From Malacoraja senta (Eukaryota): a DNA stretch of 64,000 nt. The translations under genes and the position numbers were made by a program. A model generated the notes under the pieces. The model was not told where the DNA came from, did not search any database, and saw only the letters and a list, made by a program, of their open reading frames with translations. Of the stretch, positions 1 to 64,000 are shown piece after piece. Each line of letters begins with the position of its first letter. Position 1 is the first letter of the stretch. The DNA lies in contig CM075992.1 of assembly GCA_038087875.1 (NCBI GenBank), forward strand, positions 8,930,001 through 8,994,000. Direction: 5' to 3'.

Positions 1-913
1 GCCTGTTTCCGTGCTGTGTTTCTAAACTAAAGTAGGGAAAAAATATCACTTCAGTTGGGCACATTCTAGAGAGACTGGGTACTTGGTTCATTTAAAAAAA
101 AAGAACTTATTAGTGGACTAAGAGTTTGTTAGCCGGAATGATGATAGCACTTGATTTAAGGATTAAGATTTGGCCTGAGGATTGATGAAAATCTCTCTGG
201 ATTGACCACACATTTAGCCCTGTTGAGTGAATGGCACTTGCTGACATCAAGATTTCCATTGTGATAAAGCCAGTTCCACAGTTCATTAAAGCACGAGGGA
301 GACACAAAACCTGATGGCGTTAACGATTAGACAATGGACAAGCTTTGAACACAGGAAATCACAGATCTAATCACTGAAAGTGTTATGATTTATAAATACC
401 CCAAGTAAATCACACATCTGACCCTGAACAGCTGTGAACAAGACACCATCAGTTCCTGTACCATTATTCAACTGTAAATTACAGTAACAATTTCTCCTCA
501 GAAGCATCAATTTGCTGACCATTTGTAGCAGAAATGACCAAATATTGATCAGGAGAACAGTTCTTTGACAATTAAAACGGACACCTCCAGATTCAGGGAC
601 AGTTTTTTGCCAGCTGTGATCAGGCAACTGATCCATCCTATCACCAACTGGAGAGCAGTCCTGAACTACTGTCTACCTCAATTAGAGACCCTCGGACAAT
701 CTTTAATCGGACTTTACTGGGCCTTATCTTCCACTAAATGTTATTCACATTTTATTCCCTTTTATAATGTATCTGTACACTGTGGATGGGTCGAGTGTGT
801 GGGAAGAACTGCAGATGCTGGTTTACACCGAAGATAGTCACAAAATGCAGGAGTAACTCAGCGGGTCAGGCAGCATCATTGTAATCTTGTATTGTCTTTC
901 CGCTGACTGGTTA

Positions 914-1205
914 AGGCCCTGTCCCACTTTCCCGAGTTACTCACGAATTCTCCCCTTGATTCAAACTCGGAGATGCCAGCCGTAGGTACTCGGGACTATT
1001 TTTTTTACTCGTGGACATTTTTCAACATGCTGAAAAAACCGTCCCGACTTACCTGATGCCCCGAGTACCTACGGCTGGCATTACGAGCCGCTACGAAATA
1101 TCTACGGACTCCTACGGACTCGCTACGGACATTCTCCGAGTTTGAAGAATCGAGGGGAAAACTTGGGAGAATTCGTGAGTAACTCGGGAAAATGGGACAG
1201 GGCCT
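914..1205. mobile_element. PIF/Harbinger-type MITE, subfamily A
   Basis: TIR AGGCCCTGTCCCA extending to about 40 bp; TTA TSD (911-913 and 1206-1208). Confidence 0.85.
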
Positions 1206-1683
1206 TTAGCACACAACAAAAGCTTTTCACTGTACCTCGGTACATGTGACTATCAACTAAACTTGTTCCCTGTACTTTACCAGATGGGATCATGAATTAA
1301 ACTTGAACTCCAACGTGCAACCCAACCTTGACTCTTACTCAGTGGTGTTCTGCCTTGAACTACCATGATCTTCACATTTTTGCAGACACAAAGAACTATT
1401 AAAAAAATCACAAAATACTGCAGTAACTCAGCGGGTCAGGCAACGTCTCTGGAGAATGTGGATAGGAGACGTTTCAGGTCAGATTTGTTGTCTGAAGATG
1501 GGTCCCGACCCAAAAAGTCACCTATCCATATTCTCCAGAGATGTGTTACCTATTCTTTTCTTTCAGAGATGCTGCCTGAGCGGCTGAGTTACTCCAGCAT
1601 TTTGTGTCTATCTTTGGTATAAACCAGCAGTTCTTTCATACACATGCTGCCTGTCCCGCTGAGTTACTCCAGTGCTTTGTGTA

Positions 1684-3005
1684 AGCATGCAGGTACAGCA
1701 GGCAGTGAAGTAAGCGAATGGCATGTTGGCCTTTATAACAAGAGGAGTCGAGTATAGGAGCAAAGAGGTCCTTCTGCAGTTGCACAGGGCCTTAGTGAGA
1801 CCACACCTGGAGTATTGTGTGCAGTTTTGGTCCCCTAATTTGAGGAAGGACATTCTTGCTATTGAGGGAGTGCAGCGTAGGTTTACAAGGTTAATTCCAG
1901 GGATGGCGGGACTGTCATATGCTGAGAGAATGGAGCGGCTGGGCTTGTACACTCTGGAGTTTAGAAGGATGAGAGGATATCTTTTTGAAACATATAAGAT
2001 TGTTAAAGGTTTGGACATGCTAGAGGCAGGAAACATGTTCCCGATGTTGGGGGAGTCCAGAACCAGGGGCCACAGTTTAACAATAAGGGGTAAGCCATTT
2101 AGAACGGAGACGAGGAAACACTTTTTCCTCACAGAGAGTTGTGAGTCTGTGGAATTCTCTGCCTCAGAGGCCGGTTCGCTGGATACTTTCAAGAGAGAGC
2201 TAGATCGGGCTCTTAAAGTCAGGGGATATGGGGAGAAGGCAGGAACGGGATACTGATTGGGGATGATCAGCCATGATCACATTGAATGGCGGTGCTGGCT
2301 CGAAGGGCCGAATGGCCTACTCCTGCACCTATTGTCTATTGATACCGACCGAAAGTGAGCAAGTGAGCAATCATAGCAAAAGGATTTGAGTATAGGAGCA
2401 GGGAGGTTCTACTGCAGTTGTACAGGGTCTTGGTGAGACCACACCTGGAGTATTGCGTACAGTTTTGGTCTCCTAATCTGAGGAAAGACATTCTTGCCAT
2501 AGAGGGAGTACAGAGAAGGTTCACCAGACTGATTCCTGGGATGTCAGGACTTTCATATGAAGAAAGACTGGATAGACTCGGCTTGTATTCGCTAGAATTT
2601 AGAAGATTAAGGGGGGATCTTATAGAAACTTACAAAATTCTTAAGGGGTTGGACAGGCTAGATGCAGGAAGATTGTTCCCGATGTTGGGGAAGTCCAGAA
2701 CAAGGGGTCACAGTTTAAGGATAAGGGGGAAGTCTTTAGGACCGAGATGAGAAAAACATTTTTCACACAGAGAGTGGTGAATCTCTGGAATTCTCTGCCA
2801 CAGAAGGTAGTCGAGGCCAGTTCATTGGCTATATTTAAGAGGGAGTTAGATGTGGCCCTTGTGGCTAAAGGTATCAGGGGGTATGGAGAGAAGGCAGGTA
2901 CAGGATACTGAGTTGGATGATCAGCCATGATCATATTGAATGGCGGTGCAGGCTCGAAGGGCCAAATGGCCTACTCCTGCACCTATTTTCTATGTTTCTA
3001 TGTTT
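1684..3005 (+). mobile_element. Two tandem CR1 LINE 3' fragments
   Basis: ORFs 1723-2256 and 2418-2750 contain [15 protein letters not shown]; 3' tails (ctattgt)n and (tctatgtt)n. Confidence 0.9.
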
Positions 3006-3260
3006 CTACGTTTACTGCAGATGGGCAAAAAGGTTGACATGGACATAGTGTGCCAAAGGATCCGTTTCTGTGCTCTACAACTCTTTAGACCCAAGTTTTG
3101 GAGATTATCTAGCATCTGTAAAAAAAAGTAACCTGGATTGTTATTTTACTCAAGTATTATTTCCAAATGCAATACAAATCAAATATATGTTACATAACTG
3201 CACAGGAAGATCTGACGTCCATTATACCAAGATAATGGAAAATAAATTGAAAGTACTCAC

Positions 3261-3338
3261 TATATCTTTTAGCTGCTCTTTGTCTTCCAAATCCTTTTGC
3301 CCTCTCAGCCAACCGATATAAGACTCTTCTTCTTTTTC
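3261..3338 (-). CDS. KRI1: KRI1 coding exon 8 (EKEEESYIGWLRGQKDLEDKEQLKDI); gene continues beyond the left edge
   Basis: caaAG/GTGAGT boundaries; 78 nt; phase 0/0; matches EE..YI.WL.GQK. Confidence 0.93.
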
Positions 3339-3612
3339 CTTTGAATAAGCAACACATGAATAATCATTAGTATTGGTTGAGTTTAAATCTGGACTCTGTG
3401 CAGCCTTATCAGTGAAAGGAAATGAATATGTGCAACAGGAAATTAAAGGAGAGCTGGGATACGAGTTGCTTTGGCAGGTCCTAAGCAATACCTGATGTCC
3501 TCATGGAGCCTAAAGCAACACACTATATTTTTTAGCTTATTTTAGAGATACAGTGCGGAAACAGACCCTTCGGCCCACCGAGTCCATACCGACCAGCGAT
3601 CCCGCACACTAA

Positions 3613-3839
3613 AGGGCCAGTCCCACTTTCACGACCTAATTCACGACCTCTGCCGAGTTTGCTCTTGACTCATACTCGCAGCATGGTCGTCACGAGGTCG
3701 TAGGTAGGTCGTAGCAGGCCGTGATGCTAGTCGTAGGTACTCGTGGCATCAAGTAGGTCGGGCCATTTTTCTAGCCTGATGAAAAATATCCACGAGTAAA
3801 AAAGGGTGTGAATTAGGTCATGAAAGTGGGACAGACCCT
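3613..3839. mobile_element. PIF/Harbinger-type MITE, subfamily B, inserted in a SINE
   Basis: TIR AGGG.C.GTCCCACTTTCA; TAA TSD. Confidence 0.85.
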
Positions 3840-4038
3840 TAACACTATCCTACACACAGTAGGGACAATTTACATTTATACCAAGCCAATTAACCTGGTT
3901 TGGTTAGTTGGTACGGGTGTCAGGGATTATGGGGAGAACGCAGGAGAATGGGGTTAGGATTAGGGTTAGAAGCGAGAGAGATAGACCAGCCATGATTGAA
4001 TGGCGGAGTAGACTTGATGGGCTGAATTACCTAATTCT

Positions 4039-4465
4039 CAGACATGTTTGTATGGTATTGTATACGAGGATAGTATGGTGCAACACATCGTTGGAATTAA
4101 ACCGACTTACGGGTTGGGTGATGGGTGGGGAGAGATATGAAGCAGGTATATCATCACTTTTTGTTTATCTTTCTGTTTTTGTCTTTTTATTTCTTTACGT
4201 TTTTCTCATTTCTTTTACTTACTCACTCTTCGACAACACCTATTGGGTAGTCTAGCGGTTCTATTCTTACACATTCACTTTCTCTTTCACTTTCTCTCTT
4301 TCTTGCTTTTTCTCTCTTTTTCTTTTTCATCTTAGCTAAAAATTAAAACGGAAGCTGTACAATAAATGTACCATGTCATATGCCGCGGTCTATACTTTTG
4401 TACACTGCTTCTAATAAAAATATAAAAATAAATAAATAAAAAAATAAAAAAGATTAAAAAAAAAA
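4039..4465 (+). mobile_element. L1-clade 3' UTR insertion
   Basis: Homologous to 9515-9885; AATAAA and A-rich tail; 15-bp TSD gaattacctaattct (4024-4038 and 4466-4480). Confidence 0.8.
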
Positions 4466-5157
4466 GAATTACCTAATTCTGCTCCTATCACTTATGACTG
4501 TATAACCTATAAACCTGTACATCTTTGGAGTGTGGGAGGAAACCGAAGATCTCGGAGAAAACTCTTGCGGTCGCGGAGAGAACGTCCAAACTCCATACAG
4601 ACAGCACCCAGTAGTCAGATTCTAACCTGGGTCTCTGGTGCTGTGAGGCAGTAGCTCTATTGCTACGCCACCGTGCCACTGAGTGTTTGCTCCCTTAAGT
4701 TTCTACCCTGGCTCTCCATGTTCACTTGAAACAAATGCACACATTTTAAATTGCAAGCTCCCGACTTGCAAGGTTGTTGGGAACTTGCCATCCTAACAAA
4801 CGAGCCAATGTGCCAAATTCACTGACCCAAATCCCAGAATATTGACAGGCATGATATTATGTTGTGAAGGATAAGACTACTCCATTTCTTCATTTTATTG
4901 TTTTCCAGTGTTACCAAGTCACCATCAATAGTTCGACAGGACACAACACAACAAATTCCAAGTAAATTGATATACTGCATCCATTTAGATGTCTGTAGAA
5001 CAATAAAAATATGTAACAGCGCAATAAAGCACTGGGCACATATTGTTTCAGTCTGTAATAGGTGCAGTGGACATGCGCTGAGCCAAGAACAATTGTCTTT
5101 CCACATAATAAATGCAGCATGGAAACTAAAAGTGAAATAAAAAACCACATCAGGTAC

Positions 5158-5255
5158 CTTTTCTTCTTCGGACTTCACCCGCAGTTTCAGAAAACCAGTG
5201 CCGCCATCCCCACTTTCGCTGTCCTCTTCGGTTGTCGTCAACAAACTTACGGAGG
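5158..5255 (-). CDS. KRI1: KRI1 coding exon 7 (LRKFVDD / EEDSESGDGGTGFLKLRVKSEEEK), apparent +1 frameshift near 5230
   Basis: ttttccacAG acceptor and GTACCT donor. Both halves are KRI1-like but in different frames; 98 nt where 97 would keep the frame. Confidence 0.82.
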
Positions 5256-6919
5256 CTGTGGAAAACACAACACAACAGTTGATTAGTTTAGAGATAGAGC
5301 ATGGAAACAGGCCCTTCGGCCCGCCTCGACCAGCGATCCCGCAAACTAACACTATCCTACACACACATAGGGATAATTTTTACATTTACCAAGCCAATTA
5401 ACCCACAAAGCTGTACGTCTTTGGAGTGTGGGAGAAAGCTGGGGGCAGACCAAAGCCCGAGTAAGAGTCTCGGAAAAAACCCACGCGGGTCACGGGGAGA
5501 ACGTACAAACTCCGTGCAGACAGCACCCGGTAGTCAGGATCGAACCCGGGTCTCCGGCGCTGTAAGGCAGCGACTCTACCGCTGCACCACAGTGAGGGTG
5601 TCAGGGTTCTGGGTTTCAGGGGAGAAGGCAGGGAGAATGGGGTTAGGAGGGAGAGATAGATCAGCCGTGATTGTGTGGCGGAGTAGACTTGATGGGCCGA
5701 ATGGCCTAGTTCTGCTCCTATCACTTATGAGCTTATGACAATAATGATTATGAAACATCAATAAATATTGCAATGTTCAATTTCCAAGGCAAACGAGTAG
5801 CAGTAGACCCAAGCAACTGCAGATGTTGGTTTTACGAAAATAAAGACAAAGTGCTGAAGTACCTCAGCTGGCGAACATAAATCTCTGGAGTATATCCAAT
5901 GTCACTGGAGAACATCAAAAGGCAAAATTTCGGGTCGGAACCCTTCCTCAAACTGATTGTAGTAGTGGGCTGAAAGCAAGGGGCAGACCAAGCCAGGCAA
6001 GTCATAGGTATATATACAGGTGTAAGGGAGTTGATGATTAGACAAAGGCAAGAGACAAAATGAGGGGGGGGGGGGGGGAAATCTCATTGAAACTTGCCGA
6101 CTAGTGACAGGCTTGGACACAGTGGATGTGAGAGGACGTTTGCACTAGTGGGAGAGTCTAGGACCAGAGGTCACAGCCTCAGAATTATTTTCTTTAGGAG
6201 GGAGATGAGGAGGGATATCGTTAGTCAGAGGGTGGTGAATCTGTGGAATTCTTTGCCACAGAACGGTGTGGAGGCCAAGTCATTGGATATGTTAAGGCGG
6301 AGATAGATAGATTCTTGATTAGTACGGGTGTCCGAGGATATGGGGAGAAGGCAGGAGAATGGAGTTAGGAGGGAGAGATAGATCAGCCATGATTGAATGG
6401 CAGAGTAGACGATGGGCCGAATGGCCTAATTCTGCTTCTATCACTTATGACCTGATGAAAATGTATGAGATAAGGAGAAGGGGATTGAAATGTAAAACCA
6501 GAATAAGGGATATAGATGGAAGGGGATGGTGGCAGTGGAAAGGAAGAGGGGGCAGGATTGTGAGTGCGTTATTCCTGTATCTTTCCTCCGCTCTCTGCTG
6601 AAAGCTGCTCAAGATCAATGATTTGGAAGCCTCCCATGTGTCAGCTTGGAGAATCCCAACTAGGTGGTACAAGCTTCCAGTCCCATAAAGGTAGGACAAC
6701 AGGCTGAATATTCTCCTTCAATGTTAAATGACGGCTGTGGATGCAAAGTCCATGAATATTTTTAAGGCGGGGATCGACAGATTCTTGATTAGTAATGGTA
6801 TCAGGGGTTATGGGGCGGAAGGCAGTGGAATGGGGCTGAGAGGGAAAGATAGATCAGCCATGATTGAATGGTGGAATAGACTTGATGGGCCGAATGGCCT
6901 ATTCTGCTTCTAGAACTTA

Positions 6920-7840
6920 GGCCGATGTGATCGCCCGGTTGCTAAACACTTGAACTCCCCTCCCAATCCTATACTGACCTTTCTGTCCTGGGCCTCCTCC
7001 ACTGTCAGAGTGAGCCCAACGCAAATTGGAGGAACAGCACCTCATATTTCACGGGCAGCTTATAACCCAGTGGCATGAATATTGACTTCTCTAACCAAGT
7101 AATCCTTGCATCCCCTCTCTCCATCCCTCCCCACCCTAGTTCTCCAACTAGTTTCACTGTTCTCCTGATTACATTTTACTGATTGTATGCCTTGTTGCCA
7201 CCTTCCCCTCAGCTAACAATGATCCATTCTATATTTTCCTTGACCATCATCTCCTTTGATCTCTCTTTTTCATACCTTACCCTTCCATATGTCTAAGGTA
7301 GTCAAAAAAGCTGGAGAAACTCAACGGGTGAGGCAGCATCTATGGAGCGAAGGAATAGCCGACGTTTCGGGTCGAGACCCTTCTTTAGACTGATGTTGGG
7401 GGGGGGGGCGGGAAAAAGAAAGGAAGAGGCGGAGACAGTAGGCTGTGGAGAGCTGGGAAGGGGAGGGGAAGGAGGGAGAAAGCAGGGACTACCTGAAATT
7501 AGAGAAGTCAATGTTCATACCGCTGAGGTGTAAACTGCCCAAGCGAAATATAAGGTGCTGTTCCTCCAATTTGCGGTGGGACTCACTCTGGCCATGGAGG
7601 AGGCCCAGGACAGAAAGGTCGGATTCGGAATGGGAGGGGTAGTTGAAGTGCTGAGCCACCGGGAGATCTGGTGGTTAATGCGAACTGAGCGGTGGGCCTC
7701 ACTCTGGCCGTATCTCTATATCTCCCTCTCCCCTAACTCCAAGTCTGAAGAAGGGTCTCAAACTGAAACGTCACCCTTCCTTCTCTCCACAGATGCTGCC
7801 TGTCCCGCTGAGTTACTCCAGCATTTTATGTCTATCTTTC
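6920..7840. mobile_element. Nested Penelope-like 3' fragments (plus-strand copy interrupted by a minus-strand copy at ~7295-7710)
   Basis: Both pieces match the GIY-YIG C-terminus and terminal repeat at 21650-22160. Confidence 0.7.
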
Positions 7841-8044
7841 TTTTCAAACTCCATGCTCCTGGCACTGGTGTTCTTGCACAAAGACACATCATACGAGAAG
7901 CGGACATGTTAGAGGGTTGGCAGACAGTGCAAGGGACACCCACCAACATTGGTGGCGTCTGAAGAAGGGTTGTTTGAAGAAACTCTTCCTCAACAACCCT
8001 ACTTTGAAGTGGTTTTTGACATGATCTAAACGCAAGTGTTTGTC

Positions 8045-8640
8045 ACCACACCTGGAGTATTGTACAGGGCCCTAGTGAGACCACACCTGGAGTATTGTGT
8101 GCAGTTTTGGTCCCATAATTTGAGGAAGGACATTCTTTGCTATTGAGGGAGTGCAGCGTAGGTTTACAAGGTTAATTCTCGGGATGGCAGGACTGTCATA
8201 TGCTGAGAGAATGGAGCAGCTGCGCTTGTACACTCTGGAGTTTAGAAGGATGAGAGGGGGATCTCATTGAAACATATAAGATTGTTAAGGGCTTGGACAC
8301 GCTAGAGGCAGGAAACATGTTCCCGATGTTGGGGGAGTCAGAACCAGGGGCCACAGTTTAAGAATAAGGAGTAAGCCATTTAGAACGGAGACGAGGGAAC
8401 ACTTTTCTCACACAGAGTGATGAGTGTGGAATTCTCTGCCTCAGAGGCGGTGGAGGCAGGTTCTCTGGATGCTTTCAAGAGAGAGCTAGATAGGGTTCTT
8501 AAAAATAGCCAGTCAGGGGATATGGGGAGAAGGCAGGAACGGGGTACTGATTGGGATGATCAGCCATGATCACATTGAATGGCGGTGCTGGCTCGAAGGA
8601 CGAATGGCCGACTCCTGCACCTATTGTCTATTGTCTATTG
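8045..8640 (+). mobile_element. CR1 LINE 3' fragment
   Basis: Same subfamily as 1684-2340. Confidence 0.88.
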
Positions 8641-9323
8641 ATCTTTCCAGCAGCTTTGTAAATGTTTAGAAACTCTCTGAAAACTCAGTTTGAAGAAGGG
8701 TCTAGCTCCGAAACATCACCCATTCCTTCTCCTCCAGAGATGCTGCCTGACCCACTGAGTTGCTCCAGCTTGTTTGTCTATTTGGCGGCATGAAATCTAT
8801 CCAAACTACTATGCTTGGTCATGAACCATGTGCAAGTCCAAGGTTCCCCTCTGTATTTGATCATTGCAACCAAAACCAGCTCAAGAAAACCAAAAGGTTT
8901 TTTTTTTTTTTAAATAAGCATTGATTTGAAAGCTGGCAATACATTTGTCTAGCTTGTAGAATTTGATACTGCACACTTCAATGCTTATTTAGAAATACCC
9001 CCACAAAAAATCATTGGTAACATATTGAGGAGAGAAACAGTGCATCTCAGACAAAAGTGCAAAGCTCAGCATTTAGCTGCCTCAATCACTTCAGGCTGCA
9101 TGTTCTAGCCAGGCAAATGGGCAGCATCACCAGTACAGTAAAGAAGGGTCGTCCTCGGCTGCCTATAGTGACCCAGAGCTCACTCTGGTCATTTCTGTCA
9201 GTTACAGGAGACTGCCAAACGTAACCCCACAATCTTCACAAAAGGAGTGGGTGAAAAGGGCCTGGAATTATGGAACGGTTGGTTTTATGGTATTGGTTTG
9301 TAATGCGAATAGAAGTTAGTCAG

Positions 9324-9885
9324 TTTCCTTAATTATGGCCTGATAATGGCGAAAAAATGTATACTTAAATTTTGAAAAATACAGCTGCCCCTACTCTTAA
9401 AATGTGGATTACAAACATGTCTGAGACGCTACATCTTGAAAATATGAGACTTGTCTTATCAGAAAAATCAGAGCAATTTTCGAAGACATGGACACCATTC
9501 ATTGATCCATTACAAGGATAGTATGGTGCAACACAACTTCGCATTTAAACCGACTTACGGGACTGGGTGATGGGTGGGGAGAGAAATGAAGCATGTATAT
9601 CATCACTTTTTGTTTTTTTCCCCCCTTTTTTTCTTTTTATTTCATTACGTTTTTTCCTATTTCCTTTACTTACTCACTCTTCGACTACACTCATTTGGTA
9701 GTTTAGGGGTTCTATTCTTACACATTCACTTTCTCTTTCATTCTCTTTCTTTCTTGCTCTTTCTCTCTTTTTCTATTTCATCTTTGCTAAAATTAAAATG
9801 GAAGCTGTACAATAAATGTATTATTGTCATATGCCGCGGTTTATACTTTTATACACTGCTTCTAATCAAAATATTTTAAAAAAAA
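9324..9885 (+). mobile_element. L1-clade LINE 3' end with poly(A) and TSD
   Basis: ORF2 C-terminal-like AKKCILKF*K...PTLKMW...FSKTWTPF; 13-bp TSD agaagttagtcag (9311-9323 and 9886-9898). Confidence 0.8.
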
Positions 9886-10370
9886 AGAAGTTAGTCAGGC
9901 CCAGTCAATGCAGATTACTAAAAATGTTTAGTTCAGAGATAGAGCAAGGAAACAGGCCCTTCAGCCCACTTAGTCCTTGTGGCCCATCACTCACCCATTC
10001 ACACTAATGTTATGTTACACCACTATCACATCCACTCCCGACACGCCGAGTGCAATTCACAGAGGGGCCAATTATCCAAGAAACCAGCAGGTTTTGGGAT
10101 GCGGGGAGGAAACGGGAGCATCCGGATGAAACCCACGCGCTCAGAGGGAGAACGTGCAAACTCCGCACAACAGCACCCGAGGTCAGGATCAAACCTGGGT
10201 TCTGGCGCTGTGAGGCAGCAGCTCTACCAATGTGACGTCTTGACTAAATGTATAGAATATATTGAAGACCAAAGAAAATGGTATGGATCAATTCAGTGTA
10301 GTAGAACCTGAATAAAAGAAAGATATCTCGGATGTCCTTTTGTGGAAGGCCTCATCTGGAGAACAGATGT

Positions 10371-10389
10371 GGGGGGGGAGGGGACAGGG

Positions 10390-10421
<32 letters not shown>

Positions 10422-10751
10422 AGAGAGGGAGAGGGGGGGAGAGAGGGGAGAGGGGGGAGAGAGGAGAGAGGGAGAGGGGAGAGGGAGAGGGGGGGGAGAG
10501 GGAGAGGGGGGGGAGAGGGAGAGGAGAGGGAGAGGGGGGGGGAAGGGAGAGAGGGAGAGGGAGAGGGAGAGGGAGGAGGGAGAGGGAGAGGGAGAGGGAG
10601 AGGGAGAGGGAGAGGGAGAGGGAGAGGGAGAGGGAGAGGCAGGGAGAGGGAGAGGGAGAGGGAGAGGGAAGAGGGAGAGGAGAGAGGGAGGAGGGGAGGA
10701 GGAGGGAGAGGGGAGAGGGAGAGGGAGAGGGGAGAAGGGAAGAGGGAGAGG
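10371..10751. repeat. Polypurine (GA/GGGAGA)n microsatellite
   Basis: Direct inspection. Confidence 0.95.
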
Positions 10752-10998
10752 CTCAAGTAAGTCAGTGAGTTTATTGTCATGTGTCCCTGGTTAGGACAAT
10801 GAAAATCTTGCTTTAACTTGAGCACAACAGAACATAGTAGGCATTACTACCAGGCATTCTATAAATATATACACAATGGTCAATATACCGATAAAGTGCG
10901 AATAACAGTATTGGCTAGTAAAGTTCAGTGTTATGTCCGAGCCAGGTTTAATAGCCTGATGGCTGTGGGGAAGTAGCTGTTCCTGAACCCTGGTCGTC

Positions 10999-11223
10999 GA
11001 GAGGGAGAGGGAGAGGGAGAGGGAGAGGGAGAGAGGGAGAGGGAGAGGAGAGAGAGAGGGGCAGAGGGGGGGAGGGGGAGTGGGGGAGAGAGAGAGAGGA
11101 GAGAGGGGAGAGAGAGAGGAAAAGGGGGAGAGAGAGAGAGAGGGGGGAGAGAGAGAGAGAGGGGGGGAGAGAGAGAGGGGGAGAGGAGAGAGAGGAAGAG
11201 AAAGAGAGAGAGAAAGAGAGAGA

Positions 11224-11272
<49 letters not shown>

Positions 11273-11423
11273 GGAGAGAGAGAGAGAGAGAGAAAGAGAA
11301 GGAGAGAGAGAAAGAGAGAAAGAGAGAGAGAGAGAGAGAAAAAGAGAAAGAGAGAGAGGGCGGAGGGGGAGGGGGGAGGGGGAGGGGGGGGGGGGAGGGG
11401 GGGGGCGGGAAGGGGGAGGGAGA
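10999..11423. repeat. Polypurine (GA)n/G-rich microsatellite
   Basis: Direct inspection. Confidence 0.95.
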
Positions 11424-11681
11424 GTCCTTCCAAGAAACAAGGGTGGGTGGAGGTGTAGTCTAGGTACTATGGGGAGCAGTGGGTTTGTAATGATTTGATT
11501 CACTTCATGGGGAATTGTAAAACATGTACAATAAGGGTAGACTATGATCTGCAACCAAGCATGTGGAATCCATTTGGCTAAAATTGGACTGGGAGCAGAA
11601 ATTAGATGAACTGACTAGGGAAAAAAAAATCAGTGCATTCAAGCAGTGATTATTCCAGGCACGAGTCTCTCACATACTTAC

Positions 11682-11731
11682 GTTTCTTGCAGTTGTTTTT
11701 GTTCTTCTATATAACTGGGAGATGCTGCTCT
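11682..11731 (-). CDS. KRI1: KRI1 coding exon 6 (RAASPSYIEEQKQLQE)
   Basis: tttcAG/GTAAGT boundaries; 50 nt; phase 0 in, 2 out; matches SY.EEQKQL.E. Confidence 0.92.
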
Positions 11732-12613
11732 CTGAAACCAAAATCCCAACAATGTGTCAGCATCATAAAAGCACAGTAACAAACCTACTTCCAAACCAAC
11801 GCTTCTAGAAGAAAGGCATTTGATAAGCATCTTTGCTCCATACAATGCTAAAAACATATATTTTAGTTTCGTTTAGATACTGCGTGGAAACAGGCCCTTT
11901 GGCCCACCGAGTCCGCACTGACCAGCGATCCCCGCACACTAACACTACCCGACACACTAGGAACAATTTTACATTTATACCAAGCCAATTAACCAACAAA
12001 CCTGTACGTCTTTGGAGTGTGGGAGGAAATCAAAGATCTCGGAGAAAACCCACGCGGTCACGGGGAGAACATACAAACTCTGTAGAGACAGTATCCTGGG
12101 TCTCCGGCGCTGCAAGGCGCCGTAAAGCAGTAACTCTACCACTGTGCCACCGTCCCGCCCGAAAAATGTTATTGAAATGATCACTAAAACCACTCCGGTT
12201 GTTTAGGAGGGAACTGCAGATGCTGGAAAATCGAAGGTAGACAAAAATGCTGGTGAAACTCAGCGGGTGAGGCAGCATCTATGGAACGAAGGAAATAGGC
12301 AACGTTTTGGGTCGAGACCCTTCTTCAGTCTGATGTGTGGGTGGAGGGGGGGGGGGGTGCGGGAAGAAAAAAGGAAGAGGCGGAGACAGTGGGTTGAGGG
12401 AGAGCTGAGAAGGGGAGGAGAAAGTAGGGACTACCTGAAATTAGAGAAGTCAATGTTCATACCGCTGGGGTGCAAACTGCCCAAGCGAAATATGAGGTGC
12501 TGCTCCTCCAATTTACGGTGGGCCTCACTCTGGCCATGGAGGAGGCTTTTTAGTGGGAAGCCTTTAGGTTCTGGCAATGCTAAGTTATTTTGAAAGACTC
12601 AAGTGCACAGTAA

Positions 12614-12922
12614 AGGGCCTGTCCCACTATACGAGTTTACCCAAGAGCTGTCCCGAGTTTAAAAAAAAAATTAAACTCGTGGTAAGTACGTAGAATGTAC
12701 ATAGCGGGCATGTCGGAACTCGGGGACGTCTCTTAGCGGCTCGTAACGCTAACGGCAGGTACTCGGGAAACGCGGTAAGCTCGTGAAGTTTTTTCAACAG
12801 TGTGAAAAATGTCCACGAGAGCCCCGAGTACCTACGAACAGCTATTACCGTAATTCTCCGAGTTCGAATCAGGGGAAACTCGGGAGAACTCTTGAATTAC
12901 CTCGTACAGTGGGACAGGCCCT
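12614..12922. mobile_element. PIF/Harbinger-type MITE, subfamily C
   Basis: TIR AGGGCCTGTCCCACT; TAA TSD. Confidence 0.85.
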
Positions 12923-13758
12923 TAAGTAAGTTAGAGTATGCACAAGATTAAGTTGCAACATCCGCTGTTTAGGTGCAGATAAGGAGAGCTCCAACGGTAA
13001 TAGTCACAAAGGATGCTGAAGCTCATTCAAGTGTATCCATTAAACATTTTGTAACATTAATCACAGTATATCAATGTAAACTACTGTCAAGCATCTACCT
13101 TTGGAAATACTATATAACCAAAGAAAAATAGAAAGGAAAAGAATAGCAACTTTCTCCTCTCCCCTCCAATGCAAAGGGATCAGCTGTCTTAGTACATGAA
13201 ATACAAATGGATTGGTGTGTAGATAAAGCAAGCAATTAGAATGGCTAATGGAACATTGGGCTTTATTGAAAGGGGTATGGAGTGTAAAAGTGGTACTTTT
13301 ACTGGATACCTGGACTACTGCATATAGCTTTGGTCCTCATATTTACAGAAGGATATAGTTGCGTTGTGGAAAATTCACTGGTTGATTTTTTAGATGAAGC
13401 GAGCTTGAGCACATTGGACCTTTGCTGACTGGAACTTGGCCCTCCAAGGCCACGCCGACCAGCGATTCCCGTACACTAGCACTATCCTACACACTAGGGA
13501 CAGTTTCCAATTGTACCAAAGCCAGTTAACTTACAAACCTACATGTCTTTAGAGGGTGAGAGGAAACCGGAGCACCCAGAGAAAACCCACGCAGTCACAG
13601 GGAGAATGTACAAACTCCGTACAGACAGCACCCGTAGCAAGGTAGATGTAAGGCAGCAACTCTACCGCTGTGCCACTGTGCCGCCCAATGCAGGAATCAA
13701 ACATGTAACTCATGCTCTAATAACTCAGCAATAGACAGTCTTAGAAAGTAAATCCTAC

Positions 13759-13810
13759 CTCTATTTTAGCTCTTGTTTCTTCGTCATCACTGTCATCATC
13801 CTCATATTTT
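13759..13810 (-). CDS. KRI1: KRI1 coding exon 5 (KYEDDDSDDEETRAKIE)
   Basis: AG/GTAGGA boundaries; 52 nt; phase 2 in, 0 out; fits the GKY plus acidic segment. Confidence 0.88.
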
Positions 13811-15202
13811 CTTTGTAATGAAGGAAACAATATTTAGGAAAAAATATATAAATCAGCCATCACATTACTCCAATTATCAAAATCTTATACAATGTAATGA
13901 TAAAAAATGAACATGTTTTACACAATATGAATTCATTTTTTAACTATTAAAGAATTAAAGAAGGAACTGCAGATGCTGGAAAATCGAAGGTAGACAAAAA
14001 TGCTGGAGAAATTCAGCGGGTGCAGCAGCATCTGTGGAGCGAAGGAAATAGGCAACGTTTTGGGCCTGAACCCTTCTTCAGACTGATAGGGGGTGGGGAG
14101 AAGAAAGGAAAAAGATGGAGGAGGAGCCCGAGGGCTGAGGGATGGGAGGAGACAGCCAGAGGGCTGAGCAAGGGGAGGAGACAGCGAGGGCTAGCAAAAT
14201 TGGGAGAATTCAATGTTCATGTCCCCAGGATGCAGACTGCCCAAGGTATGTGGTGCATTTCCTCCAATTTTTTAAGTAATCAAGTTAAATGTTTAATTAC
14301 ACTCTCAATTAGGAACCTTCATCCCAAATTGTGGACAATAACAAACAGTAATAAAAAGCTATAATATGGCCAAAAAGGGGACAATTTGTTTACTGACATA
14401 TAAACAAAGACAGCGCCATGAAGTGACTGAAGGTGGTGAATCTGTGGAATTCATTACCACAGAAGGCTGAGGAAGCCAAGTTAATAGATATTTTAAAGGC
14501 AGAGATAGACAGATTCTTGATTAGTACGGGTGTCATGGATTATGGGGAGAAGGCAGGAGAATGGGGTTAGGAGGAGAGATAGATCAGACATGATTGAATG
14601 GCGAAATAGATTTGATGGGCCGAATGGCCTAAGTCTGTTCCTATCACGTATGAACACTAACAAAATACTGGCATCTGCGGCTTTGAATATTGTTAACTTT
14701 TTAAGACCATTAATTGTTGAGAACAGGGATGTCTCCAGCATCCAGAAGTGACTTCAAGCATTAGCCATGTGATAGAAGGCAGGTAAAATGTTGTCAAAGC
14801 TGCCACAGCCAGACATAAAAACAGCTTTTTTCCCCACGAGTAGTAGCTCTACTCAATAACCAAAAATCTGTAGCCTCGTTTCCTCTGGTATTTTATTTAA
14901 TTCACATGTTTAATCAATAATCAAGTTCAAGTTCAAGTTCAAGTGAGTTTATTGTCATGTGTTCCTGATAGGACAATGAAATTCTTGCTTTGCTTCAATA
15001 ATGTTTTATTATTAATGTTTAATGTATCATTCCTAACTGTCACTGTATGTCATGTTGTCACTTGCGGGCGGAGCACCAAGGCAAATTCCTTGTATGTGAA
15101 TACTTGGACAATAAACTTATTCATTCATTCATTCATTCAAAATATATCTTGCAACTGAAAGATTCCCATTTCCATATTGGGGAATGTTACTCCATGACTT
15201 AC

Positions 15203-15308
15203 CCCTCTTTCTCAAGAATGACCTTCCGTTCATAATCCTTTAGGTACATTGGCTTTTCCTTTTTCTTTTTGTTTGCAGTTTTCCCCTTGCTGCCTTCATT
15301 TCCAACAT
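15203..15308 (-). CDS. KRI1: KRI1 coding exon 4 (DVGNEGSKGKTANKKKKEKPMYLKDYERKVILEKEG)
   Basis: aatAG/GTAAGT boundaries; 106 nt; phase 1 in, 2 out; conserved PMYLKDYERKVILEK. Confidence 0.95.
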
Positions 15309-15721
15309 CTATTAAAAAGATAGTTTGAGATGTTACCCTATCAGATCCCTTCTTGGTAGCTCAACTTTCTTTCCACTTTCCAGCTCTAGATAATTCAAAT
15401 GGAAAAAAAGCTAACAAGGGGTGGCATAGCGGGAGAGCTGCTGCCTTAAACCGTCAGAGACCCGAGTTGGATCCTGACCACGGGTGCATGTCCGTACGGA
15501 GTTTGTACGTTCTCCCCATGACATGCGTGGGTTTGATCCGGGTGCTCCGGTTTGCTCCCGCACTCCAAAGACACAAGGTTAGTAGGTTTATTCGCTTGGT
15601 AAAATTGTAATTTGTCCCAAGTGTATATAGGATAGTATTAGTGTTCAAGGATCGCTGGTTGGCGCGGACTCGGTGGGCCAAAGGGCATGTTTTCACACTG
15701 TATCTCTAACTAAACTAAGCT

Positions 15722-16074
15722 AAATCCGATGCTGGGTTGGGTGAGGTGGGCGTGGGGGGAGGGGGGGGGGGGTGGGGGGGACGAGGGGCAAGGCATATCT
15801 CCACCTTTCTTTTTCTTTCTTCTTATTTCTATATCTTTCTGCCACACTACCTCGGTAGTTTAGGGGACTTTCTTTTGTTCTTTTTCAATCAATCTTTTCA
15901 CCTTCTATTCTTTTTTTCTTTCTTGTTTTCTATTTTTTTCTTTTTTCATTTTCATGGTTTAGGTTATAAGGATAAAAATGAAGCTGTACAATAATTGTAT
16001 CATTTTAGATGCCGAATGTTTTATCTCTGTACAATTGCTTCTAATAAAAAAAAATGTTAATAAAAAAAAAAAAT
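15722..16074 (+). mobile_element. L1-like 3' UTR insertion, second subfamily (another copy at ~61717-62050)
   Basis: T-rich UTR, AATAAA and poly(A); TSD taaactaagct (15711-15721 and 16075-16085). Confidence 0.7.
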
Positions 16075-16474
16075 TAAACTAAGCTGGAAACAGGACGAAA
16101 ACTGGTTGAAATTTCAGGCCTCTCTATCTACAGTTAAAAGAGAACATGCAAATAATGTTGTGCAGAAAACAAAGGATTTGGTATCACTTACAGCATTCCA
16201 CACACATCCTCTTTCAGATTTAGATTCATTTGAGGAACTTGTTGATAAATACATTCCAGTGAACAGCCCAATATATTAAGATACCTGTTAACCGACAATA
16301 CGTCAATTTGGATCCCACCTGTAGATGCAGCTGAAGTGTGACAGCAATTTCTCAGTTAGATATTTAGATAAATTAATTCCCATGACTTAGACAAAAAAAA
16401 CATCAAATTATGTCAACGGCAGCGGTCTCTCAGAAATCTGACAGCTATGGGTTCAAGCCTTCCAAGTATGTTAT

Positions 16475-16725
16475 TCTCCAGGGTTACATCTGAGGGACTA
16501 TGCACTGTCCACGGGCGCCCTGGGGGATTTCCGGGACCGCTGGGCACGGCGGGGGGTTGGAATGCATCCTTAATAAGGATGGTGTTATAGTTGTATAATA
16601 GTATATTTAGTATTGAAGAATATTTGTTTGACTTGTATTATGGTGGTGGGTTTTGTTTTGATTTATTTTGTACTGTACATATTAATGTAAATAATTGAAT
16701 CAATTATTTATGTTTAATTAAAAAG
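16475..16725 (+). mobile_element. Probable Tx1-type LINE 3' end
   Basis: Reads RDYALSTGALGDFRDRW followed by an AT-rich UTR. Confidence 0.5.
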
Positions 16726-16766
16726 TATGATATTCAGAGGTTGGACGGACAATAGACAATAGGTGC

Positions 16767-16909
16767 TTCTTCTTCTTCTTGCGTACGGCGTGCACAGCCT
16801 AAAGTTGTAGGACAACTTGTTCTATTAGATCTTATTTGATTGTGCACGCCAGGTTGATTGCATTTGTCGAAACAGGGCGGACCACGTGAAGGTTGCAATC
16901 TCCCACCCC
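16767..16909 (-). mobile_element. Short retroposon with 5' HDV-like ribozyme and (GAA)n tail, copy 1
   Basis: 13-bp TSD agacaataggtgc (16754-16766 and 16910-16922); related copies at 48318-48450 and 53389-53527. Confidence 0.85.
16856..16909 (-). ncRNA. Minimal HDV-like self-cleaving ribozyme (54 nt)
   Basis: P1 GGGGUGG/CCGCCCU with G1-U wobble; P2 GAUUGCA/UGCAAUC; P3 ACC/GGU; L3 UUCACGU; short UUCG-capped P4; J4/2 CAAA. Confidence 0.8.
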
Positions 16910-17498
16910 AGACAATAGGTGCAGGAGTAGGCCATTCGGCCCTTCGAGCCAGCAGCGCCATTCAATGTGATCATTGCTGATCATCCCCAATCAGACCGGC
17001 GGAGGGTACCGGAGGTCGGTCAGAATGGCGGAGGGTGCTGGACGTCGGACCTGCAGCTCAGGGAACAAAGGGAGACCTGGTGTGAGGGTCCGCCGAGAAT
17101 GAAGGGGGACTAAACGGAATACTTTGTAACTTTGTCGGTGCCCTATATGTGCCGATTATTTATATACCTTGTGTAAGTAAAACTAAGAATGGCACTGTGA
17201 CATGTCACTGCAGTACTAGGGAAGTGCTAGAACTAGAACTTTCAGATGAGATGTCAAACAAGGTTCCTCGAAGGACTCATAACATGTAGGGGAACTAATT
17301 GATAGGAATGCAGAAAGAAAAAAATAGATTACATGGAAAATTAGTGAGGAAATTGCATTGTTCTGTGAACCGGCATAAACTCGATGGGCTGAAATGGTCT
17401 TCTTTTATATCGTAAGGAAAAATAGTCAGGAAGGGATATGGCTATGGGGTTGAAAAAGAGATTGGTGCACTCGTGGACTGTGAGCCTATGTTAATTAG

Positions 17499-17526
17499 CT
17501 GAAGAAGGGTTTCGGCCCGAAACGTT
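17499..17526 (+). ncRNA. Minimal hammerhead ribozyme core in a Penelope-derived repeat (exemplar; intact cores also at 54971-54998 +, 37359-37386 -, 39624-39651 -)
   Basis: CTGAAGA-A-GGGT(TTCG)GCCC-GAAAC-GTT: conserved CUGAnGA and GAAA boxes, stem II, palindromic loopless stem III. Confidence 0.65.
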
Positions 17527-17772
17527 GCCTATTTCCTTCGCTCATGCTGCCTTGCCCGCTGAGTTTCTCCAGCATTTTTGTCTACCGTTAATTAGCAACC
17601 ACAGGTTATGATGGTATGTTAAGGAATTGCAAAATAGATCATTTGAAAGTTGTGCAATAATGGGTACACAACCCATTTACTAATACTTGCCTGAAGAGGA
17701 AAAACATCACAACACTTGGGCATTCAAAGTAACACGATGACCATATAAGTACTATGTGCCACCCAAACCTCA

Positions 17773-17913
<141 letters not shown>

Positions 17914-18963
17914 TCATTGACTTCAGGAAAAAGTTCAGCCTCAAATGTGTACAAGCTAAACTAGATTCCAAGAACCATCTCGGCCTTAAAACAAAAACGT
18001 ATCATGTTTACAAATACACAGGAACAAGATGTTAAAAGTCCAAAGTGCCAAATATCAACTTAATCCCGATGGTGATGGGAGCCTTCTGCACTCCCCTATG
18101 CCCCTCCGATGTTGAGAAAGGCTAGGCAGACACGTCATTGGGGTTATCAAGTGGGCACTGCTTTCATCGACGTTTCGCTGATTGAACCCACGACGTCTCC
18201 AGTAGGCTCAGCTGTGCATTCTGGCGTCCCAGACCCACCCCCCTCTGCATCTTATTAGATTGGGATTAACATGTTATCTTTCAGAGAATTATGTTTGCAA
18301 TGTGTCAGTATTATTTTGCAGGGGGATGGTAGATGAAATAACATTCATCCATAGTTAAGAAGCCAATCTTAGCTCACGTAGCTAAAGCCAATCTTAGCTC
18401 CCGTAGCTACCTGTAGTTGTGAACAATTATCTCCATGAAATGATCCTGTGGAAAGAACTGAATTGAACTCTAGTTCTCTAGTCTCAGGCTGGCCCAAAGC
18501 AGGCATGAAGTACAGTATAGTGGTCATAGATTTAGTGATACGCATAGACAAATTGACTGCAGTAGTCGACCAGGTACAATGGCAATGTTTAAGAGGCATT
18601 TAGACAGGCGTGAGAGTTCCACACTTCAGTCATGGTATGCTTTAGGTTCAGATTTATTATTGTACTGAAGTACAGTCAAAGCTTTGTTTTTCAAACCATC
18701 CAAACAGATCAGATAATACAGATAAAAACCAATCAAGTCAAATTCAAGCACATTAGGTAGAGCAAAGGGGAAGATACAAGTGCAGAATATAGTTCTCAGC
18801 ATTGAAGCACACCAGTTCCAGAGACAAAGTTCAATGTCCGCTATGGGTTAGAGGCGGCTTGGACGGTACCCAGCTTATGGAAGTCTGAAAACAGTGGGGA
18901 AGAAGCTGTTGTTGATTATTAAGGGTGTTAAATGTTACAAGCGAGAAGGCAGGAGAATCTTAC

Positions 18964-19037
18964 CAATTCACTCTCATCCGATTCAGAGCTTGAAGAACTG
19001 TCTTCTTCCCCAGCCCCGTCACCATAGCGATCCTTTA
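18964..19037 (-). CDS. KRI1: KRI1 coding exon 2 (LKDRYGDGAGEEDSSSSSESDESEL)
   Basis: ttctcAG acceptor and GTAAGA donor; 74 nt; phase 1 in, 0 out; KRI1 LKDRYGD plus acidic Ser tract. Confidence 0.93.
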
Positions 19038-19899
19038 CTGAGAATCAAAAAGAAAAAAAATAATATATGCATACACAGATTGCAAATGAATATAGCTTAC
19101 ACATACACTAAATCAATATTTTACATGTAGATTGTTTAAGAAAGAACTGCAGATGCTGGAAAAATCGAAGGTAGACTAAAATGCTGGAGAAACTCAGCGG
19201 GTGAGGCAGCATCTATGGAGCGAAGAATAGGTGACATTTCGGGTCGAGACCCTTCTTCAGACTCATTTCTGCCAATCAGGCACCATTAATCAAAAGTCAA
19301 GGGTGTTTAATTATCATATGTCTCGAGAAGGAACAATGAAACTCTTACTTGCAATCACAACAGGTTTGTAAACAATTGTTTATAATTGAGGTGAGGGAAG
19401 GAACTGCAGATGCTGGTGTACACATAAAATACTGGAATAACTTAGCAGGTCAGGCAGCAGCTCTGGAGAGAAGGAATGGGTAACGTTTTGGATCAAGACC
19501 CTTTTTCAGACTCTTCGCCCCAGGCTGAAGGTGGATCTCGATCTGAAACATCACCAGGCTATTCCTTTTCACAGAGATGCTGCCTGACCCGCTGAGTTAC
19601 TCCAGCTTTGTGTGTCTTTCTTGTTTATAATTGATGATTATTATAATTAACAATTATTTCTAATTGTTTCATTAAATCATTGTAAAACAATTATTGGTGC
19701 TATATACAAACTTTACCTGCATATGTTTTATACTAAGTGTAATTGTGCTTAGTGTGCTGCAAGGTTTTAAAGTGACACTGGGGATTTCAGCGTTGGGTGC
19801 ATCAGGGGCTATTGCCCTCAGTGAGCTTCAGGCTGGCTGAGGCCTAGGCCGGCAGGCTTCCTACTACCACAGTAAAACATCTCCATCTCGGAGACTTCA

Positions 19900-20170
19900 T
19901 GCCCACCCTCCCGGCCTCCCGCCCGCCGCATCCGCCCTTCCACCGCCGCCGCCACACTACTCACGCCGCTGCAGCTCCTCCTTCTGCCGGTAGCGCTCGT
20001 AACGGCCGGCGAAGCGCTGGTTGATCCTGAGCTGAGGGCCCGACTCCATGCCGTTACCATGCACACCGCCCGACCCCTGACCCCTGAGGCCTTGTTCAAA
20101 GGGCACCGTCGGCCAATGGCTGCCGCGACCGCCGTTTAAAGGGACAGTCCCGCCGCCAGGTTGAGCAGAG
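19900..20170 (-). promoter_or_regulatory. CpG-rich island over KRI1 exon 1 and its proximal promoter
   Basis: High CpG/GC density around the ATG; CCAAT at about 20113. Confidence 0.6.
19965..20049 (-). CDS. KRI1: KRI1 homolog, coding exon 1 (MESGPQLRINQRFAGRYERYRQKEELQR)
   Basis: ATG at 20049-20047 in a CpG-rich region. Translation resembles the KRI1 N-terminus (human [23 protein letters not shown], from memory). GTGAGT donor; 85 nt, phase 1. Confidence 0.93.
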
Positions 20171-20408
20171 ATGGGCTCTGGAGATTTATTGTCATGTGTC
20201 CCAGATAGGAAGGATAATCAAATTCTTGCTTGCTGCAGCACAACAGAATATGTAAACATAATAAGAATTTAAACATAATAATAAGCAAAGCAAGAATTTC
20301 ATTGTCCTATCTGGGACACATGACAATAAACTCCCTTGAATCTTGAATCTTGAACAGGAGATAAAAGTACCATAGACCACATCACTTCTGGATAAGAAAA
20401 AATGCAAC

Positions 20409-20655
20409 CTGGACCCCCAAAATGCTCAATTTGTAGCTGAATTTTACAATCAATACCATACAATCAGTTATATTCGTCACTTGCACATAAAGTGCAAGTG
20501 AAATGAATTAGAACTGGACAAAAGAGATGCTCAATTTGTAGCTGAAATACAACATCTGGACAATAACATGCTCAATTTGTAGTTGAAATACTACTTCTGG
20601 ATAAAACAAATGCTCAATTTGTCGCTGATATACAACTTCTGGACCTAAAATGCTT
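20409..20655. repeat. About 42-bp degenerate tandem repeat (4-5 units) upstream of KRI1, interrupted by a short LINE tail
   Basis: Repeated ctgga...atgctcaatttgtagctgaaatacaac. Confidence 0.75.
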
Positions 20656-21649
20656 GGGGAAAAAAATTAAAGTAACTTTGAGTGGGCTTGCAACAGAAAC
20701 TCAACATTATTCTTAATCATAATCAGACTTTATTAGCCAAGTATGTTTTGCAACATACGAGGAATTTGATTTGCCATGCAGTCATACCAATAAAAAGCAA
20801 CAGAACACACAAAATACATTTAAACATAAATATCCACCACAGTGACTCCTTCACATTCCTCACTGTGATGGAAGGTGAAAAAAAGTTAAATCTCTTCCCT
20901 TCTTTGTTCTCCCGCGGTCGGGGGCCTCTAACCTTCTGTTGACGGGACGGTCTAACTCCCATAGCCGGTGGTGGGCCTCCTCGTCGGGGCGATCAAGCTC
21001 CTGCATCAGGGGGGAATCTCACCTCCCCCGCGCCGGGCGATCTACCCCGGGTCGGGGCTAGTCGAACGTCGTGTGGCTTTTGGAGCTTCCCGACGTCGGT
21101 TAATGTTAATGTCTCTGTCCCCTTTCAATGTCATCCATCATCAAACCATTGGGGTGAGGGGGAGCAAGAGTTGAACTTACGGGGCCTCAGTGAAAACGCG
21201 CGGATGAGGGATGCATCGATGACATCAGGGTTGGAAACCACATTCCAAAGAAAAAGGACATCTCAGATTTCCTAGAATGGAAAGTCTCATCCTGGGAGCA
21301 GCATCAGCAGAGACGGAGAAATTGAGAGTATGGGAGAGCATCTTTGCAAGAGGCAGGGTGGGAGAAGGTATAGTTCAGAACATCAACTCAAGAACTGTGG
21401 CTTCCTCCATTGCCACAGTGAAGTCGCAAATTGGAGGAACGGCACTTCATATTTCGCTTGGGTAGCTTATAATCCAGCTGTATGAACATAAATTTCTCTA
21501 ATATTATGTAACTTCTACTTCCGCTCCCCCTTTGCCCTATTCCTCCACCCTAATCCTTTTACCAATTCCACAGTTCTCCACATTGTTTCCCTCTTGAGTT
21601 CACACCTTCCCTAACCAGCAATGGGTTTACCAAGCACAGCCCTGCCCGA

Positions 21650-22560
21650 AGGTAGACAAAAATGCTGGAGAAACTCAGCGGGTGAGGCAACATCTATGGA
21701 GCGAAGGAAATAGGCGACATTTCGGGTCGAGACCCTTCTTCAGACTGATGTGAGGGTGGGGGGGGGGGAGAAGAAAGGAAGAGGCAGAGACAGTGGGCTG
21801 AGGGAGAGCTGGGGAAGGGAGGAGAAAGCAGGGACTACCTGAAATTGGAGAAGTCAATGTTCATACCGCTGAGGTGTAAAATGCCCAAGCAAAATATGAG
21901 ATGCTGCTCCTTCAATTTACGGTGGGCCTCACTCTGGCCATGGAGGAGGCCCAGGACAGAAAGGTCAGATTTGGAATGGAAGGGGGAGTTGAAGTGCTGA
22001 GCCACCAGGAGATCAGGTTGGTTATTGCGAACCGAGCAGAGGTGTTGGGCGAAGCGATTGCCAAGCCTACGCTTGGTCTCACCAATGTAGATCAGCTGAC
22101 ACCTAGAGCAGCGGATGCAATAGATGAGGTTGGAGGAGATACAGATGAACCTATGCCTCACCTGAAAAGACTGCTTGGGTCCTTGAATGGAGTCAAGAGG
22201 GGAGGTGAAGCGACAAGTGTAGCATTTCTTGCGGTTGCAAGGGAAAGTGCCAGGAGAGGGGGTGGTTTGGGTGGAAGGGACGAATTGACCAGGGAGTTAC
22301 GATACGAGCGGTCTCTGTGGAAAGCAGAAAGGGGAGGAGATGGGAAAATGTGGCCAGTGGTGGGGTCACGTTGGAGGTGGCGAAAATGTCAAAGGATTAT
22401 TTGTTGTATGTGACGGCTGGTAGGGTGGAAGCTGAAGACAAGGGGGACTCTGCCCTTGTTACGAGTGGGGGGGATGGGGAGTGAGAGCAGAGTTACGGGG
22501 CATAGAAGAGACCCTGGTGAGAGCGTCATCTATAGTAGAAGAGGGGAACCCCCGTTCCCT
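21650..22560 (-). mobile_element. Penelope-like element 3' fragment: GIY-YIG endonuclease and downstream terminal repeat with hammerhead core
   Basis: ORF 22161-21835 reads NLIYCIRCSRCQLIYIGETKRRLGNRFAQH (GIY-YIG with CxxC); hammerhead-like core at 21743-21716. Confidence 0.85.
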
Positions 22561-24883
22561 GAAGAATGAGAATGAGAATGAGACCCCCGTTCCCTGAAGA
22601 ACCGGCCCGAGGTCATTTGTGGCCGGCATTGATTGGCCCTGGTCTTTTCTCGTCTCCAGCTCTTTACCCCCTTACCCCCGATTCAGTCTGAAGAAGGGTC
22701 CCGACCCGAAACATCACCTATCCATTTTCTCTCAGAGATGCTGCTTGAGCCGCTGAATTACTCCTGCATTTTGTGTCTATCTTTAAAAAAAAGTGCAAGC
22801 TAATAAAACTAGTGCAGGCTAATAAACCCATTGTCTTTCATTGAATCAGAGTGATAACGGCTGTGCTGTGAATGTACTCCACAAAGCCAGCTATGCACTG
22901 TAGTCTGGTATACATTCTCCTTAGGGTCCATATTCTTGCTCGGATTTGAGGATATGAGTCTTATCCAGTTGTTCATCACTACACTGGGTAGAATTAGCAC
23001 AGTTCCCACATTGGAATATTTAGTCAGCTCAGAGTGACAATCAATCTATAGGAGTGCACAAGAGTCATATATAACCAGATTGTTATGCAAGACATTTCAT
23101 TCCTTCAAGGTTTGCAGTGACATGCTTAAGTTTTTAATGTACGTACACACTAGTGTGTAGGATAGTGCTGGTGTACGAGGTGATCGCTGGTCGGAGCGGA
23201 CCTGGTGGGCTGAAGGGCCTGTTTCCACACTGTATCTCTAAAGTAAAGGCAAAAACAGCTGGTTTCTACACAGCAAGCTCCCACATATGGAAATAATTGG
23301 ATAATCGGTCTTTTAATCACATTGATTGAGGAATAAATATTGATCAATGTGTTGAGGAGAAACCCCACTGTTCTTCTTCAACAATGAATGCAGGACTTGA
23401 GCGGCTGAGCTATAGTAGGAGGTTGGGCTGGCTAGGACTGTATTCCCTGGAGTGCAGGAGGCCAAGGGGTGATAGTATAGAGATGTATAAAATCACAATG
23501 GGGATTAATAGGATGAAAGCACTAAGTCTTTTTCCAAGGATTGCGGAATCAAAAATAAGAGGACATAGGTTTAAGGTGAGAGGGGCAAGATTTAATACAA
23601 ACCTGAGGGGCAACTTTTCATTCAGAGGGTGGTGGGTGTATGGAACAAGCTCCAAGTGGAGGTAGTTGAGCTGCAGATAATACAACAGCATTTGAAAGAC
23701 ACTTGGGCAGCTAGATGAATATGAAATTATTATTTATATCCCATATATATGAGGTCCCGACCACGGGGGAAAATGGAGGACTGGCCAATTTTTGTACCTT
23801 CCACCAGAGTGATGAATGCTGTGGTGGATGTTTGTGTTAAATTTTTAGTGTGTTTTTGTGTGTTCTTTTTCATTGTACCGCCGCTGGCAAATTCATTTTC
23901 ACTTGCACTTTATGTGCAAGTGACGAATAAAACTGATATTGACATTGATATTGATATATCTGTAATAATTATCCCATTGTTAGAGGGATATGGGCCAAAT
24001 GCGGGCATATGGGACTAGCATAGATGGGGCAGGAGAAATGTGTAGGAGGGAACTGCAGATGCTGGATTAAATCAAAGATAGACACAAAAATTGTAACTCA
24101 GCGGGTCAGACAGCATCTCTGGAGAAAGGAATAGAAAGGAAATGTTTCGGGTCGAGACTCTTTTTCAGATTGAGAGTGTGGGGGCCCCTATTCCTTTTCT
24201 CCAGAGATGCTGCCTGAGCCGCAGATATGCTCCAGCTTTTTGTCTCTCTCTTCAGCATAGGTGGGGCATCCTGGTTGTCATGAGCAAGTTGGGACAATGG
24301 GCCTGTTTCGGTGCTGTATGACTCTATGATAGTGCCTTGGTATCATTTACGTGCATCTGAGAAAGCAAACCAGAGATCACTTTAATGTCTCACCCCAGAA
24401 CTGTCAATGGAAGCACATAAAGTTAATAACTGGAAGTAATAATTTACAGGCAGGAAGTGTGTGCAAATGCAAGACTTCTTGAAAAAATTATTGCAACAGA
24501 TATTGCTCGAAACAAGATCAGAAACAAAGTTGTAGCAGCAACTGTTGACGCGACAGAAGCATTCCTCTTTTTAAAAGTCAACACTTATCTGTTGTGCAAA
24601 AATGGTACCTAATTGAGTAATAAGATATTTAACAATACTATACAAACATGAGGTGCACCGATAAATCCAACAGGAAATACAAACAAAACATCTTTGCCCA
24701 CAGAATGTAGAACTTGCTACCACATATTGAAGCCAATAGCAAAGATGGATTCAGGAAGCAAGATAAACACAAGAGGAGGAAGCACTGGAAAGAGGTTCTG
24801 ATAGGGTGAGATAACAAGGGCGGAAAGAGGCTTGTGTGGTGTGCATGAGCACCAGCATAGGCAGGATGGGCCAAATGGACGTG

Positions 24884-25437
24884 CATATATGCATACACAT
24901 ATTTGTACATATACACACATATGTACACATTCATACACACACAAACACATATACATATACACACACATATACTCAAGACACACACATATACATACACACA
25001 CATATATGTATGTATATATACACACACACACATATATATATACACATACACATACATATATACATACACACACATATATATATACACGCATACATACACA
25101 TACACACACACATATAAACATACACACACATATATATACACATATACACACACACACACATATACTCAGACACACACATATACACACACACATATATGTA
25201 TGTTTATATACACACATATATACATACACATACACACATACATATATACATACACACACACATATATATACACACATACATACACATACATATATACATA
25301 CACACACACACACGTATATATACACACATACATACACATACATATATACATACACACACATATATACATATATACATACACACATACATACACATATACA
25401 CACACACACATATATACACAAATATACATACATATAT
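24884..25437. repeat. (CA/TA)n compound microsatellite
   Basis: Direct inspection. Confidence 0.95.
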
Positions 25438-25789
25438 CTCCCATTTACCTCACAGATATTCATCACCACAATAAAGTCAGTCTTTGGTCCATTGATATCA
25501 AGGGTTGAAGGGATAAGAAACCAACACTGATGAAATCTCAAATAAATTTTACCGACACCTCTACTTCCTCAGATGTTTGAAGAGATTCGGCATGTCGCCA
25601 AATACTTTATTGAGTATCTCCAGGTGTATGGTGGTGAGCATGCTAACTGGTTGCATCATGTGTAGGAAGGAACTGCAGATGCTGGTTTACACCGAAGATG
25701 GACACAAAATGCTGGAAGAACTCAGCGGGACAGGCAGCATCTCTGGAGAGAAGGAATGGGTGACATTTCAGGTCGAGACCCTTTCTGAA

Positions 25790-25990
25790 ATGAATTTAGT
25801 AGGGCAAGAGCAGACAGAAACAATGGGTCTGCCAGGACAGTTGTGTTGAGGGAATTTGGGGAGAAGATAAAACCGGGCCATGCGGGGCTCGGGGACAATA
25901 AGGTTGGAGGTTGCGGAAGGCAGGTAGCCGAAAGTGATAACATCGGGGGTGGTAATGTTGGAGGCTGTGGAGAGCAGACATAACCATCGT
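25790..25990 (-). mobile_element. Penelope-like reverse transcriptase N-terminal fragment
   Basis: ARFYLLPK...PGRPIVS...PTKFIS motif typical of PLE reverse transcriptases. Confidence 0.7.
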
Positions 25991-26049
25991 GGTTGCTTCA
26001 TGGCCTGGTTCAGTAACTCAAACATCTAGCAATGAAGGAGACTAGGGTA

Positions 26050-26250
26050 GTGGACACTGCCTGGATATTGACCTCCCCGCATTCAAAAGGATCTGTAGGA
26101 AACACTGCTTCAAAAAGGCAACTAATATCATCAAAGCCCCACACCACCCTGGCCACGCTCTCATCTTGATGCACTATTGGTAAGAAGGTACAGGAGCCCA
26201 AGAACCGTGACCTCCAGGTTCAGGAACAACAACTTCCCAGCAACTAAAAC
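26050..26250 (+). mobile_element. Rex1/Babar-like LINE 3' fragment (similar pieces at ~570-800, 10930-10995, 14790-15140)
   Basis: C-terminal motif RYRS..T.TSRFRNxxFP. Confidence 0.55.
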
Positions 26251-27382
26251 CACTCTTCACACTTTTAACCACAAGCCTAACTCAACACAGAACTACTGTG
26301 AACTTTGTACTACTAAGGTTGCACTATATACCTTGGCTTTCATTATCATGATCTGGTTTACCTAAATAAGGTACAACTGACAATTTACTGTTCATTCGAT
26401 TATTGTGTTTGATGAGTTACTAAAGTTGCAGCAAGTAAGAATGTCATTGTTCAGACCTCAGTGTCTATGGCAATGAATCTCTGGGCCATTAGGTCGCCCC
26501 CTGATCTTATTGAATGACAGTGGAACACAAAGTGCTGGAGTAACTCAGCGGGTCAGGCAGCATCTTTTTTTTAGTTTAGATTAGGGATACAGCGTGGAAA
26601 CAAGCCCCTCGGCCCACCGAGTCCACACCGACCAGCCATCCGCACAAAGTAATGCTATCCCGCACACTAGAGACAATTTACTATTTTAACAAAGCCAATT
26701 AACCTACAAACCTGTACATCTTTGGAGTGTAGGAGGAAACCGGGGCACCCGGTGAAAACCCACCACGATCACAAGGTGAATGTACAAACTCTGTACAGAC
26801 AGCACCCATAGTCAGGATCGAACCTGGGTCCCTAGCGCTGTAAGGCAGCAACTCTACCGATGCGCCACTGTGCAGCTCTATCTCTGGAAGACATGGATAC
26901 GCAACAATGTTTTGGGTCGGGTCCCTTTAGACTTATCGAATGGCAGAGCAGTCTCGAGGGGCTGACTCATGCTACAATCTGCATTTTTATGTTGAGCCCA
27001 GAGAAGAGAAAAATAAATGTTATAATCGGCAACTGATGCTAATCGTGTAATAATTGCATGTGTATTTAGGGCCCTTTATCTGCCCTTTCCCATTGTGGGG
27101 GAATCTACTGTAGAACTAGACGGTCACTGTTCAAAAGACAGTGGTCACCCAAATAAGATTGAGCTGGTAGACAGTCAGAACATTTGTCCCAGGGTGGAAA
27201 TGTCAAAGTCTAGAGGGCAGAGGGCATATGGACTCGGGAATATATAGGGAACAGAGGGACATGGATTATAGGCAGGCAGATAAGAATTGGTCTTGGTATC
27301 ATGTTCTGCACAGACATTGTGGGCCGAAGGGCCCGTTCTTGTGCTGTACTGTTCTATATGTGAGGCTTATATAGTTAGACCC

Positions 27383-27980
27383 AGTCAGAGTATAGAAGTT
27401 GGGAGGTCATGTTGCAGTTGAATAAGGCGTTGGTGAGACCGCATTTAGAATATTGTGTTCAGTTCTGGGCACCATGTTATAGCAAAGATATTGTCAAGCT
27501 TGAAAGGGTTCAGAAAAGATTTACAAAGATGTTACCAGGACTAGAGGGTGTGAGCTATAGGGAGAGGTTGAGCAGGCTGGGGTCTCTATTCCATGGCGCG
27601 CAGGAGGATAAGGGGTGATCTTATAGAGGTGTACAAAATCATGAGAGGAATAGATTGGGTAGATGCCCAGAGTAGGGGAATCGAGGACCAGAGGACATAG
27701 TGTTCAAGGTGAAGGGGAAAAGTTTTAATAGGAATCCAAGGGATAACTTTTTCACACAATGGGTGGTGGGTGTATGGAACAAGCTGCCAGAGGAGGTAGT
27801 TGAGGCTGAGAATATCACAACGTTTAAGAAACTTCGACAGGTAGATGAGTAGGACAGGTTTGGAGAGATATGGACCAGGCGCAGGCAGGTGGGACCAGTG
27901 TAACTGGGACATGTTGGCCGGTGTGGGCATGTTGGGCCGAAGGGCCTGTTTCCACGCTGTATCACTCTATGACTCTATAT
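27383..27980 (+). mobile_element. CR1 LINE 3' fragment (HER1-like tail)
   Basis: [15 protein letters not shown]; tail gggccgaagggcctgtttcc shared with the SINEs. Confidence 0.85.
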
Positions 27981-30442
27981 GAAGGGAAAGGAGGGATATG
28001 GATCACGTGGAGGCAGGGGAAATTAGTGTAACTTGGCATCATGTTCTACGTTGTGTGTTCTGAGGCAATTCCTTTTCTCGCAAGAGTCATGAATCTTTGG
28101 AACGGTCTTCCTCTGGGATCAGCATAAGCAGAGACTTCAATGTTTTTAAGGCAGAGCCTTGGTAAGGAAGTAGGTGAAAGATTGTTGGTGCTGGGTGGGA
28201 ACAGAGAGCTGAGGTACCAATCACATGCGCTGTGAGTGTATGGAAGGTCCAGAGACCAAATTATCAACTCCTGCTCCAACGTTGTATACTCCTCTGTATA
28301 ATTGTGTTACTTTGCTTACATGCACAGCAACAAGAGTTCAGACAAGGTCCTGTGGAATGGGAGAGCATGGTTCGAGGGGCAAAAGACCTTCACCTGCTTA
28401 GTTTAGTTTAGAGATACAGCGCAGAAACTGGCCCTTCGGCCCACCAAGTCCACACCGACCTACGATCCATGCACATTAACACTATCCTACACTAGGGACA
28501 ATTTTTACATTTGTACCAAGCCAATTAACCTACAAACCTGTACTTCTTTGGAGTGTGGCAGGACAATGGACAATAGGCGCAGTAGGCCATTCGGCCCATC
28601 AAGCCAGCACTGCCATTCACTGTGATCATGGCTGATCATCCACAATCAGTACCCCATTCCTGCCTTCTCCCCGTATCCCTTGACTCTGCTATCTTTAAGA
28701 GCTCTATCTAACTCTCTCTTGAAAGCATCCAGAGAATTGGCCTCCACTGCTTCTGAGGCAGAGAATTCCACAGATTCACAACTCTCTGGGTGAAAAAGTT
28801 TTTCCTCATATCTTTTCTAAATGGCCTACCCCTTATTCTTAAACTGTGGTGACCGGTTCTGGACTCCCCCAACATCGGGAACAGCCTCTAGCGTGCCCAA
28901 TCCCTTAATAATCTTATATGTTTCAATAAGATCCCCTCTCATCCTTCTAAACTCCAGTGTGTACAAGCCCAGTTGCTCCATTATAGACAATAGACAATAT
29001 ACAATAGGTGCAGGAGTAGGCCATTTGGCCCTTTGAGCCAGCACCACCATTCAATGTGATCATGGCTGATCATCCCCAATCAGTACCCCGTTCCTACCTT
29101 CTCCTCATATCCCCCGACTCCGCTATTCTTTCAACATATGACAGACCCGCCATCCCGGGAATTAACCTTCAAAGTTCTCGGAGAAAACCTTCGCAGGTCA
29201 CGTGGAGGACGTACAAATTCCGTACAGACAAGCGCCCGTAGCCAGGATCGAACTCGGGTCTCCGCTTCTATGACTTATGCTCTTATTCTCTCATGAACGC
29301 ACGATATCTCGACAAGGCTTAGCGGCCAAATCCCATTCCCGTGATTTCACGCTGGCAGCTGTACCAACCAGTCTCAGTGTTGCTCCAAAATAAAAAGCAT
29401 GTATCCACAGGTACTCGTTTAAATTTCCACAAGTCATAATTTATTTGCAATTTTAAAAAATATAATCCACTCAACAATAAATTCAACTTCATAAATATAA
29501 TTACATGTGCAACATCAACCAATAAAGTCTTCAGAATGTTTCCAACTCATTTTCTTCTCCTTTCCCCTGCAGAATCTGTCTTGCAGGATTACCGCCATTG
29601 GCGGGCAGTCCCAACCCCTGTTCTTAATGTCAGGGACCTTTAAGTTAATCATCTCTGCAAGCCACGAATAGACTTTAAAACTCCAAACTCATGCTGAACA
29701 GTAACAACAGCAACACGTTTAACAACACGTTTAAACAGCATTAGTAAAGTTAACAACATCCTAACTCTCCACAGAAAAATAGACAGAAATGAGAATGAGC
29801 ACCAGTACAGAAAGCATCAATGAGGCGATAAGACATATGCCTTGATAAAAGCTTCTAAGAGGGAGAAAAAGTAGAAGACTTTAGCTTCCTAGACCCTCTC
29901 ATGGCTTTTCATTGTCCCTTGACCAACAAGACCACTCTGAAACGCTGCCACTGTGGCAATGTAGGAAGTACAGCAGGCAAAGATAGGCACAAAATGCTGG
30001 AGTAACTCAGCGAGACAGGCAGCATCTCTGAAGAGAAGGAATGGGTGACGTTTCAGGTCGAGAAGGGTCTCTCCCCTCCCCTACCTTAGTTCTCCTACTA
30101 GTTTCACTGCCCTCCTGATTAATTTTGCTGTTTGTACACCTCGTTGTCACCTTCCACTCAGCCGACAATGAACCATTGTACATTTCCTTGAGCATCGACT
30201 GCTTTGATCTGTCCTTTGCTCACCTTAGACATGCTCTTTGCACCCTTCCATATCCATATCTCTCGTTTCCCTTCCCCCCCCCCCCCTCCGACTCAGTCCG
30301 AAGAAGGATTCCGACCTGAAACTTCTCTCCAGATGCTGCCTGTCCCGCTGAGTTACTCCAGCATTTTGTGTCTATCGTCGGTATAAACCAGCATCTGCAG
30401 TTCCTTCCTACACAAGTGCAGCAGACAAATTGGACCCAGCAA

Positions 30443-30580
30443 TCTCTCATGCTCTCCCCACCCTCCCCCCCCTTTGTGTGTGTGGGGGGTGGTTAGAGTG
30501 TGTGTGACGCCGCAGGCCCCCCCCCCCCCCCGCAACCGCGCGTTGAGGGGACAGGACCCAACGTGTCCCCCTTGGTCTAG
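30443..30580 (+). mobile_element. Putative non-autonomous mini-Helitron
   Basis: A|TC start; GC hairpin (ggacccaacgtgtcc) shortly before a terminal CTAG|T; no TSD. Confidence 0.45.
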
Positions 30581-30914
30581 TGAACAATAAAGGTGGAAAT
30601 ATTTCCCAAAAATCAAGGACTGACTTTACTGTTCTTCAAAGTATCGCCAAGAACCTTTTGTGTTGACCTGCCGATAATTTTTGGGGAGGTACCAGCCACA
30701 GTACAGTGCGCCCCAAGGGTGCGTCAGCTGAGAGTTTTGTGCTCACACACTCGGGGTTCGTTCTTGAGCTGACAGCCCTCTGATTCAGGAGCCTGAGTGT
30801 TGTGTTGGACGGCAAGGCCAGAGTAAGTCAATGCAGCCATGTTACTGATACCGGGAGAGGCCGTGAACTGCAAGCGCAGTAGTTGAGGGAAGAGCGTGTG
30901 TTTGCCAAGGATAA

Positions 30915-31138
30915 GTGGGTACAGAAATTGATGACAGTGCGGCAGAGTGGGAACAAAAATTGATGACGGATTAGCAGAGTGGGTACTGAAAGTGATGACG
31001 GATTAGCAGAGTGGGTACAGAAAGTGATGACAGTACAGCAGAGTGGGTACATAAATTGATGACTGATTAGCAGAGTGGGTTCAGAAAGTGATGACGGACT
31101 AGCAGAGTGGGTACAGAAAGTGATGACAGTGCAGCAGA
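30915..31138. repeat. 32-bp tandem repeat, 7 copies
   Basis: GTGGGTACWGAAAKTGATGAC(GGATTA/AGTRCR)GCAGA starting at 30915 and every 32 bp. Confidence 0.9.
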
Positions 31139-34100
31139 AGTCCAGGTTCACCCGAATTTTCCACCCTCTAACTTTCGTCACCACTGCAATCAATAGTTTG
31201 ATGAAAAAGCTACACTTGCAAAACGTGGGGTATTTATCCTCCATATATGTGGGGAAGGCAGGAACGAGGTACTGATTTAGGATGATCTGCCATGATCATA
31301 TTGAATGGTGGTGCTGGCTCGAAGGGCCGAATGGCCTACTCCTGCACCTATTTTCTATGTCTCTATGTCTCTGTGTCAATATGTTTATTTAGACCTTCTC
31401 TCTTCCTCCTCGGGGAATACTGGGGTAGGGAGCTTATAGGATCCCCACCAGCCCCAGTTAAGAGGTGACGAGGTCACTTTTGTCCTTCCTGCGCTTGGTC
31501 TTGCCCGAGATCAGATCACTGAGCATGTTCAGGGTTCAGAAACAGGGCAAGCTTTAAGAAAACTCCCCTCCCCCCATCTTCCCTCCCCACCCCTCCCATC
31601 TCTTCCTACCCCTCCCCTCCTTTCTTCTCTCCGCTCCCTCCCCACCCCTGTGCCCCACCTGGACCGTCATCGATTTCTCTTCCCTCCTCTGGCTTCACAA
31701 TTTGCAACTCTTCATTCCTTCTGCCTCACTCCTGTTTTAATCTCTGGCCTTTGTTCCAACCATCTGCCTATCAATACCCAGACCCCCTTGCTTGTGTCCA
31801 CTCCCATCTCCCGGCTTTCTTTCCTTCCCCGCCCCCCCCCCCCCCCCATCAGTCTGAAGAAAGGTCCCGACCCAAAACGTCACAGATCCAAGTTCTCCAG
31901 AGATGATCCAGAGAGTTACATCAGCACAACTTTGTGCAAACCAACATCTGCAGTTCCTTCTTTCTACACTCAGAAGCTGGGAGTTCTCCTCAAGAGCAGA
32001 GCACTCTTAAAGGCAATACATTCCATGAGAAGACTCTAGCTGCTGAGTCTACCAGCATGTGGGAGGTGGGATTGATAACAAAGTGTGGTGGGTGTATGGA
32101 ACGAGCTGCCAGAGGAGGTAGTTGAGGCTGGGACTATCCCAACATTTAAGAAACAGTTGGACAGGTACATGGATAGGACAGGTTTGGAGCGATATGGTCC
32201 AAGTGTAGCAGGTGGGACTAGTGTAGCTGGGACATTTTGGCCGGTGTGGGCATGTTGGGCCGAAGGGCCTGTTTCCAATCTGTATCACTATGACTAACAA
32301 ACAAAATACGCAACTTGTTTTTGCATTTTGCACATTCCTTATTTGGAAGTTTGGGCTGGGAGATAGCTACATCTGTGGCCACACCCATCCGCAATTGAGG
32401 CAAGTTTAATCGAGGCTAGATCCCTATAATTACAGCACCGCTGCACAGGCGGGCGGTTATTGGTCTGAAATGTTGACTGGATTTCACTGTCTGTGCTGCT
32501 GGGTGCTTCCAACATTTTGTTTATGCTTACAGCATTACTGAAAGCATTGAGGGGAATGTAAGCCCTCTCCAAAAACAGGTCATGACTTTGGCAGCAGATA
32601 GACACAAAATGCTGGAGTAACTCAGAGGGACAGGCAGCATCTCTGGAAAAAAGGAATGGGTGACCTTTCGGGTCGAGACCCTTCTTCAGACTGATGTCAG
32701 GGGAGAGCGAGATACATAGATAAGAAAGTGTAGGGTGTGAAAATAGGACAAAGGGAATGGCAGTGTCAGACTGCTGTTTTCCAAGGAAGGCAGAAGGGAA
32801 AATTGTCACCAAGGAGGTTTACTGGGTTATTGAAAACATTAATACACCTTCAGTTCCCAAATGTCTCCACTGGTCCAAAGCTTAATTACAGTAGATACTA
32901 TTTACCAGCTGGAGGCATAGAATAAACAACGGAGTAAGCAGGTTCCTAATCTTCCCGAGACTGCTGTTCACTCAGTAGGGACTATTTCTTCACCATTGCA
33001 ACTGTGTGAAACTGTTCGGGGGATTCCTGCAAGTATCCATTCACTCCGGATAAACAAGGTCTCTACTCGTAGAAGCAAGGAACTGCAGGTGCTGGTTCAC
33101 ACCAAAGATAGACGCAAAGTGCTGGAGTAACTCAGCGGGTCAGGCAGCATTTCTGCAAGAAAAGGGTAGGTGACCCTTCTCCAGACTGAGGGTAGGGGTG
33201 GGTGGAGGAAGAGCTGAAGACATGAAGGTCTCCACTTTCCCCCTTTACGAAGATCCATGCTTTTAAGCAGGCACAAGGAATTGCAGATGCCAGTTTACAA
33301 AAAAGACACAAAGTGCTGGAATAATTTAGCAGGTCAGGCAGCATCTATGGAGGACATGGTTAGGTGACGTTTTGGGTTCTGTCCCCTCATCTAAACCGGG
33401 TCCCAACCCGAAAAGTCGCCTATCCACGTCGGCCAGAGATGCTGCCTGACACACTGAATTACTCCAGCACTATAGAGAGTTTCTTGTTATCCAAATGCTG
33501 GAAGAATTTACCGTCCGATTTAATTATGAGCTCTTGGCTCCTGGAATCTCTGAGTCAAAACACAAAGTGCTAGAGGAACTCAGCGGGTCAGGCAGCATCT
33601 GTGGAGGGAATGGACAAGCGACTTCTGGAATCTCTGCCTGAGTCCTGCTGATTAAACTGCATCCACACTTTTATCTACTTATTCTGTGAAACCCGAAAAC
33701 ACACAAAGATAGCCTGCACATGTGCAACGCAGTTAAACCCAGAACTTTTAAGTGCTTCACGATTTCTTCTGGAAGGTTAAGTATCCCCTTTTTCTTAACA
33801 TTATTAAAAGGGGCATTTATAGCTTTGCCTTTGTACAATGGGAAATTAATTTTCAAATAAAACAGTATAAATGAACACACACACACACACTCCTTATGAA
33901 TTATTAAAGCACCCAGGACTTAAAAGTTAATTGCTACATTAACTGCTGTTTCCGTTAAAAGAACAAAAAAAGGGGGGAAAAAATAACAACAAAACTATTC
34001 TAACTTAAAAAATCTGTAAAGCACAACTCATTATTTTTTTTACAGTACTTTAAATCCATGTAAACACACATTGGTTAAGATAAAACATGAAACTTCGATC

Positions 34101-34682
34101 GCCAGCTCGTACATGGGATATTCCTGTTTTAGAGACACAATTTTCCCTGAGGCGCTCGTGATTGAGGCCGTGTGGGCTGAAGAGCGGATTTCAGCTCACC
34201 CCTCACCTTCCACCCCCTTCATCTCTCCCCACCACCCAGTGTCTAAGAGATCTCGTTGTTCAGTGCAGGTCTCCAGATGCAGTGAGTGAGTGGCTCCCAG
34301 CGGCATTCTGCCCACGGACCTCCCTGCGTCTCCTTCTGGACAGTCCGTCAAAAGGTGCTTGTTTCCCCGAAGACCAAGATTGTGGAGCTGAGCTGCTTCC
34401 AGCTCTCCTGCAGGGAAGCTCGGCAAAGCCCAGGGTGCCCGAGGCAACGTGCAAAAAGCCTTGGTTCAAAATGCGCTGCAGAGTTCAAAGCCACTTCTGC
34501 TCCCTTTCAAATTTACACGAGCAAAAAAAAAAAAAATTTTTTATATTATTTTTTTTTAAGCCATTTGGATACTGTTTTTTTGGTCAGATGGACATCAAAT
34601 ATTTTGAGTCGGAGCTTCCACTCTAGTTCGGCAAATTAAAAACAAAAATGTAGTCAACCACGAGCATGGTCTGGCAAGGTTA

Positions 34683-34913
34683 AGGGCCAGTCCCACTTTC
34701 ACGACCTAATTCACGACCTCTGCCGAGTTTGCTCTTGACTCAAACTCGCAGCATGGTCGTCACGAGGTCGTAGGTAGGTAGGTCGTAGCAGGCCGTGATG
34801 CTAGTCGTAGGTACTCGTGGCATCAAGTAGGTCGGGGCGTTTTTCTAGCCTGATGAAAAATGTCCACGAGTAAAAAAGGTCGTGAATTAGGTGGTGAAAG
34901 TGGGACAGGCCCT
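34683..34913. mobile_element. PIF/Harbinger-type MITE, subfamily B, in the CDKN2D 3' UTR region
   Basis: Near-identical to 3613-3839; TTA TSD; ends 43 nt from the stop codon. Confidence 0.85.
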
Positions 34914-34956
34914 TTAAAGTGAGGAGATGTCAGTCAGTGTTGCAGCCACCTGCGTA

Positions 34957-35331
34957 TCAGTGCAGGGACGGGGTTCCCATTGCTTGCAAGTGCTCCTCCA
35001 ACCACTCCACCACCTCAGTTCTACCGCAAGCCCTAGCCACGTCCAGCGGGGTCTGCCCACTGAAGTTCTTGTGCCAGACGCACGACTTCGGAGCCAGGAA
35101 CTGAACGAGGCCGAGGTGTCCTTCTTGAGCGGCGAGGTGGATCGGCAGACAGCCCGAACCATCCTCCAATTTCATGTTTGAGTTGTACTCAACCAGGACC
35201 ATCATGGTGTCCAGGAAGCCCGCACGGGCCACATCGTGCGCTGGGGTGAAGCCATTCTTATCCTGGATGTTGGGGTCCGCCCCATTCTTCAGCAGCTCCT
35301 CAGCCACGAGGCTGCAACCCATCATCATCAC
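34957..35331 (-). CDS. CDKN2D: p19INK4d coding exon 2 (VMMMGCSLVAEELLKNGADPNIQD...GTPSLH*)
   Basis: cccctcAG acceptor; ankyrin repeats with HDVARAGFLDT and LPIHLAAQEGH. ELLK.GA.PN.QD, VLVE and DG.G.LPIHLA.QEGH are closer to p19 than p18, and KRI1 is adjacent as in human. Total 170 aa. Confidence 0.93.
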   Translation of the reverse strand: MMMMGCSLVAEELLKNGADPNIQDKNGFTPAHDVARAGFLDTMMVLVEYNSNMKLEDGSGCLPIHLAAQEGHLGLVQFLAPKSCVWHKNFSGQTPLDVARACGRTEVVEWLEEHLQAMGTPSLH

Positions 35332-36453
35332 CTGAGGGGAGACAGACACGAGATTAGGATGCCGTGCTTCGGTTTAGCAATTTTATTTTGTACCACATCA
35401 GATTGCGTCACAGTCCTTGCACCAGTCTGCTGGTTTACATTCAGCGTTGTAAATATTATACCAGTACCACTTGTACTGTTGCCGTTCGGTCTGCAACGCC
35501 TGTGCTGAGGCCCGAGCAGGGTTCAAGGATGTGCGAAGAAACTGGAACATCAGGGGAGAAACCCACGCAGTTCATGCAAACTCCACGCAGGCAGCACCCG
35601 AGGTCAGGTCTAAACCAGAGTCCCTGGTAGCGGTGCCAACAGCCACTCGGTTACCGAGTTTACATTATTTCAGTCAATAGAGAGACCAGTTCAGTTTAGT
35701 TTATTGTCACGTGTACCGAGGTACAGTGAAAAGCTTTTTGTTGTGTGCCAACCAGTCAGCAGAAAGACAATACATGATTACAATCGAGTCATTTACAGTG
35801 TACAGATACATAAGGGAATAATGTTTAGTGCAAAGTCCGATCGAGGATAGTCCGAGGGTCATCAAAGAGGTAGATATGGATGATGTTTTGCATCCTATCC
35901 AAACACATCACTCCAAAGATATACAGGTTTGTAGGCCAATTGGCTTGGTATTTAAATATAAAATTGTCCCTAGTGTGTAGGATAGTGTTAATGTGCAAGG
36001 ATCGCTGATCGATGCAAACTCAGTGGGCCAAAGAGCCTGCTTCTGTGCTGTATCTCTAAGATCAGATAATACCTATATGACTTAATTAATGCACGAGACT
36101 AATATATATATAGGTCTGAAGATGGTTCCCAACCCGACAACGTCACCCACCTTTTTTCTCCAGAGGTGCTGCCTGACCCGCTGAATTACTCCAGCACCCT
36201 GTGTCTATCTTCAGATAATACTATACATCAATACAATTGAGGCAAACACGTTCAATAGGGGAAGATACAGAGTGCAAGATATAGTTCTCAGCATTGTAGC
36301 GCATCAGTTCCACAGACAAAGTCCATGTCCGCTACGGGGTAGAGGTGAATCGGACAGTACCCTAGCTTATGGAAGAACTGCTAGGAAGCCTGATAACAGA
36401 GGGGAAGAAGCTGTACCCGAGTCTAGTGTGCGTGCTTTCAATCTTCTGCCTGA

Positions 36454-36767
36454 AGGGCCTGTCCCACTGTACTGAGCTAATTCAGAGCTCTGCCGAGTTA
36501 AAAAAAAAATAATCAAACTCGTGGTAAGCACATAGAATGTACGTAGGAGCGGGTACGTCGGGAGCTCGGGACGTCTCGAAGCGGCTCGTAACGCTAACGG
36601 CAGGTACTTGGAAACGCGGTAAGCTCGTGAAGATTTTTCAACATGTGTGAAAAATGTCCACGAGAGCCCCGAGTACCTACGAGCGTCCGTTACAGTATTT
36701 CTCCGAGTTCGAATCAGGGGAAACTCGGGAGAACTCTTGAATTAGCTCGTACAGTGGGACAGCCCCT
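36454..36767. mobile_element. PIF/Harbinger-type MITE, subfamily C, in the CDKN2D intron
   Basis: Homologous to 12614-12922; TGA TSD. Confidence 0.8.
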
Positions 36768-37293
36768 TGACTAAGAATCTTGCAACCACCAACACCACAG
36801 ATCACCAAGGCTTTTTAAATAGACAGCCGAAAGGGCATTGACTCCTGACGAGGCAATGTGTGTGGACGATAAATCCTGGCCTTGACAGCACCACTCACAA
36901 ATAAGACCCAAACGTCACCTATTCATTCTCTCCAGAGATGCTCCCTGAGCCCGCTGAGTTACTCCAGCACATTGTGTCTATCTTTGGTATAAACCAGCAT
37001 CAGCAGTTCCTTTTTATTACAACTAGTGAATCGGTTTAGTTTAACAATACAGCAAAAACACAGGCCCTGCGATCCACTGAGTCCATGCTGACCATCGTTC
37101 ATCTATTTACACTAATTCCATGTTATCACACTCTGGTGCCTTCACGCCCACGTTGGTTTTGCATACAGCCTGTCACCGTTGGGTGACTCGCCAGCAGCCT
37201 CATGACAAGGTCCAGCCACCAGACCTCAATAACAACTCCAAGGTCAGACGCACTAATTGGTCTTATCTACACACTGGTTATGATTGATGGGAA

Positions 37294-37509
37294 GTTACAC
37301 AAAAATGCTGGAGAAACTCAGCGGGTGCAGCAGCATCTATGGAGCGAAGGAAATAGGTAACGTTTCGGGCCGAAACCCTTCTTCAGACGTTTCGGCCCGA
37401 AACGTTACCTATTTCCTTCGCTCCATAGATGCTGCTGCACCCGCTGAGTTTCTCCAGCATTTTTGTGTACCTTCGATTTTCCAGCATCTGCAGTTCCTTC
37501 TTTAACAAC
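37294..37509. mobile_element. Fold-back Penelope-derived insertion with 81-bp perfect inverted arms
   Basis: Arms 37296-37376 and 37389-37469; 14-bp flanking direct repeat atgattgatgggaa (37280-37293 and 37510-37523). Confidence 0.8.
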
Positions 37510-37741
37510 ATGATTGATGGGAATATAGGTAGAAGGGGCTTCTGGAATAAACGTGAGACAAGGTGTCTGGCTCAGCTAAGTGTTGTTTGTTCTTTGCTTT
37601 CTGCCGTGGGATTCAACAGATCCTACACACACTTTCTCCTCCACTCCCTTCACACTAGGAGTCATCCTGGAGAGTCAAATGCAACGAAATTTCGTTCTAG
37701 GTGCACTGTGTATAGGTGTATATCTGAATGACAATAAAGTT

Positions 37742-37802
37742 TTCATTCATTCATTCATTCATTCATTCATTCATTCATTCATTCATTCATTCATTCATTC
37801 AT
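37742..37802. repeat. (TTCA)n microsatellite
   Basis: Direct inspection. Confidence 0.9.
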
Positions 37803-39872
37803 CTCCCCAAGGCCAATTAACATACAAACCTGCATGTGTTTGGGATGTGGGAGGAAACCGGAGTATGTGGAAGAAACCCATGCAGTCACAGGATGAATGT
37901 GCAAACTCCACACAGACAGCACCTGAACTCAGGATCGAATTTGGCTCTATCCACTGCATCACTGTGTTGACCCCTGATATGCTGATATACAAGGTTTCTT
38001 AGTGGACAAACATACCAGGAAACCTCTGTTGCCCATACAGGCCAAAAGTTCAGATGTCTGGGACAGTCATCTCCCAAAATAGACACAAAATGCTGGAGTA
38101 ACTCAGCGGAACAGGCAGCATCTCTGGAGAAAAGGAATGGGTGACCCAAAGATCCAGTCTGAAGAAGGGTCTCAACCCGAAACGCCACCCACTCCTTCTC
38201 TCCAGAGATGCTGCCTGTCCCGCTGAGTTACTCCAACGTTTGTGTCTATCTTCGGTTTAAACCAGCATCTGCAGTTCCTTCCTACACAATTAGTTCTCTC
38301 CCAGTTCCATTTCCAAATCACACACCACCTTCATGACTATTGTCTCAAAATCATTCCCTGCAGAATAGTGTATAAAACTGATTTTACTTTTATTCAATGA
38401 TATCCTTGGATTTGTTGCTAATATTTTAAATTCATGCAAACAGTAAATGTCAATTAACGTTATATATTGAAGGAGATGTCTTTGTCTAGTCGGGCAAGCT
38501 TCATCAAGGCAAAAACATGACTAAGGAAGGTCCCGACCCAAAACATCACCCATTGTTTTTCTCCATAGGCTATAGGGAGAGGTTGAGCAAGCAAGGACTC
38601 TATTCCTTGGAACACTAGTTTGAGCAGTGATCATAGAGGTGTACAAAATCATGAGAGGAATAGATCGGGTAAACGCACAGTCGCTTGCCCAGAGTAGGGG
38701 TCTCAAGAACCAGAGGAGGTAAGGAGGAGGTGAGGAGGTAAAGATTTAATATTTAATATAAACCTGAGGAGCAAGTTTTATTTCACACAAAGGGTGAATG
38801 GAAAGAGCTGTCAGAGGAGGTAGTTGAGGCAGGGATTATTGCAACGTTTATGAAACATTTAGACGGGTACATGGAAAGGATAGGTTTGGAGGGATATGGG
38901 CCAAATGGGGATATGGGCAGGTGGGACTAGTGTAGAAGGGACATGTTGATCGGTGTGGGGAAGTTGGGCCGAAGGGCCTGTTTCTACTCTGCACGACTCT
39001 AGATGATGCTGCCTGACCCGCTGGGTTACTCCAGCTCATTGCGTTTGTCAAGAACATGACTAGCATGACTAGCTACACCAGTTTCCCTCCCAAAGGCTCA
39101 CAGTGATGGTTTGACAGTACTTGAGGGCTCGATTTGGAGAATTGGGGTGGGGTTCCAAGGGCTTTGGAGCACAGGGTGTTATTTAAAAACCGAACATTAG
39201 AGAGGGAACCAGATAGAGGTTTAATCGATGGGTGGATTCCGACTGCATAATTAGAGGGCACCACAATGCAAATAGTACCGTCTCTGCCAGTACATGCCTG
39301 ATGTCTTTCCTGTTACATTCAGTTTAAAAACAAAAGTCATATGGATTATAGTGTGGGAAGGAACCGCAGATGCCGAAGACAGACACAAAAATGCTGGAGT
39401 AACTCAGAGGGACAGGCAGCATCTCTGGAGAAACGGAATAGGTGACGTATCGGGTCGAGGTAAAGGTCTGACCAGCTGGGTTACTCCAGCTTTTTGTGTC
39501 TGTCGTATGGCGTATACATTTGTGCAGGAAGGAAATGCAGATGCTGCTTTAAACCTCAGATGGACACAAAGTGCTGGAGTAAGTCAGAGGGACAGGCAGA
39601 GTCTCCGGGTAGAAGGAATGGGTGACGTTTCGGGTCGAGACCCTTCTTCAGGGCGAGTTACTCCAGCTTTTTGTGTCTATCTTTGGAGTATACGTTTGTT
39701 CATTTGCCAAAATAGAGATGTGCCCCTTGGTGGCAACATAGAGTCAGCTGGGGAGAGGCGGACGAGGAGAAGGGTTGGTGGCGGAGGGAGGGTGGGGGAG
39801 GCAACATCGTAGGTCTAGCATCCGTTGGCAACTTTCTCTATATAAACAAACCCGGACTGTTGTCATCATAGA

Positions 39873-39875
<3 letters not shown>

Positions 39876-39908
<33 letters not shown>

Positions 39909-40204
39909 TGAGTGAGTGAGTGAGTGAGTGAGTGAGTGAGTGAGTGAGTGAGAGTGTGTGTGTGTGTGTGTATGAGTGTGAGTGTGAGTGAGTGTGTGTG
40001 TGTGTGTGTGTGTGTGAATGAGTGTGAGTGTGAGTGTGAGTGTGTGTGAGTGTGTATGTGTGGGTGTGTGGGTGTGTGTGTGAGTGAGTGAGTGAGTGAG
40101 TGAGTGAGTGAGTGAGTGAGTGTGAGTGTGTGTATGAGTGTGAGTGTGAGTGAGTGTGTGTGTGTGTGCGTGTGCGTGTGCGTGTGCGAGAGAGTGAGTG
40201 CGTG
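39876..40204. repeat. (GT)n/(GAGT)n compound microsatellite
   Basis: Direct inspection. Confidence 0.95.
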
Positions 40205-43200
40205 TCCCCATTAAACTCTCACTGTCCCCTCCCTGCAACACAGCTGGAGAATAATGTAAACATTCTCCGCACCCGTCTTCCTGTCTGCCCGTCTCTCACA
40301 GCTGCGGAGAAGTGCAGACATCTCAATTACTACCTTCAGCCTGCATTGTGATGACCTGGCTCCAATAACAACCCCAAGGCACACGACTTCCACCCAGTCA
40401 ATCCTTCTGCACTGGGACAGAGAAGTTCTCCAGAGCTTTAACAAGAAGAAAAAAAATGTGGACACAAAATGCTGGAGTAACTCAGCGGGAAAGGCAGCAT
40501 CTCTGGTGAGAAGGAATGGGTGACGTTTCAGGTCGAGACCCTTCTTCAGACAGTAAAAAAAGTGGCCTTTCTGTCCAAGGCCTCCTCCGCTGTCAGAATG
40601 AGGCCAAACGCAAATTGGAGGAACAGCACCTCATATTTCGCTTGGGGAGCTTACACCCCAGTGGTATGAATATTGATTTCTCTAACTTCAAGTAATCCTT
40701 GCTTTCCCTCTCTCTCCATCACTCCCCCACCCTAGTTCTCCATCTAGTTTCACTGTTGTCCTGATTAATTCTTCCCACCTTCCCCTCAGCCAACAATGAA
40801 CCATTCTACATTTCCTTGAGCATTGTCTGCTTTGATCTGTCCTTTTCACACCTTAAATGTTCTTTGTAACCTTCCATATCTCCAGTTTCCATCTCCCCTC
40901 ACTAAGTCTGAAGAAGGGTCTTGACCCAAAACGTCACCCATTCCTACTCGCCAAAGGTGCAGCCTGCCCCGCTGAGTTACTCCGGCATTTTGTGTCTCTC
41001 TTCGGCGTAAACCAGCATCTGCAGTTCCTTCCATCACACAATTAAAAAAGTGTTTTCTGCAGCAAATGAGGTCTGGTGTTCAGAGTCTTGCAGCATTCAA
41101 CACAGCAGCTTATCTTCCACACCCCGTAAGGACCTGATCCCATCCAGGTACAGCCAGATGTTGTCTCATGAGGGCTGGAAGAACTCAGGCAGACTTTCCC
41201 CCATTCACTCACTAAAGGATGGCACAGTGGCAAAAAAATGGTGGCACCAGGGCGCAGTTGTAGAGCTGCTGCCTTACAACCAGAGACCCTGGTTCGATCC
41301 TGACCTCGGGTGCTGTCTCTACAGAGCTTGAACGTTCTCCCTGTGACTGCGTGGGTTTTCTCCGGGTGCTCCGGTTTCCTCCCACATTCCAAAAATGTGC
41401 CGGTTCGTAGGTTAAGTGGCTTGTGTAAATTGTCCCCAGTTTTAAGAATAAGGAGTAAGCCATTTAGAACGGAGACGAGGAAACACTTTTTCTCGCAGAG
41501 AGTGGTGAGTCTGTGGAATTCTCTGCCTCAGAGGGTGGTGGAGGCAGGTTCGCTGGATGCGTTCAAGAGAGAGCTAGATAGGGCTCTTAAAAATAGCGGA
41601 GTCAGGGGATATGGGGAGAAGGCAGGAACGGGGTACCGATTGGGGATGATCAGCCATGATCACATTGAATGGCGGTGCTGACTCAAAGGGGCTGAATGGC
41701 CTACTCCTGCACCTATTGTTTATTATCTATTGTGCAGGATAGAACTAGTGTATGGGCGATCGTTGGTCGGCGCAGAATCGATGGGGTGAAGTGTCTGTTT
41801 CCACGCTGTTGCTTTAAAACTAAAGCTAAAATACTCCACTTGACGCTGTGATACATGTTTGTATGAGACATTGGTGAAGCCTTGTACCTTCCGAAGTGTT
41901 CACCAGGGACTATACTGGAAGTTGGACAATATATACTGGACAATTTTTACATTTACACCAAGCCAATTAACCTTCAAACCTGTACGTCTTTGGAATGTGG
42001 GAGGAAACCGAAGATCTCGGAGAAAACCCACGCAGGTCACGGGGAGAACGTACAAACTCCGTACAGACAGCGCCCGTAGTCGGGATCGAAACCGGGTCTC
42101 TGGCGCTGCATTTTCGCTGTAAGAGCAACTCTACCGCTGCGCCACAAGCCACATTTAGAGTATTGTATTCAGTTTCAGTCACCTTGTTATAGAAAAGATG
42201 TCGTTAAGCTGGAAAGGGCGCAGAGAAGATTTATAAGGATGTTGCCATGACTTGAGTGGCGTTGAGAGAGAAAAGTAGATCAACCATCATCACACCATCG
42301 GAAACTGGACCACCGTCATAGGTTCATAAGTTGTAGGAGCAGAATTAGGCCATTCGGCCAACAAGTCTAGTCCGCCATTCAATCATAACTGATCTATCTT
42401 TCCCACTCAACTCTATTCTCCTGCCTTTTCCCCAGAACCCTTGACACCCTTACTAATCAAGAACCTATCAATCTCCACCTTTAAAATATCCATTGACTTG
42501 GCCTGCACAGCCTTACGTGGTAATGAATTCCACAGATTCACCACCCGCTAACTAAAGAAATTCCTCCTCATCTCTTTCCTAAAGATACAGTCCTTTAATT
42601 CTGAGGCTGTGTCCTCTGGTCCTGGACTCTCCCACTAGTGGAAGCATCGTCTCCACCATCCACTCCATCCAGGCCTTTCATTGGACTGGTCTACATCCAA
42701 CATCTTCAGGAGACACAGCACTGGACTGAAGGCTGACAGCATCAGGAAGGCCAAGATCATTGGTCCTGTCTATGACATTACGTTATGGACACAAAGTGCT
42801 GGGGTAACTCAGCGGGACAGCCGGCATCTCTGAAGAACATGGATGGTGACATTTTGGGCCAGAACCCTTCCTCAGGGGTCTGAAGATGGGTCCCAACCTG
42901 AAACGCCAGTCTGACCAAGGGCCCCGACCAGAAACGTTACCTATCCACATTCTCTAGAGATACTAAAGTTAGACACAAAGCGCTGGAGTAACTCAACAGG
43001 TCAGCGGTATCTCTGGAGAACTTGGATGGGTGACCTGTTGGGTCGGGACCCTTCTTCAGACTGAAAGTAGAGTGGGGTGGAGTACCTAGAGGTAGGAAAA
43101 TGCTGCTGTGTTACTGGATTAATCCAGCACTTTGTGTCTATTTTTGGTATAAACCAGCATCTGCAGTTCCTTCCAACACATTGTTTAATGTTCCAATCCC

Positions 43201-44543
43201 CTCAGTCTAAAGAAGGGGTTCGGCCCGAAACGTTGCCTATTTCCTTCGCTCCATAGATGCTGCTGCACCCGCTGAGTTTCTCCAGCATTTTTGTCTACCC
43301 TCTTACTACAACTCTGCCTATAGTATATTTTAGCAAGTTATCCCTCTGAAAGACACTCGTTCTCAATCTGTTCTCAAGTTAGACACAAAACCCTGGAGTA
43401 ACTCAGCGGGCCAGACGGCATCCCTGGAGAGAAGGAATAGGTGACGTTTCGGATCCATCTTCGGTTTAAGCCAGCATCTGCAGTCTGAAGAAGGGTCTCG
43501 ACCCGAAACGGCGCCCAATTCTTCCCTCCCGAGATGCCGCCTGTCCCGCTGAGTTACTCCAGCATTTTGCGTCTATGGGCAGTTCCTTCCTACACATTGT
43601 GCGCTTGTTCTCATGAAACGTGAAGTACAATGCTTTAAAACCACCTCCACATCTTCAATCTTAATTCCAGATTTAATGACCTGTTACGATTCTAAAAATC
43701 TAGAACTTGTCACTTTTGAATTAAAGAATCAATTATAATGGGCGCGGAGCAACACTGTGGCGTAACCCCAAAATAATGACACAAGAGCTCGCACCGGGGT
43801 TTCGTTTCAAATTATTTTACAACTACTGCGGCGATAGTAGTGTATTTTTTTAAATTCCAGGAACTAGTCGATCGCTCACTGAAGATGAATGCCAACACCC
43901 GCCCACCATCCGCCCGATTCAGACTCCGCCCTTTCAATAGTAATGTGTCACTGATGTATTTCACAATGATGGTGCCTTTTAAATCTTTTTAAAAAAAATC
44001 TAACAGCCGGATCTCTCGGCTGCGTCTCTTGTTCCACGAATCTCATCCACCCTGGCAACTCTGAAAAAAAACACGTCTGTTTTAAAAGGCCGAGCGAGTT
44101 TCCAAATTGGAATTGCGGTCCCAAAGCGAGCCGGGAGGCAGTTTCATTCACAAAATGTTACGATACATTGGGGGGTTACAAATTTTAAAAAAATGCGCCC
44201 AAACCTTCGCCTGTTTACCCGCCGCCTTTTCACACACATACACACAGAGCCAGAGGTTAATGTTCCCGAGCAGGTTTACACGGACATATCAGAGGCGTTG
44301 ACAGCTCAAATACACTCAAGTAAATACATCGGCAGTTATTAATTAAGCAGGAACGTAATTTTCTTAAGAGCTTTAAATTCAACAAATCTCCGGAATACAA
44401 TAAAACAATTATACGATTAGAAAGAGGAAAATTGCAGATTCTTTTTTTTTGTGCAAATGCGAAATTCATAATTACTTTCCCACAGCCCGGGATAATCTGC
44501 AAAGACTATACATTGATGTGACTTATTTTGAGGCGGCACCAAC

Positions 44544-44681
44544 CTGCAGTGCGGTATGTCCGTATTTATTAACCGCATTGACATTCACCTTCTCTTCGTT
44601 CAGAAGACGTTTCACCTCTCGCCAGTTGCCTTGCACCGCAGCCCTGCTCAGCTTGTTGCCGCCGGACATGCTTTTGACCAT
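44544..44681 (-). CDS. CDKN2D: Cyclin-dependent kinase inhibitor 2D (p19INK4d), coding exon 1 (MVKSMSGGNKLSRAAVQGNWREVKRLLNEEKVNVNAVNKYGHTALQ)
   Basis: ATG in good Kozak context (agcATGG); first ankyrin repeat of the INK4 family; intron after TALQ as in INK4 genes; GTTGGT donor; 138 nt, phase 0. Confidence 0.92.
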
Positions 44682-44814
44682 GCTGCTGTTTGCTTTGCCC
44701 CCGCTCTCTCCCTTGCACAGAGCCGGAGGAGAGTGTGGGTGTGAGCGGGGGGAGAGAGAGACAGAGAGAGAGTGGGGATAGAGAGCAGCAGCCGCAGCCT
44801 CGGCTCTGCTCGGC

Positions 44815-45000
44815 CAACCTTTCCCGGAAGCGCTGGGCGACTGAGTGACAGCGCGCCGCCCAATCCCCGCGCCGCGCGGCCGCCGTCGCCCCTGGCAACG
44901 CGTGAAATGGATACACGGCATTCGGAGGCCCGGCCGCGGACCAATCAGAGCGCGGCGCCGGCGCCAATGGCAACAATGCCGCCTGACGTCATGTGTTTTT
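44815..45000 (-). promoter_or_regulatory. CDKN2D CpG-island promoter motif cluster
   Basis: CCAAT at 44860, 44941 and 44964; STAT GAS TTCCCGGAA 44821-44829; CRE TGACGTCA 44984-44991; X-box-like GTCGCCcctGGCAAC 44885-44899; very CpG-rich. Confidence 0.7.
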
Positions 45001-45042
45001 GTTACTTCCCCCCCCCCCCCCGGACTCAGGCGCGGGGACTCC

Positions 45043-46000
45043 CCTGTCCGCCCTAAACAGCTGAACACTGAGCCGGGGCAAGGAGCGTCTGTCCGCCCTG
45101 AACACGGAGTCTGAGCAAGGAGCGTCTGTCCGCCCTGAACACGGAGCCTGGAGCCGGGGCAAGGAGCGTCTGTCCGCCCTAAACAGCTGAACACGGAGCC
45201 TGGAGCCGGGGCAAGGAGCGTCTGTCCGCCCTGAACACGGAGCCTGGAGCCGGGGCAAGGAGCGTCTGTCCGCCCTGAACACAGAGCCTGGAGCCGGGGC
45301 AAGGAGCGTCTGTCCGCCCTGAACACGGAGCCTGGAGCCGGGGCAAGGAGCGTCTGTCCGCCCTGAACACGGAGCCTGGAGCCGGGGCAAGGAGCGTCTA
45401 TCCGCCCTGAACACAGAGCCTGGAGCCGGGGCAAGGAGCGTCTGTCCGCCCTGAACACGGAGCCTGGAGCCGGGGCAAGGAGCGTCTGTCCGCCCTGAAC
45501 ACGGAGCCTGGAGCCGGGGCAAGGAGCGTCTGTCCGCCCTGAACACAGAGCCTGGAGCCGGGGCAAGGAGCGTCTGTCCGCCCTGAACACGGAGCCTGGA
45601 GCCGGGGCAAGGAGCGTCTGTCCGCCCTGAACACGGAGCCTGGAGCCGGGGCAAGGAGCGTCTGTCCGCCCTGAACACAGAGCCTGGAGCCGGGGCAAGG
45701 AGCGTCTGTCCGCCCTGAACAGCTGAACACTGAGCCGGAGCAAGGAGCGTCTGTCCGCCCTGAACACGGAGTCTGAGCAAGGAGCGTCTGTCCGCCCTGA
45801 ACACGGAGCCTGGAGCCGGGGCAAGGCGCGTCTGTCCGCCCTAAACAGATGAACACGGAGCCGGGGCAAGGAGCGTCTGTCCGCCCTGAACACGGAGTCT
45901 GAGCAAGGAGCGTCTGTCCGCCCTGAACACGGAGTCTGGAGCCGGAGCAAGGAGCGTCTGTCCGCCCTGAACACGGAGTCTGAACAAGGAGCGTCTGATC
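45043..46000. repeat. GC-rich 44-bp minisatellite, about 22 units, degenerating to ~46380
   Basis: Unit GAGCCTGGAGCCGGGGCAAGGAGCGTCTGTCCGCCCTGAACAC(G/A). Confidence 0.95.
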
Positions 46001-48317
46001 GTCCTCAGCCCGGAGCCTGGAGCCGGAGCCTGGACAACGGGGCCCCAGTCCGCTTTCTAGCCCGGAGCTGGAACCGCGGAGCCTGTTCCCGGAGCTGGAG
46101 TCCCTGTCCGCCCTGAACACCGACCTGGAGCCGGAGCAAGGAGCGTCTGGCCGCCCTGAACACAGACCTGGAGCCGGAGCCGTCAGCTGGAACACGGAGG
46201 CTGGAGCTTGGAGCCTGGACGCTGGACCCAGAGCGAGAAGCCCCCTGTCCGCCTGGAGCGCGGAGCCCGCGTCCGCCATGAACACAGCCTGTTGCCTGGA
46301 CATGGAGCCCCTGTCCGCTCGGAGCCTGCAGCTGAACCCGGAGCAAGGAGCCTCTGGCCGCGCTGAGCCGGAGCCCGTGTCCACCCTCATCACTGAGCCT
46401 GGGCGTGCAGTATCAAAATAAACTCAATCCTTCTGCGGTGCAGGTGCCGCAAGCTCTCTGTAACTCCCATTTGTTTTTTATTACTGAGGACACAAACAGC
46501 TGCAGATTTGATAATCTGAAGTAAAACCATTAGCCAATAGTGTTTTATTATTATGTCCCGAAAGGGATCAATAAAAGTCTTACGCGCAGCAGCACGACAC
46601 ATGTAAACATTGCACTCCATAGACATCATAATAAACGACACAAAGTTTAATATATGTAAACAAATAAACAATATAGTCCAAAGACAAAAACAATGTCCCC
46701 ATGTCATGATCGCCGGATCTGCCTGACCTGTTAAATTACTCCGGCAGTTTGTGTTTTGATGAACCTCAGCTGGTAAGGGAGACAAATCGTCTGTCCATTC
46801 CCCCAGAGACGCTGCCTGACCCAACAAATTCCCCCGGCACTTTAGAACCTCTGATTCATATAGCTCACGGAAACAGGCCATTCGGCCTAACTCGTCCCTG
46901 CTGACCAAGTTGCTCCATTTAAGATAGTCGGTATTTTGCCTGCCTGCCTCTGAAGTTCACTTGGAAACGACAAAAGGCTTCGGGACGCTCGATCGCGGGG
47001 CCTCTGTTGTTCGCTCCAGGCTCAGCCCCGAATCAAACTTTGTTCGCTTAAGCTACATACAAAGTGCTGGAGTAACGCAGCGGGTCAGGCGTTATCTCTG
47101 GAGAAAAAAGGCTGGCTGATGATTCGGGTCGGGACCTTTCTTCAAGGACTTCTTGAGAAGAGAGGTCCCGACTAGAAACGTCACCTATCCATGTTCTCCA
47201 GTTATGCTACTTGATCCCTGAGTTACTCCAGCGCTTTGTGTTTATTTTAGGTATAAACCAGCATCTGCGGTTCCTTGTTTTTACATATAAAAACGTAGAA
47301 AATAGGTGCTTCGAGCCAGCACCGCCATTCAATATGGTCATGGCTGATCATCCACAATCAGTACCCCGTTCCTGCTTTCTCCCCATATCCCTTGATTCTG
47401 TTAGCCCCAAGATCTATATCGGACTCTCTCTTGAAAACATCCAGTGAATTGGCCTCCACTGCCTTCTGTGGCAGAGAATTCCACAGAGAACTCTCTGGGT
47501 GGAAAGGTTTTTCCTCATCTCAGTTCTAAATGGCCTACCCCTTATTCTTAAACTGTGACCCCTGGTTCTGGACTCCCCCAACATCGGGGACATTGTTAGT
47601 TTAAGGCTAGAACTGCGTCGTGGACAGCATAAAGAGGCTGAAGGAGGGTCCTGACCCGAGATGTCTCGTGTCCATTCCTTCCACAGATGCTGCCTGGCCT
47701 GCTGAGTTCGCCCAGCACGTTGTGCTTAACTCATAATAATCGATATGTTCCGTTTATATTGCCCCCTTCAACGCAGCGAAGGGTATGTGTCCCCGACACG
47801 TTTTACAGGAGAGTTTTTTAACTGGATGGTCATAAGATCATGTGATAGTAGAATTAGGTCATTCGGCCCATCAAGTCTACTCCGCCATTCGATCATGCCT
47901 GATCTATCTCTCCCTCCTAACCCCATTCTCCTGTCTTCCCCCATAACCTCTGACACACATTCTAATCAAGAATCTATCTATCTCTGCCTTAAATATATCC
48001 ATTGACTTTGCCTCCACAGCCTTCTGTGGCAAATAATTCTACTGAGGCTATGACTGAGTGGCCGGTGAAAGCCTGAGATGCCAGAGCCTCTTCCTGCCCA
48101 TGGACAATGAGGAACTGTGCCCACACACACACAAAGGCAAAGACTGAGCTACCACGATCAGTTCAGTTTAGTACAGACACAGTGAAAAGCTAAACGTGTT
48201 GTCACGTTTGCAAAATAAAATCGCGACTATTTGCAAACCATGACCCATATTTTTTTACACAAAAAAGGTCAGCGGGTCAGACAGGAACTACAGAGAAAAG
48301 AAATAGGTGACGTTTCG

Positions 48318-48450
48318 GGGGTGGAAGGTTGCAACCTTCACGTAGCCTCGACGAATGCAATCAACCTGCTGGCGTGCACAAACAGAAGATCAAACAGAAC
48401 AAGTTGTCTTACAACTTTAGGCTGTGCACGCCATACGCACGAAGAAGAAG
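48318..48450 (+). mobile_element. Short retroposon copy 2, ribozyme internally deleted
   Basis: Homologous to 16767-16909 but lacks the 3' strands of P3 and P1; inserted in a Penelope-derived repeat. Confidence 0.75.
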
Positions 48451-48545
48451 ACCCTTCTTCAGACTGAAAGTCAGCTCCCACCACCCCCCCCCTGAAGAAT
48501 CTGAAGTTCCTCCCACCCTTTTTTTACGTAAGCATTATTTTTACA

Positions 48546-49220
48546 GTAAGCATGCGGGTACAGCAGGCAGTGAGGAAAACTAATGGCATGTTGGCCTTCA
48601 TTGCGATAGGATTTGAGTATAGGAACAAGGAGGTCCTACTGCAGTTGTACAGGGCCCTGGTGAGACCGTACCTGGAGTATTGTGCGCAATTTTGGTCTCC
48701 TAATTTGAGGAAGGATATAATTGCTATTGAGGGAGTGCAGCGTAGGTTCACCAGGTTAATTCCCGCGATGGCTGGACTGACATACGATGAAAGAATGGGT
48801 CGACTGGGCTTGTATTCACTGGAATTTAGAAGGATGAGAGGATATCTTATAGAAACATATAAAATTCTTAAAGAATTGGACAGGCTACATGCAGGAAAAA
48901 TGTTCCCGATGTTGGGGAGTCCAGAACCAGGGGACACAATTTACGAATAAGGGGTAGGCCATTTAGGACTGAGATGAGGAAACATTTTTTCACCCAGAGA
49001 GTTGTGAATCTGTGGAATTCTCTGCCACAGAAGGCAATTGAGGCCAATTCATTGGATGTTTTCAAGGGAGATTTAGATATAGCTCTTAGGGCTAAAGGAA
49101 TGAAGAGATATGGGGGAAAAACAGGAACGGGGTACTGATTGTGGATGATCAGCCATGGTCATATTGAATGGCGGTGCTGGGTTGAAGGGCCAAATGGACC
49201 TATTTTTCTATGTTTCTATC
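48546..49220 (+). mobile_element. CR1 LINE 3' fragment
   Basis: ORF 48552-48950 contains LVRPYLEYCAQFWSP; CR1 3' UTR follows. Confidence 0.88.
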
Positions 49221-50322
49221 TACAGGCAGGATTCAGAGCAGAACCCTGACTAATTCTTATTGATAACTTACTCGACCTCCTCCCGTGAGAGGGACTAGTC
49301 GGAGTTTACACCTGAAACCTTCCTCCATTTCACCGCGCAGATGCTGCCTGACCCGATCAGTATTTCTGGCATTTTCTCTTTTAATTTCACATTAGCTGCT
49401 GTGTTTTGCTTGTGGATGCGTATTTCCACGGCAGCTTTGCGGCAGTTAGAAGTAGTTTCGGTCGCTGTGCCAGATGTATCCGGTGTGAAGCCGGTGTCAA
49501 ATAATGTATGCCCGCGATTCCCCAGTCCAACGTGTAAGAAGGAACTGCAGATGCTGGTTTAAACCGAAGATAGACACAAAAAACTGGAGTAACTCAGCGG
49601 GACAGGTAGCGTCTCCAGAGAGAAGGAATGGGTCGAGACCCTTCTTCAGACTGATGTCATGGGAGAGGGAGATAAGGAAGTGTAGGGTGTGAAAATAGGG
49701 AATGGCAGCGTCAGACTGCTGATGCGTGTTGTTTTCTAAGGAAGGCAGAAAGGAAAAATGTCACCAAGGAGGTTTACTAACTTGGTTATTGAAAACATTC
49801 ATACACCTTCAGTTCCCTCAATGTCTCCACTGGTCCAAAGCTTAATTACAGTGGATACTATTTACCAGCTGGAGGCATAGAATAAACAACGGAGTAAGCA
49901 GGTTTCTAATCTTCCCGAGACTGCTGTTAGGAAGAAAGGAAACGAGAGATATATGCAACTGAAGTCTGCCAGTCAAGGAGTCCAGAAGCCAGTTGCAGAT
50001 AGAGGTCCTAAGACCATGGTCCATACCAAATTAGCTCATCTCTAAACTTATGGACATGGTCTAAAGGCCTCCACCTACTGGACTCCTTGGCTGGTCTATC
50101 TTCCCGAATACATTGTTCCACCCAGAGGCTTCTGGTGGTGCTTCGTCATGTTGATAGGTTCTAGGCCGTGAAACAAGGTGTTTAGTATTGGAATCATTTC
50201 TACGGCGCTGAAAATGCTGGATAATTTAATGTGAAATAGTGTAGCAGAAAGATTTGGAGCCTGCTCCATCATTCAGGAAGCAGGAGGAACTGCCGATGCT
50301 AGTTTACAAAAGATAATACATA

Positions 50323-50599
50323 GGGTGGCACGGTGGCGCAGCGGTAGAGTTGCTGCCTCTCAGCGCCAGAGACCCGGGTTCGATCCCGACTACGGGTGCT
50401 GTCTGTACGGAGTTTGTACCTTCTCCCGCGTAGGTTTTCTCCGAGATCTTCGGTTTCCTCCCACACTCCAAAGACGTACAGGTTTGTAGGTTAATTGGCT
50501 TGGTATAAATATAAATTGTCCCTTGTGTGTGCTGGTGGTGGGGTACAGACTCGGTGGGCCGAATGGCCTGTTTCCGCGCTGTATCACTAAACTAAACTA
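50323..50599 (+). mobile_element. tRNA-derived V-domain SINE (HE1-like), exemplar; further copies at ~5285-5595, 11865-12160, 13440-13690, 15419-15720, 26570-26875, 41930-42145, 55117-55390, 62625-62885
   Basis: A box TGGCGCAGCGG (50334) and B box GGTTCGATCCC (50377); V-SINE core; CR1-like 3' end; (CTAAA)n tail. Confidence 0.88.
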
Positions 50600-51484
50600 C
50601 CGACTAAATCTGTGCACGGAAGCTTGATGGTCGGCGTGGACTCGATGGACCCGGGTTCGATCCTGACCTCGGCTGCTGTCTGTGTGGAGTTTGCACGATC
50701 GCCCTGTGACCGCGTGGGTTTCCCCCGGGTGCTCCGGCTTACCACCACATCCCAAAGACAGACAGGAGTGTAGGTTAATCGGCCCTCTGTAAATTGCTCC
50801 CAGTGTGTATGAAGTAGACGAGAAAGTGGGTTAACGTAGAACTAGTGTGGACGGGTGATCGATGGTCGGCGTGGACTGGGTGGGCGGAAGGGCCTGTTTC
50901 CGCGCTGTATCTCCAAACTAAACTACTAAGGGTGTTGGTGGACAAAAATAAATGGAGTAACTCAGCGGGTCAGACAGCATCTCTGCAGAACATGGACGTG
51001 CAACGTCTCGGGTCGGGACTCTCCCACAGACTGAAGGTACTACTTGTAGGTGTGTGGCTGGCTTTAGTAAATGACATTCTGTAACGAGAGTGTGGAACCG
51101 AGTTCCCCTCACTATTTGAGCATCTTGACTTAGTTCAGGGCAGGGAAATGGAAATGAGAACAGAACTGGGAAAAGGTGCAAGAGATCATATCTTGGGACA
51201 CATGGTGATTAGTCCTCCCCCCGCCCCCTTCCCCCCTATCAGTCCCCCTCCCCCGCCCCCACCCCGTCAGTCCCCATCCTGTCAACCTCCCTCCCTCCCT
51301 CCCCCTCCCCACCCCGTCAGCCTTGGCTTTGAGCTCATCTTCAAAGATTTTCCACCAAGGACGGACACAAAATGCTGGACTAACTCTGCGGGACAGGCAT
51401 CTTCTCAGGAGAGAAGGAGTGGGTGACTCCAGCATTTTGTGTCTATCCTCGGTTTAAACCAACATCTGCAGTTCCTTCTGCAAA

Positions 51485-51935
51485 TTGAAAAGACTAGGCT
51501 TGTATTCACTGGAGTTTAGAAGGATGAGGAGGGGGAGGGGTCTTATAGAAACATATGAAATTATAAAAGGACTGGACAAGTTAGATGCAGGAAAAATGTT
51601 CCCAATGTTGGGCGAGTCCAGAACCAGGAGCCACAGTCTTAGCATAAAGGGGAATAAAACCATTTAAGACTGAGGTGAGAAAAAAGTTTTCACCCAGAGA
51701 GTTGTGAATTTGTGGAATTCCCTGCTACAGAGGGCAGTGGAGGCCAAATCACTGGATGGATTTAAGAGAGAGTTAGATAGAGCTCTAGGGGCTAGTGGAA
51801 TCAAGGGATATGGGGAGAAGGCAGGCACGGGTTATTGATTTGGGGACGATCAGCCATGAACACAGTGAATGGCGGTGCTGGCTCGAAGGGCCGAATGGCC
51901 TCCTCCACCTATTTTCTATGTTTCTGTGTTTCTAT
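51485..51935 (+). mobile_element. CR1 LINE 3' fragment (other CR1 pieces at ~23384-23720, 28560-29170, 41440-41730, 42320-42680, 47310-47590, 52790-53060)
   Basis: LGLYSLEFRRMR...LIETY motif followed by CR1 3' UTR. Confidence 0.8.
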
Positions 51936-53388
51936 GTTCCAACACATTCCATCTGCTTAACCCCTTCCCAGGACTGGGTTCCAAACGGAACGCCTGTTTT
52001 GGGATTCTGATGCCAGGGAATGTCCACGACTCGATCTTCCCAAAGTAGCTGAAATATTGGTTTCTTTAACTTCAAGTAACCTCTGCATTCCCTCTCTCTC
52101 CATCCCCCCCCACCCAAGTCGTACCAGCTTCAAAGTCGTCTTGTTGAGTCTCATTGTCTGTAACTCGTTCCCGCCTAGCAATCAGCTAACAAACAATGGC
52201 CTGATTCCTATATCATCGTTACTTTTTGCCATTCACTTGTTCTAAATCGCTCCACATCACCGCCTACATCTCTTGTTTCCCTTTCCCCTGACTCCCAGTC
52301 TGAAGAAGGGTCTCGACCCGAAAAGTCACCTAGTCCTTCTCTCCAGAGATGCTGCCTGAGTTACTCCAGCTTGTTGTGTCTATCCGTCAGACTGAGATTC
52401 ACTAATGCACCCAGAGCAGGTGGAGGGCTTTGTGGAGACTGCGTTGGCGACATCCCACCAGCAGTGTCACTGTCGGCAGCCAATGTTTTTGCTACACTCT
52501 GTAGCTAAAGTTCCAAACCACTGTTGATTCCCACTCTCCTAAAATTTGAGATCAAGAGGCTTCAGCCCAATCTTTCCCTCCCCATTTGGCAAACCGCCCT
52601 CCCAGGATCTTCCCATTGTCCATCTGGCAAATCATCTTCCCAGGAATCTCCATCTCTGGTCTTCATTCCTGAAGATCCAGGAATCTTCACCCACCCCATC
52701 CATGGCAAGGACATGATCCACTCTTCAGGTAGCGAGGCCTGTATTTTAGCTGTGGTCTTGTCAAGACCCTCTTTGACTGCGATAATGTTGCAGTAATATA
52801 AGACATTGATGAGGCCGCGATTAGAGTATTGTGTTCACTTCTGGGCGCCATGTTATGGGAAAGGTGTTGTCAACCTGGAAAGGGTGCAGAGAAGATTTAC
52901 GAGGATGTTGCCAGGACTCAGGTGCCTGAGCTATAGGGAAAGGTTGCGGATGCTCGGATGCTATTCCTTGAAGCCCAAGAGGAGGAGGGGTGATCTTATA
53001 GAGGTGTACAAAATCATGAGAGGAATAGATGGGGTAGACTCGGAGAGTTTCTTGCCCAGAGTAGAGCCGCTACCTCACAATTTGAGGCTCGAGTTCGACC
53101 TCGAGTGCTGTCTATGTTAGGTTTGTACGTTCTCCCCGTGACCGTTTGGGTTTTCTCCAGTTTCTTCCCACATCCCAAAGACGTGCGGGTTTGTAGGTTA
53201 ATCGGTCCTCCGTAAAATTGCTCCTCGGGGCTAGGGAGTGCGTAAGAGAGACAGATAACACAGAACTGGTATGAACGGGTGATAAGACATAGGAGAAGAA
53301 TTGTACCATTCGGCCCATCTAATCTACTCCGCCATTCAATCGTGGTTGATCTGATTTTACCCGATCAATGGTCGGCATGAACTAAACT

Positions 53389-53527
53389 TATTTTTCTTGC
53401 GTGTGGCGTGCACAGCCTAAAGTTGTAGGACAACTTGTTCTATTTGATCTTATTTGATTGTACACGCCAGGTTGATTGCATTCGTCGAAACAGGGCGGAC
53501 CACATGAAGGTTGCAATCTTCCACCCC
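53389..53527 (-). mobile_element. Short retroposon with intact HDV-like ribozyme (53474-53527), copy 3
   Basis: Same fold with J4/2 CGAA; degenerate 12-bp TSD (53377-53388 and 53528-53539). Confidence 0.8.
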
Positions 53528-53567
53528 ACGGACTAAACTAAAAAGCATGGATTTGAATGGGCAGTTG

Positions 53568-53568
53568 C

Positions 53569-53641
<73 letters not shown>

Positions 53642-53642
53642 G
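53568..53642. repeat. (CAGA)n microsatellite
   Basis: Direct inspection. Confidence 0.9.
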
Positions 53643-54751
53643 TTTACTATCACATGTGACATGTCACTGTGAAATTCTTCATTTTGCTGACCATTCACAA
53701 ATCTCATGATCTCCAGAGATGCTGTTTGACCCACTGAGTTACTCCAGCACTTTGCATCCTTTTTGTTGTTGTTGCAAATCAGCATCTGCAGTTCCTTGAA
53801 TCTAAACCGCCGCTTGTTTTTCTGTTTATTTATCCCAGATCTTAAACATAATTTAAAACATACAGCACAAATTCTGTTGATAAATCTCACACAATTTGTT
53901 TTTAAAAAACAGGCTTTAAATGCCACTGTGTCCCCGGGCAGACCAGCTGCAGTCCCTTCCTGACCCTCACTCATAAGGTCATAAGTGAATTAGGCCATTC
54001 GGCCCATCACGTCTACTCCACCATTCAATCATGGCTGATCTCTCTTTCTCTCCTAACTCCATTCTCCTGTCTTCTCCCCGTAACCCCTGACACCTGTATC
54101 ACTCCCCCCCCCCTCCTCTGTTCCTCCAGTATTTCGTGTCCCATTTGTTTGTACATATTTATTAAGCGAATAAAGTTTATTTTGGAAATAAAAACTCTAT
54201 ACAGAGAGTGTGTTGGGAAAACCGCAGGTGCTGGTTTAAATCGAAGGTAGACACAAAATGCTGGAGTAACTCAGCGGGTCAGACAGCATCTGTGGAGAGA
54301 AGGAATAGGCGACGTTTCGGGTCACATACTGAGAGGTCTTATTTATTATTTCGCGGTATTGTTCTCTATTTATTTCCTCCAGGCTCTTAAACATTATTCC
54401 TTTCATTTTCATATTTCATTTCACTCCCTGAAATTCCCTGAAATCCCAGGCGTCGATAGGTTTCCTCCCCTTCCTTATCTCTGTGCCCCTCTCTCCCCCT
54501 AACTCTCTGTCTGAAGAAGGGTCTCGACCCGAAAAGTCACCCATCCCTTCTCTCCACAGATGCTGCCGGTCCCGCTGAGTTACTCCAGCGTTTTGTGTCC
54601 ACAGTCGCTGAGCGTTGCCAAGGGATTGCACAAACAAACGCCAGCAGCAGCCGGGCTCCCGGGTAAGTACAGCACTGGCGGCGGTAGATTTAATAGGGGC
54701 AACAAATGACCTTCTTAACACATTTCTTTGGGGGGGGGAAAGGCTGGAGTA

Positions 54752-54945
54752 ACTCCAGTAACTCAGTTGGGTCAGGCAGCATCTGTGGAGAACATGGATA
54801 GGTGATGTTTCACAGAGTGCTGGAGTAACTCAGGGGGTCAGGCAGCATCTGTGGAGAACATGGATAGGTGATGTTTCACAGAGTGCTGGAGTAACTCAGG
54901 GGGTCAGGCAGCATCTGTGGAGAACATGGATAGGTGACGTTTCGG
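54752..54945. repeat. 66-bp tandem triplication of a Penelope terminal-repeat segment
   Basis: gtgctggagtaactcag...ggataggtgatgtttcacaga repeated. Confidence 0.8.
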
Positions 54946-55509
54946 GTCGGGACCCACGCCGACCATCGGTCTGAAGAAGGGTTTCGGCCCGAAACGTTGC
55001 CTATTTCCTTCGCTCCATAGATGCTGCCTCACCCGCTGAGTTTCTCCAGCATTTTGTCTACCTTCGATTTTCCGACCAGTTCTATGTTATCCCAGTAGAG
55101 ACAAGGAACTGCAGATTTAGTTTTAGTTTAGAGATACAGAGTGGAAACAGGCCCTTCGGTCCATCACCGACCGACCAAACATTACCCATAGTTCTATCCT
55201 ACGCATTGTGAGTAAGTTTACAGAAGCCAATTAACCTACAAACCTGTACATCTTTGGAGTGTGGGAGGAAACCGGAGCACCCGGGGAAAACCCACGCATG
55301 TCACGGGGAGAAGGTACAAACTCCGTACAGACAGCACCCGTAGTCAGGATTGAACCCGGGTCTCTGGCGCTGTGAGGCAGCAACTCAGCAATGAATGAAA
55401 GTTATGCAAAAAAGGTAACGATGTTAAAGGAAACAGGCCACATTGTAAGCTGTTTGTAGGGTGAAAATTAGAAGCGAGTAGATGAGGTTGGAGAGGTGCT
55501 AGTGAACCT

Positions 55510-58500
55510 ATGACATAGGCAGAAAAAGAGAAGAGGTCCTGAAAGGAGAATTTAGGGAGTTGGGAGGAGAGTTAAGGAGAAGGTCTGCAAAGGTAACAAT
55601 CTCAGGATTACTGCCTGTGCCACACGACAGTGAGAGCAGGAATGAAATGAGGTGGAGGATAAATGCGTGGCTGAGGAACTGGTGCAGCGGGCAGGGATTC
55701 AAATTTCTGGATCATTGGGACCTCTTTTGGGGAAGGTGTGACCTGTACAGAAAGGACGGGTTGCACTTGAACCCGAGGGGGACCAATATCCTGGCGGGGA
55801 GATTTGCAAAGGCTACTGGGGAGACTTTAAACTAGAATGGTTGGGGGGAGGGACTCAAATAGAGAAAGATGGTAGAAAATGTTGGAGGCAGGAGGCAGAG
55901 AAGGGAAGCACTCGGACCCAAAATGTAGGGGAGTAAGAAGAAAAAGATAATAAACAGAGAATAAGTGGTGGTGGGTTTCTTAAATGTGTCTATTTTAATG
56001 CTAGGAGCATTGTAAGAAAGGTGGATGAGCTTAGAGTCTGGATTGACACCTGGAAGTATGATGTTGTGGCGATCAGTGAAACATGGTTGCAGGAGGGCTG
56101 TGATTGGAAACTAAATATTCCAGGATTCCATTGCTTCAGGGGTGATAGAATTGGAGGGGCAAGAGGTGGGGGTGTTGCATTGCTTGTCAAGGAAGATATT
56201 ACAGCAGTGCTTTGGCAGGATAGATTAGAGGGCTCGTTTAGGGAGGCTATTTGGGTGGAGCTGAGAAATGGGAAAGGTGTAGCAACACTTATAGGGGTGT
56301 ATTATAGATCGCCAAATGGGGAGCGAGAATTGGAAGTGCAAATATGTAAGGAGATAGCAGATATTAGTAGTAAGCACAAGGTAGTGATTGTGGGAGATTT
56401 CAATTTTCCACACATAGACTGGGAAACACATTCTGTAAAAGGGCTGGATGGTTTGGAGTTTGTAAAATGTGTGCAGGATAGTTTTTTGCAGCAATACATA
56501 GAGGTGCCTACTAGAGAAGGGGCAGTGCTGAACCTCCTGTTAGGAAATGAGACAGGGCAGGTGGCGGAGGTAAGCGTTGGGGAGCACTTCGGGTCCAGTG
56601 ATCACAATACCATTAGTTTCAATATAATTATGGAGAGGGTCAGAACTGGACCTAGGGTTGAGATTTTTGATTGGAGAAAGGCTAACTTTGAGGAGATGCG
56701 AAAGGATTTAAAAGGAGTGAATTGGGACATGTTGTTTTATGGGAAGGATGTAGAAGAGAAATGGAGGACATTTAAAGGTGAAATTTTAAGAGTACAGAAT
56801 CTTTATGTCCCTATTCGGTTGAAAGGAAATAGTAAAAATTGGAAAGAGCCATGGTTTTCAAGAGAAATTGGACACGGTTCGGAAAAAGAGAGAGATCTAC
56901 AATAATTATAGGCAGCATGGAGTAAATGAGGTGCTTGAGGAGTATAAAGAATGTAAAAAGAATATTAAGAAAGAAATTAGAAAAACTAAAAGAAGATATG
57001 AGGTTGCTTTGGCAAGTAAGGTGAAAGTAAATCCAAAGGGTTTCTACAGCTATATTAATAGCAAAAGGATAACAAGGAATAAAATTGGTCCATTAGAGAA
57101 TCAGAGTGGACAGCTATCTGCAGAGCCAAAAGAGATGGGGGAGATACTGAACAATTTCTTTTCTTCAGTATTCACCAAGGAGAAGGATATGGAATTATGT
57201 GAGGTATGGGAAACAAGCAGAGTAGCAATGGAAACTGTGAGATTCAAAGAAGAGGAGGTGCGGACACTTTTGAAAAATATGAAAACGGATAAGTCTCCAG
57301 GTCCTGACAGGATATTCCCGAGGACATTGAGGGAAGTTAGTGTAGAAATAGCAGGGGCTATGACAGAAATATTTCAAATGTCATTAGAAACGGGAATAGT
57401 GCCGGAGGATTGGCGTACTGCGCATGTTGTTCCGTTGTTTAAAAAGGGTTCTAAGAGTAAACCTAGCAATTATAGACCTGTTAGTTTGACGTCAGTGGTG
57501 GGCAAATTAATGGAAAGGATACTTAAAGATAATATATATAAACATCTGGATAAGCAGGGCCTGATTAGGAACAGTCAACATGGATTTGTGCCTGGAAGGT
57601 CATGTTTGACTAATCTTCTAGAATTTTTCGAAGAGGTTACTAGGGAAATTGATGAGGGTAAAGCAGTGGATGTTGTCTATATGGACTTCAGTAAGGCCTT
57701 TGACAAGGTTCCTCATGGAAGGTTGGTTAAGAAGATTAAATTGTTGGGTATTAATGGTGGAGTAGCAAGATGGATTCAACAGTGGCTGAATGGGAGATGC
57801 CAGAGAGTAATGGTAGATGGCTGTTTGTCAGGTTGGAGGCCGGTGTCTAGTGGGGTGCCTCAGGGGTCTGTGTTGGGTCCACTGTTGTTTGTCATGTACA
57901 TCAATGATCTGGATGATGGTGTGTAAAATTGGATTAGTAAGTATGCAGATGATACTAAGATAGGTGGTGTGGTGGATAATGAAGTAGATTTTCAAAGTCT
58001 ACAGAAAGATTTAGGCCATTTGGAAGAGTGGGCTGAAAGATGGCAGATGGAGTTTAATGCTGATAAATGTGAGGTACTACATCTCGGCAGGACAAATCAA
58101 AATAGGACGTACATGGTAAAGGGTAGAGAATTGAGGAATGCAGTTGAACAGAGGGATCTAGGAATAACTGTGCATAGTTCCCTGAAGGTGGAATCTCATG
58201 TAGATAGGGTGGTAAAGAAAGCTTTTGGTGTGCTGGCCTTTATAAATCAGAGCATTGAATATAGAAGTTGGGATGTAATGTTAAAATTGTACAAGGCATT
58301 GGTGAGGCCAATTCTGGAGTATGGAGTACAATTTTGGTCGCCTAATTATAGGAAGGATGTCAACAAAATAGAGAGAGTACAGAGGAGATTTATTAGAATG
58401 TTGCCTGGGTTTCAGCAACTAAGTTACAGAGAAAGGTTGAACAAGTTAGGTCTTTATTCTTTGGAGCGCAGCAGGTTAAGAGGGGACTTGATAGAGGTCT

Positions 58501-58888
58501 TTAAAATTATGAGAGGGATAGACAGAGTGGACGTGGATAAGCTTTTCCCACTGAGAGTAGGGAAGATTCAAACAAGGGGACATGACTTGAGAATTAAGGG
58601 ACAGAAGTTTAGGGGTAACATGAGGGGGAACTTCTTTACTCAGAGAGTGGTAGCTGTGTGGAATGAGCTTCCAGTGGAAGTGGTGGAGGCTGGTTCGATT
58701 TTATCCTTTAAAAATAGATTGGATGGGTATATGGACGGGAAAGGAATGGAGGGTTATGGTCTGAGTGCAGGTAGATGGGACTAGGGGGAAGTATTTATTT
58801 AAAAAAATAAAAAAATAATAAAAAATGTTCGGCACGGACTTGAAGGGCCGAGATGGCCTGTTTCCGTGCTGTAATGGTTATATGGTTA
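55510..58888 (+). mobile_element. Near-full-length, 5'-truncated CR1-clade LINE (ORF1 esterase C-terminus plus ORF2 APE-RT), inactivated
   Basis: ORF1 ...DGLHLNPRG; endonuclease [30 protein letters not shown] and YADD (57942). In-frame stop at 55934 and frameshifts near 56875 and 57922. Confidence 0.95.
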
Positions 58889-61141
58889 ACCTGAAAGCAC
58901 TGTCCGGGGTCCCTGGGCAGTCAGTGACAACCCAGTGGTATGAATTTTTATTTCTCTAATTTTAAATAACCCTTGCATCCCCTCTCTCTCTGCCCCTCAC
59001 CCACCCTAACCGTCGTTCTGCTTAGTTTCACTGTTTGTAGCCACTCGTTATCACCTTATCCACAGCCAACAATGGACCATTGTGGGCTCCACATTTCCTT
59101 GATCATCCTAGCTGGCTTTGATTTGTTTTAATACCTTTGTTCTGTAGCTATTCACACCTCTAGTCCCCCCCCCCCCGACTCTCAGCCTGAGGAAGGGTCT
59201 CGACCCGAGACATCACCCATTCCTTTTCTCCATTTTATGTCTATCTTCGGTGTAGACCAGCATCTGCAGCTCCTTCCTACACGTTCTCCAGAGATGCTGC
59301 CTGACCCGCTGTGTCACTCCAGCATGTTGTGTCCATCTTCAGTGTAAGCCAGCACCTACAGTTCCTTCCTAAACATATTTCTTGAAAATCTCCTTTGTCA
59401 CGGTGGCACAGCTGGTAGATCTGCTATCTCACAGCACCAGAGAGCCGGGTTCGATCCTGACCTTGGGTGTGGGATGTCTTTTGGTTTAGTGAGGGAGGCT
59501 GGGGGAGGTGAAGCAGGTCAATGTTGGGCGGTGTCGGATACTCCCACCTAGTGGCTGTGCCCGATACTGCAGCTCATCCACACTTGGTCCTGAATACACT
59601 CAGAAGATTATTCTAACGCAGAAGAAATGAGGAGACACAAGGAACTACAGATGCTGGGTTTTTTTTAAAGACACAAAGTGCTGGAGAGTGTCAGGCAGCA
59701 TCTCTGGAGAACATGGATAGGTGATGTTTCAGATTGGGACCCTTCTTCTCAAATGAAGAAGTGTGAAGAAGGGTCTCGACCCTAAACGTCATCTATTCCT
59801 TCTCTCAGATCAGATTCAGATTCAGATTCAACTTTATTGTCATTGTGCAGTGTACAGTACAGAGACAACGAAATGCAGTTAGCATCTCCCTAGAAGAGCG
59901 ACATAAATATGAGCTCTCCAGAGACGCTGCTTGCACCGCTGAGTTACTCCAGCACTTTCTGTCTATCTTCGGTGTAAACCAGCATCTGCAGTTCCTTCCT
60001 ACACACGAGGAAGTGTTTGATTGATTGATTGCAAGATACACAGAGTCCACGCCGACCAGCAATCACCCAGTCACACTAGTTCTGCGTTATCCCACTTTCT
60101 CATCCACCCATCGACAACTAGGGACAATTTACAGAGGGCCAATTAACCTACAAACCCGCGCGTCTTTGGAATTTGCAAGGAAACTGGAGCACTGGCTTGT
60201 AGCGGTTGTAGGAGTGTCGGTGGTTATGGGGAGAAGGCAGGAGAATGGGGTTCGGAGGGAGAGATAGATCAGCCATAATTGAATGGCGGAGTAGACTTGA
60301 TGGGCCGAATGGCCTAATTCTGATCCTATAATTTGTGAACACCCGGAGAAAACCCACGCAGGTCACTGGGAGAACGTACAAACTCCGTACAGACAGCACC
60401 CGGAGTCAGGATGGAACCCGGGTCTCTGGCGCTGTGAGGCAGCAACTCTACCATGCTGAGCACTCATGGTGCTTCCTGTGTTTAGACTTTGACTTCATCA
60501 CTTATTTTGTCAGAAGGAAGTCCCCTTTGCTTTCTGTGGTGACAGTGAGTGGTCGCTGGTCAATGCCTGCAGCACCTTGGTGACCACAGAACAGGAGATA
60601 GAAAATACCGCAGAGACCAGAATCAAACGACAGAAAAGACTGCAAATGTTCCACAGGTCAGACAGCATCTGTAGAGGCCGAGGCTTCCACATCATCATCT
60701 TTTAGGGCGGCACAGTGGCGCAGCTTGTAGAGTTACTATCTCACAGCACCAGAGACACAGCTTCGATCCTGACCTTGGGCGTGTGTCTGTGTGCGGAGTT
60801 TGCACGTCCTCCCTCTGACCCTGGGGGGGGGGGGAGGGGGGTTCCTGGGGTTTCCTCCCACTTGCCAAAGAAATGAAGGGTTGTCGGTTAATTGGCCCTC
60901 TGTGAAACTGTCCCTAGTGTGCAGGGAGTGGATGAGAAAGTGGGATGACATAGAACTAGTATCTTCAAGACAGCAAGTGATTGGAATACCTTGCCAGCCA
61001 GCATCAGAGATCTCCAAAACATCAACACATACAAAGATGCATCTCCAAAAGCACCTCCATCTCAACTAGTACATCCACCACCATCATAGTGCTGAGTGAA
61101 GCTCTACGTAGAGTTTTCCAGCGTACTACATCCAGATCCAA

Positions 61142-61667
61142 TTAATTATAGGAAGGATGTCAACAAAATAGAGAGAGTACAGAGGAGATTTATTAGAATG
61201 TTGCCTGGGTTTCAACAACTAACTTACAGAGAAAGGTTGAACAAGTTAGGGCTTTATTCTTTGGAGCGCAGAAGGTTAAGGGGGGACTTGATAGAGGTCT
61301 TTAAAATGATGAGAAGGATAGACAGAGTTGACGTGGATAAGCTTTTCCCATTGAAAGTAGGGAAGATTCAAACAAGGGGACATGACTTGAGAATTAAGGG
61401 ACAGAAGTTTAGGGGTAACATGAGGGGGAACTTCTTTACTCAGAGAGTGGTGGCTGTGTGGAATGAGCTTCCAGTGAAGGTGGTGGAGGCAGGTTCGTTT
61501 TTATCATTTAAAAATAAATTGGATAGTTATATGGACGGGAAAGGAATGGAGGGTTATGGTCTGAGCGCAGGTATATGGGACTAGGGGAGAATACGTGTTC
61601 GGCACGGACTAGAAGGGTCGAGATGGCCTGTTTCCGTGCTGTAATTGTTATATGTTATATGTTATAT
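61142..61667 (+). mobile_element. 3' fragment of the same CR1 subfamily as 55510-58888
   Basis: Nearly identical to ~58343-58885; (GTTATAT)n tail. Confidence 0.9.
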
Positions 61668-62270
61668 CCAGATAGTGTGACTGGGCGATCGCTGGTCATT
61701 GTGGACTCAGTGGGCCGATGCTGGGTTGGGTGAGGTGGGCGAGGGGGGGCAAGGTATATCTCCACCTTTCTTTTTCTCTTTTTTAATTTCTATATCTCTC
61801 TGCCACACTACCTCGGTAGTTTCGGGGACTTTCTTTTGTTCTTTTTCGATCTATCTTTTCACTTGCTACTTTTTTTCTTTCTTGTTCTCTTTTTCTTTTC
61901 TTTTTTCATTTTCATAGTTTAGGTTATAAGGTTAAAAATGAAGCTGTATAATTGTATAATTAATTGTCTAATTTTCGATGCCAAATGTTTTATCTCTGTA
62001 CAATCGCTTCTAATAAAAATAAATTTAAAAAATAAAAAAAATAAAAATGAAACTAAACTCGTGTGAACGAACGGGCGATCGCTGGTCATTGTGGACTCGG
62101 TGGGCCGAAGGGCCTGTTTCCGTGCTGTATCTCTAACCTAAACTCATGTAAATGGGTGATCGCTGGTCGGTGTGGACTCGATGGGCTGAAGGGCCTGGGA
62201 CCTATGCTGGATCTTTCAATCCTCAGACCCCATCACTGTTTGGAAACACTAACTGTGTCTCTCTCCACAG

Positions 62271-62580
62271 CCACCGAGGGTTTTCAACGCCTTTTGGAGA
62301 CCATCTGTAATGTTACAACCAGACCGGCTCCTGTGAGCAGCAGTGGGTTGTGCTTTACTGGTGTAAAGGAGATGTCGGGCCAGATTTCGGAACGACCCAG
62401 AGCACCGCTGTCCACTCATCCGCGTGTAGCTCGAAGATTAAACCAGCTGCGGAAATACTTGGATGCAACTGGGCTTCAGAAGTGCATGGAGGATATCAGT
62501 GCCCAGCTACTGAGGAGGACGGAGTTACCACCAAACCCGTATCCGGGACTTCTCTGTCAGATACAGCAGCAGGCGGAGAG
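62271..62580 (+). CDS. Exon of an unidentified gene encoding a Dpy-30/RIIa dimerization-docking-like motif (possible ATG at 62372)
   Basis: Branch point CACTAAC, polypyrimidine tract and cacAG at 62270; AG|GTAGGA donor at 62581; non-repetitive open frame containing RKYLDATGLQKCMEDISAQLLRRTELPPNPYPGLL. Confidence 0.7.
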
Positions 62581-64000
62581 GTAGGAATAAGGGGGCTTGT
62601 TCCTGTATCCTGGACACACACACCAGTGGCGCAGCGGTAGAGACCCGGGTTCAATCCCGACTACGGGTGCTGTCTGTACGGAGTTTGTACGTTCTCCCTG
62701 TGACCGCGTGGGTTTTCTCCTGGTGCTCCGGTTTACCCCCACACTCCAAAGGCGTGCAGCTTTGTAGCTTAATTGGTTTGGTTAAAAATCCACCCTAGAG
62801 TGTAGGATAGTTTTAGTGGTCGGCATGGTGGGCCGAAGGGCCTGATTCCATGCTGTATCTCTAAACTAAACTGAACTAAACTAAAAAAAAAAATTGATCA
62901 GTTGATAACATACTCTATGGGCAAACGGGACTAGCTTAGATGGGGCATCCTCTACTGGAGCAGTAGAGAGGGTCTCACAAAACACCTTTGCTTTAAGGTG
63001 AGAGGGGGAATGTTTAAGGGGCAAGTATTATACAGAGGGTGGTGAGTGTCTGGAATAGGCTGCCAGGGGTGGTGGTGGAGGCACATAAAACAGTGGCATT
63101 TAGGAGACATTTAGATAGGCACGTGGATATGCAGGGATGGAAGGATATGGATCAATTTTTTAGAAGCTGCAAATGCTGGAGCAACTCAGCGGGTTAGGCT
63201 GAAGAAGGGCCCCGACTGGAAATGTTGCCTATCCATGTTCTCCAGAGATGCCGCATGACCGGCTAAGTTACTCCAGCGCTTTGTGTCGTTTTTGTTGTTG
63301 TAAATCAGCACCTGCAGTTCTTTGTTTCAGCAGAGGAGATGAGTACAACTAGGCATCAAGCACGGCACAGACATTGTGGGCCGAAGGGCCTGTTCCTGCG
63401 CTGCACAGTTCAACGTTCTATCAAAAACGTGACAAGGATTTAGGATCATGAGGGGAAAAGACAGGGTCTTTTCTCCAAGTTAGAGGAACCAAGAACTAGA
63501 GCGCATTGGTTTAAGGTACGAGGGAGCTTCAAGCTCACATCTAATGTCACATACACCAATTGGTACAGTGGAAGATAGGAACCAAAGGACAACTTTTTCA
63601 CACAGTAGGCGGAGGGTGAATGGAATGGGCTGCAGGGGAGGTAGTTGAGGCAGGGACTATAACAACATTTAACGGCCATTTGGACTGGTCGATGAATATG
63701 AATGGTTTAATGGAGCTTTATTTACCACATGTGGAACTGCACGATGAAATTCTTCTATCATATTTACACATGCAGGTTTTGGAGCCATTTCCAAACTCCA
63801 AAGTCAGGTCTGCCCGTGTGCTCGGTCTAGTGGAGCGGCTCCCGATCCAGGCGAGCCCCAGGCTCCTGCAGGGCCTTCCTCCGTCGCCCTCGACCGGCTT
63901 GGCCCGCCAACCCTCCCCTCTCCTCTCCTCTGCTCGCCCTCTCCGTGTCCAGCCGACCTTGACGTCACTCCTCGCGTCCGAAGTCTCCAGCGGCTCCCTC

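What the first reader, a model, noticed from the sequence alone, without database searches (positions are those of the whole stretch)
16767..16909. A ~140-nt retroposon headed by a minimal HDV-like ribozyme, with its 5' end exactly at the predicted cleavage site
Seen: the minus strand reads GGGGUGG-GA-GAUUGCA-ACC-UUCACGU-GGU-CCGCCCU-G-UUUCGA-CAAA-UGCAAUC. This maps element by element onto the HDV double pseudoknot: 7-bp P1 with G1-U wobble, 7-bp P2, 3-bp P3, HDV-type L3, vestigial UUCG P4, and a candidate catalytic C in J4/2. A 13-bp TSD places the element's first base at G1. The 3' half is also structured: a 10-bp stem GGCGUGCACA/UGUGCACGCC encloses hairpin AAGUUGU-CCU-ACAACUU, then a (GAA)n tail. 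There are no A/B boxes. Established: HDV-like ribozymes head R2, RTE and Ingi/L1Tc retrotransposons and their short derivatives. Inference: this is a promoter-less 'ribozyme SINE' released from host read-through transcripts by self-cleavage and mobilised by an Ingi/Vingi- or RTE-type LINE. This copy is sense within KRI1 intron 3, so it could cleave the pre-mRNA.
Basis: partly seen in the sequence, partly recalled or inferred. Interest (0 to 1): 0.88.

Follow-up and report, generated by a model that had tools for sequence, protein, structure and literature searches.

The report
Ribozyme-headed mini Vingi retroposon
This 143-base jumping element is just the two ends of a Vingi-type retrotransposon, and its front end folds like a very small hepatitis-delta-type self-cutting RNA placed to cut at the element's first base; a related element's front end is nearly identical to the mammalian CPEB3 ribozyme, hinting at where that ribozyme came from.

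Summary
The element (16767-16909, minus) belongs to a young family with at least 2,332 genomic copies. Of 65 distinct copies picked on an internal motif, 56 keep bases 1-7 with at most one mismatch; of 55 target duplications found, 45 end at G1 or overlap it by one base. Bases 1-54 fit a P4-less HDV-like fold with CPEB3-identical core numbering. My descriptor hit only this site in the window, and never in 44.5 Mb of random sequence. I found the partner LINE: single ORF, APE plus RT, no RNase H (Vingi-like). It shares both ends, so this is a bipartite internal-deletion derivative like NARTc/RIME/SIDEs, not a true SINE. The "3' stem" pairs the LINE's 5' UTR with its 3' UTR. A second retroposon family here and two distant Vingi-like LINEs carry the same fold with different stems; one scores 55.6 bits on Rfam's CPEB3 model (cut-off 35), with 35 of its first 37 bases identical. 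Cleavage is untested; the element stays below Rfam cut-offs, and poly(A) RNA-seq of a relative shows no 5'-end pile-up at G1. New variant of a known kind.

The parts
16767..16909 (-). Whole 143-nt non-autonomous retroposon (youngest, J4/2 = CAAA subfamily)
16910..16922 (-). 5' copy of the 13-bp target-site duplication; its last base (T) is position -1 of the predicted cleavage site
16754..16766 (-). 3' copy of the target-site duplication
16856..16909 (-). 54-nt P4-less HDV-like ribozyme fold = 5' end of the Vingi-like LINE
16903..16909 (-). P1 5' strand; G1 = 16909 (predicted cut between 16910 and 16909)
16894..16900 (-). P2 5' strand
16881..16893 (-). P3-L3-P3 with U20, C22, A23, G25 at the same numbers as in the CPEB3 ribozyme
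16874..16880 (-). P1 3' strand (U36 pairs G1; G32 is A in the LINE and in older subfamilies)
16867..16873 (-). G37-U38 (P1.1 partners of C22/U21) plus a five-base remnant in place of P4
16863..16866 (-). J4/2; candidate catalytic C44 = 16866; second base varies G/U/A across subfamilies
16856..16862 (-). P2 3' strand
16833..16855 (-). Rest of the LINE 5'-UTR part; holds the 5' strand (16850-16841) of the end-to-end stem
16816..16832 (-). Short middle segment with no LINE counterpart found; absent from subfamily C; its last three bases start the inner hairpin (16818-16802)
16781..16815 (-). LINE 3'-end part: last codons, stop codon (16801-16799) and 3' UTR; holds the 3' strand (16796-16787) of the end-to-end stem; 33 of 35 identical to LINE copy L286
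16767..16780 (-). (AAG)n tail, as in the LINE
17784..17889 (-). Host exon 3 (KRI1-like, name recalled)
15203..15308 (-). Host exon 4 (KRI1-like, name recalled)
53387..53527 (-). Second copy in the window, 93.6% identical, L3 C24 changed to T
48318..48451 (+). Third copy in the window, 82% identical, head internally deleted

Best explanation
The element is a bipartite, internally deleted derivative of a Vingi-type LINE of the same genome: about 77 nt of the LINE's 5' end joined to about 49 nt of its 3' end (shown). The LINE's 5' end folds as a minimal HDV-like ribozyme (fold shown by sequence; activity inferred). Proposed cycle (inferred): a copy is transcribed by read-through from a host Pol II unit, possibly helped by an internal promoter as in Pr77. 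The ribozyme cuts 5' of G1, with C44 as general acid, giving a uniform 5' end. A strand just behind the ribozyme pairs with a strand just before the tail, so both ends form one recognition structure; this would explain why derivatives keep both ends. The LINE's APE/RT protein copies the RNA by target-primed reverse transcription from the (AAG)n tail and leaves an 11-13-bp duplication that ends at G1. Step odds: Vingi-type derivative 0.95; master elements catalytically active 0.8; cleavage is what sets the 5' end in vivo 0.65.
For: Shared ends: 14 of 14 fetched LINE 3' copies (of 465 candidates, 40 scored) share the last 40-49 nt at 80-98%. Of 12 fetched copies that reach the 5' third (of 16), 3 carry the head in sense ahead of the ORF (from base 2, 9 and 43), 2 carry it inverted at the 5' junction and 7 are truncated before it. 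Subfamily C is LINE 5' end plus 3' end with no middle. ORF pieces give APE and RT and no RNase H. All 120 listed of 170 homologues carry RT, none lists RNase H PF00075, and most are ~1000-aa APE+RT proteins on 3.1-3.7-kb contigs. 5' ends: in 65 distinct copies chosen on an internal motif, 40 have bases 1-7 exact and 16 have one mismatch; of 55 duplications found, 30 end at G1 and 15 overlap it by one base. Variants common in the family fall only at tolerant places in the head: base 8 (J1/2), base 32 (U.G to U-A, pair kept) and base 45 (CGAA/CUAA/CAAA; the G-U change is not CpG decay). Independent lineages keep the architecture with other stems: a second retroposon family in this genome (L025) and distant Vingi-like LINEs L334 and L335 (2 of 18 full-5' loci; 0 hits in 17 kb reverse strand, 0 in 471 kb of the rest, 1 in 697 kb shuffled). 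L334 scores 55.6 and L025 35.5 bits on RF00622, cut-off 35. End-to-end pairing ranks in the top 2% of control windows in 4 of 4 lineages tested. G1.U36, U20.G25, C22 and a P1.1 of one G-C plus U-U match CPEB3 (PMC4836649 passages).
Against: No cleavage assay. The element's own head is below every Rfam cut-off, and the LINE heads L305 and L308 gave no Rfam hit. In poly(A) RNA-seq of a related organism (798 reads from about 6% of one run) no place shows many molecule starts, 253 reads have loose ends running upstream of G1, and coverage of bases 1-8 drops equally in both read directions (about 0.89 and 0.87). So head-bearing poly(A) RNAs are largely uncut at G1. Caveats: strandedness unrecorded, most copies decayed, many antisense, and fragmented libraries miss 5'-OH ends. 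None of the three LINE copies with a sense head starts cleanly at G1. No intact LINE ORF was seen; LINE copies are about 75-95% alike, older-looking than the youngest retroposons. 16 of 18 distant loci failed the strict descriptor, and L335 had no Rfam hit. The G32/A32 and CGAA/CAAA changes are also CpG-type changes. G37-C44 could pair around UUCG and trap the catalytic C. The windows for the end-pairing test were chosen by hand. The name Vingi rests on domain architecture and recalled motifs, not a tree with named members.
Confidence: 0.72

Rival explanations
1. The head is an internal Pol II promoter that starts transcription at +1 (like Pr77 or the proposed LP-SINE head). The HDV fold is inherited but weak or dispensable, so uniform 5' ends come from initiation, not cleavage.
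For: Pr77 of the sister Ingi clade is a proven internal promoter (PMC4035085 passages). RNA reads show no cut ends. P4 is reduced to five bases and the Rfam score is low.
Against: Every catalytic-core position is kept across subfamilies and across lineages whose stems differ completely. No consistent extra G was seen at 5' junctions (weak, because of the G run). Promoter and ribozyme are not exclusive.
Confidence: 0.2
2. Recent copies were mobilised in trans by one of the intact Nimb-like LINEs, which share the (AAG)n tail and a GGC...GCC terminal stem, after the Vingi-like parent decayed.
For: A Nimb-like family has many intact 1277-aa ORF2 copies at 97-100% identity. Three Nimb-like families end in a similar stem plus (AAG)n. 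No intact Vingi ORF was seen.
Against: No sequence identity with either end beyond the tail. Duplication length is 13-14 in 17 of 23 Nimb copies but 11-12 in 34 of 55 retroposon copies (slightly different scoring). The few Vingi-copy duplications read were 11-13.
Confidence: 0.06
3. The HDV-like pattern is a chance fit in an ordinary LINE 5' UTR.
For: No Rfam hit at cut-off for this head; descriptor written after seeing the element.
Against: 0 hits in 44.5 Mb and 399,929 shuffles; coincidence with the insertion boundary; above-cut-off CPEB3-model hits at the same position in relatives.
Confidence: 0.02

Closest known systems
Bipartite non-autonomous Vingi derivatives (Vingi-1_EE derivatives; Kojima 2011, not held; described in Kojima 2018, PMC5786205, passages and section 23 read)
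   Same: Only the 5' and 3' ends of a single-ORF, RNase H-less APE LINE, made by internal deletion.
   Different: [quoted passage not shown] Here the Vingi-type head has the fold, and the two ends pair.
NARTc, RIME and SIDER with L1TcRz/Pr77 (trypanosomatid Ingi clade; PMC4035085, passages)
   Same: Short derivative headed by an HDV-like ribozyme shared with its LINE; dispersed; sister clade.
   Different: Vertebrate host without polycistronic transcription; 54-nt P4-less head; activity not tested here.
R2 SIDEs and R2/R1 hybrid SIDEs (PMC3414825, passages)
   Same: Ribozyme plus LINE 3' end is the whole element; release from a co-transcript.
   Different: SIDEs are confined to 28S rDNA and use R2/R1 machinery; this family is genome-wide, with thousands of copies.
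Minimal HDV-like (drz-Mtgn) and theta ribozymes (PMC10879173, passages)
   Same: No P4 helix; about 54 nt.
   Different: Those were about 99% in Caudoviricetes phages and often tRNA-linked; this one heads a vertebrate retroelement.
Mammalian CPEB3 ribozyme (RF00622; PMC4836649, PMC8233481, PMC10919898, passages)
   Same: Same core numbering, same L3 and single G-C P1.1; sense in an intron. The heads of relative L334 and of the second family (L025) pass the family cut-off.
   Different: CPEB3 is single-copy, conserved for about 159 My and has P4. The window element's stems differ, and it is a recent insertion with no sign of exaptation.
Mollusc LP-SINEs (PMC4758252, section 10 and supplement passages)
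   Same: LINE-derived head instead of a small-RNA head.
   Different: The head sequence shown in their Fig. S2 looks unrelated (by eye).

Membership tests
HDV-like ribozyme | P1 of 6-7 bp opened by G1.U at the cleavage site | tested here: met
HDV-like ribozyme | P2 and 3-bp P3 forming the outer pseudoknot | tested here: met
   stems differ but pair in L025, L334, L335
HDV-like ribozyme | L3 with U20/G25 and C22; P1.1 with G after P1 | tested here: met
   against PMC4836649; single C22-G37 pair as in CPEB3
HDV-like ribozyme | Catalytic C in J4/2 (C-N-A-A) | tested here: met
   C44; N = G, U or A across subfamilies
HDV-like ribozyme | Reaches an Rfam HDV-type gathering score | tested here: not met
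   14.4 of 44 bits, none; the models carry a P4 that this head lacks; relatives L334 and L025 pass RF00622
HDV-like ribozyme | Mg-dependent self-cleavage 5' of G1, lost on C-to-U | not testable with these tools
   needs a bench assay
HDV-like ribozyme | RNA 5' ends at G1 in vivo | tested here: inconclusive
   no pile-up, 253 reads run through; library type ill-suited
Minimal drz / theta ribozyme | No P4 helix | tested here: met
   7 nt between P1 and C44
Minimal drz / theta ribozyme | Phage genome, tRNA next to the cleavage site (theta) | tested here: not met
   eukaryotic intron; no tRNA
Bipartite non-autonomous LINE | 5' and 3' ends both from one autonomous LINE, no ORF | tested here: met
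   63 of 69 and 33 of 35 identical
Bipartite non-autonomous LINE | TPRT marks: TSD, simple-repeat tail, dispersed copies | tested here: met
Vingi clade (parent LINE) | Compact single ORF, APE plus RT, no RNase H (PMC13708176 passage) | tested here: met
Vingi clade (parent LINE) | Groups with named Vingi elements in an RT tree | not tested
   no named Vingi sequence was available from the tools
SINE in the strict sense | Pol III small-RNA head (tRNA, 5S, 7SL) | tested here: not met
   ARAGORN 0, Rfam 0; the head is the LINE 5' end
R2 or R2/R1 SIDE | Inserted at the 28S rDNA site | tested here: not met
   unrelated flanks in 65 copies

The most novel reading that the evidence does not exclude
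Vingi-type LINEs as a clade start with active HDV-like ribozymes and fold their two ends together, so ribozyme plus end-pairing is the general recipe for bipartite retroposons. This 143-nt element is its minimal form, with a P4-less ribozyme of a type so far reported almost only from phages. The mammalian CPEB3 ribozyme is a domesticated head of such an element: a Vingi-like LINE (L334) begins at its target duplication with 35 of the first 37 bases and 10 of the last 11 identical to the Rfam CPEB3 consensus, stems included.
Probability: 0.4. Interest if true: 0.85.

Novelty: new variant of a known kind. Interest (0 to 1): 0.64.

Why it matters
It supplies the missing case in a stated open question: of the four LINE clades that make bipartite derivatives, Vingi was the only one with no listed 5' ribozyme (PMC5786205). 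It gives a natural 54-nt HDV-like ribozyme with three J4/2 variants to assay, and a 143-nt minimal template for Vingi, whose UTRs are used in gene-insertion platforms (PMC13708176 passages). Thousands of copies, some sense in introns, could cut pre-mRNAs as the CPEB3 ribozyme does. The CPEB3-like heads on Vingi-type elements make the origin of that conserved mammalian ribozyme directly testable.

Tried and rejected
Rfam on the window copy: nothing. RTE as parent: DUF6451 search, 15 of 150 loci read, only the tail or a separate inserted copy matched. RNase H family search returned retroviral-type pol in the 10 of 150 loci read; no shared ends in the longer stretches; not pursued. Nimb-like LINEs as cognate parent: three families, no end identity, longer duplications, heterogeneous 5' ends. 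Exclusion patterns after the head (28 matches) and before the stem (48 matches) gave only deleted copies, because the LINE shares those bases; the 3' exclusion pattern (55 matches, 30 read) exposed the LINE through L222. LP-SINE membership: different head. Sequencing-run search: no RNA holder listed on record; 20 rows in 14 studies and at least nine coded organisms hold the stretch. Rfam on 14 further loci: only L024, 28.4 bits, below cut-off. MAFFT alignment of heads across lineages was not usable for pair counts; no covariance model was built. PDB search for the host exon: 0. Earlier-scan look-ups by sequence, place and first words: nothing. The three key primary papers (Kojima 2011, Ruminski 2011, Webb 2009) were not held.

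Full report
OBSERVATION. The minus strand at 16909-16767 is as described. Numbered from G1 = 16909, bases 1-54 give P1 (1-7/30-36), P2 (10-16/48-54), P3 (17-19/27-29), L3 UUCACGU, G37-U38, five spare bases and J4/2 C44-A-A-A. G1.U36, U20.G25, C22, A23 and a P1.1 of one G-C plus U-U are the numbers given for the CPEB3 ribozyme (PMC4836649, passages). My generic descriptor, written from recalled architecture after seeing the element, hit only this site in the window, with 0 hits in 44.5 Mb of Markov sequence and 0 of 399,929 head shuffles. Rfam gave nothing for the window copy. For a CGAA copy it gave a sub-threshold but exactly placed hit to an HDV family, 14.4 of 44 bits. The copy lies sense in intron 3 of a four-exon, in-phase gene start. 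The label KRI1, and my reading of the host as a vertebrate, probably a cartilaginous fish, are recalled or inferred and come from no call.

THE FAMILY. A 24-nt internal motif has 2,332 exact matches in the genome, and the reversed control has 0; this is a lower bound. I read 70 of the first 71 listed matches (one was already held) and dropped 5 duplicates. In the 65 left, bases 1-7 are exact in 40, one-off in 16, two-off in 6 and clipped in 3. A duplication was found in 55: it ends at G1 in 30, overlaps G1 by one base in 15, leaves one extra base in 5, and lies elsewhere in 5. Its length is 11-12 in 34. Nothing upstream of G1 is shared, except T at -1 in 34 of 65 (p 3e-5 against an assumed 28% T). 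U-1 is the fastest base for the genomic HDV ribozyme (PMC1874588, abstract), but here it is set by the target, so it may simply be nuclease preference. Common head variants are at base 8 (J1/2), base 32 (U.G to U-A) and base 45 (G, U, A). Positions 27-50 other than 32 and 45 were fixed by the search pattern and say nothing about conservation in that sample. At least nine coded organisms hold near-identical sequence.

THE PARENT LINE. One of 30 loci read from a 3' exclusion search (L222) had the element's last 40 bases behind an ORF end. The same flank appeared as a loose end in another organism's contigs. That LINE has 465 candidates, and 14 of 14 fetched share the element's 3' end: last codons, stop, UTR and tail. 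Sixteen copies reach the 5' third. Of 12 fetched, 3 start with the head in sense, 2 have it inverted at the junction and 7 are truncated. The LINE head has U5-A32 and CUAA, like subfamily C, which is simply 5' end plus 3' end. The ORF follows the 5' UTR directly and gives APE and RT but no RNase H. Its homologues are mostly ~1000-aa APE+RT proteins. This matches the description of Vingi (PMC13708176, passages); no tree with named members was possible. All LINE copies seen are broken, none of the three sense heads begins cleanly at G1, and the retroposon outnumbers the LINE. Nimb-like LINEs share the tail and a terminal stem but not sequence, and have 13-14-bp duplications.

END-TO-END STEM. 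It is shorter in the LINE and perfect in the youngest subfamily. In hand-chosen 22-nt windows the 5'-3' duplex was matched or beaten by 6 of 416 body windows in the own LINE, 7 of 556 in L334, 11 of 556 in L335, 8 of 416 in the second family and 0 of 416 for the window copy. Each is modest alone but they agree. I infer that the RT recognises paired ends, which would explain bipartite structure.

INDEPENDENT LINEAGES. A looser descriptor over 1.9 Mb of fetched loci found one non-family hit, L025. It is a ~190-nt element with an 11-bp duplication ending at its G1, an (AAG)n tail and different stems; L024 is a duplicate and L009 a partial copy. Among 80 metagenome loci of Vingi-like ORFs, 18 reach the ORF start. 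Two of them (L334, L335) met the descriptor 205-230 nt upstream, against 0 in 17 kb reverse strand, 0 in 471 kb of the remaining sequence and 1 in 697 kb shuffled. Several others show partial or variant heads by eye only and are not counted. L334 scores 55.6 bits (E 1e-12) and L025 35.5 bits on RF00622, cut-off 35; L335, L315, L338, L319, L390, L305 and L308 gave no ribozyme hit, and L024 gave 28.4. L334's head sits at its 5' duplication and matches the CPEB3 consensus at 35 of the first 37 bases. Since stems are free to vary (compare the window element), I read this as common descent, most simply LINE to mammalian intron. This is inference from two sequences; the mammalian locus was not examined.

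AGAINST. No catalysis was measured. In poly(A) RNA-seq of a related organism, 798 reads covered the element in both directions, no position had many starts, 253 reads ran on upstream of G1, and the drop over bases 1-8 was the same in both directions. Efficient cutting of host mRNAs is therefore not seen. The library type, decayed copies, antisense copies and loss of cut RNA all blunt this test. Uniform 5' ends also follow from an internal promoter, which Pr77 has (PMC4035085, passages), so 'promoter-less' is unproven.

KNOWN KINDS. It works like NARTc/RIME/SIDER and SIDEs (PMC4035085, PMC3414825; passages) and is a member of the bipartite non-autonomous LINEs (PMC5786205; passages and section 23). 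A review notes that some LINEs and SINEs of metazoans use HDV-like ribozymes and that many multicopy genomic examples exist (PMC6765202, passages). So the kind is known. What I did not find in print: a ribozyme in Vingi, a P4-less one in a vertebrate (PMC10879173, passages: about 99% phage), end-to-end pairing, or a Vingi source for CPEB3. Searches: (listings only). PMC8233481 had no occurrence of 'origin' or 'transpos'; PMC7761336 speaks of domestication in general terms (passages); PMC10919898 was seen as passages. Kojima 2011, Ruminski 2011, Webb 2009, Repbase, Dfam and patents could not be read and may already hold parts of this. One supplement file of PMC4758252 was not searched.

VERDICT. 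A real feature: a Vingi-type bipartite retroposon with a very probable minimal HDV-like ribozyme at its exact 5' end. New variant of a known kind, interest 0.64; the CPEB3-origin lead is the part most worth following.

Noticed in passing
L334 972-1044 (+): 5' end of a full-length, broken Vingi-like LINE in a metagenome contig; passes Rfam CPEB3_ribozyme at 55.6 bits, 35 of first 37 bases identical to the mammalian consensus, flanked by a target duplication.
   Followed up: partly
L025 about 450-643 (-), duplicate L024, partial L009: Second ~190-nt ribozyme-headed retroposon family in this genome: CPEB3-like head (35.5 bits), 11-bp duplication ending at G1, paired ends, (AAG)n tail. Copy number and parent LINE not determined.
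   Followed up: partly
L043, L044, L045, L049, L247, L251, L253, L261, L262 (own-LINE family 1); L266, L268, L270, L274 (family 2): Near-full-length Nimb-like LINE copies carry different, partly nested 5' extensions of up to about 110 nt between the duplication and the shared UTR, often starting with G; looks like serial 5' transduction from host promoters. Family 1 has many intact 1277-aa ORF2 copies.
   Followed up: partly
L298, L306, L311: Vingi-like LINE copies with the ribozyme head inverted at the 5' junction, as expected from twin priming on full-length RNA.
   Followed up: no
L315 about 420-560; L338, L350, L353, L354, L390, L333 upstream of the ORF: Variant or clipped HDV-like heads seen by eye; L315 appears to carry a long hairpin inserted in L3.
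   Followed up: no
window 16910-16990 and 16754-16745: The copy is inserted into the 3' end of a very abundant repeat (CR1-like tail, name recalled).
   Followed up: no
window 34960-35373 (-): Ankyrin-repeat exon (Pfam Ank_2), CDKN2D-like by recall, which would fit recalled synteny with KRI1.
   Followed up: partly
window 55937-58781 (+): Long APE-RT LINE ORF in three open pieces (CR1-like by recall).
   Followed up: no
window 44526-46423: GC-rich tandem repeat with long open frames on both strands.
   Followed up: no
L051-L060: Several retroviral-type pol families, some with long open frames, in this genome; observed only.
   Followed up: no
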